Source of the DNA: Octopus vulgaris
Lineage: Eukaryota
Reading direction: 5' to 3'
Assembly: GCA_951406725.2 (NCBI GenBank)
Contig: OX597834.1
Location: 35,030,001 to 35,094,000 of the forward strand
DNA: 64,000 nt
Numbering within the stretch: position 1 is the first letter of the stretch; every line of letters starts with the position of its first letter. The position numbers were made by a program, and so were the translations under genes. The notes beneath the pieces are model-generated. The model did no database searches. It was not told the DNA's origin and saw nothing but the letters and a program-made list of their open reading frames with translations. Positions 1-64,000 of the stretch are shown in pieces.

Positions 1-509
1 GCGGTTCGGCAAAAATAGATCGATAGAATAAGTACCAGGCTTACAAAGACTAAGTACTGGGGTCGATTTGTTCGACTAAAGGCGGTGCTCTAGCATGGCC
101 GCAGTCAGATGACTGAAACAAGTAAAAGAAAGTAAAAGAAGAAGACTTCCACAACCAGTCCTTGGGTAAGCATCTCCTATTACAGCCCCAGTCCAACCAT
201 TGCTTTGCGAGTGAATTTTGTAGATGGAAACTGTGTGGAAGCCTGTCATATATATGTGCGTGTGCATTTGTTTGTGTGTCTTTGTGTTTACTCTGCCCCT
301 CCGACACACGGACATCCACTGCTAGACAACAGGTTTTGGCTTGTTTACATCATTGTAACTTAGCAGTTTGGCAAAAGAGTCTGATAGAGACTATCCTTAA
401 TATTAGTCCTTCATCCATCAAATTCTATATCAACCTCCCTCCCTCCTTCCCTTCCTCTAGTAATCAGACCCCAAAGTTTTCAGTCCATTTTTGTGATTAT
501 GAATGTGAT

Positions 510-895
510 AATGGTAGTGATGGTGATGATGGTAGTAGTGGTGGTGGTGGTGAGGATGATGGTAGTGGTGGTGAGGAGATGGTAGTGGTGGTGAGGATGA
601 TGGTAGTGGTGATGGTGAGGATGATGGTAGTGGTGATGGTGAAGCTGATGGTAGTGGTGAGGATGAACGGTGGTGATGCTGGTGGTGGTGAGGATGATGG
701 TGGTAGTGGTGAGGATGATGGTAGTGGAGATGCTGGTGGTATTGGTGGTGAAGATGAATGGTGGTGGGGGTAGTGGTGTTGATGGTGGTGGTGGTGGTGA
801 TGGTAGTGGTGATACGGTAGAGATGGGGCTAGTGGTAGTAAAATGGTGGTGGTGGTGGTGGTGGTGGTGGTGGTGGTGGTGGTGGTGATGGTAAG
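510..895. repeat. (GGT/GAT/AGT)n compound trinucleotide low-complexity tract
   Basis: Continuous GGT/GAT/GTA triplets ending in pure (GGT)n; explains the M/V/G/W-rich ORFs here. Confidence 0.95.
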
Positions 896-1249
896 TCTAA
901 CAGTGAGATTAGTGATGGTGTTGTTGGAAATGAAAAATTATGGAGTGAAATTAATAGAAATCTAACAAATCAAGTTGAAATCTAAAAGAGAAAAGATGAA
1001 AAAATAAAAAAAACAAGGACACCTCCACACACACACACCCCTAATATTTCCAGCAGAGGAACTTAGCATAAAGAAGGGGTTTAAGGAGTTCCTTGTTAAG
1101 CATGTGGAGTGTGAGTTGGGGAGTGTGGGGTGTGTAGCTAGGAGAGAGTGTATATATGTGTGTGTGTGGTATGGGGGTAAGTGAACGTGTGTGTGTGTAC
1201 ATGTATGTATATACATAGGTACGTGTGTGTGTGTGTGTGTGTGATATGA

Positions 1250-1890
1250 ATATCATGGTGTAGTGGTTAAGAGCATGGGCTACTAACCCCAAGATTCCGA
1301 GTTTGATTCCATTCAGTGACCTGAATAATAACAATATTAATAACATCAAAAAATACCTTAGGAATGAGAACTCAGGTTTGAAATTTCTCCAAGGCGCAGG
1401 AGTGGCTGTGTGGTAAGTAGCTTGTTTGCCAACCCACATAGTTTCAGGTTCAGTCCCACTGCATAGCACCTTGGGCAAGTGTCTTCTACTATAGCCTCGG
1501 GCCGACCAAAGCCTTGTGAGTGGATTTGGTAGACGGAAACTGAAAAGAAGCCCGTCGTATATATGTATATATATATGCGTGTGTGTGTTTGTGTGTGTGC
1601 ATTTGTCCCCCTAGCATTGCTTCACAACCGATGCTGGTGTGTTTACATCCCCGTCACTTAGCGGTTCGGCAAAAGAGACCGATAGAATAAGTACTGGGCT
1701 TACAAAGAATAAGTCCCGGGGTCGAGTTGCTCGATTAAAGGCGGTGCTCCAGCATGGCCGCAGTCAAATGACTGAAACAAGTAAAAGAGTAAAAGAGTAA
1801 AGGTACCTAATGAAGGCTGGCGTGTATATCAGCCGAAACGTGTTAACAAGAAACAAGATGAGGACAAATATCCATCAAATGTAAATAAAT
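1250..1890 (+). mobile_element. tRNA-headed SINE-like element with a hammerhead-like (Penelope pLTR-type) 3' segment, split by a younger SINE
   Basis: A-box TGGTGTAGTGG (~1256) and B-box-like GAGTTTGATTCC (~1298). The body resumes after the SINE at 1392-1800 with CTAATGA-A-GGCTG..CAGCC-GAAACG (1807-1840). A 5' fragment of the same element lies on the minus strand at ~21382-21430. Confidence 0.6.
1392..1800 (+). mobile_element. tRNA-derived SINE, family A (full-length, ~410 bp)
   Basis: A-box TGGCTGTGTGG, B-box GGTTCAGTCCC, CCTTGGGCAAGT core, internal (TA)n(TG)n and (GTAAAAGA)n tail. Roughly 20 full or partial copies occur in the window. Confidence 0.9.
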
Positions 1891-3266
1891 TCCTCATCTT
1901 CCTGATGTCAGTCAACGTACAGAGTGTGCTGGGTGCCTTTTTACATGGCACTGACACCAATGACAAAGAAAAACACCACCCACTGTGTAGAGCTGTTGGC
2001 ATCTGGCTGTAGAAACCATACCAAACAGACCGTTCTCAGGAATCATGAGGCTTTGGGTTCAAGCCCAATGCATGGCATTTAGAGCAAATGTCTCTTACCA
2101 TGGTGGCAGGTCAAGTCAAGTCATGTGAGTGACACTGGGTAGATGGAAACTGTGTGGAAGCCCAGCCTGCAATTTTAAATGTGTATGTGTGTGAATGCAT
2201 ACATGTGTATGAGTGTGCATGCATGTGTGTGTGTGCATGTGAATGTGCATGAGAGTTCATGTGTGTGTGCACATGTATGTATGTATGTATGTATGTATGT
2301 GAGCATGTGTAATATAGAAAAGTGTGTAGTGTTCAGTATGATGTCAAAAGAGGGGAAGGGAATGGGGTGGGAAACAACCATATTGAAAATTTACCAATTA
2401 GAAATAACAGCCATGGTGGTGATGGTCCCCAACATTGCTGCTGGTGATGATGATGTTGATACTGATGCTGATGACAATGACACCGTAGATGATGAAGATA
2501 TTGTAATGCTAAGGAGCCGATCCCTATAATGAGTGTGGTGAAGGAGGGGTTAAGAGATAGTATTTTCGAAGCAAATTGTGAGAATAACATTGAGGATAGG
2601 TGAGAGGGATAGGATCTGTTGATGGTAGATAAGTGGTTGGGGGGGTAGGGAAAGGAGAGGTACAGAGAGAAAGAGTGAATGTGTGCCTAAGTGTAGCAGA
2701 GAGGGAGAGAAGTGAAAGTGAAAGTGAGGTAAATTGTGTGTGTGTATATGTGTGTGTGTTTGTGTGATGTCAAGAGAGGGAAACAGAGAGAGAGGGTGTA
2801 GAAATGAGGATGAAGAGAAGAGCTAGAATAGATTGGAACAAAGAGCAGAGATCTATGAGAGAGAGAAAGAGAGAGAGAGACAGAGAGAGAATTAGAAGGA
2901 GAAAGAAAGAGAGACAGACAGAATTCATATGCATAGAGGAGAGAGAGGGGGAAGGAAATCTTTAAGAGAGAGAGAGAGAGAGAGAGACTGAGAGGATAAG
3001 TGAGAGCAAAGTGAGAGTGAGGAGAATAAAGGAAAACAATATCAAAGAGGCGCCATTGATATATTGTTTCCCCCACCCCCTTCAGCATCCAGGACCAAAT
3101 GCATTTCATGATACAACACCAGGAATATCTCTGCCTGTCATTAATCTTGGTGGATCTTCAATTCCATGCTGTGTGTTTCATCCTTTATTAATTTTCAAAA
3201 TATGACATCACATAGGGTGTTCAGTACATAAAAGCAGTGACCAGCAGGGGCCTACCCTGCCTTGTA

Positions 3267-3883
3267 TAAGGGGGGTGCTGAAAATTTCCTGGCTTTAATG
3301 GTATTGCAAAAGGCTGGTTAGAGACCCAACCTACCAAGTTTTTCTTTTACAGGGCTTAGAGAAATTGAAGGACTACTGCAATAAGTGTGTGAATCTGTGA
3401 GGGGAATGTACTCTTTACTCTTTTACTTGTTACAGTCATTTGGCTGTGGCCATGCTGGAGCACTGCCTTTAGTTGAGCAAATTGATCCTGGGACTTATTC
3501 TTTGTAAACCTAGTACTTATTCCATCGTTCTCTTTTGCCGAACCACTAAATGATGGGGACATAAACACACCAGCATCGGTTGTCAAGCAATGCTAGGGGG
3601 ACAATCACACATATATATATACATATATACGACGGGCTTCTTTCAGTTTCCGTCTACCAAATTCACTCACAAGGCTTTGGTCGGTCCGAGGCTATAGTAG
3701 AAGACACTTGCCCAAGGTGCCACGCAGTGGGACTGAACCCAGAACCATGTGGGTGGTAAGCAAGCTACTTACCACACGGCCACTCCTGCGCCTATGTTCA
3801 ATATGTTGAATAAAATCATAATTAAGTGATCCTCCAGTATTTTCTTTTACCCATAGACCCGGAACTTTTCAAAGACCCCCTCG
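3267..3883 (+). mobile_element. Mariner-derived MITE interrupted by a family A SINE
   Basis: Imperfect TIRs (AGGGGGGTGCTGAAAATTTCC / GGAACTTTTCAAAGACCCCCTCG) flanked by TA. The internal sequence reads GLEKLKDYCNKCVNL.GE.., a mariner transposase C-terminus. A sister copy is at 46601-47045. Confidence 0.8.
3410..3793 (-). mobile_element. tRNA-derived SINE family A
   Basis: Reverse complement of the 1392-1800 element, from head (CCTGCGCCT) to tail (CTCTTTTAC)n. Confidence 0.9.
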
Positions 3884-4219
3884 TAATTCCAATCTGAAGT
3901 TAGAACTCAGCATTAATCCCAGTGTGCTAATGATTCTGCCATTAGCTGACTTACAGGGCCAGTGATTTTGGAGGAGGGGTTAAGTTGATTACATTAACCC
4001 CAGTACTCAACTGGTACTTATTTTATTGACCTCAAAAGGATGAAACGCAAAGTCGACTTTGGTGGAATTTGAACTCAGAATGCAAAATCAAACGAAATGC
4101 CTCTAAGCATTTTGCTTGGCATTCTAACAATTCTGTAGCTCACTGCATTGCTGAGGTGAAATATTATGCAAACACACCAACACTGGCCACCAAGCAGCAG
4201 TGGGGTGACAAATGCATAC

Positions 4220-4253
<34 letters not shown>

Positions 4254-5775
4254 GCAAAGGGCCTCCTGCAGCCTCCATCCACCAAATCCACTCCCAAACC
4301 CTAGCCAGCCCAAGGTTATAGAAGACACTTGCCCAAGCAAGCACACCTATGATTTATCAAACTTCAGTGGAAGCAAAATTTAAAGACTTTGTCAAATATT
4401 AATTCCGACCTGCTAGAAATAGCAACCAAATGTTCTTTTAAATCAATGTATGTCACTAAATAAAATCTGAAACTACATTGGAAACATCAGGTACAGGATG
4501 GCTGGAATGCTTTTGATATTATTAATTAACAGATTGGACTTATGTGTGATGAATGGTGCTACAGCTGGGCCAGTTGAGCATGAAATATATCGTCAAACTT
4601 TGTAATGTGCTTATTTCAGAAGCGCAGGCATAGAAACATGGATCAAAGTGCAGTGAACTGTGAATTTCTACCTCACTGTAGCAGAAGCACAACCAACAGC
4701 AGAGCGTATGAGAAGGGGTAACAACATCACCTGTGATCTTGTAGCAATGGAATCCCTTGCGTGTCCCCATTTATTTTAATTACAATATATAGAAGGAAAA
4801 AAAAACGGGCAAGTTTACATAAAACTCACACATGTTATGTGACTGATGATTTTTAATTATTTAAACGAATGTTGAGTATTTGTTATATATTGAGTAAGAG
4901 TTCAATATATGACACTATTCAGCTCTTTCAACGGCCTCATTTACTGCGATGATCAGCTTTTACATGTGCATATGTCCAACCCATACCAGCATGGGAAATG
5001 GACGTATACATAAATGTGTGTATATATATGTTTATATGAACGTGTCTATTTTAATACATAATAGTAGTACACATAGATACATACATATATAGATACACAT
5101 AGATACACACAGATATACATATATATACACACATAGATACACACACATATATATATATATATACACATGCATATACACACACATAACATATATACACACA
5201 TATATAAATACACACAGATACACACACACATACATGCATATACATACATATATACATATATAACATATATACACACGTATAGATACATACACACACACAC
5301 ACATACATATATATACACAAATATACATGCACATACACATATATACACACATATATAGCATATGTATATGTCCGGTTGCTTGTATGTGTATATGAATGTT
5401 ACAACTGCATGTGTGGAGGTTGTGTATACATGCATGTACGTATGCATGTATTTGTGTGCATATATGCGTGTGCATGCATTGTTGTGTGTGTATAAATGTA
5501 TACATGTAGAGTAATGTTACGTATGCATGCATGTATGTATGTATGTATGTATGTGTGTGTGTATGCACTTAAATGCCTGGAAACGTGTGTGTGTGTTTGT
5601 GTTTATGTAACTCCACGTAGCAGTAAGGAAGCTATGTGGAGGGTCCTTAATATTCCGGTTTCTGGCCATCATCTGGTCTTCCTGTCATTTGACAGAGTCA
5701 ACAAGAACCAGGCTGCTAGAGCAGCTTCACCTGCAGTAACCATGGTGATACACCTGATAAAGACCAAAGCAGTGC

Positions 5776-5819
<44 letters not shown>

Positions 5820-6220
5820 TCTCTCTAGGTTTACCAACAAACTGTCTCTGATAGATTGAGTACTTTGGGGGTCTGGTTGAAAGAGGGAGAGAGGAGGGAG
5901 GAAGGTTGGTATAGAATTTGATGGATGAGGGACTAATAAATTGATACCTGTCTTACCACCACCACCACCACCACCACCACCACCACCACCACCACCACCA
6001 CCACCACGCACAACAGCATCATCATCATCATCATTATTATTATTACTATTATTAAGGCAATGAGATGGCAGAATTATTACAGCACCAGACGAAACACTTA
6101 GCGGAATTTCTCCCAGCTCTTTACGTTCTGAGTTCCAATGCCACCAAGGTCGACTGTGTCTCTCAATCCTTCCAGGGTCGATAGAATAGGTACCAGTTGA
6201 ACATGATGATGATGATGATC

Positions 6221-6640
6221 ATCATCATCATCGTTTAACGTCCGCTTTCCATGCTGGCATGGGTTGAACGGTGCAACTGGGGTCTGGGAAGCCAGAATGC
6301 TGCACCAGGCTCCAGTCTGATCTGGCAGTGTTTCTACAGCTGGATGCCCTTCCTAATGCCAACCACTCCGTGAGTGTAGTGGGTGCTTTTTATGTGCCAC
6401 CGGCACAGGTGCCAGACAAGGCTGGCAAACGGCCACGATCGGATGGTACTTTTTATGTGCCACCGGCACGGGGACCAGACGAAGCTGGCAACAGCCACAG
6501 TTGGATGGTGCTTTTTACGTGCCACCGGCACGGATGCCAGTCGGGCGGCGCTGGCCATGGCCACGTTCGGATGGTTCTCTTACGTGCCACCGGCACTGGT
6601 ATCACAGCTACAAATTTCATTGATGTTGATAGATTACGAT
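6221..6640 (-). mobile_element. Family C retroposon (RTE 3'-UTR-like/SINE) with four internal ~63-bp structured units and a (GAT)n tail
   Basis: GGTTGGCATTAGGAAGGGCATCCAGCTGTAGAAA block and AACCCATGCCAGCATGGAAAGCGGACGTTAAAC(GAT)n end on the minus strand. Unit starts at 6382, 6445, 6507 and 6573. More than 10 related copies occur in the window. Confidence 0.85.
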
Positions 6641-6984
6641 TTTGATTTTGATTTATGATGATGATATTAAATGCCCTGATGCAATACCAGGCAGTGACTC
6701 TCATGGCTTCTGATCTTAACTGATTTGAAGTGTTATCATATACATGTTTTGTCTTGTTAGCAAACATGGACAACAGCAGATATTCTGCTCAAAACCACAG
6801 ATTAGCTTGTCAGTTGTTTGACCTCAAACATTTGAGCATGTCCCTTAGTGGCTGACAATATGTGCATCTCTGATTACAAGCCAGAGCAGTGGTGGAGGGC
6901 ATCATAGTCATGCGGGGAGAGGAATTCTATAGGTTTTGAATAATTCCCCCTTGGAAATGTGGGTGTTTTGTTCATCATTCTTAA

Positions 6985-7205
6985 CTTTTTCGTTACCAAC
7001 CCGGCTGAAACAGGCTCTGGCTCTGTAGTACAAATGTCTTCTTTTCATAAGTTTTGAATTAAAATCTTCCACCAAACCTTAGTCACAATTTATGTTCCTA
7101 ACACTAGCTGAATGATAACTAAGTTATTTTACTAAATTCTTTGTTATATTTAAAGTAATTGAAACAAACACAGAGCATCTCAACAGAAATACAGTAACGA
7201 AAGGG
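6985..7205. mobile_element. piggyBac-type MITE
   Basis: TTAA at 6981-6984 and 7206-7209, with TIRs CTTTTTCGTTAC / GTAACGAAAGGG. A related partial copy is at ~9806-9900. Confidence 0.8.
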
Positions 7206-8934
7206 TTAAACAACTCTTATTCAGGAATCTTTTGAGCAGGATAAAGTACTCTAACTGAAGAGGAACCAAATTGGGCCCCACCTGCAAAGCCATGTGCTGT
7301 TTATCTTGATATAAACTCACCATGGCATGCACATATGGTTGTGTGCCTTGTGTACCCTTATCAGATGGGTAGTTATGAAGGGTATACTGGGCTTTGTACT
7401 TTTGTACCCAAGCATCACTTTGATGGGGTGTGCTGCTCTCTCACACAATAATAATAATAATAATAATAATTTCTCAATCAATGGCAGGATATAAGATTTA
7501 CTATACTTCACCTCCATTCCAAAGAAGATATTCAGGAGAATATCCATACAAGAGTTCATTCACCATAATCTTACTTTTTTTTTTCTTTTTTTTTGTTTGT
7601 TCTCCTCCATTTGAAATTGTAGTTTCCCTAGTCTGTTGCCCTGGTGGCAATTATAAGAAATCGTTATCACCTCATTATCAACATCACTATTATTATCATC
7701 ATTACCATCACCACCACCACCACAGCCACCACTGCTACTATCATCATCATCATTCCCACCATTATTACTACCACCATCACCACCACCACCACCACCATCA
7801 TGATCCTCATCACAATCATTATCATCTTAATAATTAAATTATATTACCATTATTATTATTATCATCACCACCACCACCACCATCATCATAAGTAATTGTA
7901 GCAGCAGCAGTAGTAGTAGTAGTAGTGTCTCCACCACCACCACTCTTTCTGTGCTGTATTCTATTGTCTTCTGCTATAATTCTTTTCTTCTACTTCCCAG
8001 CCTTGACGCCAATTAAAGATACCATCATCATCAATATCAGCGTATTACCACCACCACCACCACCACCACCATCATCATTATCAACTCGTTACTATCACAA
8101 CCTTCATCATCATCATAACCACTATAATTAACGTAATGGTAATCAGCATCACCATCATTTCCAGCATCATTATCAACATCCTAATCAACACCACCTCAAC
8201 CATCAGCATCATCATCAGCATCATCCTCATTCCCATCATCACCATCATCACCATTATCATCATTAGCATCACTACAATCACCATCAGCATCATCATCATC
8301 ATCAAAGTATTGTTTATATGTTGTCTTCAGTTGTTTTCATTTCAGCTTATACTCTGTGTGTGTGTGTGTGTGTGTATGTGTGTGCATGCATGTGTGCATG
8401 TATGTGTGCATGTATGTATGTATGCATGTACATGTGCATGTATGTGTGCATGTATGTATGTGTGCATGTATGTATGTGTGCATGTATGTATGCAGTATGT
8501 GTGTGTGTGTGTGCATGAAACTGTGTATGTGACTGTGTGCACAATGTGTACATGTGTGTGTGCATGCATGTGCACGTGTGTGTGTGTCTTCATGCCCTCT
8601 CATCTATATGTATTATTTCTAGTGCAGGTGTACTAACAAGAATATAAATGCACACACACACACACATTATGCAACATAGCACAGTTATTTCCTCTCTCTC
8701 CCTCTCTCTCTGCCCCTCTGCTGTAAAACTAACAAATAAAGCTGGACTATGTCTCACCGTCTTTTGCTTGGTGCAGTCCACTGGCAGAACCAGTAGCAAG
8801 ACAGAGACAAACGGCAATGCAGCAGTATTCAGTTCCAGCCCTGTATACTGTTGTGCCACCACAAGGTCCAGTCTTTGTTGCAGCGTGGTGTGGTGGCTTA
8901 TATGCTTCAATGACCCCCTCCCCCCCAAGAGCTT

Positions 8935-9478
8935 TACCAGTGGAGTGCAAATTCCTAATAGGGCCTCCCATGCTGGACAGATAAAAGGATAGATGCGAAA
9001 CTAATATGGACCGCATCTTTCCAGGTATAAAAATGGGTTCGCAAAGGGCCAACACCTCTATCTAGAAAACAAGTAAAATAACGTAAAGTATACTAGCCGT
9101 CTCAATATGACTAACCACTAGGAGTGGGTGTTACTGTAGCTTTTTAGCCCCAGGAGATCATCGTCTCCAGCTGGCTTTAGGCACACTTTCTGTGCCCTTA
9201 TGATATTTGCAAAGGGAGGTCATCCCCTCTCGTAAACCTAAGTGATACGCACGGACTGCAGTTTCGAGATTATTGTCTCTTGTCAACGCACGGTAATCAT
9301 TAGTTTTCAATGAGTAGAGACCTGTTTGCGAATATCTATTTAATGTAAGCATTGTTGACAACTGAAAACTGATAAGACCAGGGAGAGGATGGTTTTCCTT
9401 CAGAGAAGACAGCTCAGAGTCAAGAACGGCGGAGAAAAGTTGTTTGTGGTCTATGCTTCATAGGGAGCGAAGGGTTTC
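8935..9478 (+). mobile_element. Internally deleted RTE-clade LINE derivative hosting an HHR-bearing insert
   Basis: 9403-9477 translates EKTAQSQERRRKVVCGLCFIGSEGF, resembling RTE ORF2 C-termini (AQDRxxWRxxVxGLCS). The upstream GGGTTCGCAAAGGGCCAACACCTC..AGAAAAC resembles RTE 5' regions. The 5' boundary is uncertain. Confidence 0.55.
9243..9299 (-). ncRNA. Type I hammerhead ribozyme with a U3-A8 variant core (predicted complete)
   Basis: Minus strand: TGAT-TAC-CGTGCG [TTGACAA] GAGA-CAATAA-TCTC [GAAA] CTGCAG [TC] CGTGCG-T-ATCA. Stem I is 6 bp plus a 4-bp extension, stem II is 4 bp, stem III is palindromic, and the cleavage triplet is GUC. Confidence 0.75.
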
Positions 9479-9559
9479 AGTCAGCAAAACAAACACATGC
9501 TTTGAGTAAGAAGGAAAGGGGCAGGCACCATAGAAATGGTAAATGGTTTACAGCAGAAA

Positions 9560-9781
9560 GGCGGCGAGCTGGCAGAATCATTAGCACACCGGGCGTAATG
9601 CGTATCCGTATTTCGTCTGCCGCTACGTTCTGAGTTCAAATTCCGCCGAGGTCGACTTTGCCTTTCATCCTTTCGGGGTCGATAAATTAAGTACCAGTTA
9701 CGCACTGGGGTTGATGTAATTGACTTAATCCCTTTGTTTGTCCCCTCTGTGTTTAGCCCCTTGTGGGTAGTAAATAAATAA
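9560..9781 (+). mobile_element. tRNA-derived SINE family B (Nin/Deu-like core), young copy with 14-bp TSD
   Basis: A-box TGGCAGAATCA, B-box GAGTTCAAATTC, core AGGTCGACTTTGCCTTTCATCCTTTCGGGGTCGATAAATTAAGTACC. Exact TSD GTTTACAGCAGAAA at 9546-9559 and 9782-9795. About 15 copies occur in the window. Confidence 0.9.
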
Positions 9782-9985
9782 GTTTACAGCAGAAAAGAAA
9801 CAACTTTAACCCTTTTGTTACTGTATTTATATTGAGATGCTCTGAGTTTCTTTCAATTATGTTAAATATAACAAAAAACTTAGTAAAATAAGTTGATAAA
9901 GTTAGTACCAGTTGAGCACTAGGGGTCAATGTAATCGATTTAACCCCTCCCAGAAATTGTTGGCCTTGTGCTTAAATTTGAAACC

Positions 9986-10210
9986 ATTATTACTATTATT
10001 ATTATCATTTATTGTCATTGCACAGCTTCTAATGCTGGAGATGTACTACGGTGCCAACTGTTCACTACCAGTGAACTAAGGCAACACCCCTTGTTTTTCC
10101 GGAGTATTTGAGCGGTTCCAAGCAGTGCTGTTTTCTGCAAGTGCTCCACCCTTATTGCAGCCCCTATTTGTTCTATGTACTTCTCAAGACTTTTATTTAC
10201 TGTTTCCAAC
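9986..10210 (-). mobile_element. 3' remnant of an RLE-type non-LTR retrotransposon (R4/Dong-like)
   Basis: ETVNKSLEKYIEQIGAAIRVEHLQKTALLGTAQILRK matches the LQKxALLGTAxILR C-terminal signature. It is followed by a short 3' UTR and a (TAA)n-type tail on the minus strand. Confidence 0.7.
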
Positions 10211-10645
10211 CTGCAGAATCGTCATCATCATCGCCGTCGTCATTATCATTAATTATTATAAAAAGAATTAATTATTATTATTATTATTATTTGCCAGAGG
10301 TGAGCTGGCAAAATCGTTAGCACACTGGGTGAGACGCTAAGCAACATTTCGTCCACCTTTACATTCTAAGCTCAAATTCTGCCAAGGTTGACTTTGCCTT
10401 TCATCCTCTCGGGATTGATAAGTTAAGTACCAGTGATATGCCAGGGTCGATGTAATCAGCTAATCCCCTCCCCCAAAATTTGAAGCCTTATAAGTCTGTA
10501 GTAGAAAGTATCTGTTCAACCCATACCAGCATGGATAACGGACGTTAAATGATGATGATTATTATTATCATTATTATTATTAGTAGTAGTATTATTATCA
10601 CCATTATCATCATCATTATTAGTAGTATTATTATCACCATTATCA

Positions 10646-10679
<34 letters not shown>

Positions 10680-12250
10680 GGCAGCGAGCTAGCAGAATTG
10701 TTAGCACACTGGGCAAAACACTTAGCAGCATTTTGTTCTGAGTTCAAATTCCACTGAGGTTGACTTTACCTTTCATCCTTTTGGTGTAGATAAATTAAGT
10801 ACCAGTGAAACACTGGGGTCAATGTCATCTAGCCCCCCCTCCCACCAAATTTCAGTACTTGTGCCTTTAGTAGAAAGGATTATTATAATTATTATTATTA
10901 GTAGTAGTAGTAGCAGCAGCAGCAGCAGTATAAAGGAGGAGTATTTCTCTGACAAATAAATATATATGGCATGGCTGTTATCATTTTGTCTCATGTGAAA
11001 GGGCATGGTTGTCACAACTTCCATTAAGACCCAGAGCTTCCTCCCTTCTGGAAGCATCTTTGGCCCAACATGTCTCTGGAGAAGTCAACAGAACCCATGC
11101 TAAACATCTCTGCTATGGCACCATAGTGAAACTACACAGGATAGAGATGGAGGAGGAGAATGAAGGGAGGGAGGCAAAGAGGAAGGAGGAGAAAGAGGGC
11201 AAGGAAGAAATGGTAAACAGTAGGAGGAGAGAGAGAGAGAAGGGTGGAGGGTTGAGAAAGAGCCTGGTGCATCTGGGTTAGTGGTTCCCCAACCTTATTA
11301 CAGCGTTTACTGTGACCTCAACATGAATACAGAGGCCATTATTCGTGGTCAGTAAAATTAGACAACAATGTCGAAACTGTACTTTTATTAAACATAAACA
11401 CACACACACACATATATATATGCACACATGCATACATAGAGACATACATATATACATACATGTACATGCTAACATACATGCACGTATATACACACATGCA
11501 CATATATAAACACATACACACAAACACACACATGCATGTATATACACACATACACACACACATATATATATATACACACACACACACACATATATATGCA
11601 CACATGCATACATAGAGACATACATATATACATACATGTACATGCTAACATACATGCACATATATACACACAAACACACATGCACATATATACACACATA
11701 CACACAAACACACACATGCATGTATATACACACATACACACATATATATATATATACACACATACACACACACACACACACATATATATACACACATACA
11801 CACACAAACATGCTATATATGCATAAGTAATAGTTAATGCATACATACCTAAGTATGCACCTATTTTTTTGCATACACATAAGCTAATATTTGTATACAT
11901 TCAAATTAGCAAGTGTACATACACATATGAATACGTACGTACATACTGGTATGTGTATACATGCATATTTGTACATGTATAAACACACACATTAGTATGT
12001 ATATACATGCATACTTACTAGTACATACATACATATTAATTTGTGTAGATACAAACCTACAAGCATGTACATATATACATAGTAGTAAATGTATACTCAC
12101 ATACTAGTATGTTTATACATACATTCTAGTATGTACACACACACATACAAACCCAAAATAGACTCAGGAAAAAATATCAAACAATTTGATACAAACATCA
12201 ATTGCAAAATGGCTAAAGAATTTATGACCAACTAAGATTTTATGTTAGAA

Positions 12251-12947
12251 CAATGTTTCTCATCTATTTTTAACCTATGAACCCCTGTGATTCCTATTTT
12301 GACTTGGGTGGACCCCCATAACCATTTGATATATTAAAAACCCCATTATATTTTTATAATTAAATATTATTTGGAATTGTAAAAGAAAAGTTAATATATT
12401 TTGTATATTGTAGAAGTGTAACCAATTTATTCCAAATAAATTTTAGCAACAAAATCTTATATGGGACCCCTAAGGGTCATACAAACCTCAGTTGAGAACC
12501 ACTGATCTATAGAGACCCTTTTGTTTCCAATTTTATTTGGATGGACCCTTATAGCCATTCAATGTTTTTAAGAAATCGTTTTATATTTTTAGAATTATAT
12601 AAATTATTAGAAATTGTATTAAAGAATTGTTAAAATTTTATGTATTGCAGAAGTAAAACCAATTTATTGCAGATAAATTTTAACAACAAAATTTTGCAAG
12701 GACCCCAATGGCTACATGGACCTTGATTGGGAACCACTGAACAATATGGACCCTTACAGTCATTCAATGTTTAAAGAAATCCTTTTATATTTTTAGAATT
12801 ATATAAATTATCAGAAATTGTATTTATGAATTGTTAAAATATTTTATGTATCATTGAAATGTAACCAATTTATCGCAGACAAATTTTAACAACAACATCT
12901 TGTATGAGACCCCTAAGGGGTATATGTACCCCAGTTGAGTACCACTA
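12251..12947. mobile_element. hAT-type MITE (12251-12504) followed by two tandem copies of its right part
   Basis: Left end CAATGTTTCTCA. Right ends TGAGAACCACTG (12504), GGGAACCACTG (12739) and TGAGTACCACTA (12947). The internal AT-rich segments align with each other and with 54837-54969. Confidence 0.7.
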
Positions 12948-13305
12948 TGTTAAACAATCCAAAATCTACAGGAAAAGCTGATGGAACATACTCACAGGTT
13001 AACTAATTTCTCTTGAAGATGAACAACAAGCAGTAAATGAAAAGGCTTTTATTATTGTAAAACATTGCAAGGCCACAGAGACAATTAACAACCATAAATT
13101 TATATTAAGCGCCCAAGTGATACAGCACAGCATGAAATGTTGTAACTTCAAGGTTATTAAGTGTTGCGCACCCCCAGGATGGTCTAGAATCATGCTGGCA
13201 GTGATGGTGATGGTGGGGGATCTGTAATGTAAATAAACAGTACAACCAAGATAAAATATGGTTTTACATGAGATACGGAGTGAGTATTTATCCTGAAAAT
13301 GTGAC

Positions 13306-13471
13306 AGGCGTAAGAGTGACTGTGTGGTAAGTAGCTTGCTTACAAACCACATGGTTCCAGGTTCAGTCCCACTGCGTGGCATCTTGAGCAAGTGTCTTCT
13401 GCTATAGCCTCGGGCCGACCAATGCCTTGTGAGTGGATTTGGTAGACAGAAACTGAAAGAAGCCTGTCGTA

Positions 13472-13518
<47 letters not shown>

Positions 13519-13748
13519 GTGTGTGTGCGTATATGTTTGTGTGTCTGTGTTTGTCCCCCCACCATCGCTTGACAACTGATGCTGGTGTGTTTACGTCCCC
13601 ATCAATTAGCGGTTCGGCAAAAAGAGACCGATAGAATAAGTACTGGGCTTACAAAGAATAAGTCCCGGGGTCGATTTGCTCGACTAAAGGTGGTGCTCCA
13701 GCATGGCCGTAGTCAAATGACTGAAACAAGTAAAAGAGTAAAAGAGAG
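13306..13748 (+). mobile_element. tRNA-derived SINE family A (full-length)
   Basis: Colinear with 1392-1800 from head to (GTAAAAGA)n tail. Confidence 0.9.
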
Positions 13749-13786
13749 AGTATCACAAGCGAAAACTCTCTCGTTGGTTGTTTTAA

Positions 13787-14012
13787 CTCTTTAGCATTCA
13801 AACCAGCCAAATCAAGCCCCAGATGGTCAATATATGATTTATGTTCAAACTGGCCATATCCAGCCTCTCATACCTACCCTACAATGCCATTCTGGAAATA
13901 AACAGTCACACCATCAAAAGTCTTGAAGTTACAAGATAAAGCATGATTAATTCAAAACAATGTGGAATAAATAAGCTTTGGGTTTGACAGAGAACTCTGG
14001 AAGATAAAAGAG
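13787..14012. mobile_element. Degenerate piggyBac-type MITE (second family)
   Basis: TTAA-CTCTTTAGCATTCA left end and degenerate AAAGAG-TTAG right end. A related copy is at ~28220-28420. Confidence 0.55.
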
Positions 14013-14380
14013 TTAGAACTAGAGACAGATGGACAAACAGACAGACTCGATAGTTTGTTATTAGTATAGAAAACTGTTTTACAGGGAATCTCTCATTCAA
14101 CTTCTTGGTAAGAAAGAAAGGAAAAAAGAGGGTGGGAGGGAGGGAAGGCGAAGATGAAAGCGAGAAGAAAGGAAAGAGGAAAAGAAAGATAAGAGGAAAA
14201 GAAAGAAAAAAGAGAGATGGAAAGAATGATACAAGCGAGAAAGAAGGAAAGAAGCAAGAGAGAAAGATGGAAAGAAAGAGAGGAAGAAAGGAAAGAAAGG
14301 AAGAAAGGAAAGAAAGGAAGAGAGAGATAAAAGAAAGGGAAGAAAGCAGGTTAGCTGGAGTTTGCTGCGCCACTCCCTCC

Positions 14381-15080
14381 ATCACCACCACCACCACCAC
14401 CACCTGGTCAGGTCCAGAAAGCCATGACTGTTTAGAGGAGGCAACAACAACCAGCACCATGACCACAACTCTCAGCATCACCACTAACTACTACGGCACT
14501 AACACGACTACCAACACCACTGCTACCATCACCACAGCCAGCACTGACACTACCATCATCATCGTCATCATCATCATCACCACCACCACCACCACCACCA
14601 TCATCACCACCACCACTGCTACAACCATCATCACCACCACCACTACCACCACCATTACTACTACCGCTACAACCATCATCACCACCACCACCATTACTAC
14701 TACCGCTACAACCATCATCACCACCACCACTACCACCACCACTACCACCACCATTACTACTACCGCTACAACCATCATCACCACCACCACTACCACCACC
14801 ACTACCACCACCATTACTACTACCGCTACAACCATCATCACCACCACCACTACCACCACCATTACTACTACTGCTACAACCATCACCACCACTACCACCA
14901 CCATTACTACTACTGCTACAACCATCATCACCACCACCACCATTACTACTACTGCTACAACCATCATCATTACCACCACCACCACCATCACGATGATACT
15001 CATCGCCACTACCACCACTATCTCCACTGTCACTGCAACCATTCCCACCACCACCACCACCACCATCATCATCATCTCCA
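14381..15080. repeat. (ACC/ACT/ATC)n compound microsatellite with higher-order repeats
   Basis: Recurring block ATTACTACTACYGCTACAACCATCATC(ACC)n, about 7 times with a 45-60 bp period. Confidence 0.95.
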
Positions 15081-15769
15081 ACATATATATATTTCACTAG
15101 ATATTTGACCAAATTCTTCCAAAACTATCGATTATATCGAAAAATAAAAAAATAAAATAATGATAATAATAATAATAATAATAATGTAACTGAAGCACCA
15201 GAGACAGTCAATTTGTCTTAAAATACACGAGGCAGTGATTAAATTACTAAATATTTTTTTCTATTTCAAACATTTTAGATTTAATAGATTAAAAAAAAAC
15301 AACTACAACAACAACAGCAACAAACAGTGTCTCATTTAAAATGTACACAACAAAAATGGTTGCAGCATATCTGGTTCTGCAGTGCACAGAATACAATGGC
15401 ACCGGTCCCAAAATAATGCACAGAAAATATGCACCAGAAAACCGGTCTGTTGCATCCTCTGCAAAATTGACAACGTATGAACGGCAATGAGGAAGCCTGT
15501 ACGTGGCTGTTCGAGGTGCACGAAATAGCAGTCAAATATGTCTCAACTCAAAAAACCAATGTTGGGTGCAGACATAGTTATGTGGTTGAGAATCATAATC
15601 TCGCTTTGCAAACACTTGGATTTTGGGTTCAGTCTCACTGCTCGGCACCTTGGGCAAGTGTTTTCTACTCTACCACAGCAGCTCCAAGCCAACCACTACT
15701 TTCTGAATGAATTTAATAGACAGCAACTGCATAAAGTTCATTGTGTATATGTATGTGTGTGTATATATG

Positions 15770-15811
<42 letters not shown>

Positions 15812-15816
<5 letters not shown>

Positions 15817-16027
15817 CTTTACTACCCACAAGGGGTTAAACACAGAGGAGACAAACAAGGACAGACAAAGGGATTAAGTCGATTACATCAACCCCAGTGC
15901 GTAACTGGTACTTAATTTATCGACCCCGGAAGGATGAAACGCAAAGTCGACCTTGGCGGAATTTGAACTCAGAACGTAACGGCAGACGAAATACGGCAAC
16001 GCATTTCGCCCGGCGTGCTAACGTTTC
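15812..16027 (-). mobile_element. SINE family B inserted in (TA)n
   Basis: Reverse complement of 9560-9781, slightly 5' truncated. Confidence 0.9.
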
Positions 16028-16239
16028 ATATATATATGTGTGTGTGTGTGAGTGTATATGTTTGTGTGTGTTCAAGGAAGGGCAAAAGTAGGCATAACGT
16101 TGCTTAACACGTGAGCGAAATTCTTATTCTAGGAAAGAAATAGAGGAATGAAAACATTTCACGCAGATTAAGCAACTGGATGCCTACTTTTGCCCACACC
16201 TGTGTGTGCATGTGTGTGAGTGTGTGTGTGTGTGGAGAG

Positions 16240-16278
<39 letters not shown>

Positions 16279-16741
16279 AGAGTGTGAGAGATCAAGATAG
16301 CCATGACCTTTTCAAATAGTACTTTTATAATCACTCTGTTAATTAAAAAACACAGTGCTGATGATGACAATAAGAAGAGCAAGATCAGAATATTAACAGA
16401 AAGCGCAATGGTTGCCTTTATGTTGACAATGAACAATATTCTGTGTGTGTGTGTGTGTGTTGTTGTTGTTTTGGGACTACACCTATACAGGGGCAGAGCC
16501 TTGAAATGTTTAGTTGGGTCAAATCAAACCCACTGTTTATTTTAAGCCTGGAATTTTATTCCATCAGTTTCTTATTGGCAAACTGCTAAGTTATGAGGTT
16601 GTAAACATAGCAAGAACAAGCAGGAAGCAGAGAGAAACAAACACACAGATGCATACACATGTGTGCACAGACACACACACGCATTCAGCATGCCCCAGCA
16701 TGGACAGAATCCCAAGAATGAGTGTGAGTGTGTGTGTATGC

Positions 16742-16783
<42 letters not shown>

Positions 16784-16996
16784 GTGTGTGTGTGTGTGTG
16801 TGTGTAAACATGTTTGTATGTGTGCATATATGTTTCTTTGTGTATATGTGTGTGCGTGCATGTATATATATATATATATATATATACATATTGATAGAAA
16901 TGGTAAGATAACAAAAGAATGAAAGAGACCTTGATATTATGTAAATAGAGGAATTTATCTGTAAATATAATACGTGACAATTATTTGGTAGCCATG

Positions 16997-17055
16997 ATAA
17001 AACTCCCAGTTTTGGCTGTCAGGGCGGAAATCCACACCAGCATCTCTTCAGTTAT
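16997..17055 (-). ncRNA. Degenerate type I hammerhead motif (G12 to A)
   Basis: Minus strand: ATAA [CTGAAGA] GATGCTGGTGTGGATTTCCGCCCTGACAGCC [AAAA] CTGGGAG [TT] TTAT. It lies in a ~185-bp insert between (TA)n tracts. Confidence 0.5.
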
Positions 17056-17074
17056 GGATCCATCGAAAAAAATG

Positions 17075-17109
<35 letters not shown>

Positions 17110-17144
17110 TAGCATGGAAAGCGGATGCTAAACGATGATGATGA

Positions 17145-17179
<35 letters not shown>

Positions 17180-17411
17180 AGTGAGAAAAGAGAGAGAAAG
17201 AGTGAGAGAGATCAGTTTTCTGATTTTAGAAGAGTTAACTATTTTGGTATTGCCAAATTCAATAAAACAACCCAAAAGAACTATTTGGCAAAAATACCAA
17301 AAATATACTAAAAAGAAAAAAAAGAAAAAAAAAACGAAAAAAAAAAATCAATAAAGTAGGTTAAATTGGTGACCACAAATAGTATGTAAGTGATTTCTTG
17401 AAGTAGGTAGA

Positions 17412-17442
<31 letters not shown>

Positions 17443-18101
17443 ACTAGGAAGATAGCAATAACTGCGTGATGGAGAGGACCAAATATCTAATAGACATAAC
17501 AGCATTTATTAGATTAAGTCAAAGAAGGAAAAAAGAGCCCGAGACAAGATAACAATGAATGTATCAGCTTGCTTGGTTGTTGTATCTACAGTATAACTAA
17601 TAAAATAGCTTCATCACAACAACCATCATCATCATCATCACTACAGCAACCACCATCATTGTCATCACTGCAGCTGCCACCACCACCACCACTATTAGTG
17701 CCATTACTGTGACTATAAACGTTATAACTACCGTCATTGTCGTCATCATTTACATCTGTTTTTCCAAATTGGCATGGGTTCAACTGAAGGAGTCACAGAG
17801 TGTCCCCTTCCCCCATCTGTTGTGGTTTTTTTAGGGACCAGGTATATACAGCAACATTTGCACTCAACACACACACACACACACACACACACGCACGCAC
17901 ACAGCCTTCTGGCTCACCAGTCCTCAGTCAAACCGTCCAACCCATGCCAGCATGGAAAGTGGACGTTAAACGACGATTATGATGATGATATATATATACT
18001 TTGATTAGAGGTTGTGTTAACCTCAAGAAGGGAAGGTTTCACCCAAGGAAATACTGGTTCGATACCTAGTATTTTGGAGGAATTAATTTCCTTAAAATAA
18101 T

Positions 18102-18154
<53 letters not shown>

Positions 18155-18196
18155 GAATCCAAAAACACATATAAAACATCCAAGGGTATATTTTTT

Positions 18197-18271
18197 TCCC
18201 TCTGAAGATATTGTGCTCAGGTCATATAAATATAATATTTACCAAGTATTAATTGAAACAGCTGTAAGGGA
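18197..18271 (+). ncRNA. Type I hammerhead ribozyme with an intact core
   Basis: TCCCT [CTGAAGA] long imperfect stem II (18209-18254) [GAAA] CAGCTG [TA] AGGGA. Stem I is a perfect 5 bp, stem III is palindromic and the cleavage triplet is GUA. It sits in a ~225-bp insert (18153-18378) with a (TAAA)n tail between (TA)n tracts. Confidence 0.75.
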
Positions 18272-18348
18272 CGATGATTAATTTGGTGTTAATAATAAAC
18301 AATTATTAACTTCCCAATCTCCATTTTCTTTTCCTTCTTTTATACTAA

Positions 18349-18412
<64 letters not shown>

Positions 18413-18416
<4 letters not shown>

Positions 18417-18569
18417 ATATTTCGGAATGGTCATTTTGCCAGTTTAGCCAATAAAAACACACACACTATATATTTGGTGTTATTTTGCTTCAGTGTTATT
18501 TATTTTTTACATTAATCTTAATCTTATTTCGGCTAAACTGGCAAAATGACCATATTTCGAAATATAACA
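18413..18569. mobile_element. MITE with TGT...ACA ends (Ginger-like)
   Basis: ~37-bp TIRs TGTTATATTTCGGAATGGTCATTTTGCCAGTTTAGCC / GGCTAAACTGGCAAAATGACCATATTTCGAAATATAACA, with ATAT on both flanks. The superfamily assignment is inferred from the termini. Confidence 0.75.
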
Positions 18570-18973
18570 ATATCTGTTTCAACACACGACTTCACATAAA
18601 AAATCTTGCACCACAAATATATATATATATATATATCAGCTGTTTTCAAATAAATTCCACTTACTATCTATAAGCATGAAGAACTCATTCTTTAGTTTGT
18701 AACTTAAAACGCGCTCGCGTGTGTATATGTATGTTTGTGCGTGAGAATAAATAGTTATTCATTTAAAAAGTGCTTAACAGAAACGTGATTAAATGAGAGT
18801 ACAAAAGAAAATATAAATGATACGAAAAAATATCCAGATAACATGACTGGTGGCTCTTTAATGTTTACAGTTTGAGCTGGAACGTTTAAAACTTTCAGCT
18901 AAACATTTCAAGAAGAATGTATATCACGATAATATCTGCTTGTATAGAATGCTTCATATACACGAAGGTGTAT

Positions 18974-19370
18974 AGGTGCAGGCATGGGTGTGTGGTAAGA
19001 GGCTTGCTTCCCAACCACATGGTTCCGGGTTCAGTCCCACTGCATGGCACCTTGGGCAAGTGTCTTGTACTATAGTCTTGGGGCGACCAAAGCCTTGTGA
19101 GTGGATCTGGTAGACGGAAACTGAAAGAAGCCTATTGTATATATATATATGTATGTATCTGTGTCTTTGTGTTTGTGTTTGTCCCCCCACCATTGTTTGA
19201 CAACCGATGTTGGTGTGTTTGCATCCCTGTAACTTAGCAGTTCGGCAAAAGGGACAGATAAAATAAGTACCAGGCTTACAAAGAAAATGGCCTGGAATCG
19301 ATATACTCGACTAAAGATGGTGCTCCAGCATGGCTGCAGTCAAACGACTGAAACAAATAATAAAAGACCA
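18974..19370 (+). mobile_element. SINE family A (diverged full-length copy)
   Basis: Colinear with 1392-1800. Confidence 0.85.
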
Positions 19371-20341
19371 AAATAATCCAGGTGGCTAGCAACAATTTGA
19401 AACCAACAAGGAAATAATTCACCGTCACTAAGAGTGACAAGGGTGCAGTGTAATACATGTGTTTATATTACAAATGAGATGTTGACTCTGTAAGCCACGC
19501 CATGGAATTATCTACCAATGGCAGTAGTAACCCCAAATAAGAACTGACACAGACTATTATGACTCATCCGATCCATGCCATCACGGAAGAATAGACATAC
19601 CAATTATGAGGATGATGATTATCGGTATTTACTGATATATATATACATACATGTATGTGTATATATGTACACACACATACATATATACATACACACACAC
19701 ATGTACACACACACACATCTTCCAAATCAACAAGTTAGACTGAAACCAGCTGGAAGAGCGAAGTAATTACATAAAAAGCTTTGCTAATTGACCAAAGTCA
19801 TCTGTATTGATTCGGATTACTTAAGAAGTGGGGGAGGCAACAGTGGTGGTGGTGGTGGTGATTCTAGTTTCATTAGTGAAAGTGGTGGGGGTGGTATTGG
19901 CAGCAGAGAGGCGGTGGTGATAGAACTTGTTGAATGAAGCAGGAATATTTCTTAAAAGCACAGCAAAGATCCACCATGTAACCGATACAAACTCTGTAAA
20001 TCTGTTTACAACAACAGCAACAACAATAATTCTTCAAGTTTCCACAGAATGGTCTCAGGTCTGAGCTAAGCAAATGGGAGATGATATAAACAAAGTGCAA
20101 TAGTAATTCTTCAAGTTAAGATAATACAAGGAAAGTATATACATATATATATATACATGCATACACATAAACATATATATATACAAACATATATGAGTGA
20201 GTGTCTGTATGTTTCTTTTGGGGTATACATTTGTATGCAAGTGTATCCACACGTTTCTAGATATACATATAAGATAAAAAAAGTATTTATACATGTAACT
20301 TTCTTTTGTTTGTGTGTGCTCACATATACTTCCATCCAATC

Positions 20342-20381
<40 letters not shown>

Positions 20382-20427
20382 CATACACACTTTATTATAA
20401 AGCTGCAAAGACTGGTAGAAAGAAAAA

Positions 20428-20483
<56 letters not shown>

Positions 20484-20530
20484 GCATTTTTTTCCTACCT
20501 TTAACTTGTTTCAGTCATTAGAATGCAACC

Positions 20531-20561
<31 letters not shown>

Positions 20562-21268
20562 GTGGCATGTAAAAAGCACCAATCCAATCGTCGACGTTGC
20601 CAGCCTCGCCAGGCACGTAAAAAGCACCCACTACACTCACAGAGTGGTTGGCGTTAGGAAGGGCATCCAGCTGTAGAAACACTGCCAGATCAGACTAAAG
20701 CCTGGTGCAACCTTCTGGCTTCCTAGATCCCCGGTCAAACCGTCCAACCCATGCTAGCATGGAGAACAGACGTTAAACGATGATGATGATATATTTTATA
20801 CGCTTGAAAGGCGTATAGATGCAGAAAGTCTGCCTCAATGAATTGCTTTTTGACCCACGCAAGTACAGAAAAGTGAATGCAGAATGAACAAAGCAATGAA
20901 GATGATTTTACAGCAGACAGTTTTGTCCTAAATTTGTGCATCTATGTGAGTTTTAGCGAATGAGTATCCATATGTTTGTGTGTGAGTGTGATTGCATGTG
21001 TGGGTGCACATGTGTGTTTTATAATCATCGTCACCTGTATTCCATGCTGGTACAGGTTAAATGGGCAAAATGGTTCAACAGGAGCTGGTGAGGTAGGGAA
21101 CTGGACCATACCCCATTGTCAGCTTTGGTATGGTCTCAGTGGCTGAATGCCTTTCCTAATGGCAACTACTTAACAAAATGTACTGGGTGCTTTTTACATG
21201 ATACTAGCACCAAGTTAGGCTGCCAGGTTAACTTGCAAGACAAGACCCCCTGCTCAAATGAGCAGGGT

Positions 21269-21359
<91 letters not shown>

Positions 21360-22399
21360 CAGCAGCAGTAGTAGTAGTAGTATTCTTCAGGTCACTGCTT
21401 GGAAGTGAACTTGGAATCTTAGGGCTAGTGAATTTTGAGCCAGGTGATGGGAGGTTAAAATATGACAGAGGGACAGAAACAGGTGTCTTGCTGTAGAGAA
21501 GATACATGGCTACCCCAAATGTTTATTTGCATATGTTTATCTGTTTGTTTTTGCCATCAAGGCCACATCTTTGCTGAAACACTCCCTTCAAATTTGTACA
21601 TAATTGTGTAATTTATGCACCTGTATATGTAAATTTGTGTTTGCCTATTTCTATGTGAATGTTGGTGAGTGTGTTAGTGTGTGTGTTTGTGTGTGTCTAT
21701 GCTTTGTGCTTCACCATACATACACAGTACAATAAAACTGTGAAAAAATAGCTCTTATTTTCCTTGGGAAATGTGCCAAAATATAATTTGTTGTTTTTTT
21801 TTTTAAATAAAAAAAAATGGAACAAAAAAACAAAAACAAAATCACTTGAAAGGTAGATGTGAAAATAAATGCTCAAACATATATAAACATATACAACATA
21901 TGTTATATAACACGAAAATAAACATAATACATTCAGCATAAACATACATAAACATATAAATAAATATATATAAATATATAAATATGTAAATATATAACAA
22001 TAAACATATTTATAGACCTGTACACAAATGTGTGGTTAAGAAGCTCATTGTGCAACTGTCTGGCCTCTGGTTCAGTCCCACTGTGCAGCACCTTAAGCAA
22101 ATGTCTTCTACGATGGGTCGAGGATGACCAATGCTTTGTGAGTGAGTTTGGCAGACAGAAACTGTGAGGAAGCTTGTTATGTGTGTGTGTGTGTGTGTGT
22201 GTGTTTCCCCACCAACACCATCACCACCACTACCATTGCTTGGTAATTGGTATTAGCATGTTTATGTCCCTGTAACTTAGCAGTTCGGCAAAACAGACTA
22301 ATATAATAAGGACTAGGGTTGATTTGTTCAACTAAACCCCTGAAGGTAGTGCACCAGCATGGACACAGTCCAGTGGATGAAGTAAGTAAAAGAAATAGC

Positions 22400-22448
<49 letters not shown>

Positions 22449-22502
22449 ACACACACAAACAAACAGCTACAGAAACATGTAACTACATAAAGATATAAAT
22501 GT

Positions 22503-23040
22503 ATATACGGCAGTGAAACATGGCCTGTGACAGCCGAGGATGTGCATAGGCCTTGAAAGAAATGAAGCTAGGATGTTTTGCTGGATGTGCAATGTCAGTG
22601 TGCATGCTCGACAGAGTGTAAGCATCTTGAGAGAAAATTTAGGCATAAGAGGAATCAGATGCGATGCATATGGATGAGGACAGCAGTGTAAAGAAGTGCC
22701 GATTCTTAACTGTGGAGAGAACCTGTGGAAGAGGTAGACCCAGGAAGACATGAGATGAGGTGGTGAAGCATGATCTTTGAACTTTGGGTGACTCAGAGGC
22801 AATGACTAGTGACCGAGACCTTTGGTGATATTCTGTGCTTGAGAAGATCCTTCAAGCCAAGTAAAACCGCAGTCGTGGCAGATACCAGTGACACACAAAT
22901 GGCACCTGCATCAGAGGAATGTAAAAGCACCTTTCGAGCGTTGGGCCTCATGGAGGCAAGGACTGAGACCATTTGGCATTATTCAGTGCTTGAGAAGAAA
23001 ACTCATCAGGCCAAGTAAAGATGCTGTCATGGCAGATACC
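22503..23040 (+). mobile_element. RTE-clade LINE 3' fragment (disrupted ORF2 end and start of 3' UTR)
   Basis: Across frameshifts and stops it reads YGSETWPVTAEDVH..ERNEARMFCWMCNV..LRENLGIRGIRC..TCGRGRPRKT*DEVVKHDL..SDRDLW. YGSETW and GRPRKTW are RTE hallmarks. A related piece is at ~62445-62610 on the minus strand. Confidence 0.85.
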
Positions 23041-23658
23041 AGTATCGACCCTCAAAGGATGAAAGATAAAGTTGACCTCAGCATATTTTGAGCTCAGAAT
23101 GTAGCATGTGTGTAATGAGAACAGTCATTTTAAAAATGTGTTTGTGATAAAATATCTTTGTTTATGAACTATATATCTTGTGTCGAGGTGAATAGACATG
23201 TGAGTCACACGTGGGAGATTGCATGTGGAGCTGCAGAGAAGACATGTGTCTTTGACCAAAGCCTGGCAGGAACTGAGAGTTTCTACAGTGTAGCTCAGAA
23301 CAAGGCTACTGTATCAAAGTGAAGCAAGACGCCTCATGAATATATTCATCTACATGTAACATGTAGCTCTGCTACAGATGAAATACCACCAAACATTTCG
23401 CCCGGCATGCTAACAATTCTGCCAGCTTACCAACTTATCATTCAGGAAAAATACCATTTGCAAATTCTGGCACAAGGCAAATAATTTCAGGGGCAGGGGC
23501 TATTCAAATATTAATTTCTGAGGTAGGGGCTAGTTGATTATATCACACCACTGTCCAACTCGTACTTATTTTATCAACTCCCAAAAGGATGAAAAGCAAA
23601 GTCAACCTCAGTGGCATTTGAACTCAGATCTTAAAGACCGACAAAATTCCCCTAAATA

Positions 23659-24199
23659 CCAGGTTGAGGAAAAAGTTTGGGTGCCGTGTTAAAATCATGA
23701 TTTCTTATGCAAGAATTTATTCAAAATCAACAATTTTTCTTCAAAATAAAGACCATCATTTCCCATGATCTTCTGCCAATGATCTGCAAGCCTTCAGGTT
23801 TAGTCAAAGTATCAACCCTTTGGCTTTGAATCGAAAAATTCTTGACAGTTTTCTTCAACTTCATCGAATGACTCTAATCGGCAACCTTTCATAAAGTGCT
23901 GCACTGATTGGAAGAGACCGTAGTCAGATGAAGCAACATCTGGACCATAGGCTGGACATGGCTGAACTTCAACACCATCCAATTCTTCAATCTTGTTGCT
24001 GGTTTTTCTGGCAGTGTGTGGCTTTGCATTGTCTTGTTGAAACAAAGCACATTTTCGATGAACAAGTCTTGGGTGTACACACACACACACAGAGTGAGTC
24101 ACCATTGAACATGACATGAACTGAATGAACACACACACCAGAAAAATATATAAAAAGGCAAGATTTTAACATGGTGCATGAACTTTTTCCTCAACTTAG
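23659..24199 (-). mobile_element. Internally deleted mariner element retaining both TIRs and the transposase C-terminus (pseudogene)
   Basis: TA at 23657-58 and 24200-01, with TIRs sharing GTTGAGGAAAAAGTT..GTTAAAATC. The peptide QQDNAKPHTA..PAYGPDVASSDYGLF..FFDSKP continues in frame through stops to LADHWQKIMGNDGLYFEE. Confidence 0.9.
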
Positions 24200-24883
24200 T
24201 ATTTTGGCCAGCATGGTAAAAATTTTGCCAACTCACCACCTTATCATACAAAAAAAAAATTTAAAAAAGGGAAAGATCAAATATAACCGAGACATAAGTT
24301 TAATGAACAAAAATAACAAAACTATTGACTTACCCTTTAATATAAAGTTATTCTGCTGTGGTGCTATGGTAGTAATAATAATAATAATAATAATCCATAT
24401 ATTTTGGCAGGCATAAATGATTCCATATAATGTTCTAATGCTATGAAAGATTCCAAGAGGTACTCCGTTTAGAAACCAGATAGAATTTATCAATCATGGA
24501 TGAGGTCTGCAATAAAAAATAAAAACCACAAACATAAACATTAAAAAGATATATTGAGATTTTATGATAGTTCTACATTATTTTCTTTTTTTTTAAATTT
24601 TATATCATATTATATAAAGGTGTAGGCATGACTGTGAGTTAAGAAGTTCGCTTTCCAGCCATATGGTTTCAGTTTCAGTCCCACTGCCAGGCACCTCGAA
24701 CCTTGGGCAAGTGTCTTTTGCTATAGTTCCAGGCCAATCGAAGCCTTGTGACTGAATCTGGTAGATGGAAACTAAAAGAAGACTGCAAGTGGACATGAGT
24801 GTCCTCGGGTCAATTTGCTCAATTGGAGGCGGTACTTCAGCATGGCCACAGTCAAATGACTGAGGAATTTATATATATGATGA

Positions 24884-24921
<38 letters not shown>

Positions 24922-25094
24922 TCCTCTATTTTCATAACGAGGTCTCATTCTTTTGTTTGTAATTTTATTATTATTATTCCTTTATTCTCTTATTTGTTTC
25001 AGTCACTTGACTGTAGCCATGCTGGAGCACCGCCTCCAGTTGAGCAAACACACCAGCATTGGCTGTCAAGCAATGTTGGTGGGGACAAACATAT

Positions 25095-25137
<43 letters not shown>

Positions 25138-25883
25138 AGGCTTCTTTCAGTTTCCATCTACCAAATCCACTCACAAGGCTTTGGTTGGCCCAAGGCTATA
25201 GAAGAAGACACTTGTCCAAGGTGCCATGCAGTGGGACTGAACCCAGAACAATGCGGTCGGTAAGCAAGTTACTTACCACACATACACACATATATATAAA
25301 ATTGCAGCATAGAAGATGTTTATAAGTCATTTAAAAACACAAAAAACTCTTAGATTCACTTCAACATTTAAATTTAATTTTTGTCAAAATATTTACATTG
25401 GTTTGAAACCACGACAAACTTAGTGGTGCATCTGAGAAAGTAACAGTTAGTTCATGATTGATTGATGGTTTGATGGATGGATGTTAGTATTTAGGTATAC
25501 AAGTGTTTAGTTTTGTCTGCGTGTGTGTATATGCGTATGTACATGTAAACGTATGTTTATGTACTGATATGTGTGCCTGTTCAAGTTGTATATATTATTT
25601 ACTCTGTCGAAGGTTGTATATATATGTTCCTCTAAGAATGGATACAATGTCTGAAGATACATACATGCAAATACAAACCTACCTATACATATGTACAAGC
25701 ACACACAATCATATAAACACAAAAACACACACACACATATGTATAATCTTAAAGTATACACATATATACGCTTATCCATCTACATATATATATGTCACTA
25801 TTTTCACAGACAACGGTTAAATTCAAATATTCCTTTTTTATATTTTACACAGATATATACATATGTATGCACATACGTACATA

Positions 25884-25963
<80 letters not shown>

Positions 25964-26039
25964 CGATTTGTTTGACTAAAGGCATTGCTCCAGTATGACT
26001 GCAGTCAAATGACTGAAAATAATAAAATAATCATCATAA

Positions 26040-26353
26040 CTGGTGCTCTATCGGTTAGAACAAGGGTTCCAGTTGATCCAATCAATGGAACAGCCTGCTT
26101 GTGAAATTAACATGCAAGTGGCTGAGTACTCCACAGACACATGTACTCTTAAGCTGGTTGTCAGGGAGATTCAATGTGACACAGAGTGTGACAAGGCTGG
26201 CTCTTTGGATTACAAGTACAACGCATTTTTGCCAGCTGAGTGGACTGGGGCAACATGAAATAAAGTCTCTTGCTCATGAGCACCATCCACCACCAGGAAT
26301 TGAACTTATGACCTTATGATCATGAGCTGAGCACCCTAACCACCTAAGCCATG
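26040..26353 (-). mobile_element. tRNA-derived SINE family D
   Basis: Minus-strand head ATGGCTTAGGTGGTTAGGGTG..AAGTTCAATTCC and core CCAGTCCACTCAGCTGGCAAAAATG. Relatives are at 31400-31640 (+), 41790-42070 (-) and 55360-55500 (-). Confidence 0.7.
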
Positions 26354-27929
26354 CAAATAAGTATTATATTTGAATGCTGCAGGGTTAAGAGATGGCATGA
26401 CAAGATCAAACTAATTTTAAACATGAGGAACTTGAAGACCGAAGGGAAAAAATAACATCCAGCAATACATCGACAATGGCTGACAATGATAAACAGAGCT
26501 TTTTTTATCCACCAATGGATTGACAATAATGGCCGGCGACAAAAAGTTCCATTAAAAATACATCAAACCTTTTAAGCATGTATGTATTAGATGTTCATCA
26601 ATCACTGTACACAATGTATAATTATTGATATACGTCAATTATCATTTATCAATATGTAGTAATTTGTGTGTGTGTGACCCCATGTATCCATGCGTGTGTC
26701 CGTGTGTCCATACTTGTGTATGTATTTGTGTGTCCATGTGTCTATGTTTGTATTATGTGTGTGCTTGTGTCCATGTGTGTATACCAAAGCATGTGCATGT
26801 ATGTGAGTGTGTCTATGTATGCATGTGTGCAGTATTATATCCAAAAGGCCTCTTAAACCAAAAAGTGTTTCGTTAATGTTTGCTGCTGCTTAGCTCTACT
26901 TTCATGACATTAAGCTGATGTGAGACAGATTTTCCTCTTAGGTACAGCATTTAGTCTATCACAGGTAACTTTCCAAGATGATCTGGCGATACCTGTATCT
27001 GTAGGTTAACTGGGTTAATGAAGAATGAAATATTCTGTTTAAAAACATAACACACCTACTATGTCTTTGATTCCAAATATCTTTTACCTGTTTCAGTCAT
27101 TGGGCTACAGCCATGCTACAGCACCACCTTGAAGGGTTTTATTCAAATAAATAGACACTAGTACTTCTTTTTTTTTTTCAAAGCTTGTTATTCTGTCAGT
27201 CTCTCTTGGCCAAACTACTAAGTTACAGGGGTGTAAACAAACCAACACTGGTTATCAGTGGTAGTGGGAGACAAAGACACATACAGGTAATCACTCACTC
27301 ATACACACACAGAATGGGGTTCTTTCAGTTTCCATCTACCAAATCCACTCACAAGGCTTTGATCAACCAGGAGCTACAGTAAAAGACATTTGGCCCAGGT
27401 GTCACACAGTGGGACTGAACCCAGAACAATGTGGTTGGGAAGCAGGCTTCTTACCACATAGCCACACCTATAACATGACAATGTTTACTAGTACTCCATA
27501 ATTAAACCATTTACTGTCCCAGCTAACATTCTCCAGAAACTATTGTTGCCATGCATAATCAAAGATCCTGTTTGCAGCCCATATGGCCTTCTATGCAGGA
27601 GAAACAGGATCACAATGGGATTCCTGTTTAGATCAATATTTCCTACTTTCTATGCAACATTGTAGAAATAAGGTCTTATCTAAATAGAAAGGTAAACCCA
27701 CAACAAACAGTATGTATATGGCTATCTTCATTGACAGCCATAATATACACCATGTCTATAGCGATGTCTTCATTGATAGCAATACTACACTATACACATG
27801 GGTGATATCTTGCCTGAAGGCAACCAAAACCCTGAATGGTGGAGTTAAAGTGAATAATGAGTCTTCACTCAAAATACCATTATTAATATGCATAACGCAT
27901 ACACACATACACACATAATAGAAACTGGC

Positions 27930-28500
27930 TGGTGTAATATAATTTGTTGACTTTTATAATGGTTAGACAGCTCCATTGTGATGGTTATAAGACTATCATA
28001 ATAGTCAGACACTATTATTTTGATAGATCAAGGCTCTGCAACCTTTTTCCACTTGTGGTATGCTTATATTCTTTTCAAAATGAATATTAGAATGGTTAGA
28101 TAGACAGCTCTAATATAAGAGATAGACAACAACTATAATGTCAGATGGTTCTATTATAATGGTTAGATAGCAGGTTCTAATACAACAGCTAGATGATTGG
28201 CTCAGTTGTAATGGTCAACCATTTAGCATTTAAACTGACAATATCTGGCCAAAATATTCTGCTTTATGTTCAAACTAGCCAGATTCAGCTTCTCATACCT
28301 ACCCTACAATTTCATTCTAAAAGCAAGCTATGACATCATCAATATTCCAAAGCGAAAAGATAATGAACAATTAGTGAATAAATAAGCATTACATTGGACA
28401 CAGTAATCTGAATGCTAAATGACTTTTATAATGATTAATCATCTCTATTACAATGGTTAGATAATTATTATAATGATTTAGATAATTATTATAATAGCTA
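27930..28500. repeat. Degenerate ~22-bp minisatellite (CTATTATAATGGTTAGA-core), left part
   Basis: Repeated TATAATGGTTAGA/GACAGCT variants. The same motif resumes at 30040-30240. Confidence 0.7.
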
Positions 28501-29100
28501 GATTATTATTATTATCATCATCATCATCATCACTATAGCCTTTAAAATGATGTGGGGAAGCTTTTTATGAAAAAAATTGTTTTGAGGATTTATGGTCTTT
28601 CCATCACCCCTTCCCACCCCTATCCAATCTTTTTTTGCTGCACACTTGGGAACGGGGGGAGGGGTGGAGAGAAGCCCTTTTTTGGTAAAAAGAAAAAAAA
28701 ACATTTATAATAAAATTAATGCATAACAGAGATATCCCCGATTCATTCTCACTCTCTCCCTTAAATGTGAGTACCCATGTAGCCCACTCTACAACAAAAA
28801 CCAGCTCTACACACAACCTCTTCCCTCATACCTTAACTCCCATCTAACGTAAGGGGATATCGTACCCAACCCCTCCTCCTCCTCAGGTTTTTGCAGAGTT
28901 GCAAGCTATATGGCAACCTCAACAGTGCCAGTGGCATGGAAACAAACCACCCACTATACTCTGTAAAGTGTTTGGCATTAGGAAGGGCATCCAACGGTAG
29001 AAACCACACCCAAGAAGATACTGGAGCACTGAGTAGTCCTTGGACCCGTTGGATCCATGTTAAACCATCCAACCCATGCCAGCATGGAGCACTAACATTA

Positions 29101-29965
29101 AATGATGATGATGACAATGACGACGCCGACAACGATGATGACGATGATGATGGTGACAATGATGATGACAATGACGACAACGATGGCGATGATGACAATG
29201 ATGATGATGATGATGACAATGATGACAATGATGATGGTGACAATGATGATGGTGACAATGATGATGATGATGATGATGACAATGATGATGGTGACAATGG
29301 CGATGATGACAATGATGATGATGATGATGATGACAATGATGACAATGATTATGGTGACAATGATGATGACAATGACGACAATGATGGCGATGATGATGAC
29401 AATGACGATGACAATGACGACAACGATGGCGATGATGATGATGATGGTGACAATGATGATGACAATGACGACAACGATGGCGATGATGACAATGATGATG
29501 ATGACAATGATGACAATGATGATGGTGACAATGATGATGACAATGACGACAATGATGGCGATGATGATGATGATGATGACAATGACGATGACAACAACGA
29601 TGGCGATGATGATGATGATGGTGACAATGATGATGACAATGACGACAACGATGGCGATGATGACAATGATGATGATGACAATGATGACAATGATGATGGT
29701 GACAATGATGATGACAATGACGACAATGATGGCGATGATGATGATGATGATGACAATGACGATGACAACAACGATGGCGATGATGATGATGATGGTGACA
29801 ATGATGATGACAATGACGACAACGACAACGATGCCGATGATGACGATGATGATGATGACAATGATGATGGTGACAATGATGATGACAATGACGACAATGA
29901 TGGCGATGATGACGATGATGATGATGACAATGACGACGACAACAACGATGGTGATGATGATGATA
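29101..29965. repeat. Expanded (GAT/GAC/AAT) tract with a 174-bp higher-order period
   Basis: Begins exactly at the (GAT)n tail of a family C element (28880-29105). The block restarts at 29425, 29599 and 29773. Confidence 0.9.
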
Positions 29966-30039
29966 ACTATTATAATAGTGAGGCATTTCTTTTTATAACA
30001 GAGCGAACTCCATTTTTGTGGTTACGGTCGTTTATGGAT

Positions 30040-30240
30040 AGATAACTATTATAATAGGTAAGTACCTCTATCATGATAATTAGATTACTATTATAATAGT
30101 CAGACAGCTCTATTATGACGGTTACATAACACTATTATAATGGTTAGCTGGCTATTATTATGATCAAACAAACCTACTACAATGGTAAGAGACGACTATT
30201 ATGATAGTTAAACAGCTCTATCACAATGGTTAGATGACTC
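30040..30240. repeat. Degenerate ~22-bp minisatellite, right part
   Basis: ACTATTATAATGGTTAG variants identical in type to 27930-28500. Confidence 0.7.
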
Positions 30241-30639
30241 CACGTAACTCAACCAACCACTCCAATTTATTTTCTAAAAATAAAGTTTTTCTAAAAAAAA
30301 AAAAAATAAATAAATAAATAAATAAATAAATAAAAAGCAAAATATAATTGCAAACAACAAAATCAAATAATAAAGAAACACACAAAAATGACAGAATTTC
30401 TAAAGAAGAACCATTCCGGTCTTCTTCAATACACGTATAATCAAATTTACTAACAAGAATTGTCGAAGAATGATGTACAACAGAACCATTTGTCTATGGC
30501 AACAATTGATTTTCCACCACCCACCACCACCACACCACCACTTAAATCTTAGCAGCTTTGTCAATATGTCAAATAATGAGCTCTTATTTGCTGATTTATT
30601 GCTTATTATTAACTGGTACTGATGCTGCTGCTGTTGTTA

Positions 30640-30683
<44 letters not shown>

Positions 30684-32275
30684 ATATTTTAAACTTTTTT
30701 TTTGTTTGTTTTTACATTGCATCTGTTGAGTAAGTATCTGTAATTGAAGAAAGCTGGTTCTTAAAGCAGAGTTATTGAGGACAAATATTTATCGCTTCCA
30801 ACTGAAGAAAATTGATTTTTATCTATCCATCCATTTTCTCCATCTGTTATTTCTGGAAGGGTCATGGGGGCAGAGTCCTCAGGTACAGTTTCTTATTTCA
30901 TTATTGCTCACAAGGGGCTAAACATAGAGGAGACAAACAAGGACAGACAAAGGAATGAAGTTGATTACATCGACCCCAGTGCATAACTGGTACTTAATTT
31001 ATCGACCCTGAAAGGATGAAAGGCAAAGTCAACCTCGGCGGAATTTGAACTCAGAACGTAGTGGTAGATGAAACAACGCTAAGCATTTCGCCCAGCATGC
31101 TAATGTTTCAGCCAGCTCGCTGCCTTCCTCAAGTACAGTTTCTTAGGGTCCTATCAGAAATAGTTGTCATAACACTTTCTGGATGTGGACGTCTCCCTGC
31201 TAGCCAGCTCCATATCAAACTGTCCAACCCATGCCAGCATGGAAAGCAGATGTTAAAAAATGGTGATGATATTTTAGCATCTTTGTTTTGATTTTAACAC
31301 CCATTTAAAGCATCCAACCACAGAAACCATGCCAAAACTGACACTGGAGTTTCATGAAGCCCTATGGCTCACCAGATTTTGTCAAACCATCCAGTGGTGG
31401 GGCATGTGGTTTAGTGGTTAGGGTGTGGGGCTCCTGATTGCAAGATTGTTGTTTCAATTCCCGGACCAGACAATACATTGTGTTCTTGAGCAAAACCCTT
31501 CATTTCCTGTTACTCCAGTCCACTCAGCTGGTAGAAATGAGTAATCAGACAACAGATTTGGTATCCTATCCAGGGACAAATATATGTGCCACAGAAACCA
31601 ATCAACCAGCTCAATGAGTCTATATGACTCAGAAAGGATTCTTATTCTTCATCCCAAACCATCCAACCCATGCTAGCATAGAAAACGGATAATAAGTAAA
31701 TAGACCTTGGTTTGTTGACTTAGAGAAAGGTTTGAAATGTTGCCACATTCTATAATTTTGGCAGTCAGGTGAGAAGTTCTTGATAAATAGCTTGAAGAAG
31801 AAGGCATTAAGTTTCTGGATCAAAGAATTAGAAATAAAATCATGATTCATATCACTAGGGGAAGTCATTAAGATTCCAAAAAATGTTTACTCAAGTTCTA
31901 TTTATTTAAAAAAATTTCTATTTATCTTATTTTGCAAATTGCCAAAGAACAACATCTTTGGTTCAAGGTTTCCAATGGACCGATTACTAATATTTCATAA
32001 TATTTCTGAAGGCAAGAATGACAATGGAGTGTCTGAAGGTTGGTGCAGAGTAAATATTGCAAATAACTCATATTCAAAGAATGCTATATCTTTAGTTTGT
32101 TTGCAATCATTGGACTGCAGCCATGCGAAGACCTTGCCTTGAAGGGTTTAGTTGAACAAATTGACACCAGTTGTTTTTAGAGCCTGGTACATTTTCTATA
32201 GGGTGTCTTTTGCTGAACTGATAAGTTATGGAGATGTAAACAAACCAACATAAGTTGTCAAAATGGTGGTGAGGA

Positions 32276-32316
<41 letters not shown>

Positions 32317-32363
32317 AGAAAATAGGTGACAAAGGAATTTATTATTATCTTATGAACTTCATT

Positions 32364-32443
32364 AGCTTACAGCTGTTCCCACAATAGGATGTGTGGACTC
32401 ACGGTTGAATACCTGAGTAACACCTTACAATTTCATCAGAGCC
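32364..32443 (-). ncRNA. Type I hammerhead motif with one core substitution (GAAA to GGAA)
   Basis: Minus strand: GGCT [CTGATGA] long hairpin (ACTCA/TGAGT, AGG/CCT) [GGAA] CAGCTG [TA] AGCT. It lies in a ~140-bp insert between (TA)n tracts, with the same architecture as 18197-18271. Confidence 0.6.
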
Positions 32444-33576
32444 TCAAACCATGGTATATATATATATATAAATATATATATATATCTTCTTTTATTCTTT
32501 TACTTGTTTCAGTCATTTGATTGTGGCCATGCTGGAGGACCACCTTCAATCGAACAAATCAATCCTAGGACTTATTCTTTGTAAGCCTAATACTTATTCT
32601 ATAGGTCTCTTTTGCTGAAACGCTAAGTTTCAGGCATGTAAACACATGAACATCAGTTGTCAAGCGACGGTGGGATGACAAACACAGACACACACACACA
32701 TTATATATATATATATATATATATATACATACATGTGACAGGCTTCTTTCAGTTTCCATCTACCAAATCCTTGGTTACCCAGTTTCCATGGCATATAAGT
32801 GAATGAGAGACCAGAATCTTGCTCAAGAACCTCTATGTACCCTGTGGTCCAGGAAGCAAAACCACAATCTTTTAATCATGAGTTCAACGCCCTCACCACA
32901 AGGCCATACACCTTCATTTAGTGATTTACCAGCAAAACTAATTTATTCTGTCACCAGCAATTAATTCAAAGATATACATGTCTAGCAGCAAGACATATTT
33001 TGCATTGCTTACTACCATTGGCCCTCATAACAGTACAACTTGATGGATAGACTGCAATGTCTGAGATGTCGCTGTCAATAAAAGTATCAGCAACAGTGGC
33101 GTCACAGAAGCAAGAACAGTTTGAGAAAAACGAAAGAGCTAGATTAAGAGGAAATTGCTCCACTGGATTTTCTGATGTATCAGAGAGCTGACTTTACAGA
33201 GAAGAGGAAGAACGAACGATGTTGTATGAAGAGTCATGATTACAAGACAGACAAGGTTGTCAGGATGTATAATATACAATTATGGTATTGTTTTTTAGCC
33301 ATGAAACATAATTAAATTAATCTGACATGAATTAATGTGAAATGACAACTGATGGCTTTCATACAATGAAAATACCCTGCAGTACATATGGGACATTATA
33401 CACACACACACACACAAACACACACACACGTCTATGTGTGTTTATATATATACATACATACATACATACAAACACACACACGTCTATGTGTGTTTATATA
33501 TATACATACATACATACATACAAACACACACACACACGTCTATGTGTGTTTATATACATACATACATACATACATA

Positions 33577-33636
<60 letters not shown>

Positions 33637-33661
33637 GACACAGGCACACACATGCACATAT

Positions 33662-33693
<32 letters not shown>

Positions 33694-34339
33694 CACATAC
33701 TTGCACACATCCACATATATGCATACTAGGAAACTACTTGCTGAGTGGCAGAAAGGAGATATCACCAACAAGATGAATTACCAAGACCACCACCACCATT
33801 TACAACAACAAAGAGAAATGAACAAAAAAAAACCCCAGAAAAGTAATACAGAGAGTGACCATGTCACTGTCTCAAGTGGATCTGGTCCTAATTATTATTT
33901 GATAATTATGGCACATCTTCTAGATGTGGAAATAATTTTAACAAATCAAGAAATTTTGTTGTAACATATTTAACATACCTGTATTATTTCCCTTAGCTCC
34001 TTTTAAATTATGCAAATTACCTAGGCCATTACTGTTTTCCACTGTTTTGTATAAGTCTAAGTCCTTGGACTATTGGAGATAAGATAGGGCAACTGTCATA
34101 TTGATAATGGCTGTTGAATTAGCAACATGTCCACAACTGTCCTTTTGTCTCCAGACAATAAACCTGTCCTTTTCCTTGATGGCATGTCAGTATTGTGGAA
34201 TTCTTGATTCTTAAGATTATCTCCCCTTCTCAATTGAAGCTGTTAATAACTGTATTTGGTAATAATGATACATCCCCCAGAGGTGGAGAAATCTTTAAGA
34301 AATCTAGAATATAAGTCGTATGGTACCTGAAATTCTGAT

Positions 34340-34830
34340 AGCTGACCAGTATGTAGACAAATAAATCTAATGACCAGTTGAGAGGCAGGCAGACAGACAT
34401 AGTGACCAATAGACAAAGACAACTAGAGTGACCAGTAGAAGGAGCTAGTGATAGACTAGTGACCAGTATAAAGAACTTATGACCAATAAACAGATAGACC
34501 AGACAGCCAGAATGATCAATAGATAGATCCAATGACCAGCAGACAAAGGACTAGTGACCAGTAGATAGATAAATAGATAGATAGACCAGTTGACAGATCC
34601 AGAGCCCAGAAAGAGAGACAGGCCAAGTGACCAATAAACAGACAGATCTAATGACCAGTAAACAGACAGACAGATTGACCAGTAGATAGACAGAGCTTAA
34701 GGACTAGTACATGGATAGGCCTAGTGACTGCTAGACAGACTAAGGCACCAGCAGACAGCCAGAAAGAGACAGACCTAGTGACCGGAAGACAGACAGACAG
34801 ACAAATAGTCCCAATGACCAGTAGACAGTC
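34340..34830. repeat. Degenerate minisatellite (CTAGTGACCAGTAGACAGACAGA-like units)
   Basis: TGACCA(G/A)TA(G/A)ACAGA recurs about 15 times at a 20-30 bp spacing. Confidence 0.8.
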
Positions 34831-37265
34831 AGAGAGACAGAAGAATGCAATGAGGAGTTGGTCATTACAAAACAAGAACCCACTTATTTAAGCATCTGAA
34901 GTTGGACATTTTTAATGTAATGGAATAATAAATAGCTGGCCTTTCTGGAGGCCATCACTGGAAAAAGAAATGATTGGTGTTTGGTGGAGGACAATGACAA
35001 CAATAACAGCATCATCATCATCATCATAGGGGAACTCTTAGATTTCAGATGCAACGCAAACTGACAGGAGCAAGGAGGTGGAGGAGGAGGAGGGGCCGAA
35101 GGCAAGGCAGAATTGTAATTGTTCAGTTCTAAACAGAAAGAAGCCAGCTTTTTCTATTTTTAAATGAGTTATTGTTCCAGATGATCACATGAGTAAGAAC
35201 AATATATCATCATCATCACCACCACCACCACCACCAAGCTCATCATCATTTTTGTTGTTGTCATCATTGTCATTTTTTTTTTTCCAGCTATTTTTACATT
35301 CAGGAATGGAAAAAAACAGACATAAATTAGAAGTGGCCCCACCACTTGTTGCAGTCCTTTATCAGTTGACACACAAAGAAAACTCTCTCGGCAATCTTTG
35401 TTGTTGTGAATGGGGATACTTTATAATGGTGTTTTCTTTGTATATTTTGCTTTGTTTTTTTTTTAACTATTTACCCTGTCCACACCTTTGGACCACTTCT
35501 CCCATGTTCACCTTTGTATAACTTGAGGATATACCTTCACCCTCTCTTCACCATCTTCTCTCTTTTTCCAACAGGAGAAACCATGTATTTAGGCTAAAAG
35601 ACACTTCTGTCCTATCATCACCTACCATTACATCCTCCTCCCTCATCACCAAGCATAAAGCCACCTTCCTTACTACTACTACTACTACTCACATACAACC
35701 TCAGTCGAGGAGGGGGTCTTGTCTTGTAAGTTACTTGGTGATGTCACTAATGCTGGTGCTACATAAAAAACCCACCTAATACACTCAGTGAAGTGGTTGG
35801 TATTAGGAAGGGCATCCAGCTGTAGAAACCATCCCAAAGCTGACACTGGATTTTGGCACAGTCTTCTGGTTCATCAGCTTCTATCAAACTGTCCAACCCA
35901 TGCCAGCAGGGAAAAGACAAATGATGATGGTGACGATAATGTCCTTCTTACCATCTACCGTTTTTACAACATGGGCTAGGTGGATTTTAATGCGTCACCA
36001 TCATGAAAGAGTTTGTCTGTAAGTATTGAAAAGTTCCCTGTACACCACACCAGTTTTTGCTGAAAGTTCCTACTCTTCAAGACAAGTTGGGTCTTCACTT
36101 CAGCATGTGGATTCCATGTATCCTCTGTTCCTTCTTCCTGTTTGATGTGGTTTGCTTTTTTACAGATGGATGTCCTTCCTATCACCAACTGTTTTACAGC
36201 TTTAACTAAGTCTATTTTAACATGCTACTTGCATCAGAGAAGTTGACAGCAGTGTGTGTGTGTGTGTCCCTGCCTTGTTTATATTTGTGTTCACTTCTTT
36301 GAAAGTCACAAATTATGAGCAGTGATGATGTTACTTCTATCAACAAATTTCCCACTGGCTTCACACCTTTGACGCCATGCAGTATAAGAGAGCCTTCACT
36401 TGATAAACAGGCATGGGTTAGTGACAGAGAAGACATTCAACTGTAAAACAATACCCCAGTAACATATTGCTGGAATCCATACTAGAACAGAAAAACACAA
36501 ATGTAAAATCAATTGAATGAAAAAAATGACAAAAGATCTTGAAAGAATGTTGTTTGGGTAAAATAATGAAATAGTTTTTAGAGCAGGGAATCCTGAATCT
36601 GTTTGTATCATAATAATTCTAATTTAGTCACAATGACAGCAGTTTTGTGTAGAGTGTGGGCTTAGGCAATTAAACGAACCCTTTAGCATTCAGATTACTG
36701 TCCAATGTCATTGTATTGTGGTATCAACCACATAATAAGATGTTGTTTTACATCACTGATCACAATACACTTCATACAATTTTAGCTTTCAAATGATGTC
36801 ACCCTGTTGGCAAGGTGACCAGGCTGACATTCTCCTTGATTGGAAGACTTGAACTCAAAACATAAAGACAGACGAAATGCTCAGCATGCTTACAATTCTG
36901 TTGGCTCGCCACCTTTAATAATAATGGTTTCAAATTTTGCCACAAGGGCAGAAATTTTGGGAGGATAGATGAGTCAGAAACATTGACCCAGTGTTTCACT
37001 GGTACACAATTTATCGACCCTGAAAGGATAAAAGGTAAAGTTGACCTTGGTGGAATTTGAACTCAGAATGGAGTGATGGGTGAAATACTGCTAAGCATTT
37101 CATCCAGCATGCTAACAATTCTACCAGTTTGCCTCCTTAATAACAATCTATTATAATAATACTCGTGTATTTCTCCGTCACAACTGGGGTTGATTCATTT
37201 GATTAACTCTTCAAGTGGTGCTTGATAAAGATAAAGAAAAATAAAAGAATATTCTACAAAAGAAT

Positions 37266-37678
37266 AGGCGCAGGAGTGACTGTGTGGTAAGTAGCTTGCT
37301 TACCAACCACATGGTTCTGGGTTCAGTCTCACTGCGTGGCACCTTGGGCAAGTGTCTTCTACTATAGCCTCGGGCTGACCAAAGCCTTGTCAGTGGATTT
37401 GGTAGACAGAAACTGAAAGAAGCCTGTCATATATATGTATATATATATGTGTGTATGTGTGTGTGTATGTTTGTGTGTCTGTGTTTGTCCCCTCAGCATT
37501 GCTTGACAACCGATCATGGTGTGCTTACGTCCATGTAACTTAGCAGTTTGGCAAAAGAGAACCGATAGAATAAGTACTAGGCTTACAAAGAATAAGTCCT
37601 GGGGTCGATTTGCTCGACTAAAGGCAGTGCTCCAGCATGGCTGCAGTCAAATGACTGAAACAAGTAAAAGAGTAAAAA
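37266..37678 (+). mobile_element. SINE family A (full-length)
   Basis: Colinear with 1392-1800. Confidence 0.9.
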
Positions 37679-40060
37679 AAAGCATCTGCAATACCATAAT
37701 TCTAAATTCAAAAAGAAAAATCTTCTATCACAGTGTTCCTCTAAATGACAAATACCATACCATGTTTTAAATCCTGCACCTAATGATGGCATGTGCCATT
37801 CAATATATATTTTTTTTAAATAATTTTTTTGACATAAAATTAGTATTCAACATTTGCAGACACTGCTGCACTCATTAGATGTGACCTACTGCAGAAAATG
37901 ACAACATTTTGACTCCCATCCAAATCAGGAGAAACCATTCCTGCTGCTACAACCATCTACGATTGGCTTGCAGTCAAATTATTTCCACTTTATGGTTACC
38001 AAACTTTGTAAATATAGTTCTCTACAATTTTTTCTTTTTCCTCTCTTAATTATTCTTCTATTTATATTTCTTCAAAAGAATCAATAAAAATGTAATGCAC
38101 AATATTATAAATTCTACCGAAGTCAAATATTCATTGATGTTTTAGATTTTCGTGGCAAGTAGCGTCAGGTAAGAGGCAAGCCAGGTTTGTGCAAAGAGGG
38201 ACAGCTAATTGCTGCCACCTATTCACTGATGGCAATTCAGCACCAACCCGCTTCATCGTCAGACCAACCCATCACACCCTCAACTCCAAAATATTGAAAT
38301 TCTTACAGATTAAATAAAATTAAACGGAATCGAAAACCGCATTTATATGAAATAATAGAATAAAAAAAATAAAGGCTAAAAAAATAATATTTTGAGAACA
38401 AAAACAGAAAAATGACAGCAGTGCCGAGAACACGTGTTAGTCATTCAAAAACACACAAAGACTTACCTTTGCTTAAATATTTCTTATTTGTTATACAGTG
38501 TCAAAACCTTCATTGCTCAAACTGCAACTTGAAGTGAAATTAACAGCCTTTGTGTGTTTTTTTTTAATGGCTAACATGTGTCTTCAATGCTGCAATTGTT
38601 TAAATTTCGATATACAGTCTCAGATAAAATTGCTTGCCTGGCAAGTACACCTCCAAAATGGAAAAAGTAAACGCTTATTCTAAGCTATGGAAAATGCCAT
38701 GAGCATTGCAATCCGCACCTACTTCCTTTACTTCGCACCTCCTACAATCCCCATCATTAATCATTTGTCACACTCTTTTCAGTCTACAACACTTACCTAC
38801 TCACCCTCTCTCTCTCTCTCTCTCTCTCATATTCACCTTGTATCTTGAGAATATGCCCACACCATCTCTTGTTCTCCAGCCAGAGAAGCCATCCATCTAT
38901 TCACTTCTTCGGCAAGACACCAGTTCATGTCTCTTACACTTTCACCACCTTCAATACTATACCCCACTCAGATGAGAGGGTCTTGCCTTGAAGATACTCA
39001 GTGACATCATTAGTGCTGCTGCCACACAAAAAGAAAGGCACCCAGCACACTCCAAAGGGCATCCAGCTATAGAAACAATACCAAAGCAGACACTGGATCT
39101 TGGTGCAATCCTCTGACTCTTTGGTTCCTGGTGAACCATCTACCCTATATGCCAGCATGGAAAAGGGAGGTTAGATTATGATAATAATGATGATGATATC
39201 CAATATAAGTTCTTTGAGCCAAATTTCAGATTATTCTGAGAATTTGTACATCAATGTTTATGGGTATTTTTTCATGTTGACTGAAGGGGTACTGCTTCTG
39301 ATGAGCAACCCTAAATAAGGACATACTTGAAAAATTTAAACAGTCAAAACCTAAAACAATCATGAGTCAATAATACGAACTGAAGTCGCTTCTGTTGAAG
39401 GTTAACAGGAACTAAAGTTAGCAGTTTTTAAGTTGGCAGTTATTTGGTTTGGTAATTAGTTGGTTCGGCACTAGACTGAGGGTTGGTTAGTGATGACTAG
39501 ATCTGTGATGACTGAATTGGCAGTGAACCAATAATAATTCTTTTCGACTACAAAAGCTTTTTACTTTATTATTTTGAAAAAAAATGTGTTGAGAAGTTTA
39601 AATATTTTTGAACAGTATTCATAAATGATGGGAATGCCACACGTTTCCAATATTCTGCAAAAAACATGTCTGGCAATGGAGAAATGTTACCTTGCCTGCA
39701 AACAGGTAAGGATTGGTGACAGAAAAGGCATGAAAATGTAGAAAATCTAGCTCAATAAACTCTGTCCTATCCATGCAAGCGTGGAAAAAGTGGACGTTAA
39801 AATGATAAAGATGGTTTTTATATTTGAATTTATTTCATCGTCAAAGTAAATATAATTTTCATTACTGAGAACATTATTATACAACATGATTTCAAAATAG
39901 TTCAGTGTGCAAAATGAACCATATCTAATGTTTATAACATATTTACAGTCATTCTATAACAAGATTAAAATATCGTTTAAACATATGAATAACCAATGTA
40001 GCAGATATATAAACAAGGCAAATTTAACCATTCCCTCATAGATTGAACAAAATGATGAAC

Positions 40061-40101
40061 AACCCTAATTTTCAGACCTTATTGGACTCTCATCAGAGGT
40101 T
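40061..40101 (-). ncRNA. Minimal type I hammerhead ribozyme with an intact core
   Basis: Minus strand: AACCT [CTGATGA] G AGTCC-AATAA-GGTCT [GAAA] AT [TA] GGGTT. Stem I is 5 bp (one G-U), stem II is 5 bp with one mismatch, and stem III is a minimal AATT palindrome. Confidence 0.65.
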
Positions 40102-40199
40102 TTTACATCATTTTGAGCAATCCCAGAGAAATATAAAACCAATCTGTTTATATACTCAACAAATCCCAAAGCTACAGACAACTGGAGCTACTAACTCGC

Positions 40200-40720
40200 A
40201 TGTCATTTGAATTATAAAATTATTTGGCATACATTATACAAGAGACCCATGTATAAAACCGTGCTGATGTCATAACTTATGTTTGTATCTATAGGGTTAA
40301 ACATTTTTTAAACATATGAATATGATTTTAATGGCAAAATTATTTGGCATACAGTATACAAGAGTTCACTGTGTAAAACAACAAACTAATATTTATAACG
40401 TATGTTTTTCTCTACAAAGTTACATATTTTTTTAAGCATATAAATATAATTCTAATTAGAAAATTATTTGGCACACCAATACAAGTGTTTAATGTGTAAA
40501 AACACATTAATGTCTAAAAGATAAGAATTTTCCTTCAAGTTAAATATCTTTTAAACATATAAATGCAGTATAATTTTAAATTATAAAAATATTGCGAACA
40601 TTATATGCTGTAATTACCACAGAGTTCAGTCTATAAAAACATATCTGGTGTTCATAACAAATGGCTTTTTTTTTCTTCAACAACAAAAATATCTCTAAAA
40701 CATAAAAAATCTTAATGCAA
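40200..40720. repeat. Diverged ~122-bp tandem repeat (about 4 units)
   Basis: AAAATTATTTGGCA(T/C)AC at ~40217, 40337 and 40461 and a degenerate copy at ~40585, each followed by ...TTTTAAACATA. Confidence 0.7.
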
Positions 40721-41444
40721 TTAAAAGGTTTAACAGACTTTCATTTTATATGTAATTTTTTTCTAATTTTCTTAATATTTTTTTCTAATTTATATAATCA
40801 TTTTTAATAATTTCTTTTTTTCATTCCATCTGCAGTTTCTTGTCAATCATACTCACCTTGAGCTGAGCTGGTTTCAGTTATAATACCTATCTCCTAGGTG
40901 GCCTTTACATACATATATATATATATATATCTCGTCATGTTTTAACGTCCGTTTTCCATGCTGGCATGGGTTGGTCAGTTTGACCACAGTTCACAAGCTG
41001 GAGAGCTGTACCAGGTTCCAGTCTGATTTGGTTTGGTTTCTACAGCTGGACGCCTTTCCTAGTACCAACTGCTTTACAGTGTGTGCTGGGTGCTTTAACA
41101 TAGCACCACAAGAGCACTTTTTATATGGTACGAGCACTCGACTCATGCAAGCCAATCCTCTTCACCAGTGGGGAGATGGCCTTAACACTTCTGTACAGCA
41201 AAGCATTAAGTATCTCAGTCAAAATAAAAACACAAATAAGCCATACCTAGAACGAGCCCTGAGTCAGATCTGCAGTTTAAATTGGATTTGATACTTACAT
41301 AGCTACAGTATCCTACCAACACATGATACCTTCAAGGCTATTTTACACTATGTTATTGCACCTAGTCATTTCTTGTGTTCTACATGTTGATGTGCCTAGA
41401 ATCCTATAACTGATCAGTATATATATATATATATATATATTTTA

Positions 41445-41718
41445 TGCGCCCTTTACAAGCCTAGCCAGGTTCATGGGCCCAGTTTCTGTAGCATATGTGT
41501 TCCCCCCAGCTGGACGGGACGCCAGTCCATTGCAGCATTACTCAAGAAACAAGAAGAAAGATTGAGAGAAAGTTGGGGCAAAAGAGTACAACAGGGGTCG
41601 CCACCACCCCTGTCAGAACCTCATAGAACTTTTAGGTGTTTTAGGTGTTTTCACTCAATAAGCACACACAACGCCTGGTCTGGGAATCGAAACCGTGATT
41701 CTCCGACCTTGAGTCTGC
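41445..41718 (-). mobile_element. tRNA-derived SINE family E (5' truncated)
   Basis: Minus-strand B-box GGTTTCGATTCCC, block ATGGACTGGCGTCCCGTCCAG and an A-rich end adjoining (TA)n. Confidence 0.55.
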
Positions 41719-42949
41719 ATGTGTGAGTGATGTATGTATGAGGGTGTGAGTCAATGAGCATACATATATATATATATTTCACAGTATGAACCAGACTATT
41801 AGATGTTGTTATACACCACTAGTCACAATGCACTTCCTCACAGAGTTGTAACTTTCAAATGATGTCACCTTGCTGGTTAGGCAGGCAGGGCCAACATTCC
41901 CCTTGAACAGAACGCTAGTCCATCACAGGGTCACCCATTTACAGATGAGTGAATTGGAGCAGCGTGAAATGAAGTGTTTTGCTCAAGAATACAATGTATT
42001 ACCAGCCTGGGAATTGAAACCATAATCTTGTGATCATGCGTGCAACATCCAAACCACTAGGCCACACATTTTCAAACACACACATACACACACACAGACC
42101 AAAATATGATAAATACAACTTGTGGCTTACATCATTTGTTCACTATCCCCGTTTTGGCATTGTGGCAACTATTTACATCTTCTGTTATGTGTATCCATAG
42201 TGAAGTTGGATGCACGTTCACAATAGTTCTTCAGGGTAACATTTTATTACATTATATTATCTGTTCACACACACACACACACATACCACAGGCTTCCACA
42301 CAGTTTCTGTTACAAGGAGACAATGATCAAATAGAAGCCGTGGTACAAGACACTTGCCTAAGGTGTTACACACAGGACCATGTGGCAGTGAAACAACCTT
42401 GTAAAACCACATCGGTTCGACAACCTCTTAGAACCAATGCATTCCAGTTGTATTCACCGTTTAATAGCTTTTGTTGCACCATACAGCTTTACCATCAGCT
42501 AAAATAGAATCACTCTAAGAACTCAACCTAATTATTTTTTTCTCCAAATCCTATTTACTACTTTATCAAGTCACTATCACGTTTTCTTCTTTTTAATCAC
42601 ATCCATTTCCAAATCTAGTCTGCTACGGCTCGTCACAGCAGCAAACCAGCATTTCTAGTAATTGGTAAGCCTCGGGGAATTCAACTGGAATGGTTTCCAA
42701 TTGATTTTTGTCTAAGCAAAGCATGAATTTTGTAAACCTTTCCAGAAAGGCGAAGACAGGAACGTTTCTATCTTCCCTAGAGGCATTTGTGATTTAAACA
42801 GAGAAGAAAAAAATCCACAATTAGGAATCAAAACTGGATAATGGATTAGCTGAGCTTTAATCTCAGTTTCCATTGTACAACATCCACTTAAATTCAGTGT
42901 GATGCTTAGATACCCTAAACAATAGAACTACTGCTTCATATAACCCTTT

Positions 42950-43925
42950 AGCAGAATACTAAAGGTGTTAAAATGGCTCTTGTATTGTAACATTTTGGGG
43001 GTTTATATATGTTGATGTACTAAAATACAGTAGAGTGATGTGTCTTGTCTAGGTTTAGTTATAACATCAACGGTTAGATATATTGTACTAAAATATAGTG
43101 CGTCTTGTCTAAAGTTAACTCTTTAGTTACTATGGCAATTATGGTGTCAGATACATTGATCATCATCATCATCGTTTAACGTCCGTTTTCTGCGCTAGCA
43201 CGGGTTGGACGGTTTGACCAGGGGCTGCACCAGGCTCCAGTCTGATCTGGCAGTGTTTCTACAGCTGGATGCCCTTCCTAATGCCAACTACTCCGCGAGT
43301 GTAAGTGGGTGCTTTTTACGTGCCACCGGCACAGGTGCCAGGGGAGTCTGGCATCGGCCACGTTCAGATGGTGCTTTTTATGTGCCACCGGCACAGAAGC
43401 CAGTCGAGGCGGCGCTGGCATCGGCCATGTTCGGATGGTGCTTTTTATGTGCCACCGGTATGTGGCACAGGTATCACAACTACTTGATGTATTTATATAA
43501 ACTAGAGTGGTGTGTCTTGTCTAAGGTTTAGTTCTAGCATCAATGGTTAGATATATTGTATTAAGATAGAGTGGTGTGTCTTGTCTAAACTTAACCCTTT
43601 ACTTTCTGTAACATTTACAATATTGGATATGTTGAGGTATTTATATAAATTAGAGTTGTGTGTCTTGATTAAGGTTTAGTTATCATATCACTAATGGTAT
43701 TAGATATGTTCATGTATTCATATATAGCAGAGTAATGTGTCTTGCCTAAGGTTTAAACCTTTAGTTATAACAGTAAATAATATAAGGTATGTTGATGTAT
43801 TTATAAAAAGAGAGTGGTGTGTCTTGTCTAAGGATTAGTTATCAAAATAGTAATGGTATAAAATACGTTGATGTATTTATAGAGAGCCGAATGATGCATG
43901 TTGTCTAAGGTTTCACTCTTTAACA
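42950..43925. repeat. Tandem satellite of 65-85-bp units interrupted by a family C element (43160-43482)
   Basis: AGAGTGGTGTGTCTTGTCTAAGG variants at ~43032, 43096, 43504, 43568, 43652, 43729, 43811 and 43888. An orphan unit lies at ~47465. Confidence 0.85.
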
Positions 43926-44416
43926 TTCATGTTGTTGTCTTCATATTAAAGAGAGAAAAAAATCACAACTATGTCTAATCAGGTGATTGCAAGACTGTTT
44001 TTTTTTTTACTTTTTATTCTGCGTTTTTTTCTCTCCGTTACCAAAACCAACAAGTCAAAAAGTAGAGTAAACTTATTTGAACAAATAGTGTTGTCTTAAA
44101 AAATAGTGATCACATTCATCCAGTTTCCACAGCAAAGAGGAGGTCTAAGATCCCCTACTTTCCTCCCCACCTCACCTCATCAGAAGCTAATATACCAGTC
44201 CGTTGTGTAGAAGTTTGGTTCATGTTGCACACACAGTATATTGGTGCTGGTGCCGAGATAATATGGTTAACATTATGGTAATGCTGGTTCCTCATTAGTC
44301 AGCTCTGAATAGCGTCACAACATGTTGTTTTTAACTTACTACAGTATTTCTATACAACATAGAAATTGTTGCCATTCTGCTGATCACTTGTTGTTACTGA
44401 TCCAAACCATAAAAAC

Positions 44417-44450
<34 letters not shown>

Positions 44451-45001
44451 ACAGTACAGCAATATCTTGCATAGAATATTATGAGTATGACTATCTTTTT
44501 ACCAGTCAAATACTGAGGTCACTGTAATCAACTTACCACCTCACCTAAAAATTAGAATTGTTATTATTATTATAATTAAAGAAAAGATTATTATTATTGT
44601 TATTATTAATATTACTAAGGCGGCAAGTTGGCATGCTGGGCATAATGTTCGGTAGCGTTTCATCTTTCTTTATGTTCTGAGCTCAAATTCTGCCAAGGTC
44701 GATTTTGCCTTTCATCCTTCCAGGGTTGATAAATTAAGTACCAGTGAAAACTGGGGTCGATGTAATCAGCTAGTCTCCTACCCCCAAATTTCGGCCTTGT
44801 ACCTAAAGCAGAAAGGATTATTGTTGTTCTGAGTTCAAATGCTGCAAAGCCATCTTTGCCTCTCATCCTTTCAAAGTTAACAAAGAAGTACCAACCAAGG
44901 ACTGGAGTCGATGTAATTGAAATGCCCCCACCCTTCAAAATTGCTCAGCTTGTGCCAAAATTAGAAATAATAATTATCGTTATAGTTATTATTAAAGAAA
45001 G

Positions 45002-45041
<40 letters not shown>

Positions 45042-46600
45042 TCCACCTTAGTGAAGACGGAAGTATTGTTTTCAGCTGTGTTTGTTTGTTTGTCCATGCT
45101 CAAGATATCTCAAGAGCCAATGGATGGATTCAGATGAACCTTTCAGGGATGTTTGGCCGTGTGACTGGCACGAACTGATTAGATTTTGGGATCAATCTGG
45201 CCGAGCATGTCGAATAAAATGCTTAGCAGCAATTCTTCAGGCTTTATGTTCCAAGATCAAATCCTGCCAGGGGCAACTTTATTTTTCAATATTTTTGGTA
45301 TTGATAAAATCCCAGGAGTAGTCAAGTACTGGGATCAATGTAATAGAATCATCCAACCCCTCAACAATGTTGGCCATGTGTTAAAAATTAACAAGAATTA
45401 TAATCCTACAACTACTACAACTATTATTATTATTATTATTATTATTATCTTCTCAAGTGTAACTAGATTTTGATATTGTCGTGTGCATATGAGTCTGTGT
45501 GTCTGTGTGTGTGTAAAGATAGTTATCTTGTTATCCAAATAGATCTAGCAGATGCCATGTTTGGCAACAGTTGCAAACATAACATTAGATCCAACATTTA
45601 TTCTTATTAATAGATTTCAGAATCCTATATTTAGTGTTCCTGCAAATATCATTCAGCATATTTTTAATGAGCAAAACGAAGTTGTCTGTCATGGCCGAAG
45701 ACCACCTCCTCATTATCGGCTGTCAATTACATTCACTTGTACTGAGAATGATGACAGATATGCCACAGGCATGGCTGTGTGGCTAAGAAGACTGCCTTGT
45801 AACCACTTGGTTTTAGGGTTCAGTCCCACTGCATGTTACCTTAACCAAATGGGCAAGTGTCTTCTACTATAGCTCCAGACTGACCAATGCCTTGTGAATG
45901 AATTTGGTAGACAAATCCGTGTAGAGGCATGTAGTACGTGTGTGTGCGTATGTATGTATGTGTGTGTATGTATGTATGTATGTGTACCATCATCATCATT
46001 TAACATCCATGTTTCATACTGGATGGGCTGGACTCTGGTAAGAGTTGGGCAAAAATGTATACTTGTGTGTGTGTGTGTGTGTGTGTGTGTTTGTGTCTTT
46101 GTGCTTGTGTTTGTTTCCCTCCCCAGCCAACCACCTGCTGTTGGTTTGTTTACATCCCCATAACTTAGCAGTTTGATAAAATTAACAAATTTCAAATAAA
46201 ATAGGCTTGATCTGTTCAAATAAACCCTTCAGCATGGCTGCAGTCCAATGACTGAAACAAGTCAATGATGAAAGATAATGATATCAGTTGCATCCTAAGC
46301 ATCCTGGGTTCAATCATCAGCCAAGGTACCACTGTCCTTCATCAGGGTCTTGACCATGGTTTCAGAAAGATACTCAGAGTTTACCATTAATCCCTAAGTG
46401 AGTTTTTGCCAGATGATGAGTTGGCTGGTTGCTGGCAACTCTGGTTGTCTGAGACAGAGACCAACACACTGCAGCTGTCTCCCGGCTATCTTGTTTATTG
46501 TTGAATAAAATCATAATTAACTGATCCTCTCGAATTTTTTTTTTTACTCAAAGCCAGTCAAAGCCAGAAACATCCCATCCTGTGTGTGTGCGTATGTACA

Positions 46601-47045
46601 TGAGGGGGTATTGAAAAGCTCCTGGCTTTAAGGGCATTGTGAAAGCCTGGTAGGAGGCCCAAACATCTGAGTTCTTTAACAGGGCTTACCAAAACCTATT
46701 TCTTTGCTACCCACAAAGGGCTAAACACAGAGAGGACAAACAAGGACAGACACATGGATTAAGTCAATTATATCGCCCCCAGTGCATAACTGGTGCTTAT
46801 TTAATTGACCCCGAAAGGATGAAAGGCAAAGTTGACCTCAGCAGAATTTGAACTCCGAATGTAGCAGCAGACGAAATACCGCTAGGCATTTCGCCCGGCG
46901 TGCTAACATTTCTGCCACCAAAACCAAAGGACCACTGCAATAAGTGTGTGAATCTGAGAGGGGAATATGTTGAATAAAATCCTAATTAACTGATCCTCCT
47001 GTATTTTCTTTTACCCGAAGCCAGGAACTTTCCAGCACCTCCTCA
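46601..47045 (+). mobile_element. Mariner-derived MITE interrupted by a family B SINE (46697-46916, minus)
   Basis: Same family as 3267-3883; encodes DHCNKCVNLRGEYVE*. The SINE is flanked by the 9-bp TSD ACCAAAACC (46688-46696 and 46917-46925). Confidence 0.85.
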
Positions 47046-47942
47046 TATATGTGGTGCATTCGAGAAGTTTTGAGACTTTTAGGAGCAGCAGTTATAACCG
47101 TCCTAGATTGTTGTAATTTTTGCATATCATTAATATACGTCTGTCTAATAAGCTGACCTACCAATTTTTGTTATTCCAGACTGAGGGAGTGGTTGTAACA
47201 GTACCTTGAACACACCCTACTAAACACTGCTTGTTCCAGCCAACTGGTTTGCAGAATGCAGTCAGCACATTTGAAAGCACACTGTGTAATAAAGTTTTGA
47301 GGTAAACTAGGCAAAGACACTCTAGAAACTAATAAACTGCTCCAGATATCTTATGGATCAACTTTTTTGCTGGCCACAGGAGATTTAAGGATGGTAGAGA
47401 AGAGGTGTGGAGGGACATGGTCTAGTGGTTAGAGAAGCTAACCCTAACCTTAACCACTGATGATATAGAGTGGTGTGTCTTGCCTAAGGTCTAACTCTGG
47501 TTACATAACACTAATGTTAGATATATGATGTACCTTTATAGGGTCATAGGATCTAAAGAAGGAGCTCTGGAAGGGAAATCAAGGAGGGGTTAGTGCCCAC
47601 CCTAATAGCTAATTAGAATAATTGCTTTGCACTTGCAAAAGTACTTTGAGAATTAAAAAAGAAAAAACAAAAAAAAATAAATAAAAGGTTTTTCATTTGA
47701 GTGGAAATTAGAATAGATTCATTAATTTTTTTTTTAAACTTTTAAAGCAAGTAATAAAATGAAATTAAATCTTCAATTAAGATTATCAGACTTGGAATAA
47801 TCCAGTAGTGAGATAAATATTACATATGGAACACAACAGACTGCTATGGAATGGTTTAAAGTGCATCTTGATAACAACATCATTATCACCGTTATGCATA
47901 AGAGGTAGCAAGTAGTACTTGTAAATAGTAGCAGCAGTAGCT

Positions 47943-47995
<53 letters not shown>

Positions 47996-48113
47996 GATGG
48001 AAGCAGCGGCGGCAGCAGAGGCAGCAAGTACATGCATATATGCACTTATAGCAAAGCATGAATACATGCCTAAATAGCAGGCTCATGCTTGTTATCTGTA
48101 AAACCTCTCTCTC

Positions 48114-48187
48114 TCTCATGTGGCGCAATCAGTTAGCACGTTCGGCTGTTAACCAAAAGTTTGGTGGTTCGAGCCCACCCTGGAACA
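48114..48187 (+). pseudogene. tRNA-Asn(GTT) pseudogene
   Basis: TGGCGCAATCAGTTAGCACGTTCGGCTGTTAACCAAAAGTTTGGTGGTTCGAGCCCACCC matches metazoan tRNA-Asn with 4 substitutions. The acceptor stem cannot pair, the D and anticodon stems have mismatches, and a T-run follows at 48195-48209. Confidence 0.85.
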
Positions 48188-48630
48188 TGGACTATTTTCT
48201 TTTTTTTTTGCCAGTGCCACCTGAGTGGCATGTAAAAAGCACCATTCAAGTATGGTCGATGCCAGTACTGCCTGACTGAGTGGCATGCAAAAAGAACCCA
48301 CTACACTCGCAGAGTGGTTGAGGTTAGGAAGGACATCCAGGTGTAGAAATCTTGCCAGATCAGATTGGTGCCTGGTACAGCCTTCTGCTTTGCCAATGCC
48401 CAGTCAAGCAGTCAAACCCATGCCAGCATAGAAAATGAAAGTTATATGACGATGATATATATATATATATGTATTCTTTTACTTGTTTCAGTCATTTGAT
48501 TGTGGCCATGCTGGAGCATCACCTTTAATTGAACAACTTGACCCCAGGACTTATTCTTTGTAAGCCTAGTACTTATTCTGTCAGTCACTTTTGTTGAACC
48601 ATTAAGTTATGGGGACATAAACACAGACAC

Positions 48631-48671
<41 letters not shown>

Positions 48672-49097
48672 GGGCTTCTTTCAGTTTTCGTCTACCAAAT
48701 CCACTCACAAGGCTTTGGTCAGCCTGAGGCTAAGGTAGAAGACACTTACCCAAGGTACCACGCAGTGGGACTGAACCTGGAACCATGTGGTTGGCAAGCT
48801 TCTTACCACAGAGCCACATGTCATCATCAGCTTCTGTCAAACTATCCAACCCATTCTAGCATGGGAGATGGACGTTAAATGATGATGATGATACATATAT
48901 GTATGTGTGTGTATATATATATATATATATCATCATCATCGTTTAATGACCGTTTTTCGCGCTAGCACGGGTTGGACGGTTCGACCGGGGTCTGGGAAGC
49001 CAGAGGCTGCACCAGGCTCCAGTCTGATCTGGCAGTGTTTCTACAACTGGATGCCCTTCCTAACGCCAACCACTCCACGAGATATATATATATGGGT

Positions 49098-49143
<46 letters not shown>

Positions 49144-49158
49144 TAGATAGATAGATAG

Positions 49159-49189
<31 letters not shown>

Positions 49190-49696
49190 TGTATGTAAAT
49201 ATATGTGTATATGTGTGTGCATTTTATATATGATGATGATGATGATATACACATATAGTTATTCTTTCACTGGTTTCAATCACAAGAATATAACCATAAT
49301 GAGCAGCACTTCCAAGCGATTTTAGTTAATCAAATTGGTTCTGGTATTTATTTCAATCTGATTTATTGACCCTTTTTGACACAACACTGGTTTTAATCAA
49401 ACACAAATACACACACACTAATTACAAGGAATCAGGAAGCGTGCTACTCTGCAGTTCCCATAGTGTTAAAGAGAGGAGAGACAAATATCTGCCTTCCCCT
49501 TCCATAGAACTCCGGTCTATTGCATGTAAGTTTACCAAATGGAAAAACTGAATTCAGCAATGCCTACCATCAAACCATTCCGCCATTACTGTTGACTCTT
49601 AAAACAATGATTTCTACAGCCTTGTGGTAACTGGGTGTACTTGTTCTTGAGAAAGAAGTTAAATATCCCAGCTTCAAACGCAGCAATTAAAAATGC

Positions 49697-49729
<33 letters not shown>

Positions 49730-49859
49730 TACATACATACACATATATACATGATGTGATCAACCAGAGTATCAGATGTTGTTATACATCACTGGTCACA
49801 ATGCGTTTTGCCTCATTTTAGCTTTCAAATGATGCCACCCCGCTGGCTAGGCGAACAAG

Positions 49860-49894
<35 letters not shown>

Positions 49895-50029
49895 ACACAC
49901 AAACACATATACATACATGTATAAACATGCATTAGCATACAAACACATACACACAATATATACATAATATATATGATTACACTAGTAACAGATTATATAG
50001 GATTGAAATGAAATCTGATCAGTAATTGC

Positions 50030-50620
50030 AGTACAAAGGTCAGCTGAGTACATTACAAAAGTCAGCAGAGTGCAGAAGAAAGGTCAGGCCATGAGGTACA
50101 GATGCCAGTGCAGCACATACCAATATAATGCGGCAGAAGTATCTATGGTGTTCTACAGATGTCAGTATAGACACCAGAATAGTGCAATAGAAACGTCAGA
50201 CAGTGCAGTGCAAAGATCAGATAGTGCAATACAGAGGTCGGACGGTGAGGTGCAACTCCCAGTGTAGTGCTACATGAAAGTCAGACAGTGCAGCGAGGAT
50301 ATCAACATAGTTGTATAGGAAAAGATTCCAAGACAATGCAGAACAAAGGTCACACAATGTTGTGTGGAGGTCAGACAGCAACGTACAGCTGCCAGTTTAG
50401 TACAACACGAAAGTTAGACAGTGCAGTCAAGATGTCTACATTGCTGCAAAGATGTCATTAGAGATTCCAGTACAATGCAGTACAAAGTTCATACAATGTA
50501 GTACAAAGGTCAGACAGCGTAATACACATGTCAGACAGTGTAATACAGATGTCAGACGGTGTAATACAGATGTCAGACAGTGTAATACACATGTCAGACA
50601 GTGTAATACAGTGTAATATT
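50030..50620. repeat. 21-bp minisatellite, old and diverged on the left, homogenised on the right
   Basis: Near-exact TGTCAGACAGTGTAATACA(G/C)A units at 50510-50610, with degenerate GTCAGACAGTGCAG variants upstream. Confidence 0.85.
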
Positions 50621-51256
50621 TATTTTATCAACCCCACAAAAGGACAAAAAGCAAAATCAACCTCAGCAGAATCTGAACTCAGAACATAAAGACACACAAA
50701 ATACCACAAAACATTTTGCCCAGTGCGGTAACGATTTTACCAGTTTGCCACCTTACTGCTGTATAATATTATTATCTTGATGGGGTGAAAATCTTAAAAG
50801 GTCCACAGCAAGATTTTATAACTCAGAACATAAATCTTTTTCTTTGATGATAATGATTGCTTAACAGGCATTAAAAACCTTACAAATCCAGTGGAGAGGA
50901 AATGGTGATAGTTCACATTTGAAATCAGAACATGATCCCCTTTGATGCTCAAGGGACTGTTACATAACTAATTCTGCTTTCTGTAGGTCGGATGATGATG
51001 ATCATCATCACCATCAAAACTCCATTATAGGCAAAAGGGCTGAAATATTTTAACATCAACCCCACTGCTCAACTGGTGCTTATTTCATCGACTCCAAAAA
51101 GATGAAAGGCAATGCTGATTTCAACAGAGTTTGAACTTGGAATGTAAAGATGAAGTGTTTTGTCTGACATGCTTTCAATTCTGCCAAATCGCTACATCAA
51201 TAATAATAATAAGGAGGAGGATGGAGGAGGGGGAGGAGAAGAAGAAGAAGAAGAAG

Positions 51257-51380
51257 AAATACAAAGACCTGGAAATAGAGGTAACTTGAATGTGGAATCT
51301 AAAAACAGAAACAATTACTATCATAGATTCCACATTCGAGTTACCTCTATTCCCAGGTCTTTGTATTTTGAACGTTTCTC
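51257..51380. mobile_element. Fold-back (inverted) fragment of an RLE-type LINE endonuclease region
   Basis: The plus arm reads KYKDLEIEVT*MWNLKTETITII and the minus arm reads EKRSKYKDLGIEVTRMWNL. Arms 51257-51301 and 51324-51368 are 43/45 complementary. Confidence 0.8.
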
Positions 51381-52123
51381 TACTATTATTGAGGTTATAA
51401 TAAATATATATATATGCTTTTGGTGCGAATTGCTTTATTATACGGTGCCGTATTTTACAATCCTGTATATAATAATAATGGTATCTTTATATACGCTTAA
51501 ATGTTTTAATAAATAAGGTACAATGATAATTAGATGAAGAAGAATTACAAAAAATGGAGGGGAAGTAGGAGGAGAAGGATGTAGTGGTGGAGAGACAGAG
51601 GAAGGAGGAGGAGAAGAAGCACAAGAAATGGGAGGAGGAAGAGAAAGCAGAAGAAGAGTCGAAGGCAGCGAACACAGGTAGTGTCTATTTCATTTCCGGT
51701 GTGGGCCATGGGAGGATTTCAGCTCAGGCCAAGAAGCACTTGTTAAACAGTGCCCCACCAAATTCTACACCTGATAATTACATCTAACTCAAGGTATCAA
51801 TTAAAAAGCCAGGTGCACTAAGATGGGGAGAGTTGGGAGTCTTTGCACGGTGACTCAGTGCAGTGCACCAACAGCAACGGTGGTGTTGCGATACAAAACA
51901 CTGACCGACGGAGTGATTAGAGTACTGGTCAACTTTGGTGGGATGGGAGGGGAGGGGCAAATTCAGCAGAAGAGAAATACATATATTATATTATATATAT
52001 GTATGTATGTATGTACATATATATATATATGTGTATGTATGTACATATATATATATATGTGTATGTATGTACATATATATGTATATATGTATGTACATAT
52101 ATATGTATATATGTATGTATGTA

Positions 52124-52154
<31 letters not shown>

Positions 52155-52293
52155 CATCATTTAACGTTCATTGTCCATGCTGGCATATACAGACACACAC
52201 ATACATAGATGCATGCATACACACATACACACACATATATATAAACATCATACACAGACATCACAGACATTAATATACACATATATACTCATG

Positions 52294-52333
<40 letters not shown>

Positions 52334-53986
52334 CATACATATGTGTGTGTGTGTTATATTCATGTGTGTGAGTGCATGTATTTACATGTGTCCATGTATG
52401 TATAGAGGTATATACATGCATGTAATATACACACACAAACACACACACAGGGTAAATGATTGTTCAAAGAATTAGTAATAATTGATTTGAAAGTCTGCCA
52501 AATTAAATATTTCTGCACACATTCAACTTTTACAAGGGAGTGGGTATAACTAACGGAACATCAATCCCAGTGTATTGCTGGTACATATACCATCAACCCC
52601 AGTGTAATATAATCATATATGTCTAATAATCTTCAACTCACAGTAGTAGTAGTAGTAATAACTAAAGCAGTGAGCTGGCAGAATCGTTAGCACGCTGGAT
52701 GAAATGCTTAGCGGTATTTTGTCGGTTGCTACATTCTGAGTTCAAGTTCTGCAAGGGTCAACTTTGCCTTTCATCCTTTCTGGGTCAATAAATTAAGCAC
52801 CAGTGAAACACTGGGGTCAATGTAATCAATTCACCTCGTGCCCTTCTGGCAAAATTTGAAACCATTATTATTATTAGTAGAGGTATTTTTTCCAACTTTA
52901 CGTTCTGAGTTCAAATGTCACTACAGTCAACTTTGCCTTTCATCCTTTCAGGGTCGATCAAATAAGTTGAACACTGGGGTTGATATTAACAACTACCCTC
53001 TCTCCCAAAATTTCAGGCCTTGTGCCTATAGTAGAAAGGATTATCATTTTATCATTATAAAAAAGACTAAAATTATTATTATTATTATTATTACTATTAT
53101 TATTTTCATCCTTTCAAGGTCGATAAAATCAGTACCAGTTATGTACTGGAGTTGATGTAATCGATTTAATTCCTTCCTCCAAATTTCAGGCCTTATGCTT
53201 CCAGTAGAAAGGATTATTATTATTATATAGTCTTTGTGCCTTTAGCAGAAAGAATTATTATTATTATTGTTGTTGTTGTTGTTACTGATGTATTTTTGCC
53301 CTCTCCTCTCTCCCTCACTTTCTGTTGTTTAACACACACTCACACACAAACAAAAAAAAAACTTACAAAAAAATTAAACAAAACCAAAAAAAAAACTTCT
53401 CCATTCACACAACCAGTTCCTTACCCTTGGCTGTCATTAAAATTATGGAATGCATTTCCTAATTCTTTGGTGAAACACTGAAATACATTAGTCAAAGAGT
53501 ACATGATCAACATCTGGGTCACAAGACACTGTCTGTCTGCCTGATTCTCCATCTCTCCCTCTCTCATGCACACATACACATGCATAAAGGTCTGTCTTTA
53601 ACGACATCAATCCTTTACTTTCCATTACATAGAAGGAAAGAAAAACTCGCTAGCTAAAACCAACCAGGATAAAAATGCTAATGAAATTATCAGCTTAAGT
53701 TATCTTGGTAAGCTTTTTGCTTCATGTTCACTTAGCATATCAATAATCAGCAGTCAAAAAATATATTTCATACCTTTATATATATATATATATATATACC
53801 ACACACACACACATGTATAGATACATAGATATATACATATAATACTACTATATATGAATTGAGACAGAAAGAGTGGGGTGATAGGCAGAGTGATTGAAGA
53901 CATTTGCCCCTTTACTTTATATTTGTGTATGTGCAGGGACAGGGCTTTGGAGTAAAAGAAAACATAAAAACATTACGCACACTGAA

Positions 53987-54029
<43 letters not shown>

Positions 54030-54226
54030 TACATACATACATATAGGCATAAGAGTGGATGTGTGGTAAGTAGCTTGCTCACGAACTACATGGTTTTGGG
54101 TTCAGTCCCACTGCATGGCACCTTGGGCAAGTATCTTATGCTATAGCCTTGGGACGACCAAAGCCTTGTGAGTGGATTTGGTAGACGGAAGCTGAAAGAA
54201 GCCTATTATATATATGTGTGTGTGCG

Positions 54227-54257
<31 letters not shown>

Positions 54258-54740
54258 TTGTTTGTTCCCCCAAAGGCAGTGCTCCAGTATGGCCACAATC
54301 AAATGACTGAAACAAGTAAAAGCGTATATATGCCTCTGTCTGCGAGTGTACACAAACATACATGCTTAAACTAATGCATGTACTTAGAAATGGAAACACT
54401 CATTTAAACATACATGCACATAAACACAGATACACATACACACATATATCGACCCAAGAGTACCATGCAAGAATGGATGGATTCCATTCATAATCTAAAG
54501 CTGCTCCAGAAAGAAATTCCTCTTTATTCTATGTCCATTTCAATAAATCTGGAATACAAAAAATAAAATACCGAGACAATTTCAAGCTGATTGACTTGAA
54601 TATTTCCTGAAAATGGTCAAAGAAAAGAAAAGGACAAAACGAAGAAAATATGAGAGAAAGAAAGAAGATATAGTTATAATTCCTGGAGGCAAACAAGAGA
54701 ATAAATTGCTGCCAATTGATATAATGGATATATGAATATG

Positions 54741-55074
54741 TTAAATGCAAATTGCTCGTTTTGTTTGTACACATCACCATCATCGTCATCATCATCATCG
54801 CTAAATCTCTGGGTTCCATGCTAGAATTGGTTGGATCAGTGGTTCTCAACCGGGGTCGATATGGCCCTTCAGGGTCCATATAAGATTTTGCAGTTTAAAT
54901 TTATAAATCGGTTATACTTCTAAAATACACAAAATATTGCTACAATTATTTTCATACAATTTTTAATATTTAAATGCAAATTGCTCGTTTTGTTTGTACA
55001 CATCACCATCATCGTCATCATCATCATTGCTAAATCTCTGGGTTCCATGCTAGAATTGGTTGGATCAATGGTTC
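54741..55074. repeat. 105-bp direct duplication bracketing half of a hAT MITE
   Basis: 54741-54845 is repeated at 54970-55074. The intervening DNA starts CAGTGGTTCTCAACC (hAT TIR) and resembles 12251-12947. Confidence 0.85.
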
Positions 55075-55196
55075 AACAGTATCCAATGAACCCAAGGGAT
55101 GTGATGGCCTCTAGTGCCAGCTTTGGCATGGTTGCTTCCTGCTGAATGCCTTTCCTAATGCCAACCACTTTACAGAGTGTACTGGATACAAACTGA

Positions 55197-55899
55197 AGGG
55201 GAAGATGTTAAGTGGTCGCTAACACTGCTAGAAACAACAGCAAAATCATGCCTCACTATATTTAATAAACAAGGATGAACACATTTGATTATGAAATCTT
55301 AGATAAACTATGATTGATGGTCATGGCAAAAATGCTTTGATCTATTACTGTATTGACCAGACTATTGGATGTTGCTATACACCACTAGTCAACATGAAGT
55401 GAAGTGTCTTGTTCAAGAACACAATTCGTTGCTCGGGCCAGAAATCGAAACCACAATCTTCCGATTAGGAGTCCAACACCCCTAACCACTAAGCCACATG
55501 CCCCAACAGGGATGACCTGAGGTAAGACCAACAGCATTATCCGGCAGGGGAAGATGTTAAGTGGTCGCTAACACTGCTAGAAACAACAGCAAAATCATGC
55601 CTCACTATATTTAAAAAACAAGGATGAACACATTTGATTATGAAATCTTAGATAAACTATGATTGATGGTCATGGCAAAAATGCTTTGATCTATTACTGT
55701 ATTGACCAGACTATTGGATGTTGCTATACACCACTAGTCAACATGAAGTGAAGTGTCTTGTTCAAGAACACAATTCGTTGCTCGGGCCAGAAATCGAAAC
55801 CACAATCTTCCGATTAGGAGTCCAACACCCTAACCACTAAGCCACATGCCCCAACAGGGATGACCTGAGGTAAGACAACAACAACAGCATTATCTGGCA
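55197..55899. repeat. ~350-bp near-identical tandem duplication
   Basis: AGGGGAAGATGTTAAGTGGTCGC starts at 55197 and 55546. About 4 differences were seen between the copies. Confidence 0.95.
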
Positions 55900-56336
55900 C
55901 CAAACAACAGGAGCCTCTAAGTGGTTGATAAAACTGATGGAAATAGCAGCCAAATCATACAACACATCTTCAAGTAAGAAATAAAGACGAACACATTTGA
56001 TAATGTAATCTTAGATAAACAGCATGATTGAAAGTGGGGATGGTCATGGCTAAAACGTCAACTAAAGCCCAACTTGGGAAAAAACAAGTAAGTTACATGT
56101 ATACTTTGACCTTTTGACCTCTGGGTCATTAGTCCAGCATCGTAGTTAGTAGGGCACTAGGCCATCAGAACCACTATTGTAACGGACACAGAATAAACAG
56201 TCTGAATTAATGAAGAAACCTAATTTTCAGACATTAAATCATCAAAACCATTAATCATATGAGATCTAACAAAAAAAAAAAAAAGGGAAAAAACAGCAAG
56301 AATAATGGTCTTTTGTATCACTCGTTAATTGAAAAG

Positions 56337-56930
56337 AATATACATATATATACATATACACATATACATACATATACACATACACACACATACATATATT
56401 CATATATATATACATATAACATATATATACATATATATACACATATATATATATATACATATACATATATATACATATATACATATACACATATATATAC
56501 ATATATACATATACACATATATATACATACACATATATATACATATATACATATACACATATATACATATACACATATATATACATATATACATATATAT
56601 ACATATATACATATACACATATATATATATATATATATACATATATACATATACACATATATATACATATACATATACACATATATATACATATACATAT
56701 ATACATATATATACATATACACATATACATATATATACATATACACATATACATATACACATATACACATATACACATATACATATACACATATACATAT
56801 ACACATATACACATATACATATACACACATATACATACACACATATACATACACACATATATACATATACACATATATACACTATACATATACATACATA
56901 TATTCATATGCATATACACATATGATAGAT
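56337..56930. repeat. (TA/CA)n compound microsatellite, ~600 bp
   Basis: Continuous ATATAC/ACAT repeats; source of the Y/I/H/T and M/Y/V/C ORFs. Confidence 0.95.
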
Positions 56931-57352
56931 ATATAAAGAAAACTCCTTTCATCATCTTTGATTCGTTCTTCAGTTAATTAGCAATTTTGTTCCTTTGGTT
57001 AATTAATCAACAAAGAACCCATCATTTGGAAACAAGAGATAGTATCTAAATCGTTAAAAACAAAAATGAAATGAAATAGGAAGAGGAAGGTAGACCGGTA
57101 GCTTATTTAATAGCACCATCCGGGATGAGGTCATATCTGGAGAGGATTAAAACAAGGAGTGGAGAAGTAAAGAACTCGGTAAGTAAGTACGTAAGAAGCA
57201 GAGTTTGTTGTTGTTGTTGTTGTATATTTTATCAAAGAGTACAATTGTTGACACTAAATGAATAAGTGAACAATTCATAAAGGCTTTGAAAAGAGCCTGG
57301 TAAGAAAGATAGACATCAAGCAATGGCTGAAGGAAGATTCGGCAACAGGAAA

Positions 57353-57388
<36 letters not shown>

Positions 57389-57694
57389 TAGATTAGTAGC
57401 AAGGGGTCAAGAGCACTTGAACAACAACCAATATCACAAATGTAATAGACATTTTCCGAGCAGTGAATCAGGCATTTTGCACGTCCACATCATTATCATC
57501 ATCCTTCTCATCCTCATCAGCATCATCACCATCTCAACATCCTCATCATCCTTCTAATCCTCATCATTCTCATCGTCATCTTCTTCATCTTCATCATCCT
57601 TATCATCATTATCCTCTTCATCTTCATCATCATCATCATCCTCTTCATCATCATCATGCTCATCCCCATTGTAATCATCCTCAGTATCACCGTC

Positions 57695-58132
57695 CTTAGG
57701 CATAGGTAGCCACAACAAAACACACCAGGCATTCCATTCATTTCCCAGCTCAAAGAGGTGAGCCCCATCCTATGCTCAGGTCAAGGCATAGAATGCAACT
57801 CTCAATATCAGTAGTGGGGCCCAACTGCATATGCTGGTTTACCCTCGCTGTCCCATCATACTGGTTCTGTACCCCTTTGAGCAACATCAAATTCATTCAT
57901 CCGTCCACAAACACTCTCCAAGCTTTCCTATCATTTATAAACTCTCTTGGCCCTCTTACTCCAACACCTCCAACCACCAAAGCTTTCCTCACTCCAGCCA
58001 TCAACACAAACCGAGGTCTGCCTCTGGTTCTGCTGCCTACCATTTCTGCCTTTGTCACCTTCCTTACCATCTGCTCCACATCTATCCTCTCCATGTGGCC
58101 AAACCACCTCAAACATTTGTCTATCCTGAAAT
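57695..58132 (-). mobile_element. RTE-clade LINE 3' fragment (second family)
   Basis: RIDKCLRWFGHMERID..GSRTRGRPRF..DRKAWRVFVDG shows the RTE C-terminal motifs LRWFGH, RGRPR and DRxxWR. It is followed by a 3' UTR and a (GAT)-rich tail. Confidence 0.85.
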
Positions 58133-58515
58133 GATGAAAGGCAAAATCTACCTTGGCAGAATTTGAACTCAAAACGTAGCAACAGGCTAAATACCACTAA
58201 GCATTTCGTCCAGCGTGCGAACGATTCTGCCAGTCTGACGCCTTAATAATAATAATAATCCTTTCTACTGGAAGCACAAGGCCCGAAATTTGTGGGAAGG
58301 AGTCAAGTCGATTACATTGAACCCAGTGTGTAACTGGTACTATTTTAATCGACCCTAAAAGGACAAAAGGCAAAGTTGAACTTGGCAGAATGTCAACTGA
58401 GGAGACTGTAAAGACGGACGAAATTCCGATAAGCATTTTGTCCATTGTGCTAATGGTTCTGCCAGCTCACCACCTTAATAATAATGATGATGATGATAAT
58501 GATGATGATGATGAT

Positions 58516-58695
<180 letters not shown>

Positions 58696-59240
58696 GTAGA
58701 TTATGAGTGGGATGGGAAGAAAGGAGAGAATGAGAAAAGGAAAGAGGAGAAGTAGGAGGAGGAGGAGAAGAAGAAGAAAATATTGTGAATATGATTTTCT
58801 GCATTTGCCGCCCCACCAGAAAATGCAAATGAATGAATAAATATGAATAAAGTTCTCAAACAGTGTCTAGTATTGCTTCAGGTTCAAATTAGTAGAAGTC
58901 GACATTATCTGAAATACCATCTGGAAAGATATACATGCATACGTACAAAGCATCATCGTGCCCAACCCATGTTGCCTTCGTCATAGAAATAAAAATGGCT
59001 GTTCAGCCGCTCGCGATGCTGATGATGGTGATGGTGAAGATGATGGTAATGATGATGGTAATGATGATACTGCTCATGTCTGCTTATGCTGATGGACACT
59101 CCCAGTGAAATTGTTGAATGAGATTTTATGACACAAATGCAACCAATCAGACATTTTCATTGTGGCCTGCAGCCTCGATTGTTCCCGGAAGCTGGATGCT
59201 TGACTGTTTAGCAGAAAACCAAGAGGATGTAGCTGTTCTT

Positions 59241-59290
<50 letters not shown>

Positions 59291-59584
59291 TCTTTATTTG
59301 ATTTTGTTCGTTTACTTGTTTCCATCATTAGATTGCGACCATGCTGGGGCACTGTTGTTGAAGGATTTTAGTCAAACGAAATCAACCCCCAGAACTGATA
59401 AATTATTCTAAGCCTGGTACTTATTCTATCAGTCCTTTTTGCTAGACTGCTAAGTTATGGGGACATGAACACAGCAACACAGGGGGTCAAGCAGTGGTGG
59501 GGAACAAACACTGACAAAAAGACACATACACACACAGATACATAAGTATATGCGCGTGTGTGCATATATATATATAGGTATGTA

Positions 59585-60030
59585 TCATCATCAACATCAT
59601 CATTTAGCGTCCGTTTTCCATGCTAGCATGGGTTGGACGGTTCAACTGGGGTCTGTGAAGCCGGAAGGCCGCATCAGGCCCAGTCAGATCTGGCAGTGTT
59701 TCTACGGCTGGATGCCCTTCCTAACGCCAACCACTCCGTGAGTGTAGTGGGTGCTTTTTACGTGCCACCCGCACAGGTGCCAGACGGAGCTGGCAAACGG
59801 CCACGAACGGATGGTGCTTTTACGTGCCACCGGCACGGGGGCCAGGCGAGGCTGGCTCTTGTGCAAGTGGCATGTAAAAAGCACCAACTGAACATGACTG
59901 ATGCCAGTACCTCCTGACTGGCCCCCATGCCGGTGGCACATAAATAGCACCCACTACAGTCTCGGAGTGGTTGGCATTATGAAGGGCATCCAGCTGTAGA
60001 AACATTGCCAGATCAGATAGGATCTCCAGA
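59585..60030. mobile_element. Two family C retroposons in inverted, head-to-head arrangement
   Basis: 59585-59857 (sense minus) and 59866-60030 (sense plus) share about 100 bp of reverse-complementary sequence. Confidence 0.85.
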
Positions 60031-60058
60031 CCTATATGTATGTATATATATATATATA

Positions 60059-60681
60059 TTGGGTCATCCCATAGTGTGGTTTTTTTCAATTGCATGAACT
60101 AAAAGTCGGAAGGGGAAAGGATAAACTACTTGCAACAACTTGCTATAAAAGCTGGTAGTAATTTTACCTTGTCCTTATTCTTAGTGCAAGTTTTGAAGAG
60201 TGCAGTGCAATTTTAATAGTTATTTTTTCAAAGCTATAATGGAAGTGACAAAGAAGCACATTCAGCATATTTTGCTTTATGAGTTCAATAAAGGCAACAA
60301 CACAACGGAAAGTGTGAGGAATATTAATGCAGTGTATGGGAATCAGACAATAAGCATAAGCTGGTGTCAGGCTGGTTCCAGAAATTCTGAGCCAGAAACT
60401 ACAGCCTCATCCTGGAAGATCTGTAGAGATTGATGAAGATGTCCTGCAAACCTTGGTGGAACAAAATCCCATCATAGCTGTTGAAGAACTAACAGAGAAG
60501 CTTGGATTTGGTCATTAAACCATTCATCGACACCTGCTTGCCATTGGAAAAGTCAGCAAATTGGGTTAATGGGTTCCTCACAAACTTTACTATCCTAATC
60601 ATGCACAGGGAGTGAATGTGTGCTCTTCTTTGCTGCCATGTCTCACAAATGAACCAGTTTTGGACCGAAAAGTGATTGGTG
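60059..60681 (+). mobile_element. Mariner element 5' half (TIR plus disrupted transposase N-terminus)
   Basis: Starts after (TA)n with TTGGGTCATCCCATA. ATG at 60239 gives MEVTKKHIQHILLYEFNKGNNTTESVRNINAVYG, then PGRSVEIDEDVLQTLVEQNP..TIHRHLLAIGKVSKLG*WVPHKL (mariner WVPHEL motif). It is truncated just before the first catalytic Asp. Confidence 0.9.
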
Positions 60682-61766
60682 TATACACCCTGTATATACA
60701 CACACACACACAAAATGGTCTTCTTTCAGTTTCTATCTACTAGGCCCACTCACAAGACTTTTGTTGGTCGAAGGCTATAGCAGAAGACACTTGTCCAAAG
60801 TATGACTGATACTGGGGCCACGTAGTTGAGAAGCAAACTTCTTACCACACAGCCACGCCTGTACATATGACAATACAATAAATACTAACATACTAAATAA
60901 TTATAATAGACATATGTCCGCCATAGTTATATTGAACATCTATCTACTCAATGGTGATAAGTAGGCATATCGAATGCAAACTCAATGAATATATTGAATA
61001 GGTGCTCCCTTGAATTGTCTTGAACACGCAATCAACAGATATAATGAATGTATATTCAACGTATATCTACTTATATCGAACACATGTCCAACAGATATAT
61101 TGATCACATGTTCAATACTTGTATTCAACATATGTCATAATCTTTACACTGAACACATGTATACCAGGGTATATGGAGGCTTTCCAGTACATTAGTCTTT
61201 AGTGGACTCTATCAACTTATCCCTCCTCGTTATTATGTAGGTCATCTTTTAAAACATATATGGATGGTAGTGGTGGTGTGGAAGAGGGGGAGAAGTGATG
61301 GTTTTAGTGATTATCTAAAACTGCTTAATATAGATCCCGGGATTAAAGAGGCAATGTAAAAGTCAAAAACAAATTTGGGGCATTAATTTCAAATAATAAA
61401 GTGCAGAGAGAAAGAAACACACACACATATATATGTGTGTCTGAATATATATATATATATGTATGTATGTATGTATGTATAGTGGGAATTTACAAAAAAA
61501 AAGATGAAGATGGGTGTGTGGACAACAAACAGATGTATTAGTTTAATGCTCAGGAAGTAAGAAAGTCTTTTTACATTTTGAGCATGCACTCTTCGGCATT
61601 ATCTGATGGCTTAGCTGGCAGAAACTTCGAAGTTACAGTCAACAATTTTTGTATAAGAATAGTAAATTTGTACTCTACAAATGAATTAGTAACCCATCAG
61701 ATTAATGTAAAATTTCAGCAACTGTTGGAAAACCAATTATAGCAATGACTCAATCAATTCCTAGCA

Positions 61767-61806
61767 ATATCTGAAGAAGGAATTTTTATATTCCAAAATA
61801 TCGTAT
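61767..61806 (+). ncRNA. Degenerate minimal type I hammerhead motif (G12 to A)
   Basis: ATAT [CTGAAGA] A GGAAT-TTTTAT-ATTCC [AAAA] TA [TC] GTAT. Confidence 0.5.
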
Positions 61807-61967
61807 CAGACTATAATTAAACTATGACAGTTATTATAGTCCATTCTGCATTGTTGTGCCATTCAAGACACATTATATTTCACAAACAATTACACAATGC
61901 TTCCAGAAAACTATAATACTCTCCTAATGTAAAATAGTTTTTATTATACCTGAACATAAAAACAAAC

Positions 61968-61998
<31 letters not shown>

Positions 61999-62056
61999 TA
62001 TAAGGAAAAAAAGTCAAAGTAGAAAATGCTAAAATAATTTTATCATAAAAAACATT

Positions 62057-62096
62057 TTAGTACAGGTTTCAGTCGTTGAGACTTTTTCAACTCTAA
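62057..62096 (-). ncRNA. Hammerhead-like motif with a U3-A8 core and imperfect stems I and III
   Basis: Minus strand: TTAGAG [TTGAAAA] AGTC-TCAAC-GACT [GAAA] CCTG [TA] CTAA, close to a (TA)n tract. Confidence 0.45.
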
Positions 62097-62989
62097 GTAT
62101 GGAAAACAATTAAATTTTGGAAAAATTAAATGAAAAGTTTTTTAAAAGAATATTTGAATGGTATTCAAAGACAAGAGGCATTTTCCTTGTTTCTGCCTGT
62201 CTCCGTCTCTCTTGTGGGTTCGAGGTCATTGTAAATTCTTGGCAGAGGCGGAGAAGGAGAATGCAGAAGTGGTATGATAGTAGTAGGATGTTAAATGGTC
62301 AAGTGCCCTGAAAGTGACTTGTGGATGGTAGTAGTGATTGAACTCTTGAGATATCTCTTTTGAATGTATTGTTTTTAATATTTATAATATATGTAACAAT
62401 TTAATGTCCATGTTCCATGCTGGCATGAGTTGGTCTCATTCACTTGTCATTGCCTCTGTGAAGCTAAAAGTTCAGAGATTGTGCTTCACCACTTCATCCC
62501 ATGTCTTTCTGGATCCACCTTTACCATAGGTTCCTTCCAGCTAGAGATCGGCACTTCTTTACACACCTGTCCTCATTCATACACATCACATGACCATACC
62601 AGCACAGTCATCTCTATTTCTTTCAGTCATTTTACTGCAGCCATGCTGGAGCACTGCCTTTTTAGTTGAACAAATCGACCCCAGGACTTATTCTTTGTAA
62701 GCCTGGTACTTATTTTTTCGGTCTCTTTTGCCAAACCTTTAAGTAATGGGGACATAAACACACTGGCAACAGTTGTCAAGCGATGGTGTGGGGGACAGAC
62801 ACACAAACAAACATATATATATATATATATATATATATACCATGAGTTTCAGTTTCCGCCTACCAAATCCACTCACAAGGCTTTGGTTGGCCCAAAGCTT
62901 ATAGTAGAAGACACTTGGCGAAGGTGCCACGCAGTGGAACTGAAACAAGCTTCTTACCACACAACCACTCCTGCACATTATTTATAGCG

Positions 62990-63331
62990 CCACCTCAACT
63001 GGCTTCCATGCTGGTGTCACGTAAAAAGCACCATCCGAATCGTGGCCGATGCCAGTGCCACCTCGACTGGCTTCCATGCCTGTGGCACGTAAAATGCACC
63101 AATCCGACCGTGGCCGTTGCCAGCCTCGCCTGGCACCTATGCAGGTGGCATGTAAAAAGCACCCACTACACTCACGGAGTGGTTGGCGTTAGGAAGGGCA
63201 TCCAGCTGTAGAAACATTGCCAGATAAGACTGGAGCCTGGTGCAGCCTTCTAGCTTCCCAGATTCCCTGGTCGAACCGTCCAACCCATGCTAGCATGGAG
63301 AACGGACGTTAAACGATGATGATGATGATGA
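62990..63331 (+). mobile_element. Family C retroposon with three internal units and a (GAT)n tail
   Basis: Sense-strand copy with CACGTAAAAAGCACC-type units three times, GGAAGGGCATCCAGCTGTAGAAA and GGACGTTAAAC(GAT)n. Confidence 0.85.
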
Positions 63332-64000
63332 TAAAGTCATTAAATGACAGGGAAATAGTTTGATGAAATTTTATTTAACAATAAGAAAATTCTAATATCA
63401 TGGCAATATTTTCTGTAACTTTCTACACTCTTTGTTGTTTTCTCTTGTATTGCACGATATATTCTGTTTTGTAAAATGATACGTTGAGCTTTTTTTATGA
63501 GTACTACAAGATTACTTGAATCCATATATTGTGACACACACACACATATATTACATATATATATATATATTACATGTATATATAAATATATATATATATA
63601 TATACATACACACATTAAATCATTTCTTTAGTTTCTATGGCATCAAATCAATTACGTGTGTGTGTGTGCGTGCGTGTGTAGTGCTGTTTCTTTAGTTTGG
63701 TACCAACCAATTACAAAGCCAACAGCCAAAACTAAACGTTTTAAAAATTTTTTTATTTATTCATTATATTTACTTGCTGTACTAATAGAAGATCAATTTA
63801 GTTTAATTAGTTAACATGGCAACTAAACAGCACCTGCTGCCCATTAACTGTATCTTTATTAATTATCAAAGAGCAGAAGATAAAATACACACACACACAC
63901 ACACATAATTATTTTCCCACTATCTTTCAGAAATAATTCAATAATGGCACATTTACCATATTGTGTAATGGGGGTAGGGATATAGATAAAGGTGTGTGAG

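Follow-up and report, generated by a model that had tools for sequence, protein, structure and literature searches.

Introduction

Metazoan non-LTR retrozymes, as described for coral, mussel and axolotl in the main text of PMC7229834, are non-coding repeats without LTRs that occur as dimers to multimers of 150–450-bp units, with a GC content below 50%, one type I hammerhead per unit and a highly self-paired RNA; a target site duplication (TSD) larger than 4 bp is an optional trait. Those of mussels (350–390 bp) self-cleave and form circles (PMC7229834). Hammerheads are also found in the pLTRs of Penelope-like elements (PLEs), including Schistosoma Cercyon, and these are presented in PMC4209133 as minimal motifs in which stem II is long, stem I is short and loop 1 is not well defined, and which lie in or derive from ORF-bearing PLEs. 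They share with the family reported here the U3-A8 core (about 1,300 matches in S. mansoni), the palindromic stem III, the dimer mode and the occurrence of opposite-strand pairs 100–700 bp apart, and natural covariation to U3-A8 is described in PMC3088659. According to PMC8557442, PLE insertions are characterised by the loss of 5' sequence, by partial tandem arrangements, by a 5'-truncated copy in inverted orientation, by a bias towards microsatellites and by a tail of 30–40 bp, often at one end only, and the Hydra clade of PLEs, which inserts into (TA)n, is defined by the motifs RWK, DKT and CxCX5C. Vertebrate retrozymes have been interpreted as non-autonomous PLE derivatives in a preprint on Xenopus (bioRxiv 10.64898/2026.07.22.740005) which argues from co-occurrence and from homology to pLTRs, works with canonical and minimal descriptors, and calls its own evidence on the life cycle limited. 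The monomers, dimers and multimers reported there, and their co-occurrence with PLEs, resemble what is found here; in our case the link to PLEs comes from insertion anatomy, without pLTR homology to the one PLE family compared. We analysed a window of 64,000 nt from the genome of Octopus vulgaris, which contains a single copy of such a hammerhead-bearing family.

The hammerhead in the window

By direct reading and alignment, the minus strand of positions 9243–9299 forms a type I hammerhead with a bulged stem I (UAC/U internal loop), a U3-A8 core, a 4-bp stem II and a palindromic stem III, and all the minus-strand elements named in a preliminary description of the locus are located there. The stem I extension TGAT (9299–9296), whose partner is ATCA (9246–9243), is followed by the UAC bulge (9295–9293), by the 5' strand of stem I (CGTGCG, 9292–9287, paired with CGTGCG at 9253–9248) and by the core UUGACAA (9280–9286, with U3 at 9286 and A8 at 9281), which is a trait of the subfamily. 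Stem II (GAGA/UCUC with the 6-nt loop CAAUAA, 9266–9279) has a G-C closing pair in sister copies, and leads to GAAA (9265–9262), CTGCAG (9261–9256) and a GUC triplet with the predicted cleavage site at 9254/9253, corresponding to positions 190/191 of the repeat unit. Stem III (9255–9262) is self-complementary from A15.1 to U16.1, and is predicted to pair between two hammerheads. The conserved residues G5, A6, A9, G12, A13, A14, A15.1, U16.1 and H17 are all present. The UAC/U internal loop probably matches the Schistosoma tertiary motif.

The 254-nt stretch that had been taken as the whole element is more stable than its shuffled versions (z of −2.56, with 3 of 200 shuffles equally stable). In its predicted minimum free energy (MFE) fold as a monomer, a long rod closes the ribozyme and stem III is left unformed. 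Three hairpins had been proposed downstream of the cut site; two of them (9179–9197 and 9153–9168, together spanning 9153–9197) are in this fold, whereas the AGGGG segment of the third pairs upstream instead and extends stem I. Co-folding two hammerheads from the window results in a complete double hammerhead at −31.7 kcal/mol, as compared with 2 × −11.0 kcal/mol for the separate molecules, and in this model the window copy, with its one hammerhead, would cut only given a second copy in trans. Rfam misses the family, with no hammerhead match at E ≤ 5 over 7 kb (6000–13000) or at E ≤ 10 over 151 nt (9200–9350).

The repeat unit and its insertion site

A search of the genome (2.8 Gb, 227 contigs) returned 2237 candidates, of which the 40 that were scored yielded 47 matches, 40 of them near full length at 92–100% identity. 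Because of these matches and of the stability of the fold relative to shuffles, the insert is not a chance product: the hammerhead-bearing mobile repeat is real. Tandem head-to-tail junctions set the length of the unit at 357 nt, and an array on one contig contains at least 10 hammerheads at a spacing of 355–357 nt. The proposal of a dispersed, non-coding and tandem-forming repeat family is thus confirmed, while that of a 254-bp monomer is replaced by a longer unit. The window copy covers positions 9080–9346 (minus strand) and is a 5'-truncated copy of the 357-nt unit of what we call family A (unit 98–357 followed by 1–7), 94% identical to the natural unit in locus L007; the host repeat aligns up to 9347 on one side and from 9079 on the other.

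These boundaries also account for the 8-mers previously interpreted as a TSD, both of which sit where they were claimed to be and consist mostly of the element's own sequence. On the minus strand, the right-hand 8-mer owes 7 of its 8 nt to the short-type 3' end (9080–9086, unit 1–7), and the left-hand one owes 6 of its 8 nt to the 5' truncation point (9341–9346, unit 98–103). Most of 30 copies compared have ACATTA (9346–9341) and TTACGTT (9086–9080) at the corresponding positions, and the remainder of their flanks is for the most part unrelated. Among seven empty sites of the host repeat, the three that align best contain about 5 nt that the window lacks and show no duplication, although with a host repeat that is about 25% diverged this loss could predate the insertion. 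The window site, the one locus considered in this respect, therefore lacks the TSD larger than 4 bp and has lost about 5 nt, which differs from the retrozymes of PMC7229834, where TSDs are larger when present. Family A and the related family B described below have in common a hairpin that closely precedes the short 3' end (9095–9112, minus strand) and is a candidate recognition site for the mobilising reverse transcriptase (RT).

The host is an old interspersed repeat, the upstream part of which lies at 9347–9502 and which resumes after the insert at 8856–9079, with about 5 nt of the target missing. Where it flanks the insert, it is approximately 64–85% identical to its other copies, which align on both sides of the insert. 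The earlier suggestion of an RTE relic finds no support, as similarity to RTE proteins was absent from the 1041 open stretches of the loci collected here. About 200 nt from the retrozyme, at 9560–9790, the same host repeat carries another repeat which we take to be SINE-like, and a similar sequence is present in L247.

The unit agrees with the metazoan retrozymes of PMC7229834 in the following traits. It is non-coding (the longest ATG-initiated ORF in a natural dimer is 72 aa), has no LTR, has a GC content of 41%, and forms tandem repeats of 357 nt, up to an array of 10, with one type I hammerhead per unit. Folded as a circle, a natural family A unit is 60% paired with a z of −4.0, and a family B unit has a z of −5.5; in neither case were any of 100 shuffles as stable. 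Simple consensus patterns detected no Pol III A or B box on either strand of the unit, and no ORF for an RT with GIY-YIG, which an autonomous PLE would have between its pLTRs, is present in the unit or between tandem units. The basal pair of stem II is a U·U mismatch both in family B and in axolotl HHR_Amex2 (PMC7229834). What sets the octopus repeats apart from the retrozymes in the main text of PMC7229834 is that non-canonical cores (U3-A8, C4) dominate the young subfamilies, that stem III is a 6-nt palindrome plus an A-U pair, and that inverted arms are common, a word ("inverted") which that text does not contain; moreover, cleavage and circular RNA are predicted from sequence here, whereas both were observed in mussels. 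Compared with the PLE pLTR hammerheads, stem I is 6 bp with a UAC/U loop, stem II is 4 bp, and the unit has no ORF.

None of the sequencing runs on record as RNA holds the unit. Contigs from five runs guessed to be RNA, a type of assembly that cannot show circles, cover it with a dip in depth 5' of the cut site, and since the same dip is seen in three large runs of unstated type that are probably DNA, it is uninformative on cleavage or expression.

Covariation and exchange of the core

The alignment comprises 82 distinct hammerheads. Family A contributed 77 of its 92 sequences, the other 15 being left out by eye as truncated or spanning junctions, and family B contributed all 5 of its own. Base pairs are formed in 94.9% of the cells of the stems, as opposed to 27–57% in slid controls, and 11 of the 21 pairs have changed on both sides, counts that reflect related sequences with a handful of subfamily-level events behind them. 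Covariation of the stems, a check suggested in the preliminary description, is thereby supported. Pair 3-8, Watson-Crick in the active fold, is U-A in 70 copies, C-G in 5, U·G in 3 and something else in 4, and the closing pair of stem II is A-U in 42 and G-C in 38. Positions A6, A9, A13, A14, A15.1 and U16.1 are invariant and G5, G12 and H17 nearly so (at least 90%). Stem I has been replaced between the two families, with the UAC/U internal loop kept in B and in most of A (it reads UAG in one family A subfamily). All stem III variants (CTGCAG, CCGCGG, CCATGG and CCTAGG) are self-complementary, including the innermost pair, which a hairpin within the monomer cannot form.

The composition of the core was then compared among subfamilies, with counts that are drawn from the first contigs by patterns fixing some positions, and so describe these listings and not genome-wide frequencies. 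A family A pattern requiring G10.1-C11.1 had 189 matches; among the 100 listed, 96 are U3-A8, 3 are C3·A8, 1 is U3·G8 and none is C3-G8. The U3-A8 core of the window copy is therefore inherited and not a private mutation, as had been proposed, and it marks one subfamily and not the whole family. A sister subfamily, retrieved with a pattern fixing C3 and G8, had 145 matches, and the 100 listed comprise 71 with C4 and 29 with U4, although some of the U4 copies may be due to CpG decay (both arms of two inverted pairs share U4). All but one of these 100 are mismatched at 10.1-11.1, 92 of them as C·A. It had been expected that searches restricted to CUGAnGA would miss the family; they would find part of it, as 29 of the 100 listed copies of the C3-G8 subfamily have that core.

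Family B (about 360 nt) is colinear with family A and 63% identical to it. A pattern fixing U10.1·U11.1 had 1064 matches, and the 100 listed read CCGAUGA (79), UUGAUAA (14) or UUGAUGA (7). The form with C4 occurs in long arrays at 99.5% identity. Arrays of this family reach 15+8 units arranged head to head (L098:6273-7003, L101:1-1620, L192-L221). An older family C has 2486 candidates at about 80% identity, and in 29 copies C3-G8 was seen in 23, U4 in 27 and A·A at 10.1-11.1 in 24. It is 62% identical to family A and has a canonical CUGAUGA core and a GUA triplet (L268:3185-3517, L296-L320). A pattern with the canonical core and a 4-nt stem III had a single match, which is unrelated.

In a tree for which 130 of 144 cuts were kept and the core was masked, families A and B separate with full support, and each of them holds both C3-G8 and U3-A8. 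Barring recombination, pair 3-8 has thus changed at least twice. A direction of change in family A was considered, but the C3-G8 sequences nest within U3-A8 when the core is included and their position is unsettled when it is masked, so no direction is claimed. The tandem dimer at L091:1030-1756 has units with different cores (C3C4-G8 and C3·A8), which suggests template switching or recombination between subfamilies.

Insertion anatomy

The ends of the copies were counted in loci from similarity and pattern searches, a non-random sample, leaving out segments at the edges, the L154 array and 53 segments of a captured 66-nt fragment. The 133 distinct 3' junctions fall into two groups of 58, at unit 350–13 and 41–59, with 17 elsewhere, and TA repeats follow 49 of the 133. 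The 5' ends, by contrast with these fixed 3' ends, are scattered over the unit (135 ends), and 39 of the 135 segments exceed one unit. Inverted pairs arranged head to head number 44, and in 32 of them a short end is combined with a tailed one, the tail of about 47 nt being on one arm only; one pair is short/short, none has a tail on both arms, and 11 have another end. The resulting picture of 5' truncation, inverted 5' copies, a one-ended tail and a bias for (TA)n corresponds to the PLE architecture and to the Hydra clade as presented in PMC8557442, including the partial tandems, and differs from it in the length of the tail (about 47 nt, not 30–40) and in a unit without ORF.

Most copies run intact through the cleavage site, from which we infer a template that had been re-ligated into a circle or had never been cut. 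The 5' ends do not pile up at that site, with 9 of 135 within unit 184–196 against 4.9 expected, and several ends near it are explained by microhomology. In six copies the upstream flank is common over 1.5 kb; they are treated as duplications, and junction de-duplication collapses them in the 5' count. That these copies might terminate a longer autonomous element at its 3' side was considered and rejected, as the flank consists of an oppositely oriented PLE relic and a LINE. The captured 66-nt fragment (unit 298–357 followed by 1–6) is a 3' piece of the unit which lies in another repeat and was amplified along with it (L103, L107, L133 and about 50 others). At L098:3427-5095, a family A copy is interrupted by a 1.7-kb segment with a gag-like/zinc-knuckle ORF, flanked by a duplication of about 12 nt of unit sequence.

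Origin of the repeat and alternatives

Most probably, the insert is a copy, shortened at its 5' end, of a non-coding tandem repeat that has a unit of 357 nt and a type I hammerhead fold. This repeat is likely a non-LTR retrozyme of animals; its RNA is predicted to cut itself as a double hammerhead, and a PLE acting in trans likely carries out its reverse transcription and insertion. Mobilisation by a PLE is proposed because the two fixed 3' ends, ragged 5' ends, inverted arms, one-ended tail and TA-repeat targets match PLE anatomy. Read-through transcription of a tandem array would generate a multimeric RNA, in which the palindrome of stem III would let adjacent hammerheads pair and cleave behind the GUC triplet, and the monomers may be ligated into circles of about 357 nt. 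A PLE enzyme with RT and GIY-YIG domains could then nick AT-rich DNA and prime reverse transcription of the RNA at roughly position 5 or 53 of the unit; copying would pass the cleavage site, re-ligated or uncut, for a variable length, and frequent template switching would give rise to the inverted arm. The window copy, with one hammerhead, would be a dead-end product of this process, and it is in any case a truncated dead end.

The alternative that fares best, which we nevertheless regard as unlikely, is that the same PLE-mobilised repeat has a catalytically weak or dead hammerhead, the fold being retained for a structural role in cis (in RT binding or in the stability of the RNA) and the templates being uncut multimers. 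Successful subfamilies do carry U4C, U3-A8 and mismatches at 10.1-11.1 (the C·A and A·A counted above), the youngest arrays combine C4 with U·U, and no accumulation of 5' ends is seen at the cut site; in vitro, activity is considerably reduced by U4C (PMC3088659). What speaks against this alternative is that pair 3-8, relevant only to the active fold, shifts coordinately in families A and B, that the core positions are invariant or nearly so in the 82 copies, that the self-complementarity of stem III is usable by the dimer alone, and that U10.1·U11.1 is the best-tolerated mispair (PMC3088659).

It is quite improbable that the unit is instead the pseudo-LTR or 3' end of an autonomous PLE still to be found, with the copies as ordinary 5'-truncated PLE insertions. 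The insertion anatomy would fit, PLEs usually occur as truncated solo copies (PMC4209133), and a few hundred loci were read among thousands of candidates; yet copies longer than 357 nt have another unit upstream and not an ORF, one array has 10 units, and the PLE ORF relics adjoining some copies differ from the unit in the hammerheads and 3' ends that they carry. Spread of a satellite-like repeat as DNA, by unequal crossover or rolling-circle eccDNA and with no RNA intermediate, is very improbable: it would agree with the arrays of 10 units and more (up to 15+8 in family B) and with the six copies on a common flank, for which some spread by duplication is accepted, but not with the marks of retrotransposition (fixed 3' and ragged 5' ends, the one-ended tail and the inverted arms), nor with covariation at the RNA level.

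Several points speak against the preferred explanation. The 5' ends do not cluster at the cut site, the Hydra-type PLE described below has no sequence in common with the unit in the 30 loci compared, and every family and subfamily departs from the optimal core or from the optimal 10.1-11.1 pair, which could mean decay. In the Xenopus preprint, 8 of 9 predicted retrozyme dimers were uncut in vitro and 1 of 9 was cleaved (bioRxiv 10.64898/2026.07.22.740005). A more speculative reading, to which we give a minority chance, is that the superfamily has been selected for slow hammerheads. Each amplified subfamily would then keep the catalytic fold and the dimer palindrome together with at least one brake (U3-A8; U4C; or C·A, U·U or A·A at 10.1-11.1), and the young autonomous PLE of this genome also has C4; pair 3-8 would have switched two or more times, and family B would preserve a U·G intermediate. 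If this is true, the subfamilies are a natural tuning series in which partial cleavage supplies PLE reverse transcription with templates that are multimeric or circular, and the role of the hammerhead in PLE retrotransposition becomes directly testable.

The retrozyme class and the U3-A8 core are already published, and what appears to be new is the coordinated swapping of the core across sister subfamilies. Literature searches on hammerheads, retrozymes and Penelope elements in octopus or cephalopods returned no paper on this family, and those on hammerhead core variants, PLEs and retrozymes did not return repeated core swapping or PLE insertion anatomy of a retrozyme, although supplements or repeat libraries may list the family, its cores or such cases; neither octopus nor cephalopods are mentioned in the main text of PMC7229834. 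By joining PLE-type insertion marks to an ORF-free retrozyme, the family bears on how animal retrozymes move and on what hammerheads do for PLEs. It also offers nearly isogenic natural core variants (U3-A8, U3·G8 and C3-G8, with or without C4) of known copy number and relative age, so that cleavage rate can be compared with amplification success. Rfam and canonical descriptors undercount elements of this type.

Candidate helper elements

A PLE fragment beside one of the copies led to a young PLE family with 24239 candidates, 150 of which were scored at 97–100% identity. Its open frames of up to 717 aa contain RWK, DKT, CxCX5C and GIY-YIG-like motifs, which indicate a Hydra-type PLE; this assignment rests on motifs, since Pfam returned nothing for the 717-aa frame and sub-threshold GIY-YIG matches for fragments. 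This PLE is very abundant (L292:1440-3794, minus strand; L262-L295), and its RT motif is YKDD. Its 3' hammerhead, in which stem II is long and branched and stem III is palindromic, has C4 in all 30 copies compared, and its copies have two types of 3' end, several of them ending in TA repeats. No sequence common to the A and B units and the 3' region of the Hydra-type PLE was found in 30 loci, in which one abundant PLE family was checked. This Hydra-type PLE is possibly the mobiliser of the retrozyme in trans, as a candidate.

Two related PLE relics of another family (L233:~880-960 and L004:~690-770, the latter on the minus strand) contain hammerhead-like motifs with a long stem II, one of which reads CCGAAGA and the other CUGAAGA.
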